A stretch of 64,000 bases of DNA from a virus. The notes beneath the pieces were generated by a model, which ran no database searches, had not been told where the DNA came from, and saw only the letters and a list, made by a program, of their open reading frames with translations. Within the stretch, counting starts at the first letter, position 1, and each line of letters opens with the position of its first letter. Positions 1 to 64,000 of this stretch are shown here, piece after piece. Position numbers and translations under genes: made by a program. The stretch lies in the IMG/VR virus record IMGVR_UViG_3300026484_000295, positions 108,405 through 172,404 of that record. One strand, written 5' to 3'.

Positions 1-1435
1 AGTCAGATGCCGTTACAAATCGATCTTGAATACTTCTTAACTTTCTGGCCATATATTTGATTTGTTCATCACTTTCTGCCGGGGTACCATCTTTAGCACT
101 AAATCTATCTATAACATCTAAGCTTAATGACGAAGATTGTGTTTGTTCAATGTAACTATCGAAATATTCTACATCTAAACTTATAGCTGGGATTTTTGCA
201 TTCACCACATTCATAATTTCATCACTATTATTAAAATTTTTTCTATAAAATAATAATGTTTTTGCAGCAGGTAAAAGAATTTCTGAATTTTTACCATCAC
301 CAAATAATAATTCTATATGTCCATCTGGAGTATTATTTACTTCATAAGCATATTTATGAGTGTGATTATTTAAATTATCAACTTCAAAATAAGTTCTTAA
401 TAAATTATCTTGTGCATCATATTGACGTACTAATGTTTTATTATCAAATATATTTTCTTCATATGAAGTCATCTTAAAGTTTTTTATAGATTTTGTTACT
501 TCTATTGGTCTAGTAAATGTACCACCTTGAATTGCAGGTATATACATAAATACATTTTTATCCAAAATATTATAACCTTTATCATATCGTAATGTAAATT
601 CAAATCCGGCCTCATTAAACGGAGCATATAATGCATCTTCATTATAAGATAGCGCATCTTCTGTATTTTCACTATTAAAATAAGTAATACTATCAAATAA
701 TAAACTTTGTAGCTCAAAGGGCTTGTCCTGTCCCATATATTCTGGATATATATTAGTATTTGGTTTATATCTCATTTGAAATTTATCTATAAAAATTGAT
801 CTTTCAAAATATTCAAAATTATCTTCTACTATACGTTTCACTTTAATATTTTCAGTTTCTTTGAAATCAGATAACTTATCAAATATATTATCTAGTGTAT
901 TCATAAAATCTTCGGCCGTTACATTTTTCAACAAATAATCTAATTTATATTGAAAATATCTACTTACTGTAAATTCAATAGGTACAAAGGTTATATCGTT
1001 GGTTTTTGAAAGTATATCATTTACAGATCCAACATTTTTAACCTTATTTAGAATCTGTGCTCCAGATGCACCATTTGAAAGGTCTATTTTTAAAATTGAA
1101 ATCGAGGGTTTAATTCTAGCATATTTATATCCCAACATATCTGCAATTTTAATTATGTTTTTTCTTTCTTTGGCAGAAGATAAATACACTTCATTCATAT
1201 TAGTATCCATACGATATGCCATCATTTCACCATAAAATGCAAATAATTCAATCAACATCATAACATAATCAGATCTGAAATAATCATTATAGTTCGGATA
1301 AGTTTGTTCAATATAATCTTGAAGTGTTTGCCTAATAGAATGAAAATCATATTCCTCAAAATTATAATTTTCGATAAGATTAGTGAATTCCGTAGATAAT
1401 TGTTTAACTTCTCTTTCAAAAGTTTTTACTGCCAT
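1..1435 (-). CDS. gp6: Baseplate wedge protein, T4 gp6-like (3' end runs off the window)
   Basis: Not in the ORF track. Manual translation from ATG at 1435 gives MAVKTFERE...EYDFHSIRQTLQDYIEQTYPNYNDYFRSDYVMMLIELFAFYGEMMAYRMDTNMNEVYLSSAKERKNIIKIADMLGY, the gp6 N-terminal pattern (DF..I...L..Y...NDY; NE.YL.SA..R....LGY). It has a GAGG RBS and an AATAAATA box upstream. Confidence 0.85.
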   Translation of the reverse strand, partial: MAVKTFEREVKQLSTEFTNLIENYNFEEYDFHSIRQTLQDYIEQTYPNYNDYFRSDYVMMLIELFAFYGEMMAYRMDTNMNEVYLSSAKERKNIIKIADMLGYKYARIKPSISILKIDLSNGASGAQILNKVKNVGSVNDILSKTNDITFVPIEFTVSRYFQYKLDYLLKNVTAEDFMNTLDNIFDKLSDFKETENIKVKRIVEDNFEYFERSIFIDKFQMRYKPNTNIYPEYMGQDKPFELQSLLFDSITYFNSENTEDALSYNEDALYAPFNEAGFEFTLRYDKGYNILDKNVFMYIPAIQGGTFTRPIEVTKSIKNFKMTSYEENIFDNKTLVRQYDAQDNLLRTYFEVDNLNNHTHKYAYEVNNTPDGHIELLFGDGKNSEILLPAAKTLLFYRKNFNNSDEIMNVVNAKIPAISLDVEYFDSYIEQTQSSSLSLDVIDRFSAKDGTPAESDEQIKYMARKLRSIQDRFVTASD

Positions 1436-1559
1436 ATTAACCTCTTTTTTCCTATTTCCTTTATTTATTCTATTTTTAAACAATTTTTTATTAAAACATT
1501 AAGCTTAACCATTTATTTAAATAAATAAAGGAAATAGGAAAAAAGAGGTTAATATGGCA
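1430..1559. repeat. Perfect 40-bp inverted repeat (1430-1469 / 1520-1559) with a 50-bp spacer
   Basis: Each arm reads AATAAATAAAGGAAATAGGAAAAAAGAGGTTAATATGGCA. It holds the late-promoter box, RBS and start codon of the divergent gp6 and gp4 genes. Confidence 0.95.
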
Positions 1560-2009
1560 TCAGGAAGCTGGAAACAGGGAAAATACACACCAACGAACCC
1601 AGATAAATATAAAGGGTCATTACCAATAGTTTTTAGAAGTAGTTGGGAAAGAAGAGTTTTTTATTTCTTAGATCATCACCCAGCTGTTATATCTTGGGGT
1701 AGCGAAAGTATAATTATACCGTATATTTATCAAGTTGATAATAAACAGCATAGATATTATATAGATGTTGATTTTATAATTAATGATAAAGATGGGAAAC
1801 AAAAAAGGTATATAATAGAAATAAAACCTCACGATCAAACAATCCCTCCAAAACCACCAAAGAAAAAATCAGCAAAAGCTATGCAAAGATACAACCAACA
1901 GGTTTTGGCTTTTCAAAAAAATCAAGATAAGTGGATGGCAGCTGAAATTTGGGCTAAAAAAAATGGATATATTTTTAGTATATGGACAGAAAAAACATTA
2001 GGTTTATAA
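1554..2009 (+). CDS. gp4: Head completion nuclease, T4 gp4-like (TnsA-like PD-(D/E)xK fold)
   Basis: G.Y.P.NP.KY.G...I.FRSSWE...LD..P.VI.WGSE...IPY...D.K.HRY..D and IEIKP motifs, plus C-terminal N..KW.AA..W. Confidence 0.9.
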   Translation: MASGSWKQGKYTPTNPDKYKGSLPIVFRSSWERRVFYFLDHHPAVISWGSESIIIPYIYQVDNKQHRYYIDVDFIINDKDGKQKRYIIEIKPHDQTIPPKPPKKKSAKAMQRYNQQVLAFQKNQDKWMAAEIWAKKNGYIFSIWTEKTLGL

Positions 2010-2028
2010 ACTCTGCGAACATAAAAAA

Positions 2029-2056
2029 AGCCAATAATTAAAAATAATTATTGGCT
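2029..2056. terminator. Intrinsic terminator between convergent gp4 and gp23
   Basis: AGCCAATAATTA-aaaa-TAATTATTGGCT, preceded by an A run that gives a U-tract on the minus strand. Confidence 0.8.
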
Positions 2057-2084
2057 ATTATATAGTTAAATATTAATTTAGGAA

Positions 2085-3308
2085 TTAACCTAAATTAACA
2101 CTTACTTTACCATAGTATGCATCAGCACCCATCATATTGTCAGCGATACCATATCTAGTACTTAACATTACTCTAGGCATAAATGAATTACCATCTAAAA
2201 TTGTTGGAGATACTTCTAATGGTACATATGGCATATAAACAATACCAGTATCAGTTTCAGTATTACCTTTGTAACCCATTAAAATATCATCAGTTGTTCT
2301 GATAATATCAGTAAAAACTTTAAATCTACCTTCAATTGTTCCAGCTAAACCAATGTTTGTTGGATCAACATATGAACTTGCAGATGGAGCAAAGTTAAAA
2401 GATTTAAGAGTTTGAAGAATTGTTAAAACATTAGGATTAACGATCATCCAGTTTGCAGCCCCTCTTCTAGTTCTTACAGCAATTTGATTAGAAACTTCTA
2501 ATACTTTAGTGTACATAGCTTGATATTTTTCAGCCATTGAGTTAGTTCCAGAAACATTACTATAATCATAGTTTGCTGTATAACCTACTTTTGATTCAAT
2601 AGTTTGTAGTAATTCTCTATCAATATCATTAGCAATTGTTTGTGCAAGCGCTGTAATCATTTCTTTTTCAATATTGATACCTAATGAAGCTTGAGCATCT
2701 TGTGCTGCTTCTAAAGACCATTGTGCTGCTAATTTTCTTGTTTTAGCAGTTACAGTAGTTTGAGTGAATTTTAAAGTTGTTTCTTTAAACTCATTGTAAG
2801 TTGGATTAGCAACTGTATTAAGAGTCATTTTTTCACCATCTTCAGTAGTCATTTTACTTGCATACTGATTAACACCAGCTACATATGATACTTCTGCTCC
2901 AGCTGGGTATGTTACATTTGTACCATCAACAGTTGCTTTTGGAGCATCTGGGTCGTTTTGTACTAATGCATTATATCTAGCTGCTTCTGCTGTTGCAGTA
3001 TTAGCATCACCTAAATCAATTACTGAATCAGATGCATAAACATATTTAAGAGACATACATATACCTGTTCTCTCTTTAAGTGGTTGAACACCTACTAATT
3101 GATCAGCAACAACATTTGTCATTACTCTTCTTGCCAAAGGCATAATTAATTTTGGAACCGATTTGATAGCTCCACTAAAAGTAGCTTCATTTAAAGTTTC
3201 AGCATAATTCGCTTCATTTTCTAAGATTACTCTCATAGAATCTTTTTTGTGTTCAGCTACACCTTCTAATAATGATTCTACTAACATTTTTGGTTGTACT
3301 TGTGCCAT
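2085..3308 (-). CDS. gp23: Major capsid protein, T4 gp23-like
   Basis: Motifs LVGVQP, VTAKTRKLAAQWSLEAAQD, IDRE, IAVRTRRGAANW, G.VYMPYVPL and F.PR....TRYG. Probable propeptide cut at TLNE/A. Confidence 0.97.
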   Translation of the reverse strand: MAQVQPKMLVESLLEGVAEHKKDSMRVILENEANYAETLNEATFSGAIKSVPKLIMPLARRVMTNVVADQLVGVQPLKERTGICMSLKYVYASDSVIDLGDANTATAEAARYNALVQNDPDAPKATVDGTNVTYPAGAEVSYVAGVNQYASKMTTEDGEKMTLNTVANPTYNEFKETTLKFTQTTVTAKTRKLAAQWSLEAAQDAQASLGINIEKEMITALAQTIANDIDRELLQTIESKVGYTANYDYSNVSGTNSMAEKYQAMYTKVLEVSNQIAVRTRRGAANWMIVNPNVLTILQTLKSFNFAPSASSYVDPTNIGLAGTIEGRFKVFTDIIRTTDDILMGYKGNTETDTGIVYMPYVPLEVSPTILDGNSFMPRVMLSTRYGIADNMMGADAYYGKVSVNLG

Positions 3309-3355
3309 TTTAATTTCTCCTTAAAAAGAACTTCTGTTTTTTATTATTTCATTTT

Positions 3356-3363
3356 TATTTATA
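3356..3363 (-). promoter_or_regulatory. T4-type late promoter TATAAATA upstream of gp23
   Basis: TCGATATAAATAA on the minus strand, identical to the site upstream of the tail tube gene (6492-6499). gp55 is encoded in the window. Confidence 0.8.
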
Positions 3364-3421
3364 TCGATATTTTAAAAAATATCATTTTTTAAAAGATTTT
3401 AACCTTATTTTAATAAGATTT

Positions 3422-4651
3422 CTATCTAATTCCCGCTAATGACATTAAATTTGTCAATTCATCTGATGTTTTTGTTTCTGTATCACCTGAACTTATTGAA
3501 GTTTGTACCGATTCAACAATCAATTCTTCTTTAATTTCTTGTTCAACATTTTTAATAACTTCTTCTTTTGAAAAACCTGCATTAAAAGTATCTACAACTG
3601 ATTCCATTAAAGTATCAATTTGTGTTTCAAGTTTATCCGATTCAATATTTTCAGCTAATTTTTCTAAAGCTTCTTTTTTATCATCAGTTAAGATTGATCC
3701 TTTTGATTCAACAATTACTTTTTTCTTTAAAGTTTCAACTTCTATTTGTGACTCTTCTAATCTTGCATGTTCTTTTTTCAACATATCTTTATATTGTTCA
3801 ACTTTTGCTTCAGTTTCTTTTTTCATTTCAAGAATTTCTTCTGCTACTTCTTCATCAATATTCCAATATTGTTTAACAATACCTTTAATTGATTCTAATA
3901 ATTCTCTACCTTGAACTTCTTTCATAATAGATTCTTTATCAGCTTTAACTTCAGCTAATTCTTGTTCTAAGAAAATCTCTGTTGATGTAACTAAATTTTC
4001 TTTTATAGATTCGATTCTTTCATCAGCTTCAGCTTTCATTCTTTCTTCTGTTTCTCTTATAGCTTCTTCTACTCTATCAATAGATTTAGATTCAACTAAT
4101 TCAGATTCTGCTTCTTCTAAATTATTTTCTAATTCATTAATTGTTTCAACTAATTCCTTATTTAATAATTCCGCTTCTTCTAATGATTCTTCTAATTCAG
4201 TAATAATAGATGTACTACTCTCCATAGCAATTTCAAATGTATTATTAAATTTTTCCTTTGCTATATCAAATGCAGCCTCGTATTTTGCTTCTAATTCTTC
4301 AGTTAATTTCGCTTCTGCTTCTTCTAAATCACTTTCAGAAATATTTACAAAAGGTTTTGATTCTAATTCTTCAATATTATCTTCAAGATTTTCTATTTCC
4401 TCTTTTGCCGCCTCAGCAACACTTTTAGCTTCCTCTAACTTTGTTTTATAAGATTCTTCTAACGTTTTAAAAGTTTCTTCAAATTTAGTTTTAGCAGCTT
4501 CAAAATTTTCTTTAGCTTTTGCTTCAACTTCAGCTCTTACCGCTTCTTCTCTCGCCGCAATAGCTTCTGTTAAAGAAACTTCTAAAGTTTCTTTTACTTC
4601 ATCTGTTAAAACATTATTTTCCAATAATGGTTTTAGGATTTCTGTCATCAT
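3422..4651 (-). CDS. gp22: Prohead core/scaffold protein, gp22-like
   Basis: Very Glu-rich coiled coil between the protease and capsid genes, with many (L/I)xE sites and C-terminal LMSLAGIR. Confidence 0.85.
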   Translation of the reverse strand: MMTEILKPLLENNVLTDEVKETLEVSLTEAIAAREEAVRAEVEAKAKENFEAAKTKFEETFKTLEESYKTKLEEAKSVAEAAKEEIENLEDNIEELESKPFVNISESDLEEAEAKLTEELEAKYEAAFDIAKEKFNNTFEIAMESSTSIITELEESLEEAELLNKELVETINELENNLEEAESELVESKSIDRVEEAIRETEERMKAEADERIESIKENLVTSTEIFLEQELAEVKADKESIMKEVQGRELLESIKGIVKQYWNIDEEVAEEILEMKKETEAKVEQYKDMLKKEHARLEESQIEVETLKKKVIVESKGSILTDDKKEALEKLAENIESDKLETQIDTLMESVVDTFNAGFSKEEVIKNVEQEIKEELIVESVQTSISSGDTETKTSDELTNLMSLAGIR

Positions 4652-4679
4652 AGTCTAACTCCTGTTCAAGCTTTTTCTT

Positions 4680-5318
4680 TTATTTATTTTTATTTATTAC
4701 AGAATTCAAAAACTTCTGAATTTCTTTAGTAAAATATTTTTGAGCTGCTTTATCTTCAACTACAGCTTCACTTAACGAAACAATTTTTGGATCATTATAA
4801 ATTATATTCAATGATTCTTGTAAACTATTTGGAAACGCCTCTGGTGCACTTGGTGTAGCAACAATATCCACAGTAATTAAATTAAAAGATTCTACTAATG
4901 TAATACCATCTTCATGTTTTGTTGAACCAGAACCCCTAGAAGAAACACCTAATTTTATACCCTCTTTAAGTAAAGCTTTAACAATTTCACCTTTTGGAGT
5001 ATCTAATATTTTAGCTCTACCAATCACATCATTACCATTCCAATTAAAACTCTCAATAACATGTGAGACATTATTAAGATTTACCGTAAGTGCCTCAGGG
5101 TGTTCTAATTCACCTAAAACAGTATATCCTTTTAGCATTTTATCTTGAATTTTAGATACTGCCTCTGTTAAAACAGATTTAGGATAAATTCTACCATTAC
5201 CATTTTTGGCTTCAGACTGCATAAAAATACCTTCTAAATACCAATTTTTACCATCACTTTTTGATTCTTGTAAATTAGCTATATTTGGTGCTAATGACTC
5301 AATTAATAAATCAGCCAT
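4680..5318 (-). CDS. gp21: Prohead protease, gp21-like
   Basis: YLEGIFMQSE.KN.NGR.YP, LGELEHP, A.ILDTP.G, GVSSRG.GS and D.V..PSAP.A motifs. Confidence 0.97.
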   Translation of the reverse strand: MADLLIESLAPNIANLQESKSDGKNWYLEGIFMQSEAKNGNGRIYPKSVLTEAVSKIQDKMLKGYTVLGELEHPEALTVNLNNVSHVIESFNWNGNDVIGRAKILDTPKGEIVKALLKEGIKLGVSSRGSGSTKHEDGITLVESFNLITVDIVATPSAPEAFPNSLQESLNIIYNDPKIVSLSEAVVEDKAAQKYFTKEIQKFLNSVINKNK

Positions 5319-5320
5319 AA

Positions 5321-5536
5321 TTACTCCTCATTAGATAAATCTTCTGATTCATCTAATTCTTTCTTTAATTCTGCTTCTTCATCATTAGGATTTTTATATG
5401 TACCACCAAATACCTCTTCATTTGAAAGATATTTTTTTCCAGCCATATATTCAGCTAAAGATGTTTTTAATGCTTCTCTTGCACCATCAAAATCTTCACC
5501 TTCAATTGCATCAACCATTTTTCTAATATTTGACAT
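5321..5536 (-). CDS. Small prohead core protein (gp67/gp68 position)
   Basis: Small acidic ORF directly upstream of gp21, with a GGAG RBS and AATAAATA at 5595-5602. Confidence 0.6.
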   Translation of the reverse strand: MSNIRKMVDAIEGEDFDGAREALKTSLAEYMAGKKYLSNEEVFGGTYKNPNDEEAELKKELDESEDLSNEE

Positions 5537-5713
5537 GTCTTAATCTCCTTACAATTTTTTAAAATTTATTGCGCAAAAAAATTGTTTTCATTAGTATTTA
5601 TTACAATTAAATCTTTTTTTATATATTTTATGTGTTTTTCATAAATATAATACATCATTAAATTATATTTGTTTCATTATTTTTAAATTTGAAGATAATA
5701 AATGTGAGGGGGG

Positions 5714-5739
5714 TTATCTGGAGAAAATTCTCCAGATAA
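5714..5739 (-). terminator. Hairpin downstream of the tail tube gene
   Basis: TTATCTGGAGAA-aa-TTCTCCAGATAA; no clear U-tract follows on the minus strand. Confidence 0.6.
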
Positions 5740-5759
5740 AATTATTTAAGAATTATTTT

Positions 5760-6449
5760 TTATTTTTGTGAAAATGCATTAGATGTAGTAGCATTTGAAT
5801 CATCTGTACCATCATCCACAGCAGTACCATAACTAAATGAAGGCATCCAAGTAGTAAAGTTAGCGTATCTAATACCTAAATTTACAGATGAAAGTCCTGC
5901 ATCATCCGAATAGTCTAAAGTACCAAAATCACAAGTCATTACTACACACTTGTGATAATACCATGCCATTAATGCCGTTCCATCACCACTTAATTCTTCC
6001 GCAGTCATGTTGAAAAAATATGCTGCAGCAGATTTAGCATGATAATTAGTATCAAAGTTTGCTTGTTTTTGTAGTTGTGTTTGAGCTGCTCTTGAAACTG
6101 CTCCGTCTAATGAGTCATCCAACTCAACTGTTGCTTGATCTTGAGTTTTTCTACCTGCAAAATAAACTTTTGAGTTTAACTTAGGTACTTCAATCTCAGC
6201 AAATGTAACATTAGGTTTTGTTATTGTTTTAACATGATGTCCTACAGCTCTAAATACTCCAAATTTAACTCTAAATCTGTGCATTAATTTTACTTCAACA
6301 TCCTCTACGTTATGAGCTCCGTCACCACCAACATTAAATGCTGCCGATCCAAATTCATTTCCACCAGTAGCTTTAGAATCAGCAAATGCATCTGCTGCTG
6401 CCGCAGAAGTTCCTACTGCAGTTCCATTATCTCCATTATACCATGCCAT
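5760..6449 (-). CDS. gp19: Tail tube protein, gp19-like
   Basis: KL..RFRV.F, KP.V.F.EI, YFAG, W...C......G.LDYS and ..L.IRY pattern of jumbo-myovirus tube proteins; late promoter upstream. Confidence 0.8.
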   Translation of the reverse strand: MAWYNGDNGTAVGTSAAAADAFADSKATGGNEFGSAAFNVGGDGAHNVEDVEVKLMHRFRVKFGVFRAVGHHVKTITKPNVTFAEIEVPKLNSKVYFAGRKTQDQATVELDDSLDGAVSRAAQTQLQKQANFDTNYHAKSAAAYFFNMTAEELSGDGTALMAWYYHKCVVMTCDFGTLDYSDDAGLSSVNLGIRYANFTTWMPSFSYGTAVDDGTDDSNATTSNAFSQK

Positions 6450-6533
6450 AATTATATCTCCTTTATGAGTTATTTTTCTATTTCTTTTAATTATTTATAT
6501 CGAAATAATTTTTCTTTTAATTTAGAAATAAGT

Positions 6534-8012
6534 TTATTCTCCACCTTCAATCTGAGTTTGAATTTTTGACCATTTTTTAAGTTGTGTAATATTTTCTTGA
6601 ACTTCTTCTTCTGACCAACCAAGTACTTTCTTTTGTAAATATGTAGGCGCAAATTGCTCCATAGGAAAGCCTGTAAATACCGATTGTCTTTGAATCATTT
6701 TTTCTAATTCTTGATTTTCAGCAACATTTATTGACTCTCGCCATTTCATATTTAATTGATCTGATGAAATATTAATTCCCCGTTCTTTAAGAAACTCAAT
6801 AAATAATGATTTAAAAGACCATAAAAATTGTTCCCTGATTTCTGTAAGCCATTTACCGAACCTTGCTTCTTCTGCTAAAGCACTCCCGACTTTACCATCA
6901 TTCCAAGTAGGTTGATTTTCTAAATTGAAATATGAACTTGGGACCCGCATACCAGCTATAAGTTTTTTGTAAAAATAATTAACATCAGCTATTTCACCTA
7001 AATTTGAAGCACCCGGTAAAGTTTCAACTCTTGATCCTCTACCATCAGCTCTTTGGGCAAAGAAATAATCTTCCTGCATTGATAGTGGATTGAATGATGA
7101 TGCTATACCTAACTCTTTAGATTCCTGAGATGCTGCCGTTCTTCTTCTTTTAATTTCTTCTTTAGTTTGAGTTACAACTTTTTCAGCAATTTTTGCAGGT
7201 GCTTTACCAACATCAATATAAAAAACTCTTCTTTCTGGCGCTCTTACAATCCTATAAATAATCAATGAATCTTCCAATAATGAAACTTTTTTCCAATATG
7301 GAAATATACTTTCTAAATAACTTTCACCAAAAGGGAAAAATTTAGAATTTTGTCCCTTATTCATAAATCTAACCATTGATGATGAAGGTATGATATAAAA
7401 TTCTTCTCCCTCTTTAACTGCTATACCTGCCGTCTTATCTTCTGATGCCTTTGATAGGTTTTGGTATTTTAAAAATTGTAAATAACTTCCCATTTGTGCA
7501 GAGTCAATTTTTGATTTAGCAATATAATAATTTAATGGTTCAATTCCAACTTCATCATATTCAATAAAATCAATATCCTTATTTTCTATTCTTCTTAAAC
7601 CTGCAATTCTGTTTTCTTTATTTTTAACAACAAAATAAAATGAATCCCCATATTTTAGTGATTGTCTTACCGCAAACGGTAATATCTCTTTCAATTTTAA
7701 GGTATCTGTAAATTGACTTATAGCTTTAGATAATACATTTTCTGGGACTTTATCATCAGTATCAAATAGGAAAGGGGAATTAGCTATCGGTTCAAACATA
7801 AATATTTCTGTTGATATTATATCCAACGCTAAATGAATTTCTGGGTAACGATCCATTTCTTCATAGGTTTCATATCGTTCTAAACGTTTTCCACTCTGCT
7901 CTACAAACTGTGTAAATGCTTCCATATATGACATCCACATAGGTGTTGGAGACTCCATTAATGATTCATCCTCATTCAAATAATGATTTAGTTGTTCATT
8001 TAATATTTCCAT
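6534..8012 (-). CDS. gp20: Portal vertex protein, gp20-like
   Basis: Y.EMD..PEI..ALD and LEDSL.IYRI.RAPERRVFYIDVG; EDYFF..R..GRGS.VETLPG..NLGEI.D..YF.KKL...L.VP.S. Confidence 0.97.
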   Translation of the reverse strand: MEILNEQLNHYLNEDESLMESPTPMWMSYMEAFTQFVEQSGKRLERYETYEEMDRYPEIHLALDIISTEIFMFEPIANSPFLFDTDDKVPENVLSKAISQFTDTLKLKEILPFAVRQSLKYGDSFYFVVKNKENRIAGLRRIENKDIDFIEYDEVGIEPLNYYIAKSKIDSAQMGSYLQFLKYQNLSKASEDKTAGIAVKEGEEFYIIPSSSMVRFMNKGQNSKFFPFGESYLESIFPYWKKVSLLEDSLIIYRIVRAPERRVFYIDVGKAPAKIAEKVVTQTKEEIKRRRTAASQESKELGIASSFNPLSMQEDYFFAQRADGRGSRVETLPGASNLGEIADVNYFYKKLIAGMRVPSSYFNLENQPTWNDGKVGSALAEEARFGKWLTEIREQFLWSFKSLFIEFLKERGINISSDQLNMKWRESINVAENQELEKMIQRQSVFTGFPMEQFAPTYLQKKVLGWSEEEVQENITQLKKWSKIQTQIEGGE

Positions 8013-8078
8013 TTAATACCCTTTTATACTTAATTATTATTATTTATATATATTTTTTCCATAAATTATAAATATCTT

Positions 8079-11000
8079 TTATCTATATTGTGCTTTACTT
8101 ATATCTCTTTGACGTATATTATCACTAGAATCAACATCACGTTTATATGATTTTTGAGCAATCTTATTCTGTTTTGTAAATTCTTTTGATGTATTATTAA
8201 GATGACCCAATTGTTGATTTTGAACCTGTAACATTTGCTCTAATAATTTTTCAACATTTAATAAGGTAGATGGTTCTGTTTTTTCATTATTTATTGTTGT
8301 TGAACTACTAGAATTATTATAGTCTTGTGTTGAAACATTATTCAATTTTGGACTTGTATTAATACCCGATGTACTAGTTCCAGATATAATACCGGATGTT
8401 GGTTTTGATGCTTCAGATGAATTAGACATTACTAATTGGTCGAATATAGATACTAATGATTCAGGTATTACCTTCTCATTGGTATGAACAATTCCTGCTG
8501 CGCCTTTCATACCAGTTAGAGTTTCTAATATAGGATCTGGAGCCGATGGTGTTTTCCCTCCTTCTGCAAATCCAAAGAAATTACCAACAGATGATGCAAC
8601 TGAAGAAATTGTATCTACAACCACACTAGATCCACCTCCACTAGATCCACCTCCACTAGATCCACCTCCACCTAGTAATCCACCTAGTGTACCACCAAGA
8701 TTATCCATTATATTACCGAAATCAAATGATCCTAAGGCTCCAGTTAAGCTTTCCCCCATACTTCCAGTAATATTTTTAAAGGTTTCTGTTATGCTACCAT
8801 CACCATCAAATGCATCCATTACAGAATCTAATGGACCGCCTTCTGCAGTAAATGATGAAAATGTTTTAGATAGATTGCTTGTTAAAGCACCAGTTACATT
8901 AGTTAAAGCATCACCAATACTAGTATCACCATTTAATACACCCGCAATATTTGTTGATACCAAATCTCCAGCACTACTTAAAGTCGTTGAAATGTCACCA
9001 ATCGTATTTGTTAAGGTTTTAGGTAAAATATTTGTTAATGAACTAGTTACATTAGTTAAAGCATCACCAATACTAGTATCACCATTTAATACACCCGCAA
9101 TATTTGTATTTAAAGATGTTCCTACATCTTTAATACTTGAACCAACATTTTGTACTATATTTTGAACCGAGGTAGGTAATAACGACGTTACATTCTGTGC
9201 TAAATTTTGTAATGATTGAGATGCAGTCCCACCAATATTTGTTAATGCTTCAGTTATTGTACTCTTTCCATTAAAAACATTAGTTATTCCATCCATAACA
9301 CTTTTTCCAATATCAACTTGCCCACCAAAAAATGATGTAGCCGTCGCACCTAAACCTGTGGCTAGAATACCTAATTTATCTTTAAGTATATTTTTAACAT
9401 CATCAAGAGTATTAACCATAGTATTTGCTTGTTTATCATCAATACCTTCTTTTGTTGTCTTTTTAACTTGTTCATCTGCTATTTGTTTTTGTTTTGATAT
9501 AATCTCTTTTTGATTATTACGTTCTTTTATTTCTGTTAATTTATTACTATTTTCAGGTTTATTACTTGGTATTATTTTATCATAAGCATTACTAACCGCA
9601 CCTTTAACAGAATCAACTGGAGCACTAATAAATCCTTTGATACTATCTGTAATTTTACTAAATACATTAGTCTCTGTTTTTTTAGATTCTTTTTTAGATA
9701 ATGTTTTATTATTTGAAGTTGAAAAATCTAATAATTTATAAAATGAATCAACTGTGTTTGCAGGTATAACAAATTCACCAGGACCATGGACTCCTGCAAT
9801 ACCATTAGGTTCTGCTGAACCGGTTGGATCTATTAATTGTGTTAATGCTTTGTTTACTGTATCACCAGTATACCCACCTTTAGCTTTAGCTTCTACTTTT
9901 ATGGTTTTTGCATCAGCCCCATTTTCAAGAGCTTTAATAAGTCTATCTAATTCATCCTCATACTTACCTTCTAACCCAGATTCAGATTTCATAGCTTTTA
10001 ATTCTTTTAATCCAATTTCACCAGAATTTAATCCTTCTTGAACTTTAGTTGTGTTTAAAGTGTTGTAGCCATAATCATCAACCCAATAACCTTTCTCTTC
10101 AAGATCAGCAGATGATTTTTCTTCTTCTGAATCTGGACCCATACCAGGAATCATACTAAGAAGCCAATTTATAGCATTACCTATTGGTTTAGCAACAACA
10201 TCATACAATCCATCAAATATTTTTTTACCTGCATCTACAATACCATTAAACATATTTTTAAACATTTCTAAGAGACTCATATCTGGATCATTAAAATAAT
10301 CTACCACAGCCTGAAAAGGAGCAGTTACCAAATCGATAAATCCACCGAAAATATTTTTAACTCCATCTACAATTCCTTGGAATGTAGACATAATATCAGT
10401 ACCAAATATACCATCAACATAATCAATTATAAATTTAAATGGAGCAGTTACTAAATCAGTAAATCCATTAAATAATGATATTACACCGTTTTTTACACCA
10501 TTAAATATCTGTTTTACGGCATCTATAAATGATAAGTCACTAGAAATCCATGCAGAAATAGCTAAAAATGGCGCTTTAACTATGTCAATAAATCCTCCTA
10601 AAATATTTGAAACAGCATTTACAATATTATTAAAATAACCTTTTATAGCATTTACAAATGAATTGAATACATTTGTAAAATTAGTACCAAAATATTCATC
10701 AACTAACCCAAAAATCCAATCAAATGGTTTTCGTACTAGATCAACAATACCATTTAAAGCGCCAGATATAGCATTTTTAACATTAGTAAAAATATCCTTT
10801 ACCATAGTATCAAATGATATTTCACCTTTGAAAAATGACGTTATTGATTTAAAAGGTGCAGTTATAAGTTCATAAAATGTACCAAAGATATTTTTAATTG
10901 CTGTAAATGAATTTCTGAAAGTTCCAAGCATATCTGTTCCAAAAATACTATCAACAAAACCCAAAACAGCTTTTAATGGAATTGTTATTATATCTAAAAA

Positions 11001-14000
11001 ACCATCGAAAATTGTTTTTATACCCTCACCAATTTTACTAAAATTACCCGTAAATATACCAGTAATAATTTGGAAGAAACCATTAATATATTTAAATATA
11101 CCTTTAAAAACATCTCCAACCACACTTAATAAAGGCTGTATTCTATCAAATATCCATCCTATTACTTCACCAACTTTAGAAAAGAATGATCCTAATGCAC
11201 TACCCAACTCGTTAAATGCAGCAGTAATCCCCATTTCATCCATTTTTTTACCTAACCATGAAAAAGCTTCAGCTACTTTGTGAGCCACATGTTGCCCATC
11301 TAACATACCAAATGTTAATGCTTCAAGTGCTCCACCAACAGCTGAAGCTGATTTTTGAGTTAAAGAAGCTCTAGCTTCTAGTTTATTACCATATTCATCT
11401 TCCCATTGACCATTAACAAAAACCGCTTTTCCCGTTTTTGATAATGATTCAGCGTATTTTTTTCCTTCTTCAGTATTTTTCGTTAATAATTCTTTTTGTG
11501 GTTCTAAATCTTTTCCAAACCATTCGGCTGCTTTACCCCAACCTTCCATTCCACCTTGGAGTGCTTTCATTGCGGCTCCAGCAAGAAAAGCAGGACCCAT
11601 CATACCTTTTAAACCGCCACCTATGGTTTTTAAACCACCACCAAGTTTAGTTTTAAAGTTTTTCCAGTTTTTACCTGCTTTTTGCCAAAAGTTACTATTA
11701 TCTTCCATTCCAGGAGGAAGTGCAGGTCCAGCACCCTGACTTCCTGTTTTAAATGACAATTTGATATTTTTAAAGGTATTTCCAATACTTGAACCCACAT
11801 TTGAAAAAACATCTTTTATTTTTCCAATTCCCGAAGATAAAGATTCTTTAAATCCTCCAAAAATATTTGATAATCCGGACACTGCACCTTTTGCAGATTT
11901 ACCAATAAAACCTATTATTTTTAATGAAGATTTACCAATGTTGGTTGCTAAATTTTTCATTGTATTTGGAAAATTCATTAAACCTTTTGTGAATTTACCT
12001 ATACCAATTGCTATACCTTTCGTAACATTCCAACCTGCAGTACCTATTAAATTAGTAGTTTTCATTATACCGGAACCAAGTTTCGATATAGTACCACCGA
12101 TTAAATCAAATGCTCCAGAGCTTTTTAATAGTTTTGCTAAAAATAATCCTCCCATAACCATTGCAATAGTATTAATATTTTCAGTTAAAAACGCTAAAGC
12201 TTTATTTAAATACGGAAGTACATCATTAACCAATTCCATAGTTTTATTTTGAAATGCATATAATGCTGAGGTCGCTTTTTGTTCTATAGTATCTTTAGTA
12301 TTTTCAACCCCTGTACTATTAGCCTTTATTTGTTTTTGTAAATATTTAGGATCTTCGATCGTTTTTTTAACATCATCACCCGTTAAGGCACTACCATCTT
12401 TTTTTGTTAAACCTGCCATAGTTAATTTTTTACCATCTTTAGCTAATTTAATTTGTTCTTTTATTAAATCAGCATTAGAAATTTTAAAAGCATCTTTTTG
12501 GTATTCTGCATATTTTTTAGGGTCATTCTTTTTTAACTCAGCAAGTTGAGTTTCACTCATTTTGGAAATAATCATCATTTGTTTTTTTGTTTCTTCGGCA
12601 TTTTGATCATTCGATATAAGTTGATTTAACATCTTATCATAACTTTCTTTATCAGTAGCACCCATTGAAACTAAAAGTTTATCTAAATCAGCAGTTGATT
12701 TTTCTCCTTTTGAACGAGCTATAAATTCTCTAGTCCCTTCTTTTTGTGCAGCAACGGTAGCTGCAACACCTTGCTGATTTATTTTATTTGCTACTTCAGA
12801 ATCTTTAGCCCAATCTTTATTTTGTTGTAGCATTTGAAGTTTTGCTTTCTCGCTTGCTGTTGCAGTACCATCATTAACTTTTTTAGCTAGGTCAGAATAC
12901 ATAACCTGTTGTGCTTGAACATTAACTTGTTGCATTTGTAAAAATAATTTCTTATCTTTTTCACTTAATCCGTCAAATCCTACAAGAGATGCTTTAGCTG
13001 CTAAATCATTTGCTTCTTTTTGATTCATACCGATAGCGTCTAATCCCTGTTTTAAGAAATCAGCTCCTTTTCCACCCATCTGATTCATCATATTCATATC
13101 TTTAATAGAATCAGCTATAGCTTCTGGGTCTGCAGCAATATTAGACACCTTCTCTAAAGTAGCTTTTATATATTCTTCTGAAAATCCAGCTTGTTTCATA
13201 CCAGAGGCCATTCCACCCATAGTTTTTTCAATTTCTTTAGCAATATCAGCATTCATACCTTTTGTTATCAGTTTTGAATTTTCATGAATAGCTTTAATTT
13301 GTTCAAGAGCATATTTATTACTAACCCCCATAGTTTTCGCAAGTGCTGAAGTTTGTGCAGCTAAATCATCCATCATTCCTGCTGGTGATTGTCCTTCTAA
13401 GACAGTTTTTAGTGAATTAAGTGCTTCCATTTGATTTTCAGCATACTCTTTACCCATAGTACGTTCAGACAATCTTTGTTTTACGGCTACCTTCTCCATT
13501 TCAACACGATTATTATTTAACGAAACATTAAATGTAGTTTGTAAATTATCAGATAGAGCTTTTAATCCAGCCGGATCTATCAAAGAATTAATGTGCATAT
13601 TTTGAAGATCTGAAATCATATTACCACTAGTATCACCCATTGATCTTGATATATCTAATTGATTATGATACATACCTATCGCTTTAGTAGCCATAGCCAT
13701 TGCGGCTCCTAATGCTGCTACTGGTGCACCAACACTACTAATCATTCTTATAAAATCATTACCTACGTTTCTAACTTCACCAAATGATTTCATACCATCA
13801 CCAACATTATCAAATGCGGATGATAAGTGTCCTGCTGCATCACTCACTTTATCTAATTGATTAGAAAATCCTTGTGTACCTTGAGAAAGAATATCAAATT
13901 TAGATTTTGATTTTTGTACGGCTTCATCTAATTTTTTTTGAGATTTTGATTCATTTTTAATATTTTGATTGTCTACTTTTTTTTTGGTTTTACCTTTTAT

Positions 14001-14744
14001 TGCAGGACCCAAATCATTTATAACTTTAGCATTTTCTTCTTGTAATTTTATAACTGTTGATAATGAATCTTGAGTAGATTTTAAATTCTCCGAAGCTTTT
14101 ATAATTTCGGACTTGTCAGCACCATCATTAACTAGACGTTCAATTAGTTTTGTTTGACGTTCAGTTTCTATTTCTAATCGATTTTGTTCAGATATTAGAT
14201 CATCACTTAAAGTATCTATACTATCTATAAAAGAAGAAGTATCACCATTAAAAGTGATATTACTACCATCTACATTATAAATATTTTCAATATTTTCTTT
14301 CAAACCATCATCAATCAAACTATCAAGTGTAAACGAATTATCACCCAATGAAATATTATTTGTATTTTCTGATTTCTCTTTAGATTTACCCAAATTTGCA
14401 ACATATGAACCCAACATTTCTTTTGCTTCATTACTATTTGAATTCTTACGTTCTTCAGCAATCTCTTTAATAAATGCAGCAAACTTTTCATCATCTTGAT
14501 CATTAGTAAAATCATGAGTAACTGAATTTAATTCTTTTTTTAATTCATCTGCAAAATTTTCTTCTAATTGATTTAGCCTGTTAATAATCTCAGTTGGATT
14601 AATATCATCATTAAGAAAATCATCTCGTAAATTTATTTTTTCACTTGATTGACCAGATAATTTTTCAACAAGTGTATAGAGCTTTGACATTTTCTCCGAT
14701 GCATTTTTATAATCAATTATTTGACTACCTTTATTAAATTCCAT
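8079..14744 (-). CDS. Tape measure protein (2221 aa)
   Basis: Long helical Ala/Gly/Lys-rich protein with periodic W/F amphipathic repeats (IFxGxxDLVTAPF) and two C-terminal A.GG....G.H..E.VIP motifs. Confidence 0.8.
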   Translation of the reverse strand: MEFNKGSQIIDYKNASEKMSKLYTLVEKLSGQSSEKINLRDDFLNDDINPTEIINRLNQLEENFADELKKELNSVTHDFTNDQDDEKFAAFIKEIAEERKNSNSNEAKEMLGSYVANLGKSKEKSENTNNISLGDNSFTLDSLIDDGLKENIENIYNVDGSNITFNGDTSSFIDSIDTLSDDLISEQNRLEIETERQTKLIERLVNDGADKSEIIKASENLKSTQDSLSTVIKLQEENAKVINDLGPAIKGKTKKKVDNQNIKNESKSQKKLDEAVQKSKSKFDILSQGTQGFSNQLDKVSDAAGHLSSAFDNVGDGMKSFGEVRNVGNDFIRMISSVGAPVAALGAAMAMATKAIGMYHNQLDISRSMGDTSGNMISDLQNMHINSLIDPAGLKALSDNLQTTFNVSLNNNRVEMEKVAVKQRLSERTMGKEYAENQMEALNSLKTVLEGQSPAGMMDDLAAQTSALAKTMGVSNKYALEQIKAIHENSKLITKGMNADIAKEIEKTMGGMASGMKQAGFSEEYIKATLEKVSNIAADPEAIADSIKDMNMMNQMGGKGADFLKQGLDAIGMNQKEANDLAAKASLVGFDGLSEKDKKLFLQMQQVNVQAQQVMYSDLAKKVNDGTATASEKAKLQMLQQNKDWAKDSEVANKINQQGVAATVAAQKEGTREFIARSKGEKSTADLDKLLVSMGATDKESYDKMLNQLISNDQNAEETKKQMMIISKMSETQLAELKKNDPKKYAEYQKDAFKISNADLIKEQIKLAKDGKKLTMAGLTKKDGSALTGDDVKKTIEDPKYLQKQIKANSTGVENTKDTIEQKATSALYAFQNKTMELVNDVLPYLNKALAFLTENINTIAMVMGGLFLAKLLKSSGAFDLIGGTISKLGSGIMKTTNLIGTAGWNVTKGIAIGIGKFTKGLMNFPNTMKNLATNIGKSSLKIIGFIGKSAKGAVSGLSNIFGGFKESLSSGIGKIKDVFSNVGSSIGNTFKNIKLSFKTGSQGAGPALPPGMEDNSNFWQKAGKNWKNFKTKLGGGLKTIGGGLKGMMGPAFLAGAAMKALQGGMEGWGKAAEWFGKDLEPQKELLTKNTEEGKKYAESLSKTGKAVFVNGQWEDEYGNKLEARASLTQKSASAVGGALEALTFGMLDGQHVAHKVAEAFSWLGKKMDEMGITAAFNELGSALGSFFSKVGEVIGWIFDRIQPLLSVVGDVFKGIFKYINGFFQIITGIFTGNFSKIGEGIKTIFDGFLDIITIPLKAVLGFVDSIFGTDMLGTFRNSFTAIKNIFGTFYELITAPFKSITSFFKGEISFDTMVKDIFTNVKNAISGALNGIVDLVRKPFDWIFGLVDEYFGTNFTNVFNSFVNAIKGYFNNIVNAVSNILGGFIDIVKAPFLAISAWISSDLSFIDAVKQIFNGVKNGVISLFNGFTDLVTAPFKFIIDYVDGIFGTDIMSTFQGIVDGVKNIFGGFIDLVTAPFQAVVDYFNDPDMSLLEMFKNMFNGIVDAGKKIFDGLYDVVAKPIGNAINWLLSMIPGMGPDSEEEKSSADLEEKGYWVDDYGYNTLNTTKVQEGLNSGEIGLKELKAMKSESGLEGKYEDELDRLIKALENGADAKTIKVEAKAKGGYTGDTVNKALTQLIDPTGSAEPNGIAGVHGPGEFVIPANTVDSFYKLLDFSTSNNKTLSKKESKKTETNVFSKITDSIKGFISAPVDSVKGAVSNAYDKIIPSNKPENSNKLTEIKERNNQKEIISKQKQIADEQVKKTTKEGIDDKQANTMVNTLDDVKNILKDKLGILATGLGATATSFFGGQVDIGKSVMDGITNVFNGKSTITEALTNIGGTASQSLQNLAQNVTSLLPTSVQNIVQNVGSSIKDVGTSLNTNIAGVLNGDTSIGDALTNVTSSLTNILPKTLTNTIGDISTTLSSAGDLVSTNIAGVLNGDTSIGDALTNVTGALTSNLSKTFSSFTAEGGPLDSVMDAFDGDGSITETFKNITGSMGESLTGALGSFDFGNIMDNLGGTLGGLLGGGGSSGGGSSGGGSSVVVDTISSVASSVGNFFGFAEGGKTPSAPDPILETLTGMKGAAGIVHTNEKVIPESLVSIFDQLVMSNSSEASKPTSGIISGTSTSGINTSPKLNNVSTQDYNNSSSSTTINNEKTEPSTLLNVEKLLEQMLQVQNQQLGHLNNTSKEFTKQNKIAQKSYKRDVDSSDNIRQRDISKAQYR
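8626..8670. repeat. 3 x 15-bp tandem repeat (Gly/Ser linker GGGSS) in the tape measure gene
   Basis: CTAGATCCACCTCCA at 8626, 8641 and 8656. Confidence 0.9.
8892..9107. repeat. Identical 63-bp direct repeat in the tape measure gene (8892-8954, 9045-9107)
   Basis: Both copies encode TNIAGVLNGDTSIGDALTNVT; 153-bp (51-aa) spacing. Confidence 0.9.
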
Positions 14745-14745
14745 A

Positions 14746-15228
14746 TTATTTTAATAACTCCATTCTTAATGATTCTATGGATTCACTTATAATATCATCA
14801 TCTAAATCTCGTAATGATGGATTATTTCTTAAAAGTCTTACAATATTAGCTTTATTCCATAATTTATTATTTCTTCTATTCATTCGCATATTTCTTTTTT
14901 CTGAAAAAATATCAAATGGTATATCAATATAATTTAAAGTATCTTTATAAAAACGTACAAAAGTAAAATCAATATTACAACCTTTTGTAGCTTTCTTTTC
15001 TGCTTCATCAAGAATCTTTTTAATTTTTGAAATATTTCGCATAAAAACATATTTAAAAAATGATCGATATGAAGTATGACCTTTGTAATAATATATTGAC
15101 ATCAGTTCATATTCAATTTTGTTCAGTTTCGATTTCACTAAACATGTTTTAATTTCTTTACCATATGAATCATCAGTTACATTATTACGTTTTTTTAATA
15201 GTGATGATAAACTTCCGAATAAACTCAT
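14746..15228 (-). CDS. Hypothetical basic protein, directly upstream of the tape measure gene
   Basis: 160-aa ORF with AGGA RBS and AATAAATA upstream; ends 1 bp before the tape measure start. Confidence 0.6.
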   Translation of the reverse strand: MSLFGSLSSLLKKRNNVTDDSYGKEIKTCLVKSKLNKIEYELMSIYYYKGHTSYRSFFKYVFMRNISKIKKILDEAEKKATKGCNIDFTFVRFYKDTLNYIDIPFDIFSEKRNMRMNRRNNKLWNKANIVRLLRNNPSLRDLDDDIISESIESLRMELLK

Positions 15229-15286
15229 ATAAAATCCTTTTATTTAATATAACTATTTATTCATTTTTTTTATTTTTTTCTTTAAA

Positions 15287-15961
15287 TTAAGTATTTTGTA
15301 ATCTAATATTACGTTTATCAATTTCTAAATAACTCAACCATCGCTTATAAGAAACTTCTTCAATAACTTTTATTTCTTCAGCTTTATAATTTCTATATGC
15401 TAATGAAAGTTCTGGAATGATTTTTCTAACCATTTCGATTGTTAAAATTGGCATTTTTCCACTTTTTATTCGTGGTCCATTAATTTTTAAAATTTGTTTA
15501 ACAAAGAATTCACGAAATACCGGTATTAAATAATGTAAGTTAATAGCATTAAAATTTTGAAACTTACTATCATAGGAATTTAGAAAAATTACTAATGGGA
15601 ATGGATCATGTTGATAATTTTTATATTTTATCTGATACATTTGTCCTAATTTTATTCCTCGTACAATTTTAATATGATTAGTTTTCCAAACGGCACTATC
15701 TTTATAATCAGTAACTAGATCTAATATCGAATCTAATAATAATTTTGTATTATTTTTATATTTTCTTTTTAGTATTTCGTATTCTTTTAAGTCATATTTT
15801 GTTTTATATGAAAAATAGTTCATAAATTGATCTCTAATATCTGGAGTCATATTTTTTAAAAATTTATAATGTAATGGAAGAGTTTTATCGGTAGTGGATA
15901 ATAATTTATCAAATAATTTTTTAAGTTTTCTATCAATTTTGGGTTTAATTCTAATTATCAT
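15287..15961 (-). CDS. gp2: DNA end protector protein, gp2-like
   Basis: G.MY...Y......D.FPLVI.L and INLHYL.P..R..F motifs, plus YRNY. Confidence 0.8.
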   Translation of the reverse strand: MIIRIKPKIDRKLKKLFDKLLSTTDKTLPLHYKFLKNMTPDIRDQFMNYFSYKTKYDLKEYEILKRKYKNNTKLLLDSILDLVTDYKDSAVWKTNHIKIVRGIKLGQMYQIKYKNYQHDPFPLVIFLNSYDSKFQNFNAINLHYLIPVFREFFVKQILKINGPRIKSGKMPILTIEMVRKIIPELSLAYRNYKAEEIKVIEEVSYKRWLSYLEIDKRNIRLQNT

Positions 15962-16003
15962 AAATTCACCTTTTAATTTTATTTATGATAATTAGAATTA
16001 AAA

Positions 16004-16031
16004 TTTAATAGGGTATTCAAACCCTATTAAA
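16004..16031 (-). terminator. Intrinsic terminator
   Basis: TTTAATAGGGT-attcaa-ACCCTATTAAA just after the 16037 ORF. Confidence 0.7.
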
Positions 16032-16036
16032 AATAA

Positions 16037-17068
16037 TTATTTAAGTATTTTACTACTAGCCTTCATATGTTTACCTTTGTTTCTCATATGTTTAAGAATA
16101 CCAGGTATCAAAACAAATTGTAAATATTCATCTGAATATGCTTTACCCGTAGCTTGTTTATGAGCTTTTGCTGCTTTCTTAACATGTTTTCTTAATTTAC
16201 CAGTTAATTTATCCATTGATAAATCTTTGATATCTTCCCCACCATGTAATTTTGGATTTTTCATATAATATTTTTTTGCATCTTTAGCTTTTTTCTGCGC
16301 ACATTGAACATCACCAGGCTTACATCTAGTAAGTTTTTTCTCAATTAAAACTGTTGCACCTTTAGCTTTTCTTAATAAATTAGCTCCATCTTCATCTTCT
16401 GCTTCTGCTAATATTTCTTCATTAACTTGTGCCATTTCTTCTAATAAATCTTCTGTATCTTCATAATCATCTAAAAATTCCATTAATGATTCACCCTCAT
16501 AATCTTCAGAATCAAAGTCAATTACACCTTCATTTATAGCTTTTTCTAATTTATTAGAAATTTCTTCTACTGTTTCTACTAAATCCATAGTTTCAACAGA
16601 ATCATCAAGATCTAAATCTTTTGCAGCTTCTACAATATCAAATACCATTTCAGCTGGTAATGATTCAACTGTTTCTTCTCCTAACATCTCTGTTAATTTA
16701 TTTGTTACGATTGATAAAAGTGTTACTGATGCTGTTTCATCTTCTTCTAAAAATTCTATATCAATATTTTCAATATTATCTAGTGCTTCTTCAATTATTA
16801 ATTCTGGCTTAGAAGCATTTTTTCTAGCAGATTCTAAAATAATATTTAAAATTTTTGAACCATCAACTGTTTCAGCTATAATTTTAGCATTTTCATCTGT
16901 TTGTGTTTCTACAAATTCAACCAAGTAATCTAAATGATGTACTATATCAAATTCAATATCAGTCCCTTCTTCTAGAATTGTTTCAATAAGATCTAACTTG
17001 GATTCTGATAATGTTCCTAATTTTGACTCAATGTCTTCAACGATTTCAACGATTTCAACAAACTTCAT
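16037..17068 (-). CDS. Hypothetical late protein, probable internal head/prohead core protein
   Basis: Acidic N-terminal two thirds rich in (I/L/V)xE sites and a Lys-rich C-terminus; TATAAATA at 17102-17109. Confidence 0.55.
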   Translation of the reverse strand: MKFVEIVEIVEDIESKLGTLSESKLDLIETILEEGTDIEFDIVHHLDYLVEFVETQTDENAKIIAETVDGSKILNIILESARKNASKPELIIEEALDNIENIDIEFLEEDETASVTLLSIVTNKLTEMLGEETVESLPAEMVFDIVEAAKDLDLDDSVETMDLVETVEEISNKLEKAINEGVIDFDSEDYEGESLMEFLDDYEDTEDLLEEMAQVNEEILAEAEDEDGANLLRKAKGATVLIEKKLTRCKPGDVQCAQKKAKDAKKYYMKNPKLHGGEDIKDLSMDKLTGKLRKHVKKAAKAHKQATGKAYSDEYLQFVLIPGILKHMRNKGKHMKASSKILK

Positions 17069-17218
17069 ATTTCTTTCTCCTATTTTCGGTTAATCTATTT
17101 TTATTTATACACTATTAACCATATTTTTTATTTATTTATTACATTTTTTTAAAAATCATAGATTTTTACTAATAAATAAAATAAATCTATAAATTATATA
17201 GAAAAAAGGAGATTTTTT

Positions 17219-18001
17219 ATGAGTGTTATCAATCCACTATTACAAAGCCAAGAGCCAACATATTATGATACAGAATTACCATCACACGGTATCCCATATG
17301 AGGATATTGAAGAAATATTTGAACCGGGAACTATTCACGATGGTATTGTTCAAGTTAGAGCATTAACCACTAAAGATGAACTTATTTGGACAGATCAAAA
17401 ATTAGTTGAAGATTTAAAAGCCCCAATAATCATTTTAAAAAATACAGTTTTAGGATTAAAAAAACCAGAATTATTAATTCGGGCTGATGTTGAAGCTTTA
17501 TTACTTCAAGCAAGGGTACTGACATATGGTAAAATGACAAAAGTTAGTTGGACTTGTTCGGAATGTTCAAATACCAATGAAATTACAGTAGACTATACAA
17601 AACTACCTATCAAAAAATTAAATTCATTCGATGAACTTATGTTAAAATTTAAAAATTATGAAATATTTATGATACCTATCGTATTTAAAGAAGCCGTAGA
17701 AATACAAAAAGTTAATGATAATGATATAGCCGAACAATTAGATAAAATTGTTAGTTGTATTCAACGAGTAAATGTAATCGATCAATCGGGTGAAAAACAA
17801 ACCGTTCAAGATAAACAATTTATAGCTCAATGGGTAGAACAAGTAAATCCTAAAGATTTTAAATATATTATTGACCATTTTACTGAAGTTAATAAAATTG
17901 GTACTGTATTAGATTTAGACGTTAAATGTGCACATTGCGCTTATAAAGAAAAAACTGATGTCGTGGTGGATATAACCAATTTTTTCTCCGAAGAGGATTG
18001 A
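17219..18001 (+). CDS. gp26: Baseplate hub assembly protein, gp26-like
   Basis: LPS.G..Y, VRALT..DE, D.EALL...R..TYG, two CxxC pairs and a C-terminal NFF. Confidence 0.85.
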   Translation: MSVINPLLQSQEPTYYDTELPSHGIPYEDIEEIFEPGTIHDGIVQVRALTTKDELIWTDQKLVEDLKAPIIILKNTVLGLKKPELLIRADVEALLLQARVLTYGKMTKVSWTCSECSNTNEITVDYTKLPIKKLNSFDELMLKFKNYEIFMIPIVFKEAVEIQKVNDNDIAEQLDKIVSCIQRVNVIDQSGEKQTVQDKQFIAQWVEQVNPKDFKYIIDHFTEVNKIGTVLDLDVKCAHCAYKEKTDVVVDITNFFSEED

Positions 18002-18216
18002 AAAACTTCACAGAACATGATGTTATTCCAATCCTCAAATCATTAAAAATACAACAAGATAATATTTTATTTGAAATTTGGGCATTAAATTATCATATGA
18101 ATACTCAACGTAGTGAAACTATGTTGATGACACCTGACGAACGAAAATTTTGGATTGAAGAGTTGATTAAACAACGTGAAAAAGAAAATGAGGAGATTAA
18201 AAAATCTTCTAAATAG
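17998..18216 (+). CDS. gp51: gp51-like C-terminal domain, probably made by -1 frameshift from the gp26-like ORF
   Basis: EI..L.YHM.....E...M.P.ERK.WI..L motif. The only upstream start is TTG, and the slippery site T TTT TTC at 17980-17986 leads into this frame. Confidence 0.7.
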   Translation: MKNFTEHDVIPILKSLKIQQDNILFEIWALNYHMNTQRSETMLMTPDERKFWIEELIKQREKENEEIKKSSK

Positions 18217-18218
18217 TA

Positions 18219-18244
18219 CAACCAAAGAATTTAATCTTTGGTTG
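18219..18244. terminator. Hairpin between convergent gp51-like and sheath genes
   Basis: CAACCAAAGA-6nt-TCTTTGGTTG. Confidence 0.7.
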
Positions 18245-18258
18245 GTATGTTAATCATA

Positions 18259-20826
18259 TTAGCTAACTGATATAGGAATTATAAGGTGTTCCATATAAGG
18301 ACTCGGTTTAATTGCTACTAAAGCATTAAGTTTAGATTGTGCTAATACAATCGGTGGATTATATTCTTCCGTTACACTTGCTTCTGCTTCTGCTAAACAA
18401 CTATTAACAACATACGTATTTAAATATGATTGGAAATCATTTTGAATTCTATCCCATAATGCAGGAATACTTAAATCAAATAAATAATTTTTACCAGCCA
18501 TTGTTAAATCTCTTACAATTTGTTCAATCATAAGCATTGTTCCCACTTTTTGCATAGGGGATGTTTTATTATAAGTTGTTTTTTGTCCCATAATATGAAT
18601 ACCTGTTGTTAGACCTTTAGTAATTGGATTGATACCCATTCCATAAAGTCTGTCTCTCATTACTTGTGATAATTTAATATCTTTAGAAACAGCTACAGCA
18701 TCATAGATTACACCTCTTACTGTTCCTGCAGGAGCATCACAGATTTTACCATTATTAAGTGTTAATGCCATAGATTGTAATGCAGAACCACTTGGTGGTA
18801 CAGCTACAACTTTTTTAGTCATAGTATCTAATTTCATAACCCATGGGTAATAAATAGACTCAAATTTAGAATTATGATTGCCACTAATTCTCCAATTAAT
18901 AACTGCTTGAGCTGTTAAATCTGGAGTATCAATAACACAATGGAAATCTCTTCTGCTTTCAGCTAATGAAACCATTTCACCACTAACAGCGCCATATTGT
19001 GAAAAATAAGGGCACGCTAATGCTTTATAAGCAAATTCTTCAAAGTTTTGAACAGCCCATACACCCGTTTGATGAGCAACAGATCCAGCAATATACGGTA
19101 TCAATTTTTCATCATTTTTATAATCATCTTCCGTAAACATATCAGCTCCACCCATTAATTGGACTGGTTTTTCACTTCCTGTATCTGGATCTATATCATT
19201 AACTGGATGTGTTAAACCGTTTGCTGGATCTACTGGAGTAGCAATACTAATAAGTACATTTTTAAATGTTAATTGATCAGCTTTATATGATACTGATACA
19301 CCATTTTCAATTTCAACTATATCCGAACCACGCTCTTCATAGATATGAATATTAACTTCATCAATTGAAACATCATAATCAACAGAAACTTGATAGTTAT
19401 TACCCCATTCACCTGGAGAAATAGCATCAACTCTAAACGCTTGATTTGCTGGATCTTTCTTAATATTATTCATTTTTTCAATAATTTCAGCAAGTTTTTC
19501 AGCTGCATTAGCAAATTGTACAACAACATTATAATTTCTACCTGTACCTTCTATTGCTGGCAATGTAGCAGGGCCATCTGATACTTGCGGACAATCTTTC
19601 TTAAATAATTCTCCTAATAAGAAAATATCTTCATCCGAATTTAAGAAATAATTATGTGTTGTAACGTCTCCACCTAAAGGCATAACATAATTTCTAATTT
19701 CACCAACTGTAAAATCTCTCTCTACACCATCAATATCTCTTAATGTGATAATAGTTGAATCACCAAGCGCCATGTTAGTTATTATAGGATATGCTGTTGC
19801 ATATGCTACGGAACCATTAGAACAATCTACATTGTTATAAGTACCCCAATCTATCAATTTATCCGAATAAACCACTTGTTTCATAGTGTCTAGAGTTAAT
19901 CCTGAAAGTACTAAAATACCATTATCACGCGCATATTTTTGTACATTTATTGGTAATTGCACATATTCATTTTTTGCCATTGTATAGTTATCTGATTCTT
20001 CTCTAAATTCTGCTCTAGCTGCATCATATTTTTTGAAACCTGCTAAATTGAATATTGGTGCCCAAGCCGATTCTATAGCATTCGATCCACCTGCAAAATT
20101 AACAGTCGCTTTAAGTTTTTCTATCAAAATAGTTGATGTGAATGGCTCTCTCTCAAATATAAACATGAAATCTTCAGTTTCATTACCATTTACCAATTCA
20201 TTAAATTGTTTAACACATTCATCAGACACTGGATTATACAAATATTCACCAAAATGATTAACTTGGTCTGCATCATCAATAGCAGTATATACTCTTTGTG
20301 TTGCAAAATCTATATTAAATCTATTTTTTCCAGGAACTGGAATAAATTCTGGATATGGACTTGTTTCAGTTTCAGCCCATTCTTCAGGAGTTAAAGGGTT
20401 CTTCATTTCTATAAGAACTTGCATTGTAACCACACCATCAAAATTTATAGGGTTTATATCTTGAAAAACAGCTCTTAATGAATTACCAAATTCACCACTT
20501 GTTTTATACCTAACTGTTAATAATGGTTTAGCATCTCTGGCTTTGATTGTTGTTTCAGCAAAACCCGGAGTGTCTGCTCCTGCTCTAATTATCCATGCAG
20601 CAGAACCTTGTTTAAAAAATTCATAAGCTGCAAACATACCATATTGTTTTTTTGAAAGATCTGCTTCTCCAAAAATTTGTAAAGCTTCTTGAGCTGAACC
20701 ACATAAATACGGTTGATTAACCGGTCCTTTACTTGCAAATGTTACGATTGTTGGAATAAATGATGAGTCTCCACCAGGATATGATGGCGAATTATCAATT
20801 AATTTTGTTTCTACACCTACTAACAT
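18259..20826 (-). CDS. gp18: Tail sheath protein, gp18-like (855 aa)
   Basis: N-terminal A.KGPVN.P......FG; PGEWGN; R.D...ID.P, YYPWV, VPPSG, APAG..RG, D.LY..GINPI and GQKT motifs; TATAAATA at 20877-20884. Confidence 0.93.
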   Translation of the reverse strand: MLVGVETKLIDNSPSYPGGDSSFIPTIVTFASKGPVNQPYLCGSAQEALQIFGEADLSKKQYGMFAAYEFFKQGSAAWIIRAGADTPGFAETTIKARDAKPLLTVRYKTSGEFGNSLRAVFQDINPINFDGVVTMQVLIEMKNPLTPEEWAETETSPYPEFIPVPGKNRFNIDFATQRVYTAIDDADQVNHFGEYLYNPVSDECVKQFNELVNGNETEDFMFIFEREPFTSTILIEKLKATVNFAGGSNAIESAWAPIFNLAGFKKYDAARAEFREESDNYTMAKNEYVQLPINVQKYARDNGILVLSGLTLDTMKQVVYSDKLIDWGTYNNVDCSNGSVAYATAYPIITNMALGDSTIITLRDIDGVERDFTVGEIRNYVMPLGGDVTTHNYFLNSDEDIFLLGELFKKDCPQVSDGPATLPAIEGTGRNYNVVVQFANAAEKLAEIIEKMNNIKKDPANQAFRVDAISPGEWGNNYQVSVDYDVSIDEVNIHIYEERGSDIVEIENGVSVSYKADQLTFKNVLISIATPVDPANGLTHPVNDIDPDTGSEKPVQLMGGADMFTEDDYKNDEKLIPYIAGSVAHQTGVWAVQNFEEFAYKALACPYFSQYGAVSGEMVSLAESRRDFHCVIDTPDLTAQAVINWRISGNHNSKFESIYYPWVMKLDTMTKKVVAVPPSGSALQSMALTLNNGKICDAPAGTVRGVIYDAVAVSKDIKLSQVMRDRLYGMGINPITKGLTTGIHIMGQKTTYNKTSPMQKVGTMLMIEQIVRDLTMAGKNYLFDLSIPALWDRIQNDFQSYLNTYVVNSCLAEAEASVTEEYNPPIVLAQSKLNALVAIKPSPYMEHLIIPISVS

Positions 20827-20964
20827 ATATTTCTCCTTATTTTAAAGATTAAAATCTTTTTATTTTATTTCAATTTTATTTATATAATGTGAGAAAAAAT
20901 ATACCAATTTATAAATTTATTTTTTTGAGAAAAAGTTTTATGTTATAAATAGTGAGTTTGGATA

Positions 20965-21000
20965 AAAATCTAGGTCATCCAATTAAAAAACCTAGATTTT
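20965..21000 (-). terminator. Hairpin/terminator after the 21014 ORF
   Basis: AAAATCTAGGT-14nt-ACCTAGATTTT. Confidence 0.6.
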
Positions 21001-21013
21001 AATTTTTTTTATA

Positions 21014-22339
21014 TTATGATATTATTAAGTCTGTTGTTTGATCTATATCAAATCCATCAATAGTACTAATCATATATCTTATTTTTGTAGATTCCGAAGT
21101 TTCAATCAATATAGTATTTTCATCAATTACTTCAATAGGTAATATATCGAAAAACCATGAACCATTATCTTCTCGTTGAATTTTAACATCAACAAACACA
21201 GTCCCTAAATTATGTGAAATTTGAAATGAAGTTCCAGCTGTCGTTGTCTCACCAACTCTCACATTATTAATTCTATTAAAAGAATCATGATCAATTTTCT
21301 GAACTATATCATCAACAATACTATCTAGTTTTCCTGCAGTTACTTTATACGAATAATTTAATGCTTCTGCTTCTGTTGCACCATTATTAACAGCTGTTAT
21401 ATAATTTATACCATTATAACCATCGTAACCTATCCAAGATGTACCGGACTTATCTAATATTTCTCTACCCAAAGTATATGAATCTATTATTTGATGTAAT
21501 TCATATGATGGAGTAGCCGACTCATAATTCCATATCGAAACATTAGCCGTTGCCTCTTTTAATGTTTCATCAGTTGAAGTATCAGTTGATTCAACCCATT
21601 TAATTAAATCGACAATACCTTCAGATCCACGATTAACAGCTATACCTGCATTCATATCAACATCTACACCATCAACTATTGCTGATGCTAATCTTGGATC
21701 TTCTGTTGTTAAATTACTATTTAAAATAATTATATTGTCTGCAATTGTCATATTTTCAGCAGCGATATCTACTTTTGTAGTTTGTCCACCAACAGTTAAA
21801 TCTCCAGATATAATCACATTACCATCAACCGATACATCACTATTAATATTAGTAGTAGCATAAGATATTGTTAATTCATTATTCGTATGATCAGTAATAA
21901 TTTTATCAACTATACCATCATTTATTATAAATGAATCTGTTGAAACTATTTTTGTAGAAGTAGTATTAAATTGAATATCTACACCATTATATTCAAATAA
22001 CTCATTTGATATATCAATATTTAATAAATTTGATAAATCACTTTTTATAATCGATATACTATTTTTGAATTCTATTTCAGATATAATATTTTGAATCCTA
22101 GTATCTGTTTTTGATAAGAATTCATCAATATATACTTCACCATCATTAATATTTACAAATTTATATACTTCACTTTCTGTATTATACCAAATTCTACCAG
22201 TTTCTGGTATAACAGGTGTAACATTAGATAGGTCATTTATAGCTAACTCGTCATCATTATTAAATTTTTCAATAACTGCATTGGATAAAAATGATTTTTT
22301 TGCTATTATTGGATTGTGTAATTTACTATTAATCATCAA
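21014..22339 (-). CDS. Virion structural / tail-fibre-related protein
   Basis: G.L.V.G.TT......I.DN.I.LN...AGI.V.RG module shared with the 36592 fibre; C-terminal I.HNLGT..V.V module; TATAAATA at 22360-22367. Confidence 0.65.
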   Translation of the reverse strand: MMINSKLHNPIIAKKSFLSNAVIEKFNNDDELAINDLSNVTPVIPETGRIWYNTESEVYKFVNINDGEVYIDEFLSKTDTRIQNIISEIEFKNSISIIKSDLSNLLNIDISNELFEYNGVDIQFNTTSTKIVSTDSFIINDGIVDKIITDHTNNELTISYATTNINSDVSVDGNVIISGDLTVGGQTTKVDIAAENMTIADNIIILNSNLTTEDPRLASAIVDGVDVDMNAGIAVNRGSEGIVDLIKWVESTDTSTDETLKEATANVSIWNYESATPSYELHQIIDSYTLGREILDKSGTSWIGYDGYNGINYITAVNNGATEAEALNYSYKVTAGKLDSIVDDIVQKIDHDSFNRINNVRVGETTTAGTSFQISHNLGTVFVDVKIQREDNGSWFFDILPIEVIDENTILIETSESTKIRYMISTIDGFDIDQTTDLIIS

Positions 22340-22379
22340 TCTAACACCTCTTTTTTATTTATTTATATCTTTGAATCTA

Positions 22380-22781
22380 TTATTCAAAATAAATAAATAT
22401 ATAACCGGTTACGGGATCAATAAATTCTACTGTTATTTCGTTTTCGTCTATGATAGATATTGAACTATTAACCATACTATTTAAATTACTATCAAAAATA
22501 TTATAGTTGAAAAAAATAGTATTTTTATTATGGCGAATATTTATAGTATATACATCTTCAAATGTGAATTTAAAACTATGCTGTGAAATACTTTCATCAA
22601 TATATTCATTAAGACTATCTTGTAATGATAAATTAGTCAGGAATATTTGTATTTCATTATCTCTCCAAGATTTAAATACTTTTTCAGTAGTATTATACCA
22701 TACAAAACCATTTTCTTGAACTGATGGATCAAATTCTAATTGTTCTACTTTATTAATATTAAATGGATATTTCATTGTCAC
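22380..22781 (-). CDS. Small virion structural protein
   Basis: Contains G..WYNT and I.HN......IIDEN.I.VEF..P.TG modules, as in the neighbouring ORF. Confidence 0.55.
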   Translation of the reverse strand: MTMKYPFNINKVEQLEFDPSVQENGFVWYNTTEKVFKSWRDNEIQIFLTNLSLQDSLNEYIDESISQHSFKFTFEDVYTINIRHNKNTIFFNYNIFDSNLNSMVNSSISIIDENEITVEFIDPVTGYIFIYFE

Positions 22782-22784
22782 TCC

Positions 22785-23747
22785 TTAAATTATACGAACG
22801 TTTATAATAGCTTTATATCGTTTATCTTCTAAGAAATTAAATCGAATATATGAATCATTCTCTTCAACAGAAATAGGATTTATTAAACTATTATTATCAA
22901 TATCTATAATTTCAACAGAGAAAATATTTTTAAATTTTTTAGGTATTTGTAAATATGTTTTAGGTTTATCAATTTTAATATGCCAAGTAGAATAATAATC
23001 CCCAATAGACCCACCATGTTTCCATATTGTTAATAAATCATTATTTTTAACTCTATATACCAACCCATCGATCGTTAAAATATTATTAATTATAGAAAAT
23101 TCATTATTTTTTAATAATATACCATTTAAATCCACAGATAAACTATTAATATTTGTTCCTTCAAGAATACTTTCAATATCAAATTGTGTTTGTCCAGATA
23201 AAGTATAAATTTCATTTTTTTTATTTATTTTAGGATTACTTATTCTATCTTTTGGATGAAATACAAATATATATAAATCAATTATATTTGATTCTTTTAA
23301 AATTATTTTTTTTGAATCAAAAGGATCTATAATAAATTTAACTTCATTCATATTTTGATTATATATTATAATATTATCAATAGTAAAATTAAAAATAGAG
23401 TCATCTAAAATAAATTCTATTTCATTCAGATCGTATTTGATAAAAATTTGAACATCAAAAGTTTTATCATATTCTGTTTGAACCCAATTATCTCCAAACC
23501 ATCTATATACCATATGATCATTTTGATTAAACCATGTTTGACCAATTATAGGATTTATAGGTTGATATCTACCATAAAAATTTTGAATAACCTTAATATA
23601 ATTTTCATTTAATTCATCGGCTATATCAATTATATTATGACCAAACAAATGCAATGAAAATTTATCATAGTCGATTGTATCAGGGTCTATCCATGTTATA
23701 TCTTTACCATTTATATCCGAAATTAATTGTGTGTTATTATTAGCCAT
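22785..23747 (-). CDS. Baseplate/tail-fibre structural protein
   Basis: SL.LFG.N......LNENY....NF....P.NP..GQ.WF motif typical of jumbo-phage fibre/baseplate proteins, plus a GQT.F...V.LNG.L repeat. Confidence 0.6.
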   Translation of the reverse strand: MANNNTQLISDINGKDITWIDPDTIDYDKFSLHLFGHNIIDIADELNENYIKVIQNFYGRYQPINPIIGQTWFNQNDHMVYRWFGDNWVQTEYDKTFDVQIFIKYDLNEIEFILDDSIFNFTIDNIIIYNQNMNEVKFIIDPFDSKKIILKESNIIDLYIFVFHPKDRISNPKINKKNEIYTLSGQTQFDIESILEGTNINSLSVDLNGILLKNNEFSIINNILTIDGLVYRVKNNDLLTIWKHGGSIGDYYSTWHIKIDKPKTYLQIPKKFKNIFSVEIIDIDNNSLINPISVEENDSYIRFNFLEDKRYKAIINVRII

Positions 23748-23764
23748 ATACTACCTCTAACTTG

Positions 23765-25072
23765 CTATAAATATGAATATGCAATTTCAGAAATTATTTC
23801 ATTTGTTTCAATAATTTTGAACTTCCCACCCATATCTTTAAATTTATTTATCTTATTTATAGTTGATTCAATAGTTTCAGTAATATTAGATTTATTGATA
23901 GGCGAATATAACAAATATTGATTTGATATAGAAACGATTGGCTGCCCTTCAAAGTTTTCCATAATAAGAACTTTAGGTTTATTTGATTCCGGAACATCTA
24001 TATATGATATAATTTCTTTAAATAAATTATCAACAATTATCATATTCTCAATTTCTAAATTTTCAGATTTAAGATTACGTATAATTGTTTCAAGATATTT
24101 TTCTTCATTCTTAATTTCAGTTCCGAAAATCTTTGTTTGTTCTAATCTCTTTTTTGCTAAAGAACGATATTTCATTTCAATAGGAGATAATTCAATTGCA
24201 GGCAATTCTTCATTAGAAATAATCTTAGTGTCTAAATCATACGATACATTATCAGTATAATCAATAAGTATTGATTTTTGAGATTCAAGTTTAAATTTAA
24301 CAGCAACAACTTCAAGTTTTTTATCTATGCGGTCTTTGATAACCTCATACGTTACTTTAATATCAGATTTATCATTAACCTCTTGTACAGCTTTTTTTAA
24401 TATATCTCTATTAAAATTAGCCCATTTTTGTAAAGACGGTTTATTAATAATATCAACATTCAAAATAGCCTTTAATATATTTATCTCTATACGTTTTTCA
24501 TACGAACCAACATAATCTTTTAAAAGTTCATACAATAATTTTGAATATTTCGATTTTAATCCTACTTGGATTTGTAATGAGAATTTAGTATAATAATTTT
24601 TTACATTCAAAAACATTATCAATAATTCTGGCTCTATCCATACTTTAACTCTCTTGCTAGTAGTTTGTTTATCTTTCGACCATGCTATTTTTCTTAAAAA
24701 ATGAAATAAAATAGACTCTTGTGTTTTATTTTTATGTAAAACATTTGTTAAAACCTGTATTTTAGATATTTCATGTAAATTTTTTATTATCTCATTATAA
24801 TATCCATTTTTATATTTACCTAATACGTCAGATATTGATTGTAAGTTAATTTCAAAATGATTTAGAGATGCCCATTCATAAATCTCTTCTTCCGTTAATT
24901 CCTGTTGTAACATAATATCAGAAATAAAGAAAAACATAGTCCCAATTAAATCAACTTGAATAGGTGTTAAAACAGCAAATTCTTCTTTTATAAAATCTTT
25001 ATAATATAAAACTTGACATAACTCTGATGGTTTTCTTAATTCTAAGTTTTTTGTTAAATCTTTTTTACTCAT
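23765..25072 (-). CDS. repA: Plasmid-type replication initiator (Rep_3 / RepA-RepB winged-helix family)
   Basis: Rep_3 signatures YTKFSL......LKSKYS..LYELLKDY, F.RDILKKAV.E.N.KSDI.V.Y and V..VKF. It lies next to an iteron-containing intergenic region. Confidence 0.88.
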   Translation of the reverse strand: MSKKDLTKNLELRKPSELCQVLYYKDFIKEEFAVLTPIQVDLIGTMFFFISDIMLQQELTEEEIYEWASLNHFEINLQSISDVLGKYKNGYYNEIIKNLHEISKIQVLTNVLHKNKTQESILFHFLRKIAWSKDKQTTSKRVKVWIEPELLIMFLNVKNYYTKFSLQIQVGLKSKYSKLLYELLKDYVGSYEKRIEINILKAILNVDIINKPSLQKWANFNRDILKKAVQEVNDKSDIKVTYEVIKDRIDKKLEVVAVKFKLESQKSILIDYTDNVSYDLDTKIISNEELPAIELSPIEMKYRSLAKKRLEQTKIFGTEIKNEEKYLETIIRNLKSENLEIENMIIVDNLFKEIISYIDVPESNKPKVLIMENFEGQPIVSISNQYLLYSPINKSNITETIESTINKINKFKDMGGKFKIIETNEIISEIAYSYL

Positions 25073-25125
25073 AGTTTCAACCTTATTTTTTTGTATTTAT
25101 TAGATTTTACAATCACAATTAAAAT

Positions 25126-25646
25126 TACACAATCTAATCACAGTTTCTTCCCATTTTTAATATTTTGTAAGTATATTTATCCATATTTATATAGCATTTT
25201 ATCTTTTTTTTAAATTACACAATCTAATCACAGTTTTTTTCTTTTTATTCTTATCATGTATAATTATGGCAAAAAAAACTTAAAAAAAAAATCTTAGTTA
25301 AATTTAATATAAATTTTAGGCAATTTTCATAAGAAAAAAACTTAAAAAAAAAATCTTAGTTATGGCATTTTTTTTAATTAATGGTTTTCAATATAATATT
25401 TTCTTATATCTTATTTTTGTATATTGTCAATAAAATATATATTTAAATAATATTTAACTAAAAAATATTTTTTAAGGTATATAAAAAACTAAAAATAAAT
25501 ACGTAAGTTAAAATTTAAAAATTTAACTAAGAATTATTTTTTGAGTTAAAAAATGGGTTTTTTGCCGCATTTTAACACTATAAAATAAAGGTACTTTTTA
25601 TGGTTCACAATCTAATCACGAAAACTACACAATCTAATCACAGTTT
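25126..25646 (+). repeat. Iterons TACACAATCTAATCACAGTTT
   Basis: Full 21-mers at 25126, 25216 and 25626; 14-bp core at 25606. The last two cores are 22 bp apart. Confidence 0.85.
25272..25532. repeat. Second origin repeat family (A7CTTA10TCTTAGTTA direct pair plus inverted TTAGTTAAAT copies)
   Basis: 29-bp direct repeats at 25272-25300 and 25334-25362; inverted partial copies at 25452-25461 and 25520-25532. Confidence 0.7.
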
Positions 25647-25857
25647 TTTTCGAGGGTCACTGGGAAACACTATATTTTCTCGTGCAAAAATAGGACTGTA
25701 CAAAATACAAATAGAATAAAGGATAGATATATAGCCTTCGGCATGAAATAGATTATTTGATCCAGACTATCTTTATTTGATATGATTTATTTTCATATAA
25801 TACCTATTAAAATTAATTGTATAATAAAAAACAAATTATTAAATTTAAAGGTAAGTT

Positions 25858-26913
25858 ATGTCAAATAAAATTACAATGAGTACAGATTGGCATTTTGGTA
25901 AATCAAATGGGAGATTCGATAATATTATTTTAAATGGTATTATTGAACAATGTAATTATGCAAAGAATAATAATATCAAAGTTATGATTAATCTTGGCGA
26001 TACATTAGATGTAAAACAATCAATTACTACTAGTACTATGAATTATTTAGCTAAAGCATTTCAATTAATAAATGATACATTCGATAAAGTTTATGTATTA
26101 GTTGGTAATCATGATATGTCAAAGAAAACTTATAATAATGATGGGCATAATTTGCATATTTTTTCTGGTTATAATAATATTGAGGTTATCGATTCTCCAA
26201 AAATAATTTCGATATTTGATTCAGATTTTTATTTCATGCCTTATTTCCCAAATGATTATCTTAAAAATCATATTTTTGAGGAAGCTAGATTTATGTGTGC
26301 TCATATTGAAGTCCAAGGTTTTATGTTGAATCAATTTGTTAAAGCTGAAGATGGATTGAATATGCAAGCTATAACTAATATATATGATAATGTTTTTTTA
26401 GGTCATTTTCATAAGCGACAATCTAGAGGAAATGTATCTTATATTGGTAATATGTGTAGATTTTTTTATGGTGAAAATGATGAAGAACGTGGTTGGACTA
26501 TTCTAGATGTTGATACGAATAAGTATGAATTTATTGAATACCATCATCCGAAAATGTACAAATTTAAATTATCGACATTAATGAGTCTAGATGAAGATTT
26601 AAATAAAATATTTGAACCAGGCGACAATCTCAAACTAGTTATTGATAAACAATTAAAATATTCTGAATTAGAGGAATTTAAAACAAAACTAATTTTGGAT
26701 TATAAAATTAATGATTTAGTATTAGACGATCAATTTTATGCGTTTGATATTGATGAAATAGATGATGAAGATGAAACAGATGACAATGTTGCTGATTTAG
26801 ATCCTAGTTATATGGAATATCTATTAACAGAAATGACTAAGATTATTACAGATGATAACGCTGTAGAAGCTCTAGAATATCTTAGAGAAAAATCTAAAGA
26901 TTATCAGGAATAA
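25858..26913 (+). CDS. gp47: Recombination nuclease gp47 (Mre11/SbcD-like)
   Basis: Metallophosphoesterase motifs TDWHFG, LGD, VGNHD and GHFH. Confidence 0.93.
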   Translation: MSNKITMSTDWHFGKSNGRFDNIILNGIIEQCNYAKNNNIKVMINLGDTLDVKQSITTSTMNYLAKAFQLINDTFDKVYVLVGNHDMSKKTYNNDGHNLHIFSGYNNIEVIDSPKIISIFDSDFYFMPYFPNDYLKNHIFEEARFMCAHIEVQGFMLNQFVKAEDGLNMQAITNIYDNVFLGHFHKRQSRGNVSYIGNMCRFFYGENDEERGWTILDVDTNKYEFIEYHHPKMYKFKLSTLMSLDEDLNKIFEPGDNLKLVIDKQLKYSELEEFKTKLILDYKINDLVLDDQFYAFDIDEIDDEDETDDNVADLDPSYMEYLLTEMTKIITDDNAVEALEYLREKSKDYQE

Positions 26914-26985
26914 ATGTCTAATAAAATATAGTTTTAAAATCCTATTAATGTAAAATATGTAGAAAGATAAAAAAATGGAAGATAA

Positions 26986-28827
26986 ATGAAGATTAAATTT
27001 CGTAAAATTGAAATACAAAATTTTTATAGTTATGGTGATAAACAGGAAGTAGATTTAGATCAATTTAAAAGTACAGTTGTTTTGATAGATGGTATAGATA
27101 AAGATACAGAGGGGTCAAAAATTGGTTCTGGTAAATCATCATTCCTTGCAGCGATAACATATGCATTATTTGGTGAAACTGTTTCAAACGTAAAAGCTAA
27201 TGAGATTGTAAATTATATAAAAGGTAAAAATGCATTAGTGGTTTTGACATTTGAAATGAATAATACACTCTTTAAAATTGAAAGGGGTAGAAAACCAAAT
27301 ATATTGAATATCTATCAAGAAATTGATAAAGATGAAAAAGGTACTATTCAATGGGAAAATATATCACGAGCTGATATTAAAGATAATGATAAACTTATTG
27401 TCTCATTAATAAAAATCAATTTTGAAACATTTTTACAAACATCATTATTTTCTGTAGCTTCAGAACATAATAAACCTTTTTTAAATATGACGCCATCAAA
27501 TCAAAAAAAAGTTCTTGAAAATATCTTTAATTTTGATTTATTTAATAATATGATTAATGAGATAAAAGATGATGTTCGAGATAAACAGATTATTAGAGCT
27601 GAATTAGAATCTTCATTGAGAGAGGTTCAAATTTCAAATGAACAAATAGAATCACAAATAGAAAGACTGAAGGAATCTTCAGAGAAATTTGAAAAACGTA
27701 GAAATAAACGTATTAAAGAACTGGAAGAAAGTATAGTTTTTTATAATAATATTGATATTGAAGAAGAAAAAGATAAATTTGCATTTATAGATGAGTTAAA
27801 AGAACATAAAACTAATATTATGTCAACTATTTCAGAACTAAAAATTGAGTTGAAAGATATTCAAACTGAATTAGCACGAGTTGATAGAGAAATTGAATTG
27901 TTAGTCAACGATTATCAATCAGAAGAAGAAAATAATAAAAGTTTGAAAGGTAATATCTGTCCAACTTGTCATCAAGATTGGGAAGATCCAGATGCAATAA
28001 TAGCAAGTGATGATAAATTAAAAAAAATTGGGTCAGAAATAATTTCATTTGAGAAGAGCTTAAATGAATTTGAGGAAGTTGAACAAAAAATCTTAAAAAA
28101 AATTAAAGATAAAAAAAGTATTTTATTTGAAATTAAAGAAGCGATAGATGAAATCGAAACACAAATTGATAAAAAAGAATTGGATAATATTGATATTATA
28201 TTATCGAATATTAAGAAAGAATTAAAAAATGAAATGAATCAAGAAAACCATTATTTGATGGAAATAGAGGCAAATAAATCCTTACTTCGGGAAATAGATA
28301 CAGAAACATTAGATAAAGTTGATATATGGATACAAAATATCAAAGCATTTATCAAATTGTCTGAAGATCCTAAAACAAGAGGTAAATTTTTAAGAAAATT
28401 TATAAAACAGTCCAATGAAATTTTACGAGGGTTTAAAAAATTAATACCTGATTATAATATTCATATTCAATTTAACCCTGATTTCACCATTAGGGTTATG
28501 AAATTGGGGAAAGAAGTTAATCCTGCATCTTTATCGAATGGTGAAAAGAGGATTGGAAATATTATGATAATGATAGCATTAATGAAAGTATTTAAACTTA
28601 AAAATAATGTTGAATTTAACGCTATTTTTATGGATGAAGTTCTTGATAGTGGTATTAATGGTGCGTTATTAGAAAGTGTTTACACTTTTATAAAAAATGT
28701 AGCAAAAGAAGAACAAATGCGGGTTTATTTGATTTCTCATAGAGAAGAAATTAAAGAAAAAGTTAAAGAAATTATAATGGTTACAAAATCAAGAGGTATT
28801 TCAACTATTGAAATAAATCCTATATGA
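26986..28827 (+). CDS. gp46: Recombination ATPase gp46 (Rad50/SbcC-like)
   Basis: NF.SYG, GSGKSS, coiled coil with a CPTC zinc hook, LSNGE signature, FMDE.LD and ISH. Confidence 0.93.
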   Translation: MKIKFRKIEIQNFYSYGDKQEVDLDQFKSTVVLIDGIDKDTEGSKIGSGKSSFLAAITYALFGETVSNVKANEIVNYIKGKNALVVLTFEMNNTLFKIERGRKPNILNIYQEIDKDEKGTIQWENISRADIKDNDKLIVSLIKINFETFLQTSLFSVASEHNKPFLNMTPSNQKKVLENIFNFDLFNNMINEIKDDVRDKQIIRAELESSLREVQISNEQIESQIERLKESSEKFEKRRNKRIKELEESIVFYNNIDIEEEKDKFAFIDELKEHKTNIMSTISELKIELKDIQTELARVDREIELLVNDYQSEEENNKSLKGNICPTCHQDWEDPDAIIASDDKLKKIGSEIISFEKSLNEFEEVEQKILKKIKDKKSILFEIKEAIDEIETQIDKKELDNIDIILSNIKKELKNEMNQENHYLMEIEANKSLLREIDTETLDKVDIWIQNIKAFIKLSEDPKTRGKFLRKFIKQSNEILRGFKKLIPDYNIHIQFNPDFTIRVMKLGKEVNPASLSNGEKRIGNIMIMIALMKVFKLKNNVEFNAIFMDEVLDSGINGALLESVYTFIKNVAKEEQMRVYLISHREEIKEKVKEIIMVTKSRGISTIEINPI

Positions 28828-28861
28828 ATTTATTGTAAAATAAGTATGAGAAGGATATAAA

Positions 28862-29512
28862 ATGAAATTTTCAGATTTAGATTTAGATATACCTTCTAAA
28901 TTGTCAAATGATATTAGGTCTAAATTTATAAGGGCGTCGGTTAAAAATAATGGAAAATATCAACCTCATCCAGCAGGTATATATTTGTATAAAAATATAC
29001 CTCAATTTAACAAAATTGCAATAGCCGATTATAAATTTATGGAGAATAATAATTATCAAAAAATTGATATTTTGAATAATACATTTTTAGATAATATTAC
29101 AAATGATGAAATGGATGAATTTATAGATTTAATTGAAATGGAAGAAATTGATTGGAATAAACTATATAAGTATAATGAACCATATCAACTTAGTAAATAT
29201 CCATCGATATTAAAAGAATTTCAGGTTTCATCGGTATTTGATATTGCTATGGTTTTATCTATAATAAGACCTGGATCAATTAAAAAATATGATACTTTAA
29301 AAAAAGCTATGAAAATAAAAAAAAAGATTAGTAAAGATATAAAGTATTATGATATTTTAAAAGACACATATGGTGTCCCCATTTTTAATGAACAATATAA
29401 AGAAATGGGTATTGATGATGGTGTGTATAGATATAAAAAACCGCATGCTATTGGCTATGCGTATGTATTATTGATTGATTTTTTAAAAAAAAGTCATAAA
29501 ATTAAGGAATAA
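28862..29512 (+). CDS. Minimal DNA polymerase III alpha (DnaE)-like fragment carrying the catalytic aspartates
   Basis: Motifs in DnaE order: SDLDLD (PDxDxD), HPAGI, KIDIL (KxDxL), VLSIIRPG, ILKDTYGV.IF.EQ and YKKPHA.GYA (FNKSHA.AYA). Confidence 0.85.
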   Translation: MKFSDLDLDIPSKLSNDIRSKFIRASVKNNGKYQPHPAGIYLYKNIPQFNKIAIADYKFMENNNYQKIDILNNTFLDNITNDEMDEFIDLIEMEEIDWNKLYKYNEPYQLSKYPSILKEFQVSSVFDIAMVLSIIRPGSIKKYDTLKKAMKIKKKISKDIKYYDILKDTYGVPIFNEQYKEMGIDDGVYRYKKPHAIGYAYVLLIDFLKKSHKIKE

Positions 29513-29614
29513 TTGTATAAAAAAAGATTTTTGAGGTCTTTTTTGATATAAATAAAAATGAATTATAAAAATAAGGTTGATATCTTATTCAAATTAAAAA
29601 AAAAGGAAGTTAAT

Positions 29615-29899
29615 ATGACAAAAGCAGATATGGTAGTACAACTACAAGAAATCATTGGTGAAGAAAAAGTTTCTAAAGCAGAATGTGAAAGAATCTGGAA
29701 TGGTTTAATTGAAATTATTGCAGAAGAAGTAAAAGATGGTGGAGAAGTAAAATTTGGATCGTTATTTAAAGTGTATAAAAAACATAAAAATGCTAGAAAA
29801 GTAAGAAATCCAAGAACTGGTGAAACTTTTATGAAAGAAGCTAGAGATGAACTAGGCTGTAAAGTTATGAGAGAAGGTAAATACCTTATTCAAGATTAG
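29615..29899 (+). CDS. HU/IHF-family DNA-binding protein
   Basis: MTKAD.V...VSK.E...G.V.F..F and ARK.RNP.TGE. The start at 29615 has an AAGGA RBS; the ORF track start at 29558 is probably too far upstream. Confidence 0.9.
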   Translation: MTKADMVVQLQEIIGEEKVSKAECERIWNGLIEIIAEEVKDGGEVKFGSLFKVYKKHKNARKVRNPRTGETFMKEARDELGCKVMREGKYLIQD

Positions 29900-29907
29900 G
29901 CATAAAA

Positions 29908-30249
29908 ATGAATGTTAGAGTTGGTGGACCAAATTCAGAAATAGAAGCTGAAGCCAAAAAGAAACTTATTACTGAGAAAAGGATTAAAGAAATCCTTTCT
30001 CAAAATCCTTCAAAACACGATTTAGACTTACTTAAAGTTAAAATACGGGATTTAACTCAATTTTATGAACGTATAATCCAATCTATCAATCATACTATAC
30101 GTATGGTGAAATCAAAAACACAGATGACTTATTTAGAACAAAAGAAATATATTCAATCTCAAGAGAAAGAATTATCACAAGCTAAACGTGAAAAAAGTAG
30201 ATTAAGAAAATATTTGAAGGTATTAAATGAAAAGTTAGATAAACTTTAA
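29908..30249 (+). CDS. Hypothetical basic coiled-coil protein
   Basis: 113-aa ORF following HU in the same direction. Confidence 0.55.
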   Translation: MNVRVGGPNSEIEAEAKKKLITEKRIKEILSQNPSKHDLDLLKVKIRDLTQFYERIIQSINHTIRMVKSKTQMTYLEQKKYIQSQEKELSQAKREKSRLRKYLKVLNEKLDKL

Positions 30250-30281
30250 TTAATATAAATAAAAAGAAAAAGGAAAATTTT

Positions 30282-30629
30282 ATGGCATATGAATATACAA
30301 GTGTAACACCAGGGATATTTAGTTTTACTATTCCGGGAGAAAATAAAACAGTAAAATTATTTACTGGTGATAAAATTATCGTTAAAAAACAACTTACGGG
30401 TACATATCTTAAAATGTTTATTTTTAATGGTGAAGTTCCAGATGGTGATGAATTAAAAACTAATAAAACCAATCCAAAAGCAAAAGTAGCAGATAAAATA
30501 ACGTCAGTTGTCGAAACTGAAGATATTCAATCAAATGATAATATAGATATTGAAATTAGTGATGCTATTAAAGAAGTTGAAGACAAACCAACCCCTAAAA
30601 GAAGAGGGAGAAAGAAAAAAGTATCATAA
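30282..30629 (+). CDS. Hypothetical late protein
   Basis: TATAAATA at 30254-30261, AAGG RBS, and a C-terminal PKRRGRKKK. Confidence 0.6.
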   Translation: MAYEYTSVTPGIFSFTIPGENKTVKLFTGDKIIVKKQLTGTYLKMFIFNGEVPDGDELKTNKTNPKAKVADKITSVVETEDIQSNDNIDIEISDAIKEVEDKPTPKRRGRKKKVS

Positions 30630-30650
30630 AGATTCTTTATTAAAAATATT

Positions 30651-31325
30651 ATGACAAAAGATTTCTTAAAACAATACATTTTATCTATGTTGGGAGCATC
30701 ACAAACAGATGTTGAATTGTCTGATGAAGATTTAGATATGTCTATATATCACGCTATAAATTATTATGGTCATAATTCATCTGAGGCATGGAATGAAGAA
30801 TGGGTTGTCATACCATTAAAAGCAGGCGAAAATTATCATGAAATAGATGATTCGATAGATTTTATTATAAGTATGAATGCTATGGCAGGGCAACAAGGGA
30901 CATCCTTAATTCCAGAAACAGTAGGTAAGTCTTATGAAAATGCTATGTTAGCTATGAATAATCAAGATAATGATTTACAACGGGTAATTAATCCTGTATC
31001 TACAAGGATATTATATAGGGATAATAAAAGATTTATACAAACTGATTTTGCTCCAACATCAGATTTAAATGTTGCTGCGAAAGTTATGAGGTATAAAGAT
31101 TTAGCTCCAATATATTCTGATCCTTGGATACAAAAGTATGCTTTAGCTCAAGCAAAATTTACATTAGGTATTATTCGTAGTAAATATTCAAGTGTATCTG
31201 CTCCTCAAGATATGTCTATGAATGGATCAGATTTAATTTCACAAGCTCAAACAGAAATTGAAAAATTAGAACAAGAGTTATTTGATAAATCGGTTATTAT
31301 GAATGGTGGTATTTATATCGGATAG
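30651..31325 (+). CDS. gp13: Neck protein, gp13-like
   Basis: L..YI...LG....VEL...L...I..A; WI.KYALA.AK..LG..RSKY......NG..L...A..E...L. Confidence 0.9.
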   Translation: MTKDFLKQYILSMLGASQTDVELSDEDLDMSIYHAINYYGHNSSEAWNEEWVVIPLKAGENYHEIDDSIDFIISMNAMAGQQGTSLIPETVGKSYENAMLAMNNQDNDLQRVINPVSTRILYRDNKRFIQTDFAPTSDLNVAAKVMRYKDLAPIYSDPWIQKYALAQAKFTLGIIRSKYSSVSAPQDMSMNGSDLISQAQTEIEKLEQELFDKSVIMNGGIYIG

Positions 31326-31388
31326 TTTATAAATTTATCGAATAATAATGAACAATAAATAAATATATGAAATAATGGAGATAAATTT

Positions 31389-32138
31389 ATGACTAGAACT
31401 GATTTTTTAAATGAAATATTACCTACATCATATACTGTAAAAGGGACATTATCTGAATCAGGACCAAATTCCAGAAAAGTTTATAATAATAAACCTAAAG
31501 ATGTATTGTTTATTAAACGTATTGCGAGAGAAAAAATACATCTTGATGGTGCTCCAATCTTATATTTTCCAATTGACCCAGCCTCAAATGATTCATTGCA
31601 ATCTTTAGATTTTGATAATAGTTTAAAAGATCATACGCATATAACATTAGGAAAACCATTAGAAATGGTAGCAACATGGACACCTCAGGAATATCAAAAT
31701 GATTTATCAAAATGGGGTGTTATGATGCCAGCCGGTTCAGACCACCAATTATATATTCATGTAACAGATTTAGAAGAAATTTTAAAACGAAAACCATTAG
31801 TTGGTGATATAATCGAAACTGTTATGGATCGAACAAAATTTAAAGTAGCTGATGTATTTTATGGACACTCAAATTTATGGGAAAACATATTTTGTATGGT
31901 AACATTAAGTAAAGTTACTTATGATAATTATACCTCACAATTAGATCAATATGATGAATCATATAAAGATACATATACAAAATTGGAAAGTATTTTAGAT
32001 ATTATGGATGGTACGGAACATCATAAATCTAATGCAGAAATACAAAAAGAAAAAACAAAAACTGATAGTCATAATAATAGTAAACCTAGAAAAAAATCTA
32101 TTGATACTGCATTAGATATAATGACTATGACATTATAA
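31389..32138 (+). CDS. gp14: Neck protein, gp14-like
   Basis: RE.I...G....Y.P, LSKWG, P.VGDII and F.V..V; lies between gp13 and gp15. Confidence 0.8.
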   Translation: MTRTDFLNEILPTSYTVKGTLSESGPNSRKVYNNKPKDVLFIKRIAREKIHLDGAPILYFPIDPASNDSLQSLDFDNSLKDHTHITLGKPLEMVATWTPQEYQNDLSKWGVMMPAGSDHQLYIHVTDLEEILKRKPLVGDIIETVMDRTKFKVADVFYGHSNLWENIFCMVTLSKVTYDNYTSQLDQYDESYKDTYTKLESILDIMDGTEHHKSNAEIQKEKTKTDSHNNSKPRKKSIDTALDIMTMTL

Positions 32139-32153
32139 AAGGAATAGTAAATT

Positions 32154-34901
32154 ATGAATCAAAACTTTTATTATGAAGGTCGACAGATAAAAAATTATTT
32201 AATTGGGTTTGCAAGTATATTTTCTGAAATACCTTATAAAAATCGAAATGGTAAATTAGAAAGTGTACCGATTCATTATGGTTCTCCATCAGATATAATA
32301 TCGTATTTAGAAATGAACGTAGATAATGATGAAACCCATAATAGAAATAGATTAAAAGATATATCCGTACCTTTATTTTCATTTCGTATGACATCTATGG
32401 AGCAAAATTTAGAACGTAGAAGAGCTCCTCTTGATACTATTACTGTTGATTTACGACCATTAGGGTATGGAACAGGTTATGTAGCTATGAAACCAGCTCC
32501 CTTTAAATTTACATTTGAATTGTTATTGTGGGCTAGTAGTGATTATCAAGCATTTGAAATAGTTGAACAAATAGTACCTTACTTTAACACTCCTCAACAA
32601 GTAACAATAGAGCCACTTCCTAGATGTCCAGTCTCAACAACAGAAGTTTTTTTAGAAAGTTTAGACATTGATACTGAGCCAGATTCTCAAAAATATTCTG
32701 CGCTAGTAACAATGAATTTTAATTTGAGTGGATGGTTATTATCACAGCCACGCATTTGGTCAACAAATATGCAATTTGAATTATCTATGCTAGATAAAGA
32801 TAATATTACTCAAGGGGTCGATTTAAATGCGACTGATTATTCTGTTGGGCATGAGATAATTGATAATAATAGTAGGAATATTAATAAAGAAACACAAAAT
32901 GAAACTACTATTATATCATTTATAAAGAATTCTAATTTAAAAGAAATGTATTCTGAAACATTAGATATAATTAATATATTGAAAGATGAAGGGTATATTA
33001 GTTATGACGGTCATATTTTAACTGATGAAGATATTTCTATAATATATAAAGGTCAAGAAAAAGTCCTTTCTATTGAATATATAAATTGGTTAATTGATGA
33101 AAATGAAGATCTTGAATATCTCTACAAAAATTTTAATATGCAAGAAAAATTATTAGCACAAGATTTGAAAGCTGATAATTTAATACTTGATACTATAATT
33201 CATGATGATAGTGAGACTATTGAAATTTATTTAAAATTATTAGATAATAATTTGGTAACATTTGGTTTTAACTTAACAGATATACAAATATCTAATGCTG
33301 AAAAATTAAATATATTTGGTACCCCTAGAATTGATATCGATGATGTTTTAAATAGAATGAAAATGTATTATAGTGTACTTACTAATTTCAAAGTAAAAAA
33401 AGAATCTATATTGTTTAATATTGATAGTAAAATTAAACCTACATTTATTAAATTTGAATTACCAAAAGATTTTGAAATTGATGAACGATTAAAAATATAT
33501 AATACTAACTTCATAATTGATAAAATTGAAACTGTAATTAATGAGGATTTAAGTGTCGATATGTATCTGAAATTAGATTCTAACCAAAAATTATATTATT
33601 TAGAAAATGATAATTTGATTGAAATGGAATATGATGAAAAATTTAATTTTAAACCTGTATTAGGTACTATGAATATTTATGCTATAACAATAGATACACA
33701 ATGTTATATATTTGGTGGACTATTATATGATCCAACGGATACTTTATTTGATTCCAATAAATATTTTATTAATGGACAAAAAATTCCATTAGAGTTAAGT
33801 AATGATATTCAAAAAGTGGTTGATATAGAAAAAGTATTAAATTCTTCATTTAAAAATATTGATAAATTTATAATCGCTACATTATTATTTAATAAAATAA
33901 AAGATAATTTATTAGATATTAATGATTTAGATGATTATGATTTATTTAAAATTGCTAATAAAAAATATAATATTACAAAATATGACGTTGTTGAATATGC
34001 GAATATTTTATATTCGTTGAATACAAAGCTAACTAATAACATTGATTTAATTAGTATTCCTTCAAATTTACCAATTTCAACCGATGAATTTAATAATAAG
34101 CAAATTGATATATCACCGGATTTATCTATGGTGTTAGCATTAGATAAAAATAATAAACCTATATATGATGTTAATAATGACGGTTATATAAACAAGACCG
34201 ATTTGGAAATATTAGGGTCTGAAGTTGATGATATAGAATCATATGACTATGAACTAAAATATGGTATTTGGTATAAACGTTTTAATATTAATGATGTATC
34301 AGAAGAAAGAATACTTAAAATATCACAGAATCTTAAAACAATCTATTATTTAACTGAAAAAAATGATATGATAGAATTAAAATTGTATTTAGAATTAAAA
34401 GATCAAGGATTAGTATCGGATCAATATTCTATAATTTCTACGGAAAAAAATTTAAAAAAAATAAAAGCTTTAGGTTATAATTCGGAAGAATTAGAAGATA
34501 AACTTCTTTTTATGAGAATGTTTGTAGAAGCGGTAAAAAATATAATGATTGATGATAGAGATTTTATATTATATCAAGTTCCAGAAATGAATGAAGACAG
34601 TAAGTCTTTGTTATATCGAACTGAAGGATTGGATATTGATAGTATCGTTTTAGGTAAATTCATTGAAAAATATTTTCAATTATTGGATGATTATGATCAA
34701 CGTATAAAAGATGATATTCTATTTAGACAATTATTATCAAAAGATATGGGTGAATTTTATAATGCTGCATACGAATTTAATCTTATGTGGGTGGATATAG
34801 TAAAAACGGATTTTTTTAAAAATAGTTTGCAAGTAAAAACTCCAAGATTGGATGAAATTTTACCATATGTAAAAGAAAAAATAGATGAAATCCTAAAATA
34901 G
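32154..34901 (+). CDS. gp15: Tail terminator gp15-like domain with a ~700-aa C-terminal extension
   Basis: FYY..QI..Y...F..IFS, VPI.YG, P..SF and IVEQI.PYF.. within the first ~200 aa; an EF-hand/dockerin-like DVNNDGYINKTD lies in the extension. Confidence 0.8.
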   Translation: MNQNFYYEGRQIKNYLIGFASIFSEIPYKNRNGKLESVPIHYGSPSDIISYLEMNVDNDETHNRNRLKDISVPLFSFRMTSMEQNLERRRAPLDTITVDLRPLGYGTGYVAMKPAPFKFTFELLLWASSDYQAFEIVEQIVPYFNTPQQVTIEPLPRCPVSTTEVFLESLDIDTEPDSQKYSALVTMNFNLSGWLLSQPRIWSTNMQFELSMLDKDNITQGVDLNATDYSVGHEIIDNNSRNINKETQNETTIISFIKNSNLKEMYSETLDIINILKDEGYISYDGHILTDEDISIIYKGQEKVLSIEYINWLIDENEDLEYLYKNFNMQEKLLAQDLKADNLILDTIIHDDSETIEIYLKLLDNNLVTFGFNLTDIQISNAEKLNIFGTPRIDIDDVLNRMKMYYSVLTNFKVKKESILFNIDSKIKPTFIKFELPKDFEIDERLKIYNTNFIIDKIETVINEDLSVDMYLKLDSNQKLYYLENDNLIEMEYDEKFNFKPVLGTMNIYAITIDTQCYIFGGLLYDPTDTLFDSNKYFINGQKIPLELSNDIQKVVDIEKVLNSSFKNIDKFIIATLLFNKIKDNLLDINDLDDYDLFKIANKKYNITKYDVVEYANILYSLNTKLTNNIDLISIPSNLPISTDEFNNKQIDISPDLSMVLALDKNNKPIYDVNNDGYINKTDLEILGSEVDDIESYDYELKYGIWYKRFNINDVSEERILKISQNLKTIYYLTEKNDMIELKLYLELKDQGLVSDQYSIISTEKNLKKIKALGYNSEELEDKLLFMRMFVEAVKNIMIDDRDFILYQVPEMNEDSKSLLYRTEGLDIDSIVLGKFIEKYFQLLDDYDQRIKDDILFRQLLSKDMGEFYNAAYEFNLMWVDIVKTDFFKNSLQVKTPRLDEILPYVKEKIDEILK

Positions 34902-34930
34902 AAATAAATAAAATAAAAAAGGAGATTAAT

Positions 34931-35128
34931 ATGAGAATTTCAAAATTATTTGAATCTGCACCTAGAAAGAAAGGTAAAACTACTGCTAATGATGTAAGAG
35001 TGTGGTTGGATAAAATAAATAACGGTGAAGCTACTGAAGAAGATATTCAATTATATGATGATTTAAAAAGTATATCACGAAAATTGGGTGGTAAAACAAC
35101 AGTAATAGAAATACTTAAAGCTATTTAA
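34931..35128 (+). CDS. Small late protein, candidate internal head protein
   Basis: AATAAATA box and AGGAG RBS; N-terminus MRISKLFE/S. Confidence 0.6.
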   Translation: MRISKLFESAPRKKGKTTANDVRVWLDKINNGEATEEDIQLYDDLKSISRKLGGKTTVIEILKAI

Positions 35129-35151
35129 TATAGGGTCCACCCTATATTAAA
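35124..35151. terminator. Bidirectional terminator
   Basis: TTTAATATAGGGT-cc-ACCCTATATTAAA between convergent genes. Confidence 0.75.
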
Positions 35152-35157
35152 ACAAAA

Positions 35158-35862
35158 TCAAAATATTTTACCTAATAAAACTCTCGATAAATCTTCAGGT
35201 TTATATAAACTTACATCTTCAAACCAATGTATATTAACACCAGAACCTTTTAAAAATTCTAACGATTTAAAATATGCATCTCTACGTTTATTTAAAATCT
35301 CTATATCTAAAGTATCATTAGAGTCTACCAAACCATTTTTAATATCAGATTCCGTTCTTTCAATTATTAAATCGTTTGGTAAATCAAGGAATATAATATC
35401 TGTCGGCATTTTTATAAATTTATTTGTATTGAGAGCAACTTTTATAAATTCTAAATCAGTTCTACTATTATTATAAAATGCTTGGTATGCTAATGTGGAT
35501 ATAAAATAACGATCAAATAGATAATTTGACTCATTAATTATGTTAGTATTCACAATTTGATAATTATTACTATTATTATCATTAATAAGTTTAGTATTTA
35601 AAAATAATTCATTCATCCAATAGTGACTCATTTCGGATAAAAAATTGGGTGTGTTTACTATCGATGAATCCGGATTTGATGAATTTAATTCATTTCTAAT
35701 TATAGCTCCAATAGGGGTAGATGGATTTGGGAATGAAAATCTATTTAATTTTTTTCCATTTGTTCCTTGTATTTGATTCCATACCATTTCAAACGAATCA
35801 CAAAATGAAGATTTTCCAGTTTTATCAAGACCTTCAACGGCTATAATTTTATTAATTATCAT
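35158..35862 (-). CDS. tmk: Thymidylate kinase-like dNMP kinase
   Basis: IA.EGLD.TGKSS P-loop, FP...TPIG..IR, DRY..ST.AYQ and P...IFLD. Confidence 0.9.
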   Translation of the reverse strand: MIINKIIAVEGLDKTGKSSFCDSFEMVWNQIQGTNGKKLNRFSFPNPSTPIGAIIRNELNSSNPDSSIVNTPNFLSEMSHYWMNELFLNTKLINDNNSNNYQIVNTNIINESNYLFDRYFISTLAYQAFYNNSRTDLEFIKVALNTNKFIKMPTDIIFLDLPNDLIIERTESDIKNGLVDSNDTLDIEILNKRRDAYFKSLEFLKGSGVNIHWFEDVSLYKPEDLSRVLLGKIF

Positions 35863-35955
35863 AATTTAATACCTTTTTATTTTATTTATTTTTTATTTTA
35901 CAATTTTGTTTGAATAAAGAATAAATAAAGATAATTAATAAAACGGAGATTTAAA

Positions 35956-36582
35956 ATGTCTAGACTGATTGATATTCTAAATAAGAATAAAATGATAAAA
36001 TTAAAAGAAGCTGATGAAGAGGCTCCGGCTGAAAATACTGATGAACTGACTTTGGATGATGCTCAAACTGATACTGAAGATCCTGGAGCAGGCGAAGCTC
36101 CAGTTGAGGGTACAGAAGAAGTTCAGGATGATACTGCCGAAGATGAAGATGCTGTGATTGGTGATGAAACAGACAATTCAACTGATGTTCCGCCAGAAGA
36201 AAATAATGATATGGAAACACCCACAGAAGATATTGATAAAGCTATTGAGGAAATGATAGGTATGACGGAAATTCAGCATACATCTAGTTCGACGATAATT
36301 GATTTTGAGGATGGTGGTCAAGTAATGTTTGTTCACCCAATGGTATCATTAAAAAGTGAAACCTTGAATGAAATAATTAAATTGATTATGAAAGACATAA
36401 CAAAGACGTATGCTTCGAATAAAGATGAAATAACAGGGAAGGATTTAAATAAAACTAGGTATTGGAAAAGTTTAAGTACTCTTATTGAAACAATGGTTAG
36501 AAGTCAATTAACAAAAAGTGATAATATGAATGGTTTGATTGATGAAATTAAACAAGTATTTAAAGTTTTAGAAGTAAAATAA
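35956..36582 (+). CDS. Hypothetical acidic late protein, candidate internal head protein
   Basis: AATAAATA near 35920, GGAG RBS, and LKE/A followed by a long acidic tract. Confidence 0.6.
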   Translation: MSRLIDILNKNKMIKLKEADEEAPAENTDELTLDDAQTDTEDPGAGEAPVEGTEEVQDDTAEDEDAVIGDETDNSTDVPPEENNDMETPTEDIDKAIEEMIGMTEIQHTSSSTIIDFEDGGQVMFVHPMVSLKSETLNEIIKLIMKDITKTYASNKDEITGKDLNKTRYWKSLSTLIETMVRSQLTKSDNMNGLIDEIKQVFKVLEVK

Positions 36583-36591
36583 TAGGATATA

Positions 36592-38835
36592 ATGATGGCT
36601 CAACCTTTGATGATTCAATCAATAGTGACTGATAATAGAATAACTGCAAAATTTTCTGATAATGAATTGCCTAAATATGCAAGGCACGGTGAATTATATG
36701 TTGTCAATGGTGTATTATATATTTATGTTGATTTAGATAATACTGGTTCAGATATAGGTCAATGGTTTCCTATGACGTATGAAAAAGAAATTGTTATGTA
36801 TGTTGAAGTTGAAGAAAAGAATATATGGTCATTTCCTATATCATTTTATACTCATAATATACATGTTATTGTATATGATCAAAATGATAGAGTGTACACA
36901 TCCAATTTTAACTATACTATTGAACATGGTATAATGACTTTATCTTTTAATGAATCAATATCAGGGAAAGTCTATATTATTATGGATAAAGGTTTTGATT
37001 GGGTTGATTCGTCATTAATCGTTTCTGATAGAAAATTTGCTATAACTTCAGATGAAAATAATTTTTATTATATTGAAGTAGATACTGAAAATTTATCTAT
37101 TGATAAAAATGGTAAAATTATTATTAAAAACGATTTATCTGTAAATGGTAATTTAGATATTAATGGTGACATAAATATTACTGGTGATTTAAAAATAATG
37201 GGTGAAAATGTTGAAATAGAATCTTCAACATTAACAGTCTCAGATAATGTAATAACGTTAAATAACGGTTTTGTAGGTTCACCGTTTCAAAATACCGGTA
37301 TAGAAATCGATCGTGGAAGTTTGGGTAAATTAAATATTCTAACTTTTAATGAAACGATGGATTATGTTGAAATTCCAGTTATAGATAGTGATGATGTTAT
37401 TAATCAAGAAGAAGTAGCTACCAAGCCATTTGTAAATAATTCAATATCAGATGAAACTAATAGAGCAACAGCTGCTGAATCTACTTTACAAACAAATATA
37501 GATAATGAAGTTACTAGAGCTCAAGCTGCTGAAACTACATTACAAACAAATATAGATAATGAAGTAAACAGAGCAACAACTGCTGAATCTACTTTACAAA
37601 GTAATATTGATAATGAAGTTACTAGAGCTCAAGCTGCTGAAACTACATTACAAACAAATATAGATAATGAAGTAAACAGAGCAACAACTGCTGAAACTAC
37701 ATTACAAACAAATATAGATAATGAAGTAAACAGAGCAATTATAGTAGAAGGTGATATTAATAAATTACAAACTAACTCTAAATTAAATTTGGTTTCTGCT
37801 ATAAATGAAAATGTTGAAAGTATTAATGTTGAAAAAGAACGCATTGATTCAATCTTATCGGCTAGTGATGCTGACAAAGATTCATTTGCAGAGATAGTGT
37901 CATTGATAAATTCGGTTGATATTGAAAATGATGATGTTTTCGCTAATTATGTTTTGGTTAATGATGAACGTAGTGATAATATTGAACAGTCAATATCAGA
38001 TGAAACTAATAGAGCAACAACTGCTGAAACTACATTACAATCAAATATAGATAATGAAACTAATAGAGCTCAATTAGTGGAAGCTGATTTAAATAGTGGG
38101 ATTTCTACATTAACAACAAATATAGAAACAAATTTTCTCAATAAAACAACATCGGCTGAACAGATTATAAATCCTAATTTAAAATTAGATGGTTCAATAC
38201 TAACATGGTCCTTATCAACAGAATGGTTTTATTATTCTCTAAATGAAAATCTGACTACTATCGATATTATTAGTAGTACAAATATAAATGAATATATTTA
38301 TACTATGGATACTATTGAGACTATTAAATTTAATAAAAATGGTCAAATATGGTCGGTATTGTACGGTAATTTAGAAGAATATTTCTTAGGTATTAATAGT
38401 CAATCTAAAGATAGTTTATTACTAAATGGTTTAAATGAAACACAATTTGTACGAACCGATATAGACACTACTATGAATGAAAATTACCATATATTGAAAG
38501 ATTTAACCGTAGATGGTACACTTACAGCAGGAACAATAATTGAAACATCTTCTATTAAATATAAAGAAAATGTAAAATTGATAGAAACACCATTAGAAAT
38601 TGTATCTAAATTAGATGGAGTTCGATATACATGGAAAGATACAAAAAAAGATGATATTGGATTTATTGCTGAAGATGTTAATTTAGTACTTCCCGAATTA
38701 GTTCTAATTGATAATGGTGAAATTGAAGGAATGAATTATTCAAAAATAACTGCTGTTTTAGTTGAAGCTATAAAAGAACAACAAAAACAAATTATAGAAT
38801 TGATGAATGAGGTAAAAAAATTAAAAGGAGAATAA
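36592..38835 (+). CDS. Tail fibre with C-terminal intramolecular chaperone (peptidase S74-like)
   Basis: 18-aa E..RA.AAE.TLQTNIDN coiled-coil repeats; C-terminal SS.KYKEN...L.GVRY.WK....IGFIAE.V....PELV...NY..I.A.LVEAIKEQQ.QI. Confidence 0.88.
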   Translation: MMAQPLMIQSIVTDNRITAKFSDNELPKYARHGELYVVNGVLYIYVDLDNTGSDIGQWFPMTYEKEIVMYVEVEEKNIWSFPISFYTHNIHVIVYDQNDRVYTSNFNYTIEHGIMTLSFNESISGKVYIIMDKGFDWVDSSLIVSDRKFAITSDENNFYYIEVDTENLSIDKNGKIIIKNDLSVNGNLDINGDINITGDLKIMGENVEIESSTLTVSDNVITLNNGFVGSPFQNTGIEIDRGSLGKLNILTFNETMDYVEIPVIDSDDVINQEEVATKPFVNNSISDETNRATAAESTLQTNIDNEVTRAQAAETTLQTNIDNEVNRATTAESTLQSNIDNEVTRAQAAETTLQTNIDNEVNRATTAETTLQTNIDNEVNRAIIVEGDINKLQTNSKLNLVSAINENVESINVEKERIDSILSASDADKDSFAEIVSLINSVDIENDDVFANYVLVNDERSDNIEQSISDETNRATTAETTLQSNIDNETNRAQLVEADLNSGISTLTTNIETNFLNKTTSAEQIINPNLKLDGSILTWSLSTEWFYYSLNENLTTIDIISSTNINEYIYTMDTIETIKFNKNGQIWSVLYGNLEEYFLGINSQSKDSLLLNGLNETQFVRTDIDTTMNENYHILKDLTVDGTLTAGTIIETSSIKYKENVKLIETPLEIVSKLDGVRYTWKDTKKDDIGFIAEDVNLVLPELVLIDNGEIEGMNYSKITAVLVEAIKEQQKQIIELMNEVKKLKGE
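37441..38071 (+). repeat. 54-bp intragenic repeats in the tail fibre gene
   Basis: About 5.5 near-identical tandem units at 37441-37740, plus about 1.5 units at 37990-38071. Confidence 0.9.
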
Positions 38836-39846
38836 ATGTTTTCATTACCTATATACCCTGATCTTGAACCGAAGTATATTAGAGAAGAATTTATCCCTTT
38901 TTTAAAAAAACATAAATCATTAATATATGATTTATATTTTACAGTACGTATTCCACCTTTTGAACAAGATGCTATGGGTAGTATATTTAGTGATGAAGAT
39001 ATACCATCATTAATTTCTAATGCTTTAATTATTCAGAATGAAACAAAAATACCTATTTCAGCTGTATTTAATAATATTTTTATATCTCCATCAGAGAAAA
39101 ATTTAGATATATTTATTAAACATTTTACACCATTATATAATTTGGGTGTTAAATCGATAACAATTCCTTTTACCTCATGGCTTATGTTTGGTAAATTACA
39201 AAAATCTTTTCCTGATTTATATATAAAAAATACAGTTTTGCAAAGTGTATCTGAACCAAGAGAAATTTACAATCTAGCAATAAATGGATTTGATTATATT
39301 AATTTAGATAGAAATTTATTACGTAATCAAAATAAACTTAAAATTATAGATAAAGCCAGAAAAGCTGCAGAATTAAAATTGGGTAAGACTATTAAACTTA
39401 GTATTTTATTTAATGAGAACTGTATAGGTAATTGTCCTATACAGAATGAACATTATTTATACAATGTACATAATGATATTAAAACCCAACCAAATATTTT
39501 TTTTAAATCGTCAATGGGTAAAATTAGTTGTCTTGAATGGGAAAAGAAATCTCCAGAGTTACTATTAAAAAAAGCATCAGTCATAAATGATGAGAAATTT
39601 ATGAACGGTTTAGAAATGATTGATGCATTTAAACTTCATGGTCGTGAATCTAAAAATGTTTTTTTAAATAGCTTAAATATAATTAAATCTACGTATGACA
39701 AAACCGAAATAATAGATGAGTTATATTATACTCGTATTAAATATAATATAAAAGATATTGAATATCATACATGGATAGAAAAAGTAAAAAATTGTAATTT
39801 TGATTGTTGGGATTGTACTTATTGTGATGATTTATTTAAAAAATGA
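38836..39846 (+). CDS. U32-peptidase-family-like (putative Fe-S) protein
   Basis: GFDYINLDR.L.R, L.NE.C...CP...H, SC, and D.FKLHGRE (U32 K.EGR-like); C-terminal CxxxCxxCxxC. Confidence 0.7.
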   Translation: MFSLPIYPDLEPKYIREEFIPFLKKHKSLIYDLYFTVRIPPFEQDAMGSIFSDEDIPSLISNALIIQNETKIPISAVFNNIFISPSEKNLDIFIKHFTPLYNLGVKSITIPFTSWLMFGKLQKSFPDLYIKNTVLQSVSEPREIYNLAINGFDYINLDRNLLRNQNKLKIIDKARKAAELKLGKTIKLSILFNENCIGNCPIQNEHYLYNVHNDIKTQPNIFFKSSMGKISCLEWEKKSPELLLKKASVINDEKFMNGLEMIDAFKLHGRESKNVFLNSLNIIKSTYDKTEIIDELYYTRIKYNIKDIEYHTWIEKVKNCNFDCWDCTYCDDLFKK

Positions 39847-39847
39847 T

Positions 39848-40474
39848 ATGAATGCAGAATTAATCCATACTATCAGTAATAGAAATATACTTCCTAATAA
39901 TATATATCGAATAGAAGGACTAACTAGTTTTAAAACTCAAAATATATTGGCTGAATTAGCAAGAAATAAGGATGTATTAGAAATAGGTAGCTTATATGGT
40001 GCAACTACTCTAGCATTATCATATTATGCAAAAGAAGTTACGACCATAGATAATTGGTCTGATATTGAAATTTTACCAATAAAAAATAATATTAAAATAA
40101 AAAAAACTGTAATAAATAAGACATATGATATATTTAAAAATAATATAAAATCTATTGATAATATCAAATTAATTGTTGGTGATATTTTTTCAAAAAAAAT
40201 TTGGTCTAAATTAAGATTAAGAAAATTTGAGTTGATATTTTATGATGGTCCTCATAATGTTAAAGATATTATACAGTTTATAAATTTATATTCATTTTTA
40301 TTTAAGAAAGATACTATATTGATTTTTGATGATTATAATTTTGATGCTGTTCAAAAGGGAATAAAATATGGATTTGAAACTATAAATATAGAAATAGAGA
40401 AATCGATTAAAATAGAAACTGAAGGTGAAAGTAAATATGAAATATGGAATGGTATTGCGGTTTTTCAATTTTAA
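39848..40474 (+). CDS. Class I SAM-dependent methyltransferase (Methyltransf_24-like)
   Basis: VLEIGS..G.TT, IDNW, LIFYDG.H and LIFDDY. Start at 39848 preferred over the track's 39800. Confidence 0.85.
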   Translation: MNAELIHTISNRNILPNNIYRIEGLTSFKTQNILAELARNKDVLEIGSLYGATTLALSYYAKEVTTIDNWSDIEILPIKNNIKIKKTVINKTYDIFKNNIKSIDNIKLIVGDIFSKKIWSKLRLRKFELIFYDGPHNVKDIIQFINLYSFLFKKDTILIFDDYNFDAVQKGIKYGFETINIEIEKSIKIETEGESKYEIWNGIAVFQF

Positions 40475-40485
40475 AAGGGATATAA

Positions 40486-41556
40486 ATGGCTGATTTGATA
40501 AAAATAGAAACTGTTGATGGTCAAGAAGTAATTGATTCTAATGCTCAAGTTAATTATGATGCAATTTCTAATATTCCTCCAGCTTTAGTTGATACTAGTA
40601 CTCATAATCATGATAATGAATATATGAGTAAAAATACTATTGAAGATGAATTTACTCGTATAATGAATAAAGTAGCATCTCTAACAAAGGCATTAACTAT
40701 TAGACCATTAAAAACAAAAGGTTTTTTAAACGGTGGTTATAAAAGTGGATATGTTTATGCACAAAGAGTTCAACGTTTTAATACTGTTACTGAAACTGGA
40801 GTTGAAATCGGACAAATAGGTACAGTTGCATCGTATTATACACCTGGAGCTTCATCGGAATTGAAAGGTTATTATTTTGGTGATGCCAATAGTAGTACAA
40901 AGGGTGGAGATCATACTAGAACAGGGAGAGATTTAGATAAAATTACATATTTAACAGAGGTAGAAGAATATTTAGGAAATATTACGTTGCATAATACAAA
41001 ATCAACAATCTATAATATCTATTCACAGTCTAAAATATTTTTATCAAATGCTGATGCAGGTTGGTCTAAGTTATCTGTTCTGACTGATACTATTGATAGT
41101 GTATCGTCTACACTTAATGGGTATGGTATGGGAAGACAAGGTTTATCTTCAGAAACATTTGGATATGTTGTTCAAGCTGGTAATTATGAAAGAACTTCAT
41201 TAAAATTTGATTATTTAACAAATGTAACAGATACTGGTACTACACAGCAGATTAGACAGCACCCTGCTGGACTTTCAAAAGATAAAGATAAAGGTTATTG
41301 GATAGATTATGGAACTGCTAATAATTGGCGAGTAGATATGTTGAATAATACTGTATCTAATATCGTCTGTTTTACAGAAGGTTTCGGTGAAAGTAATGCG
41401 TTAGGGTCTGAGAAAGAAGGGTTTATGATGGGTGGCTATGATGGTGCACAGCATGGGAAAGTTCAAAAAATGGTATGGGAAACAGAGACTGCTAGTAATG
41501 TATTGGGTGGATCATTAGCAATACCACAATCATCAGCTGGAATGGCAGAATCATAA
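40486..41556 (+). CDS. Putative receptor-binding/fibre-tip protein with beta-propeller-like repeats
   Basis: N-terminal I.NIP...H.HD..Y tail-repeat module followed by ~40-aa GY..GG...K...ET repeats. Confidence 0.6.
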   Translation: MADLIKIETVDGQEVIDSNAQVNYDAISNIPPALVDTSTHNHDNEYMSKNTIEDEFTRIMNKVASLTKALTIRPLKTKGFLNGGYKSGYVYAQRVQRFNTVTETGVEIGQIGTVASYYTPGASSELKGYYFGDANSSTKGGDHTRTGRDLDKITYLTEVEEYLGNITLHNTKSTIYNIYSQSKIFLSNADAGWSKLSVLTDTIDSVSSTLNGYGMGRQGLSSETFGYVVQAGNYERTSLKFDYLTNVTDTGTTQQIRQHPAGLSKDKDKGYWIDYGTANNWRVDMLNNTVSNIVCFTEGFGESNALGSEKEGFMMGGYDGAQHGKVQKMVWETETASNVLGGSLAIPQSSAGMAES

Positions 41557-41567
41557 GGTAATAAACA

Positions 41568-42554
41568 ATGGCAAAATTAAACCGACTTAAAGTAGATAAT
41601 AATAATATATTTGATACTGATAACAGGATAGATTGGACAAGATTTAAAAATATACCATCAACTTTAGTAAGTGCTTCCGGACATAATCATGATGATTTAT
41701 ATTACAAATCGTCGATAGTTAATGATAAATTTAAATTGGAAGAGGATAAGCTTGATTTGCTTGAAAAACGTATTGAAGTATTATCCTATAAAACAGATAT
41801 AATGATGGCAGGTGGACTATTAAATAACACTAAAATACATAATTATAATTTTTCAACTGAAGTAACTAGTGAGATTTCAACAAATACTAATATGATAAGT
41901 ATTAATGCTCCTGGTATTTCGTCAAAAGAATTTGGTTATTTTACTAATACAGATAGAATAATTGATAAATTTTATCACTTTACATTAACAATTGAATCGG
42001 TTCAACAATCAAATATTGAACCAAAAGCATCATTAATAGATTTTGCTGTTCAAAGCTTAGGTTTTATTACGGATGGTATTGGTTGGAATAAACTCAATCA
42101 ATTATTAGATATATGGGAAACTAAAAGTGATAATCCGGTTGATGTATCTGGACGACCATTTTTATCATCTAGTGTTATTGGGTATTGTAAGGGGTCAGAC
42201 TTAGGTATGGTAAAAGAATTAACATATACAACAGAAGTATTAAAAGAATTATCAGAGATAAGAACAATCGGAATAACAACAGGCCTAAATAAAAGTTCAA
42301 ATTTAGGTTATTGGATTTCAAAAATAAATGGTAATTATGAGCATAATTATCTAACAGAAAGCTTTAGATCAATAAATATTTTTATAGATGATATGGATAA
42401 TTCATCAACATCAACAACTGAATTTTTTGGTATGATTGTAGCAGGAGGAATAGATGGTGATTTAACTAATAAATTGATGTGGTCTACTCTTTCAATTACA
42501 CAATCTGTATCTCTTTCTTTAAATAAGAGTGGAGCCAGTTCAATAGAACTATAA
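41568..42554 (+). CDS. Paralogous propeller-like fibre-tip protein
   Basis: W...KNIP......HNHDDLYY, the same repeat spacing, and a matching S.K.FGY / ..E C-terminus. Confidence 0.6.
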   Translation: MAKLNRLKVDNNNIFDTDNRIDWTRFKNIPSTLVSASGHNHDDLYYKSSIVNDKFKLEEDKLDLLEKRIEVLSYKTDIMMAGGLLNNTKIHNYNFSTEVTSEISTNTNMISINAPGISSKEFGYFTNTDRIIDKFYHFTLTIESVQQSNIEPKASLIDFAVQSLGFITDGIGWNKLNQLLDIWETKSDNPVDVSGRPFLSSSVIGYCKGSDLGMVKELTYTTEVLKELSEIRTIGITTGLNKSSNLGYWISKINGNYEHNYLTESFRSINIFIDDMDNSSTSTTEFFGMIVAGGIDGDLTNKLMWSTLSITQSVSLSLNKSGASSIEL

Positions 42555-42571
42555 CAAAACCGGAGAATATA

Positions 42572-42793
42572 ATGGATATATTAAAACTAGAAATTAATAA
42601 ACAAATAATATTAGATGAAGCGAATAAAATTGATTGGGGTAAAGTAAAAAATACACCTTTAATAAATATTACTAGTAATGCTCATACTCACGATGATAGA
42701 TACTATCGCCAAAGTGATGTTGATAGTAGAATAAATTCACTAAGTCTAGCTATAGCAGATTTAGAAGAAAAAGTAAATAACTTAGGAGTATAA
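42572..42793 (+). CDS. Stand-alone fibre anchor module (HTHDDRYY)
   Basis: Matches only the N-terminal ~70 aa of the two upstream paralogs; GGAG RBS. Confidence 0.65.
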   Translation: MDILKLEINKQIILDEANKIDWGKVKNTPLINITSNAHTHDDRYYRQSDVDSRINSLSLAIADLEEKVNNLGV

Positions 42794-42795
42794 AA

Positions 42796-43482
42796 ATGAC
42801 AATACCAGAAATAGATTATCCAATAATTAACAAAGTTAAAGATAAAAAAATTGTAATATATACAGCTAATAATGTAGGTGAATTTCCACATAATTTCACC
42901 AAATCATTTATCCCTAGTAGTATCCCTATAAAATTAGACTGGTACGTAGGATACACAAATATTATATTGGAAGATTTTAATATGATAGAAATATCATTAG
43001 ATATTGCTAAGGGTTTACAAACATTTAATATTATTAATCATTCAAAAAAAAGATATGATCAATATAATAGACCAAACCCAAACAATGAAAAAAAAGAAAT
43101 AATTATGACTGATGATGAGTTATATTTACAAGTGAAAGCTAAAAAATTTCTAATAGAGAAAGAAATTATCCGTATGTTTGATAAAAAAATTGATAATTTA
43201 TATAAACAATATGGTCGAGAATCTGATTCATGGGATATACAATACTCAGAAGCTATTGAGTATAAAAATGGGGATATGGATACACCTTTTATAGATATTT
43301 TATCTTCAGAACGAAATATTAGTAAAGAAATATTAATTGAAAAAATTATTACTAAAAATAAAGAATTTAAACAAATTTTTGCTAAAATTATTGCTGAAAA
43401 ACAGATACTTGAAGATAGATTAAAAATTATGGATACAGATATATTATTGAATTTATTTATTGATGAAAATATTGTAAAATAA
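42796..43482 (+). CDS. Putative tail-fibre assembly-type protein
   Basis: E..SW..Q..EA..Y.....TPF...L...R.I....L..KI motif, usually seen beside fibre genes. Confidence 0.55.
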   Translation: MTIPEIDYPIINKVKDKKIVIYTANNVGEFPHNFTKSFIPSSIPIKLDWYVGYTNIILEDFNMIEISLDIAKGLQTFNIINHSKKRYDQYNRPNPNNEKKEIIMTDDELYLQVKAKKFLIEKEIIRMFDKKIDNLYKQYGRESDSWDIQYSEAIEYKNGDMDTPFIDILSSERNISKEILIEKIITKNKEFKQIFAKIIAEKQILEDRLKIMDTDILLNLFIDENIVK

Positions 43483-43505
43483 TTTAAAAATTGTGAGGTG
43501 TATCT

Positions 43506-44189
43506 ATGTCTAAATATCAAAATGAAATCAAAGAACTTATTGATATGCAACCTACAACAATGTCTAAATATCAAATTGATAATTTTGTTATTAATGAAAA
43601 AATGACAGACTATAAGATTCTAAAACAAATATTATTAGAATTAGGAACTCGATATAATGCGTATGAAGATATACTAATAGATTATGAAATTTTAGAATTA
43701 GAAATAAAAAAATCTGAAGAAGAATACAATAAAATTAAAACTGATATAACTAAAAAAATTAAAAAATTAGAAATTCAGAAACAAAAAAATAATTTAAAAC
43801 GTATGAAGAAAACTATAAAAAATCATGAATATGAAATTGCTATTTTTGAGGAAAATTATAAAAAAATTAAAGATAACTATGAATCGCCAAAATTACTTTT
43901 ACAAGATGAAACTGGGGAAGAAATATATTGGGTTAATAAATTTATAAAAGAAGCCCAGATTGATATAATGACTAATGGACGTATTGGTAAAGGTGTTTTA
44001 GATGCTATTCTTATGCTTCCAGAAAGATTACAAGAAATAATAGTGAATAATGCAGTTGCTCAAGCTGCTAATTCCAATTCATATATAGGATTTAATGAAG
44101 CGGAAATTATTGAATCTATTAAATCATCTAAAAAGGTTTCATTGATGTTGAATACATTAATAGGTGAGAAAAAAGATGAGGTAGACTAA
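43506..44189 (+). CDS. Hypothetical coiled-coil protein of the fibre cassette
   Basis: MS.YQ..NFV.....T.Y...KQ.LLEL..R followed by coiled coil and E..YW......G.IG.G. Confidence 0.6.
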   Translation: MSKYQNEIKELIDMQPTTMSKYQIDNFVINEKMTDYKILKQILLELGTRYNAYEDILIDYEILELEIKKSEEEYNKIKTDITKKIKKLEIQKQKNNLKRMKKTIKNHEYEIAIFEENYKKIKDNYESPKLLLQDETGEEIYWVNKFIKEAQIDIMTNGRIGKGVLDAILMLPERLQEIIVNNAVAQAANSNSYIGFNEAEIIESIKSSKKVSLMLNTLIGEKKDEVD

Positions 44190-44935
44190 TGGGTTTCGAT
44201 TTTAATAATTCATCTGGAGAATCATTTGGTAATATAGAAGATGTTTTTTTTAAAAAAGATGGGAAACCCATTATAGATTCCACAATTGGTAATAGTTCAG
44301 AAAAGGTTAATTTGAATGAATTAAAACAATCTATCCATGAAAAAAGTGTACAAAGTACTAATAATACTTCTGGAACAACAATAACAATATCTAAAGAAAT
44401 ATTAGATTTAGATGAAGATAAAATTGTTAAACTAACCTCGTTAGAAGAACGTAGAATGAATATTTCATCAGTACGTAATAAATCATTTATCAATATAAAT
44501 GATGGATCAGAAATTACTATTGTTGAAAAAACACAAATGTATAATGGTGTAAATTTATATACTGCTAAACAAGAAAATGGAGAAATGATAACATACCCTC
44601 GTAGTATGTTTGTTGGTTCTACAAAACAATTTGTACCAAAAGAATTTTATATTCGAGAGGCTGAAAGAGTTTTGGAGGATACAATAATAAAACAATATAA
44701 TAATATTAAAGCTTTGATAGAAAAACAAGAATTATTAGAAGAAACACCTGATAGCAAATATTTAGAATTAATGTTACCAGAGCCATTATCAATAGGTTCT
44801 ATGGTTGTCCCTGATAAAGTTCAAATCCCCGTTAAAAGGATATTTGATATGGAATATAAAATAATGTTTTTGGAGAACGTTATTTGTTTAGATAATAAAA
44901 TAGCATCATTGTTATTTATTGATATTTGGTTCTAA
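44189..44935 (+). CDS. Hypothetical protein
   Basis: 248-aa ORF overlapping the upstream stop (TAATG) with a GAGG RBS. Confidence 0.6.
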   Translation: MGFDFNNSSGESFGNIEDVFFKKDGKPIIDSTIGNSSEKVNLNELKQSIHEKSVQSTNNTSGTTITISKEILDLDEDKIVKLTSLEERRMNISSVRNKSFININDGSEITIVEKTQMYNGVNLYTAKQENGEMITYPRSMFVGSTKQFVPKEFYIREAERVLEDTIIKQYNNIKALIEKQELLEETPDSKYLELMLPEPLSIGSMVVPDKVQIPVKRIFDMEYKIMFLENVICLDNKIASLLFIDIWF

Positions 44936-45127
44936 ATTATTATTAATTAAATAGTTTGTTAGATCACGTATGAATACGGAATTATTTGATGTGATAGGTA
45001 TATCTCTAGGCAAAGTTTCTTTATCTAAAAAAACCAAAACATCAGATATTTCAAAATGGTCTGTTTTTTTAATAGAGAATAATTTTCTATTCATTTCGAT
45101 TTTTCTTAATTCTAATTGATCTAACAT
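44912..45127 (-). CDS. Hypothetical small protein (start uncertain)
   Basis: The ATG at 45127 follows the 45138 stop and has an AGGG RBS; the ORF track start at 45196 overlaps the upstream gene. Confidence 0.45.
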   Translation of the reverse strand: MLDQLELRKIEMNRKLFSIKKTDHFEISDVLVFLDKETLPRDIPITSNNSVFIRDLTNYLINNNLEPNINK

Positions 45128-45137
45128 AAAAAATTCC

Positions 45138-45383
45138 CTACATACTTTTAAAATTGAATGAAAAAGATAAATCATCACTTTCTGTATTTTTTTCATCTTT
45201 TAATTCTGATTCAATTAGTTTTTTAATTTTCTCAGCTCTCATTTTTTTAACAATAGTTTCATTTATTTTTGCTAATGTTTCTTCACTATAATTTGCAGTA
45301 GGTATATTTGGATTTTCATCAAAACTCATACTTATCACTTCATCATTTACGCTATCGAATGGTATTTTTTTTAATTCTGCCAT
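45138..45383 (-). CDS. Hypothetical late protein
   Basis: AAGGAG RBS; TATAAATA at 45408-45415. Confidence 0.6.
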   Translation of the reverse strand: MAELKKIPFDSVNDEVISMSFDENPNIPTANYSEETLAKINETIVKKMRAEKIKKLIESELKDEKNTESDDLSFSFNFKSM

Positions 45384-45463
45384 TTTTAACTCCTTCTATT
45401 TTAATAGTATTTATATCAAAAAAATGTAAAATAACTAAAAATATAATATAAGGATAAAAAATA

Positions 45464-47269
45464 ATGGGTATGACAAACGAACAAGAAGAATTTTCTAAAA
45501 CACGAGACACCCATATATTGGCACTAGCATCAGCAGGAGCAGGAAAAACCCATACATTAATTCATTTTATTCACGATAAAATTAAAAGTGGATTGCGTCC
45601 AAACCAGATAATTTCATTTTCATTTACTCGTAAAGCTGCAAATGAATTGAAAGATAGAGTTAATAGTCATTTTAAAGGTATGGATTTTGATTTTAAATAT
45701 ATATCGACTATACATTCTTTTTGTTGGAATGAAATTATTAAGCCCTTTTATAATGAAATTGGTTATACATCAATACCAACTATTGTACATGAGTTTCCAG
45801 ATGAATTTATGGAAAAAGAATATAAAGAACACGGTAAAAAACAAGATAGAGCTGGATTTAATCGCAAATTTATGGATATAGTTTCTAAAGATTTACAAGA
45901 AGAAGATTTTACGGCTCCAGAGACAGTACGCTTACTACAATATCTTGTTAGTCATAATCTAACTATGTTTGATTTTATGATTCATTTAGCTAATTTTGTA
46001 TTGAAAGAAGAGCCAGTTAAATTACAAAAACATATAGGTACAATAGGCTATGTTATAACTGATGAAGCGCAAGATTTAAATCCAGCACAGTATAAATTTA
46101 CTAAGTTACTGCAGTCAGTTTTTAGTAATGAAAAGAATAATGTAAATTTAGTAAAAGTTGGTGATTTTAAACAATCGATATATGGATTTAGAGGTAGTGA
46201 TCCTAGAATAATAAACACATTTGTTGATGAATTTGATCCTGTTGTTAAAATATTATCATATAATTTTAGGAGTGCTCCAGAAATTGTAGATTTAGCTAAT
46301 GAGATTGCCGAAACTATTGATTTAGGGAATGATGCACTTAATGAGTCGAAATATGCTCAACATGGGTCTAGTATATCTGAAGGAGAAGTTTATAACATAT
46401 ACGATGTTGAAGAATTTATTGATGAATTAAAATTGATTGAAAAACCATTAGAGCAAACTTGTATTTTGGCTAGAACTAATATGGTTATAAAATCATTAGC
46501 TAAGATTCTTGGAAAATTAGAAATACCGTATTATCTACATACTGAATTTGATATATTAAAGAGATCAGAAGTAAAATTTTTAATGAGTATGTTGAGTGTT
46601 GTGAGTCATGGATATAATAAAGCTATAGTTTTGGATATTATTAAAGCTGCAAAAGGTGGGATACCTATGAAAGTTGCTGCATCAATTAATAAATGTGATA
46701 ATATGCAAATGGTTGGAAGAATGTTTCAAGATATTAAAAAAATACCAGAAATTATAAAAATTTATAATGATTTAGAAAAAGGGTTGTTTAATGCGGCGAT
46801 ACCTAAAATCGCAAAACTTATGGAAACTTCAAAAAAATCATCTGAACAAATTCAACAATCATTGGAACGTTTTTATCGTGATTTGAATACTGTTAAAACA
46901 ACTGAAGGATTGGATTCTTGGATGGAAGCATTAGAAGAATTATTGTTTGAAGCTCAATTTTTAGAAGAAAAACAACAAGGTAAAGTACAGTTAATGACAG
47001 TTCATAAAAGTAAAGGGTTACAATGGGATAATGTTATCTTTATTTATGATTTCAGTTTATTAGAGCAGGTAGAAAATGATTTTTATGATTTAGAAGAAGA
47101 AAAGCGTGTAGTTTATACTGCTGTAACTCGACCAACAACTAATTTAGTTATCTGGGATTTAGAACAACAGATGATTAGTAGTTACTTTACAAAAGGGTCA
47201 TTGTTAAAGATGATAGAAAATGCTCTAAAAAAAGGTATTTTAGATATAGAGGATTTTTCAAAATATTAA
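45464..47269 (+). CDS. uvrD: UvrD/Rep/PcrA-family SF1 helicase
   Basis: A.AGAGKT, SFTRKAA.E, STIHSFC, DEAQD, VGD.KQSIYGFRG, NFRS, ILARTN, MTVHKSKGL and EE.R..YTAVTR. Confidence 0.95.
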   Translation: MGMTNEQEEFSKTRDTHILALASAGAGKTHTLIHFIHDKIKSGLRPNQIISFSFTRKAANELKDRVNSHFKGMDFDFKYISTIHSFCWNEIIKPFYNEIGYTSIPTIVHEFPDEFMEKEYKEHGKKQDRAGFNRKFMDIVSKDLQEEDFTAPETVRLLQYLVSHNLTMFDFMIHLANFVLKEEPVKLQKHIGTIGYVITDEAQDLNPAQYKFTKLLQSVFSNEKNNVNLVKVGDFKQSIYGFRGSDPRIINTFVDEFDPVVKILSYNFRSAPEIVDLANEIAETIDLGNDALNESKYAQHGSSISEGEVYNIYDVEEFIDELKLIEKPLEQTCILARTNMVIKSLAKILGKLEIPYYLHTEFDILKRSEVKFLMSMLSVVSHGYNKAIVLDIIKAAKGGIPMKVAASINKCDNMQMVGRMFQDIKKIPEIIKIYNDLEKGLFNAAIPKIAKLMETSKKSSEQIQQSLERFYRDLNTVKTTEGLDSWMEALEELLFEAQFLEEKQQGKVQLMTVHKSKGLQWDNVIFIYDFSLLEQVENDFYDLEEEKRVVYTAVTRPTTNLVIWDLEQQMISSYFTKGSLLKMIENALKKGILDIEDFSKY

Positions 47270-47291
47270 TTTATAATCAATAAATAAATTT

Positions 47292-47669
47292 ATGATTGAT
47301 ATAAAAAAAATTAAAAAAAATGATAATGTTTGGTGTATTTCACAGTCACTGGAACAAATGATATACCCTTTGAAAGCAACGTTTATTAAATTGGAATCTT
47401 CAAAATCTGATAAATTAGTTCTTGTAAATTTTAATAATAAAACTATATGTTATCCATTACATCTGTTATTTGAAACAGAATTAGATGCTAAGATATATGG
47501 TTCTGTAAATTTTATGAAATTGTATTATAATTTTGATCCTTTTTTTGTATCAGAAAATATTGATGAACAAATTTTAAAAGAAGCATCATATTTAATGAAT
47601 ACATTTGAAAAAAATAATCCGTCTAAATTTTTATATTATTGGATGGGAAATGTACCAAATAGATTCTAA
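47292..47669 (+). CDS. Hypothetical protein (paralog of the next ORF)
   Basis: Shares W.I, E.DA.I and A.......NNP....Y pattern with the 47671 ORF. Confidence 0.55.
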   Translation: MIDIKKIKKNDNVWCISQSLEQMIYPLKATFIKLESSKSDKLVLVNFNNKTICYPLHLLFETELDAKIYGSVNFMKLYYNFDPFFVSENIDEQILKEASYLMNTFEKNNPSKFLYYWMGNVPNRF

Positions 47670-47670
47670 A

Positions 47671-47985
47671 ATGTGGGGTATTGTATATAAATTTGATACT
47701 CCAAAATTAGTAATAATTAAAGATATAATTGAGACTAAAAATAGTTTGATCTATAAAGTTAAATATAAAAATAAATTGTTTGATATTTTTAATATTGATA
47801 TATATCCTTCTAAGATAGAAGCTGATATATTTTGGTCAATTACTATACAAGAAGAATTTAAATATACGCAAAAACAACCATCATTATTTATGACGGATGA
47901 ATTTGAATTTGCTGTAAGAAAAGCAAACAAGATATTATTGTATTATGCTGACAATAATCCGGATATTTTATTAAAATATTTTTAA
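47671..47985 (+). CDS. Hypothetical protein (paralog of the previous ORF)
   Basis: In-frame ATG at 47671 just after the upstream stop; the track start is 47605. Confidence 0.5.
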   Translation: MWGIVYKFDTPKLVIIKDIIETKNSLIYKVKYKNKLFDIFNIDIYPSKIEADIFWSITIQEEFKYTQKQPSLFMTDEFEFAVRKANKILLYYADNNPDILLKYF

Positions 47986-48182
47986 GATAATACCGCTTTA
48001 AATTCTCTACCTGGATAACGATCTTCATTTTTATAAAATTCACATTTAAAATTTCTTTCAGAAACTCTAAAACCAAATTGTTTTTTTGCACTTTTGAAAA
48101 TCGAACAATCATTAAAATGATCACAACATATACACGCGTAGTAAGTACACGATTTTTCATTTAATAATGTATTTAATTTCAT
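47982..48182 (-). CDS. Small Cys-rich late protein
   Basis: GAGG RBS, TATAAATA at 48207-48214, N-terminus MKLNTLLNE and six Cys. Confidence 0.55.
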   Translation of the reverse strand: MKLNTLLNEKSCTYYACICCDHFNDCSIFKSAKKQFGFRVSERNFKCEFYKNEDRYPGREFKAVLS

Positions 48183-48255
48183 AGAATACCTCTTGTAATT
48201 TTATGTTATTTATATAAAAAATGTAAAATATACTAAAATCTTATAAGGGTAAAAT

Positions 48256-48762
48256 ATGGATGAATTAGCACCAGGTCTGATATATCTTTCTGATTTGAAT
48301 AAACTTGTATATTCAAACTCATATATTATAAATTCTGGAAGTAAATTGAGTTCAATTTCTAATGATTTAGGAACATATGCTGAGTATATTTCAGACGATG
48401 ATAGAGATTTATTATATGCAAAGTCTATTGGAGTTAAAGTTTTTAATGAGATAGTAAATGAATTTGATTATTCGCTTATAAATGATATTGATACTGATAG
48501 AGAAATTGATAAATTAAAAAAACAATTTTCTGAATTAAGTGATTTAATTGAAGATGAATATGATTATATCAAGTTATCAGCGCATAATATTCTTTTATTA
48601 AAAATGGCTTTTATACTTAAAAAACATTTAGATTCATTAAATACATCAGTTTATTTAATGCGTGGATCTGGAGTATCATCATTCATATTTTATTTAATAG
48701 GTTTAAATAAAGTCAACCCTATTAAATTTGGGTTAGATTATAAAAATTTTTGGAATAATTAA
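48256..48762 (+). CDS. DnaE-like N-terminal palm fragment (GS motif)
   Basis: C-terminal RGSGVSS.I.YLIG..KVNP.KFGL....F.N corresponds to DnaE GRGS.AGSL.AY.LGIT..DP..Y.L.FERFLN. Confidence 0.82.
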   Translation: MDELAPGLIYLSDLNKLVYSNSYIINSGSKLSSISNDLGTYAEYISDDDRDLLYAKSIGVKVFNEIVNEFDYSLINDIDTDREIDKLKKQFSELSDLIEDEYDYIKLSAHNILLLKMAFILKKHLDSLNTSVYLMRGSGVSSFIFYLIGLNKVNPIKFGLDYKNFWNN

Positions 48763-49379
48763 TGGAGAATAAAATGGAAGAAGAAGTATCAACAGAACAG
48801 GTTAAAAAAAAGGGTCGACCTAAATCAGAGCATTATGTTAAAGAAAGCGAATTAAGAGATGAAATTGCGATAGCCCAGCAAAATGCTATAAAGGCTATTG
48901 ATGAAATCACCAAAGAATGGGATAAAAAAATTGAAAATGCATCAACAGAACCTGAAAAAGAAGCATTGCGAATTGAAAAAGAAAAAGCTTTAAATAGAGC
49001 AAAGACCAAAACGTACTGTACCCCAAGGTTAGGTGAAATTGTAGTATTAACAGTTGATAGAGTCGGTACACAAACAAAATTTAGACATTATACTTATTTA
49101 GATGATATGAAAGCTGAAGCTATTTATCAATCCATTAGAGGTATTATAAAATTTAATTTAGATAAAACAAATGATGCTGGACAAAAAAGTTCATCATTTT
49201 CTTACCTTACACAAATCATTACAAATGCATTTAGGCAAATTTTAAAGAAAGAAAAGAAAAATAGAGAAATAAAAGATCAGGCAATTGAAATGGCATTAGA
49301 TCAACATAGTGATATTGATGTTGATTTTGAATCTATAAAAAGAAAGAAAGATCGTTTAGATATAGCACATAGAGATTAA
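48762..49379 (+). CDS. gp55: Late-transcription sigma factor, gp55-like
   Basis: HYV...EL, LG, F..YTY..DM...AI......KF...K......FSY.TQ...NAF.Q..KKEK. Confidence 0.9.
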   Translation: MENKMEEEVSTEQVKKKGRPKSEHYVKESELRDEIAIAQQNAIKAIDEITKEWDKKIENASTEPEKEALRIEKEKALNRAKTKTYCTPRLGEIVVLTVDRVGTQTKFRHYTYLDDMKAEAIYQSIRGIIKFNLDKTNDAGQKSSSFSYLTQIITNAFRQILKKEKKNREIKDQAIEMALDQHSDIDVDFESIKRKKDRLDIAHRD

Positions 49380-49448
49380 TTTTTAATTTGATTTTAATTT
49401 TAATTTTTGTATAATATGTAGAAACAAATAAAAAAGAAGGGTTACCAT

Positions 49449-50180
49449 ATGACATATTTTGAATTTTTAGATGATATCATAGAAAATTTTAGAGTTTCTA
49501 AAATGATTGAGATTGTTAAAATTGAACAAGACGTAGAGGAAAATGAATTACTTGCTGTTGCTTATGAAGCAACAAGAAGTTTAATTGTAGTTGCAAATTA
49601 CAAGGAGAGACCGGATATTGATATGCCTCAAATTCAAGGGTTTTCGCAATTAGATTTTGTCAAACAAATTATCAATATTGAAAAAAATGCTAAGAAAAGT
49701 TCTGTTAAGTTTAAAGAGAATGATGAATTAGCAGTTGAAACTATTTTTAAAATGGATGCTGCTACTATTAAAAATAAAAATGTTGCAAAGTCACTTCTAC
49801 CTGAAACACCTAAAAAACTTTCAGGATTCAAACCTGATATTGAAGTAGATTTAACATCAGAGGATATTTCATCTATTGTTACACATTTAAGTCTTAATAT
49901 TTTTAATGCTAGTGTATTTTTAACAAAATCATCAAAAGGTAAATTAAGCTTTAAACTTACAAATGATGTAGATACTGTTGATTATGATACTGACTTTGAT
50001 GTTGAAGACGGTATTCTCGAAGAACCATTTAAAATTGATTTAGAGAGATTACTTGCTATTTTAAGAGTTGGTAAAGAAGGTGTTAAAGTTGCTATTTCTG
50101 AAGGCCAAAATTTAGCTAGAATTATCAAAGAAGATGATAAAGCAGAATATAAATATTTTATGATTAAAAAAGCATCATAA
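49449..50180 (+). CDS. gp45: Sliding clamp, gp45-like
   Basis: 243 aa with a beta-rich clamp-like pattern, C-terminal V.IS......I......YKY, next to gp55 and preceded by an early-type promoter. Confidence 0.6.
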   Translation: MTYFEFLDDIIENFRVSKMIEIVKIEQDVEENELLAVAYEATRSLIVVANYKERPDIDMPQIQGFSQLDFVKQIINIEKNAKKSSVKFKENDELAVETIFKMDAATIKNKNVAKSLLPETPKKLSGFKPDIEVDLTSEDISSIVTHLSLNIFNASVFLTKSSKGKLSFKLTNDVDTVDYDTDFDVEDGILEEPFKIDLERLLAILRVGKEGVKVAISEGQNLARIIKEDDKAEYKYFMIKKAS

Positions 50181-50185
50181 AAAAC

Positions 50186-50222
50186 AATCCTCCTATATAA
50201 ATAAAGAAAGTATAGGGGGATT
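50186..50222 (+). promoter_or_regulatory. RBS-sequestering hairpin enclosing a late promoter
   Basis: AATCCTCCTATA pairs with TATAGGGGGATT (12 bp, one G-U). TATAAATA is at 50196-50203 and the RBS of the 50229 ORF is in the right arm. Confidence 0.75.
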
Positions 50223-50228
50223 TAAATT

Positions 50229-50843
50229 ATGATAAATAGTATAAATGATATTGATAAAATTCTATTAGAATTTAATTTAGAAAATTACAATAATCAATAT
50301 ATTGATGATATTATAAATTATATATTGGTAGAAAATAGTACTGTTTCATCATTAATTACAGAAATCCCCGAAATTATATCCAGTAAAAAAATTTTTGATG
50401 GTCAATTTGATTATTCGTTTGATCCAATATTAAACGAAAGTAATATATTATTAGTTGAATTAGTCCAGCCAATAATCGAAAAAGTCATTCCATCACATAT
50501 ATATAGAAGTTTTACTAATTTACATATAAATCACATAACTTCAGAAATATTAAATATTGATATTAGTGATGTTATAAATATTAATGAAATTAAAGAAAAA
50601 ATAGCTGAAGCCTTTTTATCTGGTAATATCACAATACCTGTACAATCTTTACGAACCGAACTTATTACAGATAATACAGTTAAACATGGGTTATTTGCAC
50701 CATCATTGTTTAAACTTGTAAAGTTAGATAAATTAAGTACCGCTAAAACTATTAATGATTTAGTTTACTCACTCGATACTGATATATATAAAATTAATAT
50801 TATCTCAAAATTATTACAAATAAAAAAGGATTCTATATGCTAA
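50229..50843 (+). CDS. Hypothetical late protein
   Basis: Late promoter and RBS upstream; LLE, LVE and LNE sites near the N-terminus. Confidence 0.6.
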   Translation: MINSINDIDKILLEFNLENYNNQYIDDIINYILVENSTVSSLITEIPEIISSKKIFDGQFDYSFDPILNESNILLVELVQPIIEKVIPSHIYRSFTNLHINHITSEILNIDISDVININEIKEKIAEAFLSGNITIPVQSLRTELITDNTVKHGLFAPSLFKLVKLDKLSTAKTINDLVYSLDTDIYKINIISKLLQIKKDSIC

Positions 50844-51454
50844 CAGAAGAATTACGTATATTAGCCGGATTACAAGAATCAAAAGAAATAATAAATCCAT
50901 TACCAAAAATAATTAAAAATGAAGAAAATCATAACAAATTAATTAAATTACGTAAAGAAAATGAACAAAAAACGATATTAAGCCATTTTCAAATATTTGA
51001 AAATAAATTTGATAATGTATTAAATATAATAAAGCGATTTGATAATTTGATAAAAAATAAAGATATATTCATGGATGGTATAATAGACGGTAAATATCAA
51101 TACTTACAAAAAGCAATTGAAACAATGATAAATGATTCTACCGTAGACTTTATGAGATTTATAAAAAATAATAAAGCTAATTTAATAAAAGAATTTGATA
51201 GATTTGATTGTATTAAAGTGAACATAGATGAATCGAAGCTTAAGGATTTTTTTGTAGCATCAGATTTAAACAAGACTTTATATACAGATATTTCATTAAA
51301 AGAGAAAAAAGATAATATTGCTATTGAATATGGAGATCATATTTTAATATTGGATGGAGATTTGGCTATTATAAAAAAAAATAATAAACGTTTTTATTTT
51401 AAATTAACAGAGAAAGAAATTTTATATATGATAGATAATAATATATTATTATAA
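50837..51454 (+). CDS. Hypothetical late protein, candidate internal head protein
   Basis: N-terminus MLTEELRILAGLQES resembles the scaffold C-terminus LMSLAGI. Confidence 0.6.
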   Translation: MLTEELRILAGLQESKEIINPLPKIIKNEENHNKLIKLRKENEQKTILSHFQIFENKFDNVLNIIKRFDNLIKNKDIFMDGIIDGKYQYLQKAIETMINDSTVDFMRFIKNNKANLIKEFDRFDCIKVNIDESKLKDFFVASDLNKTLYTDISLKEKKDNIAIEYGDHILILDGDLAIIKKNNKRFYFKLTEKEILYMIDNNILL

Positions 51455-51504
51455 AACAAATTTCAATATAAATAACAATAATAATCAAAATAGAAGGAAA
51501 AAAA

Positions 51505-52071
51505 ATGAACATAACACGTTATATACAAGAATTATCTCTATTAGAAGAATCTGAAAGAAAATCATATATTACTCATTTAGAAATAAAAAATTATGGTTCA
51601 AATGAATTAACTGAAACTGAAATGTGGATATTAACAAATGCTAGTCAAAATGCAGAGTATCTTAATGATAAATTAAAAGAAGCCGAAGAATTATCATTGG
51701 ATTTAGAAGCTCCAGAAGAAACAGAAGAAGTAACTATTGAACCTGATTTGACCGTGGATGATGAAAGTGATAGTGAAGAGTTAAGTTTAGATATACCTAT
51801 AAACCCAGAATCAGCAACTGAAATAGACTCTGATACTACTAATGATGAAAAAAATACAGAATTAAGTTTAGATATATCTGATGAAGAATCAAGTGAAAAT
51901 GATCAAGTAAGTACAGATAAAGATTCATCAGAGAAAAAAGAAATAGAAACTTCAAAAGAAGGAATTGGTATCCTACCTTTATTAGGTGAAATTCAAGAAA
52001 AATTAGCAAATGGTAAACCATCAGAAGTTGAATTAGCAGCACTTAAAGCATTAAAGAAATTAGTAGGTTAG
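51505..52071 (+). CDS. Hypothetical acidic late protein, candidate prohead core protein
   Basis: TATAAATA at 51467-51474, ELSLD repeated several times, C-terminal LKKLVG. Confidence 0.6.
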   Translation: MNITRYIQELSLLEESERKSYITHLEIKNYGSNELTETEMWILTNASQNAEYLNDKLKEAEELSLDLEAPEETEEVTIEPDLTVDDESDSEELSLDIPINPESATEIDSDTTNDEKNTELSLDISDEESSENDQVSTDKDSSEKKEIETSKEGIGILPLLGEIQEKLANGKPSEVELAALKALKKLVG

Positions 52072-52077
52072 TATATT

Positions 52078-52617
52078 TTAAATATATGATTTGATATATT
52101 CTAATATTGGGTTTATATTATTTTCTGAACTGATAAAAGATTTGTATCTGATTTTATTCTGGAATAGTTGGTATTTAATTAAATTATCTATATGTGTTGA
52201 TTCCTCTAAATTTTGAACTCTGCCAGATTGTTCATAATTTATTTCTAGATTACGTTCTAAATAGATATTGATATTTTCAGATTCACTAAACCATTTTAAT
52301 ATTGCTGCTTGAGTTTTATCTTTATCTGATGTATTATCAGGGTTTATCATATTATATACTAAACCATGTAATAAACACCCATCAGTTATAATAAAATCTG
52401 TTTTATTATTCAATGCCTGAATTAATTTATTTTGATAATATGATACATGGTATTGGTTATTTAATAAATCAAATTCTTCAGTCCATACTAATTGTTTCGC
52501 ATATTCTGGAACAATTTCACAATTCATTCCAGACATTTTCATATTTGCAAAAATTAATGATGTCATTACAGATTTACCAACTCCAGGACCAGCTATAAAA
52601 TTAATAACTTTACTCAT
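52078..52617 (-). CDS. P-loop kinase (AAA_28 / NadR kinase-like)
   Basis: INF..GPG.GKS, EYAK..VW, Q......L....D..ITD and Y...GR.Q. Start at 52617 has an AAGG RBS. Confidence 0.8.
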   Translation of the reverse strand: MSKVINFIAGPGVGKSVMTSLIFANMKMSGMNCEIVPEYAKQLVWTEEFDLLNNQYHVSYYQNKLIQALNNKTDFIITDGCLLHGLVYNMINPDNTSDKDKTQAAILKWFSESENINIYLERNLEINYEQSGRVQNLEESTHIDNLIKYQLFQNKIRYKSFISSENNINPILEYIKSYI

Positions 52618-52725
52618 GTACCATACCTTGATGTTTTTTAACATTATACATTTTTTAAAAAAATTGTTACTCTAATCTTTAAAATAAAAGTATAAATAAA
52701 GATAAATTAACTTAATGGAGCGAAT

Positions 52726-54888
52726 ATGATTAAGATTGAAACGTTAGAAAATTCAAAATATAAATTTGGATATCCGTATAATGATTCGATAGACGCTTTT
52801 TTTGAAAGTCTACCCGAAAGTTTTATAAATGTTTATAATCTAACTGATACCGAAATAACTCTTATAAATGAATATAAAAATAAAGTATTAGAACTAGACA
52901 GATCATTATTTAAAAGTCTTTTAGAAATCAACACCTTTATATTTGAATTTGATAATGTTGGAAAGGTTCTACACGATGATTATGATATACTTATGAATGA
53001 TTATAGATCTTTATTAGTTGAATTAGATAATTTACGTATAGAATTTGATCAAATAGCTGAAACATTTGAAGCATATTCTGATACAATCTCACAATTTAAT
53101 GATGATATTGTGAAATTGGATGAATTGATATTATATTATTCGAGTAAATTGGTTAATAATACATATGTATATAATAGTGATTATATTGATAAAACTACAT
53201 CAGATTTAATGGTGATTGATGATGTGATTGATCAATCTAATCAAGAATTTCTATATTATAAAGATAAACTTAAAATTACTATCGATGAAATGATTTCAAA
53301 AAAATCAAATCTAGGAGACTATAATTTTTATCAAGTAAGTTTAAAGATTTCATATGAAGAATGGCTCAAAAGACCTGAAGAGTATTATAAAAAATTAGTA
53401 GCATATTTTAAAGAAGAATATGATTCGATATGGACCTATGGTAGTAGTCTGATGTATGATGAACATTTAGAGTATGTTAATATTTCTAAAGCCTTAGTTG
53501 AAGAAACATATTATACAATGCGAAGTAATTTATTTAAAAATTATTCATTTGAAATTGAGAAGGAAATAAAACTTTATTCTTTAGAATGGTTAGAAAATCA
53601 TGAAACATTTGAATATGATGAATTTACAATCGTAATAGAAAAAAAGAAAAAAGATATTATAGAATCTAGATTAATAGAAATCGAAGATATTATATCGTCT
53701 TCATCTTTTGCATTAAACTCCGTTATTTCAAAAGAAGATATGGACGCATATTATTTGTATAAAGAAATAGTATTAGAGAAACGAAAATATATATATCTTC
53801 ATATTGATAATGTTGTAGATGACATGCTTGAAAATTATGATATACGTATTGAAGAGTTATATTCAACATATTTAAAAGTTGAAAATAAGCTTAATCAATC
53901 AACATATTGGATTTATTATTATGATTTAGAACAATATAAATATATACGTGATGATTTGCAACGTCAAATAACTCTTTCGGATCTAATAATTAGTCAAGAA
54001 GCTCAGCAAACTTTAAATAATAATGAAGAATACATTTCAAAAATTAATTTTTATACTTTGGAAAAAGATTCTTTACTATTAAAAATAGATAATTTGATAG
54101 AATTAAAAGATAAGATTGAAATTGAAAAAAATGTATATAGTGATGAAATAACAATAAAAGAATCAAAATTATTTGAAATGTTGGAAAAAAAAGAAGAATT
54201 AGTGAATAGTTATAAAAATTATTTTATGACTAGATTAGATTTTTATATTAATAATATTATACAGAGAGATATAGATATTTATACTATTATTGCAGAAGGA
54301 TTTAATCTATCATATACATTACAATTAGACGAATTAGATAGTACAATCCCAAATAATATTTCATGGTATGATAAAGATGATAAAGATAAATTAATCAGTT
54401 ATTACTATTATATACTTGATGAATTAAAAAATAATTTAAGTAAACAATGGGAAGTAGAATTTAATCATGAAATTTATATTGGCGAGTATATTAAAACTAT
54501 GAATGATTATCTAAATATAGTTATTCTTGAATATTTTGCTTGGAGTAATAAATTTTTATTAGATGAAATCTTTGATAACGAATTAAACTTAAATATTGAT
54601 ATGTATGAAAATAAACTATTTAATATATTTGAGAAATTATCAGAGAAAGCACTCAAATATAATATTAATATTGTGGTTAAAAAAGATATGTTTAATTATG
54701 AAAACGAACAAGTTTTTTATATTGATAATGATCTAGGTAATATCGAAGGTATTAACAAAATTTTTAAAGGTATATTGGATAATATTCGATACATATTAGT
54801 ATCTAAAAATAATGAATATAGATCTTTAATAGATAAGATTAAAGAAAATATAGAAATTAATAAAATATGGGAACAAATTGGGGTATAA
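52726..54888 (+). CDS. Hypothetical late coiled-coil protein (720 aa)
   Basis: TATAAATA at 52691-52698, GGAG RBS; acidic, Tyr/Ile-rich and helical. Confidence 0.7.
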   Translation: MIKIETLENSKYKFGYPYNDSIDAFFESLPESFINVYNLTDTEITLINEYKNKVLELDRSLFKSLLEINTFIFEFDNVGKVLHDDYDILMNDYRSLLVELDNLRIEFDQIAETFEAYSDTISQFNDDIVKLDELILYYSSKLVNNTYVYNSDYIDKTTSDLMVIDDVIDQSNQEFLYYKDKLKITIDEMISKKSNLGDYNFYQVSLKISYEEWLKRPEEYYKKLVAYFKEEYDSIWTYGSSLMYDEHLEYVNISKALVEETYYTMRSNLFKNYSFEIEKEIKLYSLEWLENHETFEYDEFTIVIEKKKKDIIESRLIEIEDIISSSSFALNSVISKEDMDAYYLYKEIVLEKRKYIYLHIDNVVDDMLENYDIRIEELYSTYLKVENKLNQSTYWIYYYDLEQYKYIRDDLQRQITLSDLIISQEAQQTLNNNEEYISKINFYTLEKDSLLLKIDNLIELKDKIEIEKNVYSDEITIKESKLFEMLEKKEELVNSYKNYFMTRLDFYINNIIQRDIDIYTIIAEGFNLSYTLQLDELDSTIPNNISWYDKDDKDKLISYYYYILDELKNNLSKQWEVEFNHEIYIGEYIKTMNDYLNIVILEYFAWSNKFLLDEIFDNELNLNIDMYENKLFNIFEKLSEKALKYNINIVVKKDMFNYENEQVFYIDNDLGNIEGINKIFKGILDNIRYILVSKNNEYRSLIDKIKENIEINKIWEQIGV

Positions 54889-54890
54889 CA

Positions 54891-57800
54891 ATGTTTGAAG
54901 AGAAATTTAATGATTTAGTAATTGGTATCAATGCCTTTATTATAAAGACAAAAAAAACTTTAGTTTTTGAAACACTTGAAGAAAAAATCGATTTTTATCA
55001 TAATTTAGTTGATAATTTTAATTTTTATACGTTACTTATAAGTGAGTTGAGTGATGAAGTAGATAAAGATAAATATATAGATATTTATTCATCATTAAGT
55101 GATTATAAAGAAGATTTAAATAATGCATTTGCTATTATTAAAGATAACCCAATTATCAAAGCTTATATTGAAGATTTAAATAATGATATTGTAACGAAAG
55201 GATTATATTCTGAAATATATAATTATGAACGAAGTTTAGTAAATACACCATTACATAAAATAGATATTGAGTATATTCAAAGAGTGATGGATGTTGTTAA
55301 TAATTATAATATTGAACTATTTGAATTTTATAAAAATAATCCGTATAACGTAGATGAAAATGTAGGTTTAGTAATTCCAGAAAAAGTAGAATGTATAGAT
55401 AAAAACGATTTTACAAATAAAATATACAATTATTTACTTGAATTATTTAATATTTATAAAATACAGAATAAAGTATTATTGGAAGAATTAGAGGTTCAAG
55501 AAAAAAATATTGAGGAATTACTCTTTGAAACTAATACAATACTTCGAGAATATAATAATAACAAAGAAATCTACGAATATGGTATGACCGCAGAAGAATA
55601 TTATAATGTTGTTAATACACGTATAGATACATTAAATGATTATATTTCTAGATTAATAAATTTCGAAATTGAAAGATTTTATAATAAATATATTTCATTT
55701 GAAGTATTACAAATTCAAATAAAAAGCTTAATATCGTATTATACAGATAATGGTTTATATAAAGAATTTTTAGATAAAATTAAATTTAACAATCTCTTAG
55801 AAGAATTGCAGTCGATTCTAACATTAATAGAATACGGTAAAATTAATATTGATAAAAATTATATAGTTGATAATATTAATTTAAAGGATATTACTTTAGA
55901 AATTGTTAAATTATCATCTATATTAAGACAAAAAATTTATTATGTTGAAAATATTAATATTACTGGTGTACCAATACTTAAAGAGTTTGAGTTTTATCAA
56001 ACTGCAGACTTTCTAGAAAGTATTAAAAAATACTATTATAATTTAGTTAATAATACTATCTCAAATAGTTCACAATTAACAGTATATGAAATAGGTGATA
56101 ATACTATTGATAATATTCGTAATGAGTTCTTAAATATATATGCTAATTATAAAAAAATGATTTCATTTCCTATTCAATATATGACTTTATACCAAATTGA
56201 AGATTACATCAATAAAATTATTAAAACTCAAGAAGAATTAAAAAAAGTAGCTACCATATTTTATAATTCTGCAATCTTAACTTCGCCCCCAACATATAAA
56301 ACAAGTATTGAAAATCAATTTAATCTTGTTTTATATGAGATGAAAGAAGATTTAATAAATGTATCTAATTTAAAAAATACAAAATCTCTCGATAGTTTAG
56401 ATGAAAACTATGAATATGCAAATATAATAATGGATAAAATTCAAAATAATTTAAATGTATTGAAAGATATTATAGCTTTATCTGATAAGACCATTCTTAT
56501 GGGATATAAAGAATTTATATCTGATAAGTTAATAAGTAAAATCGATATTATGTTTGCAAAATTAAAGCAATTTTATAATAATAAACAATATATAGAACTT
56601 ATCGAATATTATAATATTGAATATAAGAAAAATCTAATAGATTTTAATTTTATGTATAGTTTAGAAAATTATACTGAGTTATTATCAGGTATTATTGAAG
56701 ATGAACAAAATATTGATAAATTATTCATGGATGCACAACTATCTAAAGAAATTGATAGTTCTATGGAATACATACAAGTATTTTTAATAGAATTAATAGA
56801 AGAAGAAAAATATAAAACTATAAGAGTAGAAATCTATAAAAGTCTTGATAATCTATATAGTTATTTTATTGATGATGATATTTATGATTTAACATTTTTA
56901 AATAATGAAAAAAAGCTAAAAAAACTCTATTTGGATAATATCTTAATAAAGGCAAATTATATTTATTGGTATGACCAAATTATCAATGTTATAGATCGAT
57001 TCAATCATATTGATAAGACATTATTTAGTAGTGGCTTATTAAATTCTAAAGTGTCAGAATTTAATTCATATACATTATTAGAACAAATAGAAAATCTAAT
57101 TATGAATCAATATAGAATTATTGCAGATATTAATAGAATGATACAAGAAGGGATATCTAATACTTATGATAAAAGCATTGAAAACACTATTGAAACTATT
57201 GATAAATTTAATATTAAATTTATAGAGGATTTTAACAAATATCAAAAATTAGTTGAAAATATTGAAAAAATAGAAGCAAGTTTTAAGATAGATTTAGAAT
57301 TTAATACCAAAATATTAAAAGCTAAAGAAGAATGGGATAATTTGATTGAATCGAATAATATAAGAGATATAATCCCAGTCTCATATAGTGATATAGAAAT
57401 TATAACGGGTAATATTCCTTTTAATGTTGACTTTAGTGCTAGACCAGAAATTATAGAATTTAATAGTAATGATGTAGTTGAAACAACCTTTAAATGGTAT
57501 ATTGATGGTAATGTTATAGAAGGGGATAAAATAAATTATACCTTTTATAGAGAAGATAATTATAAAATTGAGTGTGAAATGTATTATCCTGATGGTCGTA
57601 TTTCTACTCGTAGAATTGAATTAGAATTGGGGGGACCAACAAATTCACAAATTGTTAAAGAATCAAGCTTATTATATAATCCTATAAAAAATATTAATCA
57701 ACCGAAACTAACTTATTTTGATAAAGAATTAAATATACAGCGAACAATACCTCTTATTATAGATGGTGATTTATCACCAATGATCGATGAAGGCAATATT

Positions 57801-59282
57801 AAAATAGCATTGGATGATAATGATTTATTAGAGAACAAAGTAGGGTATATTATAATGGGTTATGAAGGTGTAATATTTGCAGGACAAGATTTTGATACAA
57901 ATCAAATATTTTCTGATGATTTTGAATTTCCTAATGATAATGAATTTTTATTTGATTTTCATGTTAGCGATCCCGTTATAGGTAAGTCATATTTAACAAT
58001 TAAAAACTCTAAATTAGTACAATATATGATTAAATTATCACCTGAGAGAATTAATTCAGTCTATGAGATAGATGATGCGTCAATATTTTTAGATTATAGT
58101 ATAGAAGAAACTGAAATAATTAATGGTGATTTAATCCTTATGAAGAATATTTCTGGTAGATATATGGTTTTTGAAATTGTTGAGATAAATGAAAATACTA
58201 ATACAGAGTTAGAAGAATTTTACTTTGAGATGAATTTTAAGTTTTATATTAATATTGCTATAAATGAATATGAACGTTCAACATTTAAACCCTTAACTAC
58301 CAATTATGTCGTACCAACATTGGTTTTTGAGTTAGATTCTAAAGAAATTTTTAACTCTCTTATTTCTAGACTTGAAAAGATAGAATCACTTAAATTGGAA
58401 TTGGATACAAATAATGATTATGAAATGGCAATAAATATACGTAATGAAATAGAATTATTAGAAAATGAAAATAAAAACTTTTTTATTTTTGAAGAATTAA
58501 ATCATATTATGATAAATATAAATCAACTTAAAGATAGTATGGTGGATTTTAATTCGTGTATTATAGATGAAAATAATGTTGATGATTGTATTAATATTGA
58601 AGAATACGCTCATAAGTATAGAAATGAAATCGATACTTATACTACTTTTGATCAGTTAGTAAATAATATAACTAGTGTAACTTTTAAGGATAATATCATT
58701 CATAAGAAAATCATATTGTCTTATTACCAGGAAGAATATGAATTATTATCCTTATTAATTGATACTTTTAGTTATAATAATTTTAATATTTTATATTTTA
58801 AAGAAAAACTTAGTATTATCTTATCTAATGATATAATATTTAAAAATGAAAATAACTATAATCTATTTATATATGAGGTGGTTGAATTAATACGTAAGAG
58901 ATTGTATAAACTTAAATTGGTTACTAACATGCTTATAATGAGTACTAAAAATAATATAGTCCTCACAACGCCTTATTTACGTTATTCTACCGATACTAAT
59001 GATAATATTGTTTCATATGAAGAAGATAATATGTATTTATTTTATAAAAAATTAGAATTAAAATATGGATATGAAAATTTAAAATTGGAAGAAGGTGAAA
59101 AATTGATAGATTTCCTTGCTGATATAGTTTCAAAATCTAAAAAACTTTTTGGTAAAGGACTTTCAGAAGATGAAGAAGATAATCTGTCTAACTATATTAA
59201 TACTTTAGAAGATCTTTTAATAACTGAATATGATAATTTTTTTATGATTCCATATTGGGTGGATTATTTAAAACAAAAATAA
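54891..59282 (+). CDS. Large hypothetical protein with a central PKD/Ig-like domain
   Basis: P..V.FSA...FKW..DG....G....YTF.....Y...C pattern flanked by helical regions. ATG at 54891 preferred over 54867. Confidence 0.65.
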   Translation: MFEEKFNDLVIGINAFIIKTKKTLVFETLEEKIDFYHNLVDNFNFYTLLISELSDEVDKDKYIDIYSSLSDYKEDLNNAFAIIKDNPIIKAYIEDLNNDIVTKGLYSEIYNYERSLVNTPLHKIDIEYIQRVMDVVNNYNIELFEFYKNNPYNVDENVGLVIPEKVECIDKNDFTNKIYNYLLELFNIYKIQNKVLLEELEVQEKNIEELLFETNTILREYNNNKEIYEYGMTAEEYYNVVNTRIDTLNDYISRLINFEIERFYNKYISFEVLQIQIKSLISYYTDNGLYKEFLDKIKFNNLLEELQSILTLIEYGKINIDKNYIVDNINLKDITLEIVKLSSILRQKIYYVENINITGVPILKEFEFYQTADFLESIKKYYYNLVNNTISNSSQLTVYEIGDNTIDNIRNEFLNIYANYKKMISFPIQYMTLYQIEDYINKIIKTQEELKKVATIFYNSAILTSPPTYKTSIENQFNLVLYEMKEDLINVSNLKNTKSLDSLDENYEYANIIMDKIQNNLNVLKDIIALSDKTILMGYKEFISDKLISKIDIMFAKLKQFYNNKQYIELIEYYNIEYKKNLIDFNFMYSLENYTELLSGIIEDEQNIDKLFMDAQLSKEIDSSMEYIQVFLIELIEEEKYKTIRVEIYKSLDNLYSYFIDDDIYDLTFLNNEKKLKKLYLDNILIKANYIYWYDQIINVIDRFNHIDKTLFSSGLLNSKVSEFNSYTLLEQIENLIMNQYRIIADINRMIQEGISNTYDKSIENTIETIDKFNIKFIEDFNKYQKLVENIEKIEASFKIDLEFNTKILKAKEEWDNLIESNNIRDIIPVSYSDIEIITGNIPFNVDFSARPEIIEFNSNDVVETTFKWYIDGNVIEGDKINYTFYREDNYKIECEMYYPDGRISTRRIELELGGPTNSQIVKESSLLYNPIKNINQPKLTYFDKELNIQRTIPLIIDGDLSPMIDEGNIKIALDDNDLLENKVGYIIMGYEGVIFAGQDFDTNQIFSDDFEFPNDNEFLFDFHVSDPVIGKSYLTIKNSKLVQYMIKLSPERINSVYEIDDASIFLDYSIEETEIINGDLILMKNISGRYMVFEIVEINENTNTELEEFYFEMNFKFYINIAINEYERSTFKPLTTNYVVPTLVFELDSKEIFNSLISRLEKIESLKLELDTNNDYEMAINIRNEIELLENENKNFFIFEELNHIMININQLKDSMVDFNSCIIDENNVDDCINIEEYAHKYRNEIDTYTTFDQLVNNITSVTFKDNIIHKKIILSYYQEEYELLSLLIDTFSYNNFNILYFKEKLSIILSNDIIFKNENNYNLFIYEVVELIRKRLYKLKLVTNMLIMSTKNNIVLTTPYLRYSTDTNDNIVSYEEDNMYLFYKKLELKYGYENLKLEEGEKLIDFLADIVSKSKKLFGKGLSEDEEDNLSNYINTLEDLLITEYDNFFMIPYWVDYLKQK

Positions 59283-59300
59283 TAAAAATATTTTATATGA

Positions 59301-59371
59301 GAATAAATAAGATAAAATTAAGAGAAAATTATCTTAGGCGTGAATAAATAAGATAAAATTAAGAGAAAATT
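59301..59371 (+). repeat. Duplicated 30-bp late-promoter unit
   Basis: GAATAAATAAGATAAAATTAAGAGAAAATT at 59301-59330 and 59342-59371. Confidence 0.9.
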
Positions 59372-59391
59372 CGTTAGAATAGGAGAGATTA

Positions 59392-59760
59392 ATGGGACGA
59401 TTAACGGAATTATTGTCATCTAATAATGTGATTGTGGATAAAATAAAGAAAAACACATTAATTAAAACAATAGAGACTAATAACACAATTAAAAGAGAAA
59501 TGGATACCATAGGTACATTGACATTTGATGAATATCAAACAGTTAAAGATTCTATAAAACAAATTGATATGCGTAACAAAACAAGAAGAGAGATCATAAT
59601 AGGTATGTATGGAAATATTACTAATCCTAAAACTAATAAACGTTTTGTTATACCTATGCTTTCATACCAAGATGAAGATTATATATATCAATATGCAAAG
59701 TATATGAAAACATTAATTAATAGACCTGAAGAGTTTACAAAAATAATGGAAATGGAGTAG
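59392..59760 (+). CDS. Hypothetical late protein
   Basis: AGGAG RBS; first gene after the duplicated promoter. Confidence 0.65.
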   Translation: MGRLTELLSSNNVIVDKIKKNTLIKTIETNNTIKREMDTIGTLTFDEYQTVKDSIKQIDMRNKTRREIIIGMYGNITNPKTNKRFVIPMLSYQDEDYIYQYAKYMKTLINRPEEFTKIMEME

Positions 59761-59763
59761 GAA

Positions 59764-62700
59764 ATGAATAAATTGAAATCTATAATTTTAACAGAAGCGT
59801 CATTACATGATAAAATAACATCTAGAGCAAAAATAACATATGATGCATTAATAGCAATAATTTTAGCAACTGATGAAGGAAAAATCACAGATAAAAATAA
59901 GAAAGAAATAGCTGATGAATTGGATATTACCGTTCCTACATTAGAACGTTATATTAAACAAGCAGTATCAAATAAATTTATTAATTCATCAGGCGAAATT
60001 TATGACAAGTATAAAAAAGAATCTACTGGTAAAGTAAAAGCATCAGGAAAAGTATCTCAAGCATTAAATGCTAGAGTTAAAAAATTTAAAGCTCCAAAAG
60101 TTTCTTCTAATAATTTATTTTCTGAACAAGTATTTAAAATGTTGTCGTTAATGGAAGGTCAAGCTGCACAAGCCGGCGTTAAAAACTCATTAATGCTAAC
60201 AGGAGATCCTGGAACTGGTAAAACTTCATTCATTCGTAACTTTGCAAAACTATTAGGTCTGCCACTTATTCCAATAGAAGCTCCACATATTACAGAAGAG
60301 CATATTATAAATATCCCTTTTATGATTATTAATGGTAATAAAGTAAAAAAAGAAAATGCTATTATTGAAACTGCTGAAACAGCTAATTTAAATGACAAGC
60401 AAGAATTTGATATAGTACAAGCAGAATCAAATTTAGTTACTAAATTGAAAGCTATGAAGAATTTAAAATTAAAAGATCAACAACATATAGCATCAATAGC
60501 TAGTGATAAAAACTTAAGACCTATCTACTTAAATTATAAATCATTGATTGATTCTATTAGAGATAGTTACCATTGTATTTTATTTTTAGATGAATATTAT
60601 AGAAATGATAATATGAAAATTAGAAATATTCTTAGAAATATTCTAAATGGTAGGATAGGTAATGATAAAATACCAAAAGGTACTTTTATTGTTTATGCAT
60701 CAAATATGGAAGATGATGGTGTTGAAGATATTCCTATGAATAATGATTTTGCGGAAATGGAATTTAAAACACCTGATAGAGAACAATGGTTTAAGTATAT
60801 TTTAAATAAGTATGAAGAAAATTCAGGAAATGATTATCCTGGTGTTAAACTACAACCAGAAGTATTTAATAAATTTTATGATGTATTAGAACAATCCGAT
60901 TTATCGTATGAGGATGCTACAGCAGAAGTTAGAAATTCGCCAAGACGATGGGAGCAAATTTTATTATATGTTAATGCCTCTTTACCAGTATCAAATATTA
61001 AAGAAGCTAAAACATTAATGTCAAATTTACAAGTTAATTTTAGAAATTATACTGAAGAAACGGTCTCAAATTTATACCCAAAATTTGAAAAAATGGTAGT
61101 TGAATTGATTAAAGAAACTTCTGGTATTGAATTTGATGGTCGTCCTACAAATCAAGTTGATTGGAAAGATACTCTACAACAGCAATTAGAAGTTAAAATT
61201 AAATTAGACGGGCAAAGTGATTCTGAGAAAGAGGTACGACAGTATGTACCTGTTGTTTCGGGTGAACCAGGTATAGGTAAAACGGCTCATATGAGAACCG
61301 TAGCTGATGATTTAGATCTTTATTTTATTCATATTGATGTTTCTACATTAACTAGAGAATCAACAACTGGTATTCCTAAAGCAAGTCAAGCAACAGATAT
61401 TGATGGTAATCCAGAATTTGATCAGAATGGAAATCCTGTTATGACAACGGAATTTTCAAAACCTGAATTATTGGATTTAATTGAGAAAAAAATGCAAGAA
61501 GAGTTAGTTGAAGATGAAATGTTTCCGGAAGATCAAAGAAAAAAAGGTAAAGGTAAATATAAATTTTTACTATTATTTGATGAATTAACTAGAGCAGATG
61601 CTCAAGTTTTTAATGCTATTAGAAAATTACTTTTAGAAAAATCATTTAATGAACAATACGATTTACCTAAATCGATTATGACAGTTGGAGCATTAAACCC
61701 AGTTGATAATGGTGCTGAAGAATTAACAAAACATATGAGAGATGTATTGGACATTATTCCATCTAGAGCATCATGGGCTAAAACTGAATCATATCTATTA
61801 AGTGAAGAACGACCTGTTGGATTAGAAGAAGTTATGGGATTTGATTTAAATACATCAACTGTTGGTGCTCTGAAAGGTTTATTACAACAATACCAATCTA
61901 AAGATGAAGATTGGCGAGGAAACCCAGTTTCAAAAGAAGAAAGATTATTCAATTTACGAGATGGTTCAAATATAATTTATATTTCACCAAGAGAGATTAC
62001 AGATATTGTTACAATGACTAATGCTAATATTGTTAATAGATTAACAAAAGTTGGTTTAAAAAGTTTTTCAAGTGAAGTTCAATCTGAAGAAGTGGATGAT
62101 ATGAGTGATGATGAATTTATGCAACTTATGATGCAACAAGCTGAAAACCCAGATAGTGTAAAAGAAAAAATTGCTCAAGATAAGGGTCTTTTTAATTTGC
62201 GAAATAGATATAGTGAAGAAGATTATGAAATTTTTATAAGAGCTATGATTAATGAGTTTCGAGAAGCATGGGCTTCAAAATTAACTTTTATTTGTAAAAA
62301 AATGGATATTGATGCGGCAAATGTTTTATCATTAACAACAGGCTTTATATCTACAAATAGTATGGTGTATGATCAATATGAGGCTATCAAAACATTAGTT
62401 GTGGATGATGTTAAAAATATTGAAGAAATATTTGATGCGTATTGGGACAATCCTGAAGAATTGTATGATTCACCCCATTTCGATAATTATTTAACGGTGA
62501 ATTTTACAGCTCCCCAAAAATTCACACAAGAAATAACAGATTATTTAAGTGATAAATTGGTAGAAATTGAACAAGATACTAGTACTGCAATGGTGACTGT
62601 TGAATCTGAAAATGGGCCTGTGGAAATCCCTAAACATATAGCTAAAAAGATGGAATTATTTTACAAGTATATTCTATATACCAAATCAATATTAAAAGTT

Positions 62701-62946
62701 TTAACTGATAAAAGTGAATATGCAGGAAAAGTAAAAGATGCTCAAAGAACTGGACAATATCTAAGTAATCTTTACATTGCATTACAAATACAAGGTAAAA
62801 ATTTTATGACTCAAAGTGATTTGCTACTGTACGTAAAACATAAAAAACTTGATGCTAGTATGGTTAAGAAAATATCAGAAGCAGGAAATGAAATTAGAGA
62901 AATGTTAAAGAAATTTGGTATTGACTCAGAGAAGGATAAAAAATAA
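59764..62946 (+). CDS. HTH + tandem MoxR-like AAA+ ATPase
   Basis: N-terminal HTH (EIADELDITVPTLERYI); two Walker A (GDPGTGKT, GEPGIGKT), two Walker B (LFLDE, LLFDE) and two SPR sensor motifs. Confidence 0.85.
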   Translation: MNKLKSIILTEASLHDKITSRAKITYDALIAIILATDEGKITDKNKKEIADELDITVPTLERYIKQAVSNKFINSSGEIYDKYKKESTGKVKASGKVSQALNARVKKFKAPKVSSNNLFSEQVFKMLSLMEGQAAQAGVKNSLMLTGDPGTGKTSFIRNFAKLLGLPLIPIEAPHITEEHIINIPFMIINGNKVKKENAIIETAETANLNDKQEFDIVQAESNLVTKLKAMKNLKLKDQQHIASIASDKNLRPIYLNYKSLIDSIRDSYHCILFLDEYYRNDNMKIRNILRNILNGRIGNDKIPKGTFIVYASNMEDDGVEDIPMNNDFAEMEFKTPDREQWFKYILNKYEENSGNDYPGVKLQPEVFNKFYDVLEQSDLSYEDATAEVRNSPRRWEQILLYVNASLPVSNIKEAKTLMSNLQVNFRNYTEETVSNLYPKFEKMVVELIKETSGIEFDGRPTNQVDWKDTLQQQLEVKIKLDGQSDSEKEVRQYVPVVSGEPGIGKTAHMRTVADDLDLYFIHIDVSTLTRESTTGIPKASQATDIDGNPEFDQNGNPVMTTEFSKPELLDLIEKKMQEELVEDEMFPEDQRKKGKGKYKFLLLFDELTRADAQVFNAIRKLLLEKSFNEQYDLPKSIMTVGALNPVDNGAEELTKHMRDVLDIIPSRASWAKTESYLLSEERPVGLEEVMGFDLNTSTVGALKGLLQQYQSKDEDWRGNPVSKEERLFNLRDGSNIIYISPREITDIVTMTNANIVNRLTKVGLKSFSSEVQSEEVDDMSDDEFMQLMMQQAENPDSVKEKIAQDKGLFNLRNRYSEEDYEIFIRAMINEFREAWASKLTFICKKMDIDAANVLSLTTGFISTNSMVYDQYEAIKTLVVDDVKNIEEIFDAYWDNPEELYDSPHFDNYLTVNFTAPQKFTQEITDYLSDKLVEIEQDTSTAMVTVESENGPVEIPKHIAKKMELFYKYILYTKSILKVLTDKSEYAGKVKDAQRTGQYLSNLYIALQIQGKNFMTQSDLLLYVKHKKLDASMVKKISEAGNEIREMLKKFGIDSEKDKK

Positions 62947-64000
62947 TGAATTTTTTAGAAGATATAGTGAAATTGACTTCAAAATATTTAAATGAAGCAG
63001 GATTAAATTATAATCATAATAAAAAGGGTGAAACCTCCTTTGAAAAAACTAATGGGTCTGAATTTCATATTCAGACTATTATTGAAAAATTCGCAGAAGC
63101 TAATAATATTACTAAACAAGAAGCACAACAATATTTTGATTTGAAAAAACAGGAAGCTATAGATAATATGAAAAAATCTATGAAAATCAATGGTACTATG
63201 ATTGATAATATTAGCGAGAGTATCGCATTTGAGATGTTGGAGTCTATTAAAATAGAAGATGTTAAATTTAATAAACGTACTTTTTTAGATTTATTTGAAA
63301 AAGTAAAATATGAAGTACCCGAATTTTATCCTCTTTCTAATTCATTTGAACCTCGACGAATTGAGCCAAAAATTGTTTTTGTGCCTGACCCATTATCTCC
63401 AGAATATGCTAGTATTGGTACGGCTGCATGTACTCCAACCGCAACATTGATATTTAATGTTCCTTTTTTAGAAAATCTCATGAAATTTTCAAATATAAAA
63501 GGTCTTAAAGCTAATCCGAATTTTTTACATGGACAGAAATATATATCTCAAGGTGGAGATATTCCAGATGCATATTTATATTGTGAGTTTGTATTGTTAC
63601 ATGAAATTATGCATTATGCTAATGGAGATTTCTTTTTTGAAAAAGCTTTTAATTTAAATGGAAAATTAGTTAATTATGTTGGTGATTTTATAACTAATTA
63701 TAACTTGGTTAAAAGTGGTTATGCTCAATTACCTATGGGTCTATTTAATGATGAAATTAATTATGATCGTTATAATTCATATCAAGAAATGTACAATGTT
63801 GTTGAAGACGAAATGAAACGTTTATCAGATGAAGAAAAAGAAAAAATGATGGATCAATTAGATCAGTTAGGTGATGAAATGCCAGATGAGGGTGAAGGTG
63901 CAGACCCCGAGAATAAAAATGGACAACCTCAAGATGGACAACCTCAAGATGGACAACCTCAAGATGGACAGCCTCAAGATGGACAACCTCAAGATGGACA
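62946..64000 (+). CDS. DUF2201-type putative metallopeptidase (usually with a C-terminal vWA domain); runs off the window
   Basis: Not in the ORF track. Manual translation: MNFLEDIVKLTSKYLNEA...IGTAACTPTATLIFNVPFL...EFVLLHEIMH...NYVGDFITN, then a low-complexity linker. Start overlaps the ATPase stop (TAATG). Confidence 0.8.
   Translation, partial: MNFLEDIVKLTSKYLNEAGLNYNHNKKGETSFEKTNGSEFHIQTIIEKFAEANNITKQEAQQYFDLKKQEAIDNMKKSMKINGTMIDNISESIAFEMLESIKIEDVKFNKRTFLDLFEKVKYEVPEFYPLSNSFEPRRIEPKIVFVPDPLSPEYASIGTAACTPTATLIFNVPFLENLMKFSNIKGLKANPNFLHGQKYISQGGDIPDAYLYCEFVLLHEIMHYANGDFFFEKAFNLNGKLVNYVGDFITNYNLVKSGYAQLPMGLFNDEINYDRYNSYQEMYNVVEDEMKRLSDEEKEKMMDQLDQLGDEMPDEGEGADPENKNGQPQDGQPQDGQPQDGQPQDGQPQDG
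63919..64000 (+). repeat. 15-bp tandem repeat encoding (DGQPQ)n
   Basis: ATGGACAACCTCAAG, at least 5.5 copies, continuing past the window edge. Confidence 0.92.

Follow-up and report, generated by a model that had tools for sequence, protein, structure and literature searches.

The rep locus and its genomic setting

The window analysed here is a stretch of 64,000 nt from the viral contig IMGVR_UViG_3300026484_000295, which is 172,404 bp long and ends on both sides within tandem repeats. It carries an ORF for a predicted replication initiator of the Rep_3 family (Rep), separated from the divergent gene sbcD by an intergenic region of 785 bp (25073-25857) in which the repeats and the AT-rich DNA described below are found (Table 1). 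As the sequence-only reading had stated, T4-type genes lie on both sides of rep. One flank encodes the sheath, baseplate hub, portal, tube, prohead protease, and major head proteins, and the opposite flank encodes SbcD/SbcC (gp47/46-like), gp13- and gp15-like proteins, and a gp55-type late sigma factor (48762-49379; PHROGs 12791 and 234). The T4 core virion genes were recognized through PHROGs 138, 213, 207, 23, and 4542 and the Pfam family T4_baseplate. The ORF located downstream of rep (22785-23747) has no Pfam match, and the leads that Atlas offers for it, to tail-like viral proteins, are weak.

The major head protein matched 2,567 phage records, including many Synechococcus, Klebsiella, and Salmonella phages. 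The top matches, and by this protein the nearest cultured relatives, are E. coli jumbo phages of ~350 kb (32-34% identity). For Rep, no cultured relative was found when three Rep queries were compared by tblastn with 50,697 phage records, and no DNA match was obtained either. The source is an uncultured clade of T4-like jumbo phages with genomes of ~290 kb or more, and the module is carried by the whole clade. The records compared (G000-G004) are incomplete, linear, and 50-87% complete, so that genes absent from them could sit in unassembled parts. In G001, the 40 largest ORFs beyond the region homologous to the window include those for a ligase, ribonucleotide reductase, topoisomerase II, thymidylate synthase, and homing endonucleases, the last being common in the genome. 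With respect to gp43 and gp41, which the sequence-only reading had suggested looking for, DNA_pol_B matches do exist in G000-G002 but stay below the cut-off, and the search of G000, G001, and G002 for a DnaB-type helicase (DnaB_C) found nothing.

Table 1. Features of the rep-sbcD locus (positions in the window).
Feature	Position	Strand	Evidence or remarks
rep, predicted Rep_3 initiator, 435 aa	23765..25072	-	Pfam, profile, AF2/Foldseek
rep -10-like element TGTAAAAT	25104..25111	-	31 nt ahead of ATG
Half-iteron ATTGTGAT, candidate autorepression operator	25112..25119	-	abuts rep -10 element
Iteron 1, rep-proximal	25128..25141		exact copy; identical in G001; aligned with co-varying iterons of 7 relatives
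Iteron 2	25218..25231		exact copy; kept in G001; aligned in 7 relatives
Origin centre (putative)	25277..25547		four 23-bp palindromic units AACTnA-N11-TnAGTT
Iterons 3 and 4, distal pair	25606..25641		exact copies; kept in G001; aligned in 7 relatives
Conserved block beside distal iterons, less AT-rich	25642..25760		~97% identical to G001 (whole intergenic region, 85%)
TGTATAAT, extended -10-like element ahead of sbcD	25818..25825	+	read from sequence; putative promoter
sbcD (25858-26913) and sbcC (26986-28827), gp47/gp46-like recombination nuclease	25858..28827	+	divergent from rep
HU-like DNA-binding protein	29558..29899	+	Pfam Bac_DNA_binding, E 1.2e-15; conserved in relatives

Rep is a predicted winged-helix initiator with an additional domain

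The assignment of this ORF to the Rep_3 initiators, already made in the sequence-only reading, holds in the Pfam search, in which both winged-helix domains exceed the gathering scores. WH1 corresponds to Rep3_N (PF01051; E 2.7e-11, residues 63-185, 44.4 bits against a cut-off of 22.4), and WH2 to Rep3_C (PF21205; E 8.1e-9, residues 200-261, 36 bits against a cut-off of 21.1). The protein also matches PHROG 4402, annotated as 'replication initiation protein', and, by profile comparison, the π protein of R6K (2nra, E 2.7e-8) and RepE. The AF2 model (pLDDT 81) shows the fold of RepE and π: Foldseek aligned it with 7sdp_C, 1rep_C, and 8aan_A, at E values from 2e-9 to 6e-8 and target-based TM scores of 0.75-0.81 (RepE54 bound to an iteron: E 2e-9, TM 0.78), and with π (2nra_C, E 3e-5).

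The two winged helices occupy approximately residues 1-265, and they are followed by a clade-specific C-terminal domain (approximately residues 290-435). This domain of ~145 aa is conserved and models at pLDDT 87. It yielded no convincing match in the PDB, the best hit of a wide search (Z 5.7) covering only a helical hairpin, and its Atlas feature scores, of 0.79 or lower, serve only as leads. Some Rep homologues occur as fusions with a T5orf172 domain (PF10544).

Iterons and AT-rich centre of the intergenic region

The 14-mer iteron CACAATCTAATCAC occurs in exactly four copies, all on the + strand, with the third and the fourth starting 22 bp apart (25606 and 25628) and three of the four extending to ~23 nt. 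No other copy with up to two mismatches exists in the window, where none of 100 shuffles reached four, or in the whole 172,404-bp contig. The four repeats in the 785-bp region reported from the sequence alone, two of them 22 bp apart, have thus proved to be exact and unique in the contig. The AT-rich core of that report is equally real: AT content reaches its peak, 88-94%, at 25373-25520, a segment presumed to be the DNA unwinding element that would melt upon initiation. The 23-bp palindromic units of the putative origin centre start at 25277, 25339, 25487, and 25525; only three more are present in the remaining 172 kb, and palindromes of this type recur in all seven relatives. The segment 25482-25582 is 100% identical in G001.

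The conserved block beside the distal iterons contains small hairpins whose stems vary among relatives (seen by eye only, in A3). RNAalifold found no consensus structure for it in either orientation, and the search of positions 24900-26000 against Rfam returned no family.

Many, but not all, Rep_3 members have a DnaA box in their origin. The DnaA-box-like 9-mer that had been proposed here (TTATCCATA, 25177-25185) has been discarded, as it carries one mismatch to the consensus, is at chance level (54 such one-mismatch sites in the contig), and is not kept in G001, whose genome is 91% identical.

Promoters and divergent neighbouring genes

The -10-like element of rep belongs to a motif, TGTAAAAT, that precedes 17 genes of the contig at a distance of 28-44 nt and is common to rep, sbcC, a UvrD-type helicase, and thymidylate kinase. 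Structural genes (head, tube, portal, and sheath) are instead preceded by TATAAATA. At the position aligned to the rep element, five relatives read TGTATAAT, an extended -10. A further divergent TGTATAAT, at 25257-25264, was rejected because it is not conserved in G001. The half-iteron next to the rep element lies in a region whose columns AAT.GTG.AtTGTA.AAT are invariant in seven relatives, and its position makes it a candidate operator through which Rep may repress its own gene.

Winged-helix Rep proteins are known to repress their own promoters, and in the intergenic region iterons lie close to the promoter at either end. This arrangement would also suit a Rep acting mainly as a transcription regulator. 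The repeats would then be operators for the two divergent promoters, those of rep and sbcD, and replication would start elsewhere by R-loops or recombination, as in T4, which itself needs no initiator protein. However, the extremely AT-rich centre of ~380 bp between the repeat clusters and the tandem arrays of distant relatives, with spacings of 22 or 31-32 bp, fit an origin better, and to our knowledge all characterised Rep_3 members are initiators, which makes this regulatory role distinctly improbable.

The divergent genes sbcD and sbcC were identified by PHROG 100 (E 4e-57) and PHROG 77 (E 3.5e-84), respectively, and they hold the same position in L002, L004, and L006.

Conservation and inheritance of the module

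In G001, the iterons are perfectly kept, with the intergenic region as a whole being 85% identical. Seven relatives, with Reps 50-96% identical, share one common origin plan, in which a distal iteron pair and two iterons proximal to rep enclose an AT-rich centre containing the 23-bp palindromes, and the -10 element is accompanied by a half-site. Their iterons follow a scheme in which an A-tract precedes GTG-N8-TTGTG, and the N8 spacer differs with each Rep; in L011 and L004 the distal pair is likewise 22 bp apart. More distant Reps (30-39% identity), encoded on other IMG/VR contigs, have three to four tandem iterons of their own just upstream of rep, at a spacing of 22 or 31-32 bp.

Since this is a metagenome contig, both ends of which lie in tandem repeats, a plasmid fragment could have been joined to a phage contig during assembly. 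The same gene order is found, however, in independent ENA, NCBI, and JGI assemblies (contigs of 264-496 kb), and the junctions on both sides of rep recur in at least five independent assemblies (ENA, NCBI, JGI, IMG/VR). The chimeric join that the sequence-only reading had named as a possible refutation of its proposal is effectively refuted by these assemblies, and its probability is virtually nil.

A second possibility is a selfish replicon or satellite-like module that was inserted in the phage genome and is unused by the phage. Rep_3 is typically a plasmid gene, and both the T5orf172 fusions and the abundance of homing endonuclease genes would be in keeping with such an origin. Against this, the module occupies an identical position in relatives whose Reps are only 51-59% identical, Rep diverges alongside SbcD and SbcC (its identity tracks theirs across relatives), the GC content of rep equals that of its neighbours, and the gene uses the phage's own promoter motif. 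An unused insertion is therefore very improbable, and the comparison indicates that the module is vertically inherited, being neither a chimera nor a recent insert.

Search for plasmid maintenance and lysogeny functions

The replicons of F, P1, pSC101, and R6K are of the type that combines Rep_3 with iterons, and on this basis the sequence-only reading had proposed a phage-plasmid, that is, a low-copy episome kept by Rep and the iterons that switches to a T4-like lytic programme. The proposal has several points in its favour. Virion genes are present together with a plasmid-type initiator, and the iteron and half-site at the rep promoter, as well as the two separated iteron clusters, resemble those of copy-controlled plasmids. 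In low-copy plasmids, autorepression and the splitting of iterons into clusters keep the copy number down; what a lytic burst would gain from them is not obvious, and they count against a vegetative origin. Moreover, most reports of persistent, non-temperate infection concern jumbo phages, Asteriusvirus among them (10.1101/2024.12.31.630880), and the nearest cultured relatives of this phage are E. coli jumbo phages of ~350 kb.

The genes expected of such a lifestyle were nevertheless not found. In the five records of 50-87% completeness (G000-G004), there was no match for ParA (two models, AAA_31 and CbiA), ParB (ParB_N), or tubulin/TubZ, no tyrosine integrase, serine recombinase, or resolvase, and no S24 repressor (Peptidase_S24, LexA-type), and no repressor or immunity gene was found among 70 ORFs scanned with PHROGs. 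The positive control for the partition search was G005, a complete viral record of 115 kb with a distant Rep_3, in which the same searches detected ParA (E 1e-35) and ParB (E 1e-16); for the ParM profile search, the control was without match. No relative of Rep was found in 185,579 species-representative bacterial genomes, and PLSDB contains only weak, partial matches to it (27-37% identity). In addition, the rep promoter is of the class used by DNA-metabolism genes, and the gene content is as in large virulent phages. With maintenance and lysogeny genes not found, no relative in bacterial genomes, and a promoter shared with DNA-metabolism genes, the proposed episomal lifestyle has become unlikely.

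A probable vegetative origin of the Rep_3 type

An initiator with iterons also serves strictly vegetative phage origins, as exemplified by lambda O with ori-lambda, and the module alone therefore implies no plasmid state. Direct support exists for the family membership and fold of Rep, the uniqueness and conservation of the iterons, their co-variation with Rep, and the vertical inheritance of the module. Rep_3 and its iterons are probably the main vegetative replication origin of this clade of T4-like jumbo phages, in which recombination genes are also present.

According to this model, host RNA polymerase would transcribe rep after infection from the extended -10-type promoter, and Rep monomers would then bind the four iterons, each winged-helix domain contacting one GTG in successive major grooves (GTG-N8-GTG), as the predicted fold suggests by comparison with RepE and π. 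The AT-rich centre, framed by A-tracts and the two iteron clusters, would open, and the clade-specific C-terminal domain might, more speculatively, recruit a phage or host helicase/primase, with forks departing bidirectionally. The lack of a DnaB_C match in G000, G001, and G002 counts against the model. Rep bound at the proximal iteron and the half-site could repress its own promoter and limit origin firing. By analogy with T4 biology, the recombination genes, including the adjoining gp46/47-like SbcCD, could later take over bulk replication.

In G000 and G001, both gene orientation and cumulative GC skew switch at the rep locus, which coincides with the skew minimum. Nevertheless, GC skew exactly mirrors the coding strand, and in the more distant records G002 and G003 the Rep loci are away from the minimum, so that the skew has been set aside as independent evidence for the origin.

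A dual use can also be envisaged, with the module driving the first lytic rounds and, in addition, supporting a copy-limited, partition-less episome of ~300 kb in a carrier or pseudolysogenic state. This is quite unlikely, but it would provide a T4-like phage with a plasmid-like means of persistence.

Comparison with known replication systems

With the theta plasmids of the Rep_3 type (RepE of mini-F, π of R6K, RepA of pSC101 and pPS10), this system shares the WH1-WH2 architecture and fold, direct repeats beside rep at multiples of ~11 bp, an adjoining AT-rich region, and a rep promoter that carries a whole or half repeat. In contrast to them, the phage Rep has the extra conserved domain of ~145 aa unmatched among solved structures, its origin is devoid of a conserved DnaA box, and the genome that carries both is that of a jumbo phage (at least ~290 kb) in which T4-type virion genes, but no partition genes, were found. 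The best plasmid matches, at 27-37% identity, cover part of the protein.

In lambda-type initiator origins, the logic is the same, with early expression and a later switch of replication mode. Lambda O with ori-lambda, P4 α, SPP1 G38P, and PLE RepA (described, with its iterons, in PMC7145576) all combine a phage-encoded initiator with about four iterons and an AT-rich region. Rep has no homology to lambda O, since Pfam gives only Rep_3 here and not the lambda O family, and its iterons are intergenic, whereas those of lambda are inside the O gene.

The likeness to T4 lies in the T4-type virion genes, the gp46/47-like nuclease, topoisomerase II, the gp55-like late sigma factor, and the TATAAATA late promoters. 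T4 origins (oriF, oriG, oriA, and oriE) rely on promoter-derived R-loops without an initiator protein, whereas a dedicated initiator and iterons are located here at a strand-switch point. P1 (RepA, incC/incA iterons, ParAB) also has an iteron-type initiator in a phage genome, but neither ParAB nor immunity/repressor genes were found here, and the phage was not seen in the bacterial genome assemblies searched. The phage-plasmid type is exemplified instead by G005, with its distant Rep_3, ParA, and ParB.

No description of a Rep_3 and iteron replicon within a T4-like jumbo phage was found in the literature. Outside T4 itself, next to nothing is known of the replication origins of T4-like phages, and the same holds for huge phages, of which ~30% have genomes with a GC skew suggesting a single bidirectional origin (PMC7162821). 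One clade now gains a concrete candidate origin, comprising initiator, binding sites, and unwinding region, with a readable recognition code (GTG-N8-GTG) whose spacer varies among relatives. The case also shows that a viral contig should not be called a phage-plasmid on the strength of a 'plasmid' replication gene alone, a caution relevant to automated classification. The C-terminal domain of Rep, with its lack of a structural match, is a candidate for the adaptor linking a plasmid-type initiator to a phage replisome, and the HU-like protein encoded near sbcC could, speculatively, act as an accessory factor at the origin.

A Rep_3 Initiator with Adjoining Iterons

The sequence-only reading assigned rep to the Rep_3 family, and this has been upheld by Pfam, as both Rep3_N (E 2.7e-11) and Rep3_C (E 8.1e-9) score above the Pfam cut-offs. 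The protein also matches PHROG 4402, "replication initiation protein", and a profile built from 31 homologues hits R6K pi (E 2.7e-8) as well as RepE. In addition, an AlphaFold model (pLDDT 81) superposes on iteron-bound RepE54 (Foldseek E 2e-9; TM 0.78-0.81 by target). By sequence, fold and adjoining iterons, the module belongs to the Rep_3 initiator family. The C-terminal 145 aa of Rep, conserved clade-wide and confidently modelled (pLDDT 87), matched no solved fold.

The four repeats described in the 785-bp intergenic region are exact copies of CACAATCTAATCAC; neither the window nor the whole contig holds further copies at up to two mismatches, and four copies were reached by no shuffle. The AT-rich core is likewise present, the centre of the region being 88-94% AT. 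The DnaA-box-like 9-mer, on the other hand, has been discarded, because it is one of 54 one-mismatch sites in the contig and G001, a collinear relative, does not keep it. Four 23-bp palindromes lie in the origin of the window versus three across the rest of the 172 kb. Compared with G001, identity across the whole intergenic region is 85%, while all four iterons with their flanks, and a 100-nt stretch of the centre, are perfectly kept.

Features of the window around the rep locus. Origin elements come from an alignment of seven relatives and are listed in the sbcD to rep direction
Feature	Position (strand)	Description	Basis
rep	23765-25072 (-)	435 aa	
ORFs downstream of rep	22380-23747 (-)	320 and 133 aa	
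Iterons CACAATCTAATCAC	25128, 25218, 25606, 25628	four exact copies	
Block beside distal iterons	25642-25760	small hairpins	
Origin element 1		moderately conserved block with small hairpins	alignment
Origin element 2		A7 tract, then distal iteron pair	alignment
Origin element 3		~380-bp AT-rich centre, several 23-bp palindromes AACTnA-N11-TnAGTT	alignment
Origin element 4		two proximal iterons, 90-100 bp apart, A-tract before each	alignment
Origin element 5		half-iteron fused to rep -10 element	alignment
Promoter-like motif examples (two classes together)	25104-25111, 26949, 28834, 35902, 45425, 48222		
Left of rep	(-)	three unnamed ORFs, then tail sheath, baseplate hub, gp2-like end protector	Pfam/PHROG
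Farther left	(-)	2,221-aa tape-measure-like protein, portal, tail tube, prohead protease, major head protein	
Right of origin	(+)	SbcD and SbcC (gp47/46-like), Pol III alpha finger fragment, HU-like protein	
Farther right	(+)	gp13- and gp15-like genes, fibres, UvrD-type helicase, gp55-like late sigma factor	
Pol III alpha finger ORF	28862-29512	E 5e-8	
Pol III alpha NTPase/palm ORF	48256-48762	E 2e-5	
Helicase	45464-47269	UvrD-helicase E 4e-40, UvrD_C E 1e-31	Pfam
gp55-like sigma factor	48762-49379		
Right-end tandem repeat	63850-64000 (+)	15-nt unit	

The block next to the distal iterons shows better conservation than the remaining intergenic region. Its hairpin stems vary by relative (for example GGGG/CCCC, GGGT/ACCC and GACA/TGTC) round a TTTnTnGyGAC loop, and neither Rfam nor RNAalifold returned anything for it; it may act as a single-strand initiation signal or give rise to a small RNA.

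Conservation and Inheritance of the Module

The iteron form GTG-N8-TTGTG is kept in every relative, with variable spacers (ATTAGA, ATTCGT, TAAGTT, AAAGTA) that are each followed by an invariant TT. The paired GTGs, one helical turn apart, would let each winged-helix domain take its own major groove, as RepE and pi do. More distant Reps on other viral contigs (30-39% identity) hold their own three to four tandem repeats directly upstream of rep, spaced 22 or 31-32 bp. One 306-kb record, G002 (IMGVR_UViG_3300035665_000001), encodes two Rep paralogues (loci L014 and L018) that share 50% identity and have separate tandem iteron sets, TCATTTTCTATTGG in four copies for one and TTTATGTTTTCCGA in three for the other. 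Either one phage has two independent origins, or the record mis-joins two related phages; the second reading is suggested by one of the two loci matching a locus in another record, G004.

The homologues found in a protein search fall into 67 clusters, and many of these lie on contigs of 120-496 kb. Contigs from ENA (264 kb), NCBI (496 kb) and JGI (299 kb) have a common gene order, in which Rep and three ORFs precede the sheath on one side, and a 0.9-1.1-kb intergenic region precedes SbcD, SbcC, the Pol III finger fragment, HU and gp13 on the other. Among these phages, Rep identity (51-59%, closest pair 84%) tracks that of SbcD/SbcC (59-67%, closest pair 84-86%), which indicates vertical inheritance of rep within the clade.

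The same order in the three contigs, with Rep, SbcD and SbcC identities in step, excludes a chimeric join; the shared synteny and parallel divergence also exclude a recent insertion of the module.

Expression Class of rep

The motif TGTAAAAT sits 28-44 nt upstream of 17 genes across the contig, including rep, sbcC, the Pol III finger ORF, thymidylate kinase and the UvrD-type helicase; the copy in front of rep reads TGTATAAT in relatives, an extended -10. Structural genes instead have the T4-type late motif TATAAATA in front of them, and a gp55-like sigma factor is encoded in the window. Therefore, rep groups with DNA metabolism and not with the late structural genes. The TGTAAAAT class would be early or middle. 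The promoter-like class TGTAAAAT(A) precedes mostly DNA-metabolism genes.

The larger ORF after rep begins 17 nt past the stop codon of rep and lacks a late-promoter motif. Both downstream ORFs, for which database searches gave only weak tail-like leads, are kept in all close relatives (as 323 and 131 aa) and may be co-transcribed with rep.

Replication Origin or Phage-Plasmid

The rep and iteron module is probably the replication origin of the phage. It would function in the manner of lambda O with ori-lambda or of plasmid oriS/oriV systems. Gene orientation and GC skew both switch at the rep locus in the source record and G001, but the skew is no independent evidence of an origin: here it equals coding-strand bias, and in G002 and G003 (another viral record) the Rep loci lie off the skew minimum. 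Bidirectional replication from one origin is already thought to be frequent among huge phages (PMC7162821). Literature searches turned up no account of a Rep_3/iteron origin for T4-like or jumbo phages.

The proposal that the element persists as a low-copy episome appears improbable, since neither a partition system nor occurrence in isolates, the features that define phage-plasmids, was found for the module in the records and genomes searched. Six-frame Pfam searches of the source record and four other viral records (G000-G004, 50-87% complete) gave no ParA (AAA_31, CbiA), ParB, S24 repressor, tubulin/TubZ, tyrosine integrase or serine recombinase. Run on the distant record G005 as a positive control, these searches recovered adjoining ParA (E 1e-35) and ParB (E 1e-16); a ParB-like gene also came up in a 54-kb record bounded by direct terminal repeats. 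No lysogeny-linked gene appears among 40 further large ORFs of G001, which include ligase, ribonucleotide reductase, topoisomerase II, thymidylate synthase and homing endonucleases. Relatives of Rep were absent from 185,579 species-representative genomes, and PLSDB returned only partial matches (27-37% identity). Apart from the replicon, nothing points to a plasmid state, absence from incomplete records not being proof.

The viral record G005 (IMGVR_UViG_2645727839_000001), complete at 115 kb, has ParA/ParB at 72.8-74.3 kb and a distant Rep_3 (locus L019, 27% identity); as a phage-plasmid candidate it is far stronger than the window.

Genome Setting

The source record, a virus entry of IMG/VR, is linear (172,404 bp, GC 27%, 61% complete by CheckV), and the window is its final 64 kb. 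It is a fragment, because both ends stop inside short tandem repeats (on the left a 15-nt unit at 1-150 of the record), which probably explain the assembly break. G001 (289,880 bp, 87% complete) is collinear with it at ~91% identity. The label "T4-like jumbo phage" is a fair one given the flanking T4-type virion genes and the major head protein, which matched 2,567 phage records in all and is 32-34% identical to its counterparts in ~350-kb E. coli jumbo phages.

Two small ORFs, 19 kb apart, each match a different portion of bacterial DNA polymerase III alpha, and the finger ORF is kept beside sbcC in relatives. No replicative (DnaB-type) helicase was found in G000-G002. The helicase encoded in the window is labelled "DNA helicase / Dda-like" by PHROGs and is of the UvrD/Rep/PcrA-type SF1 by Pfam.
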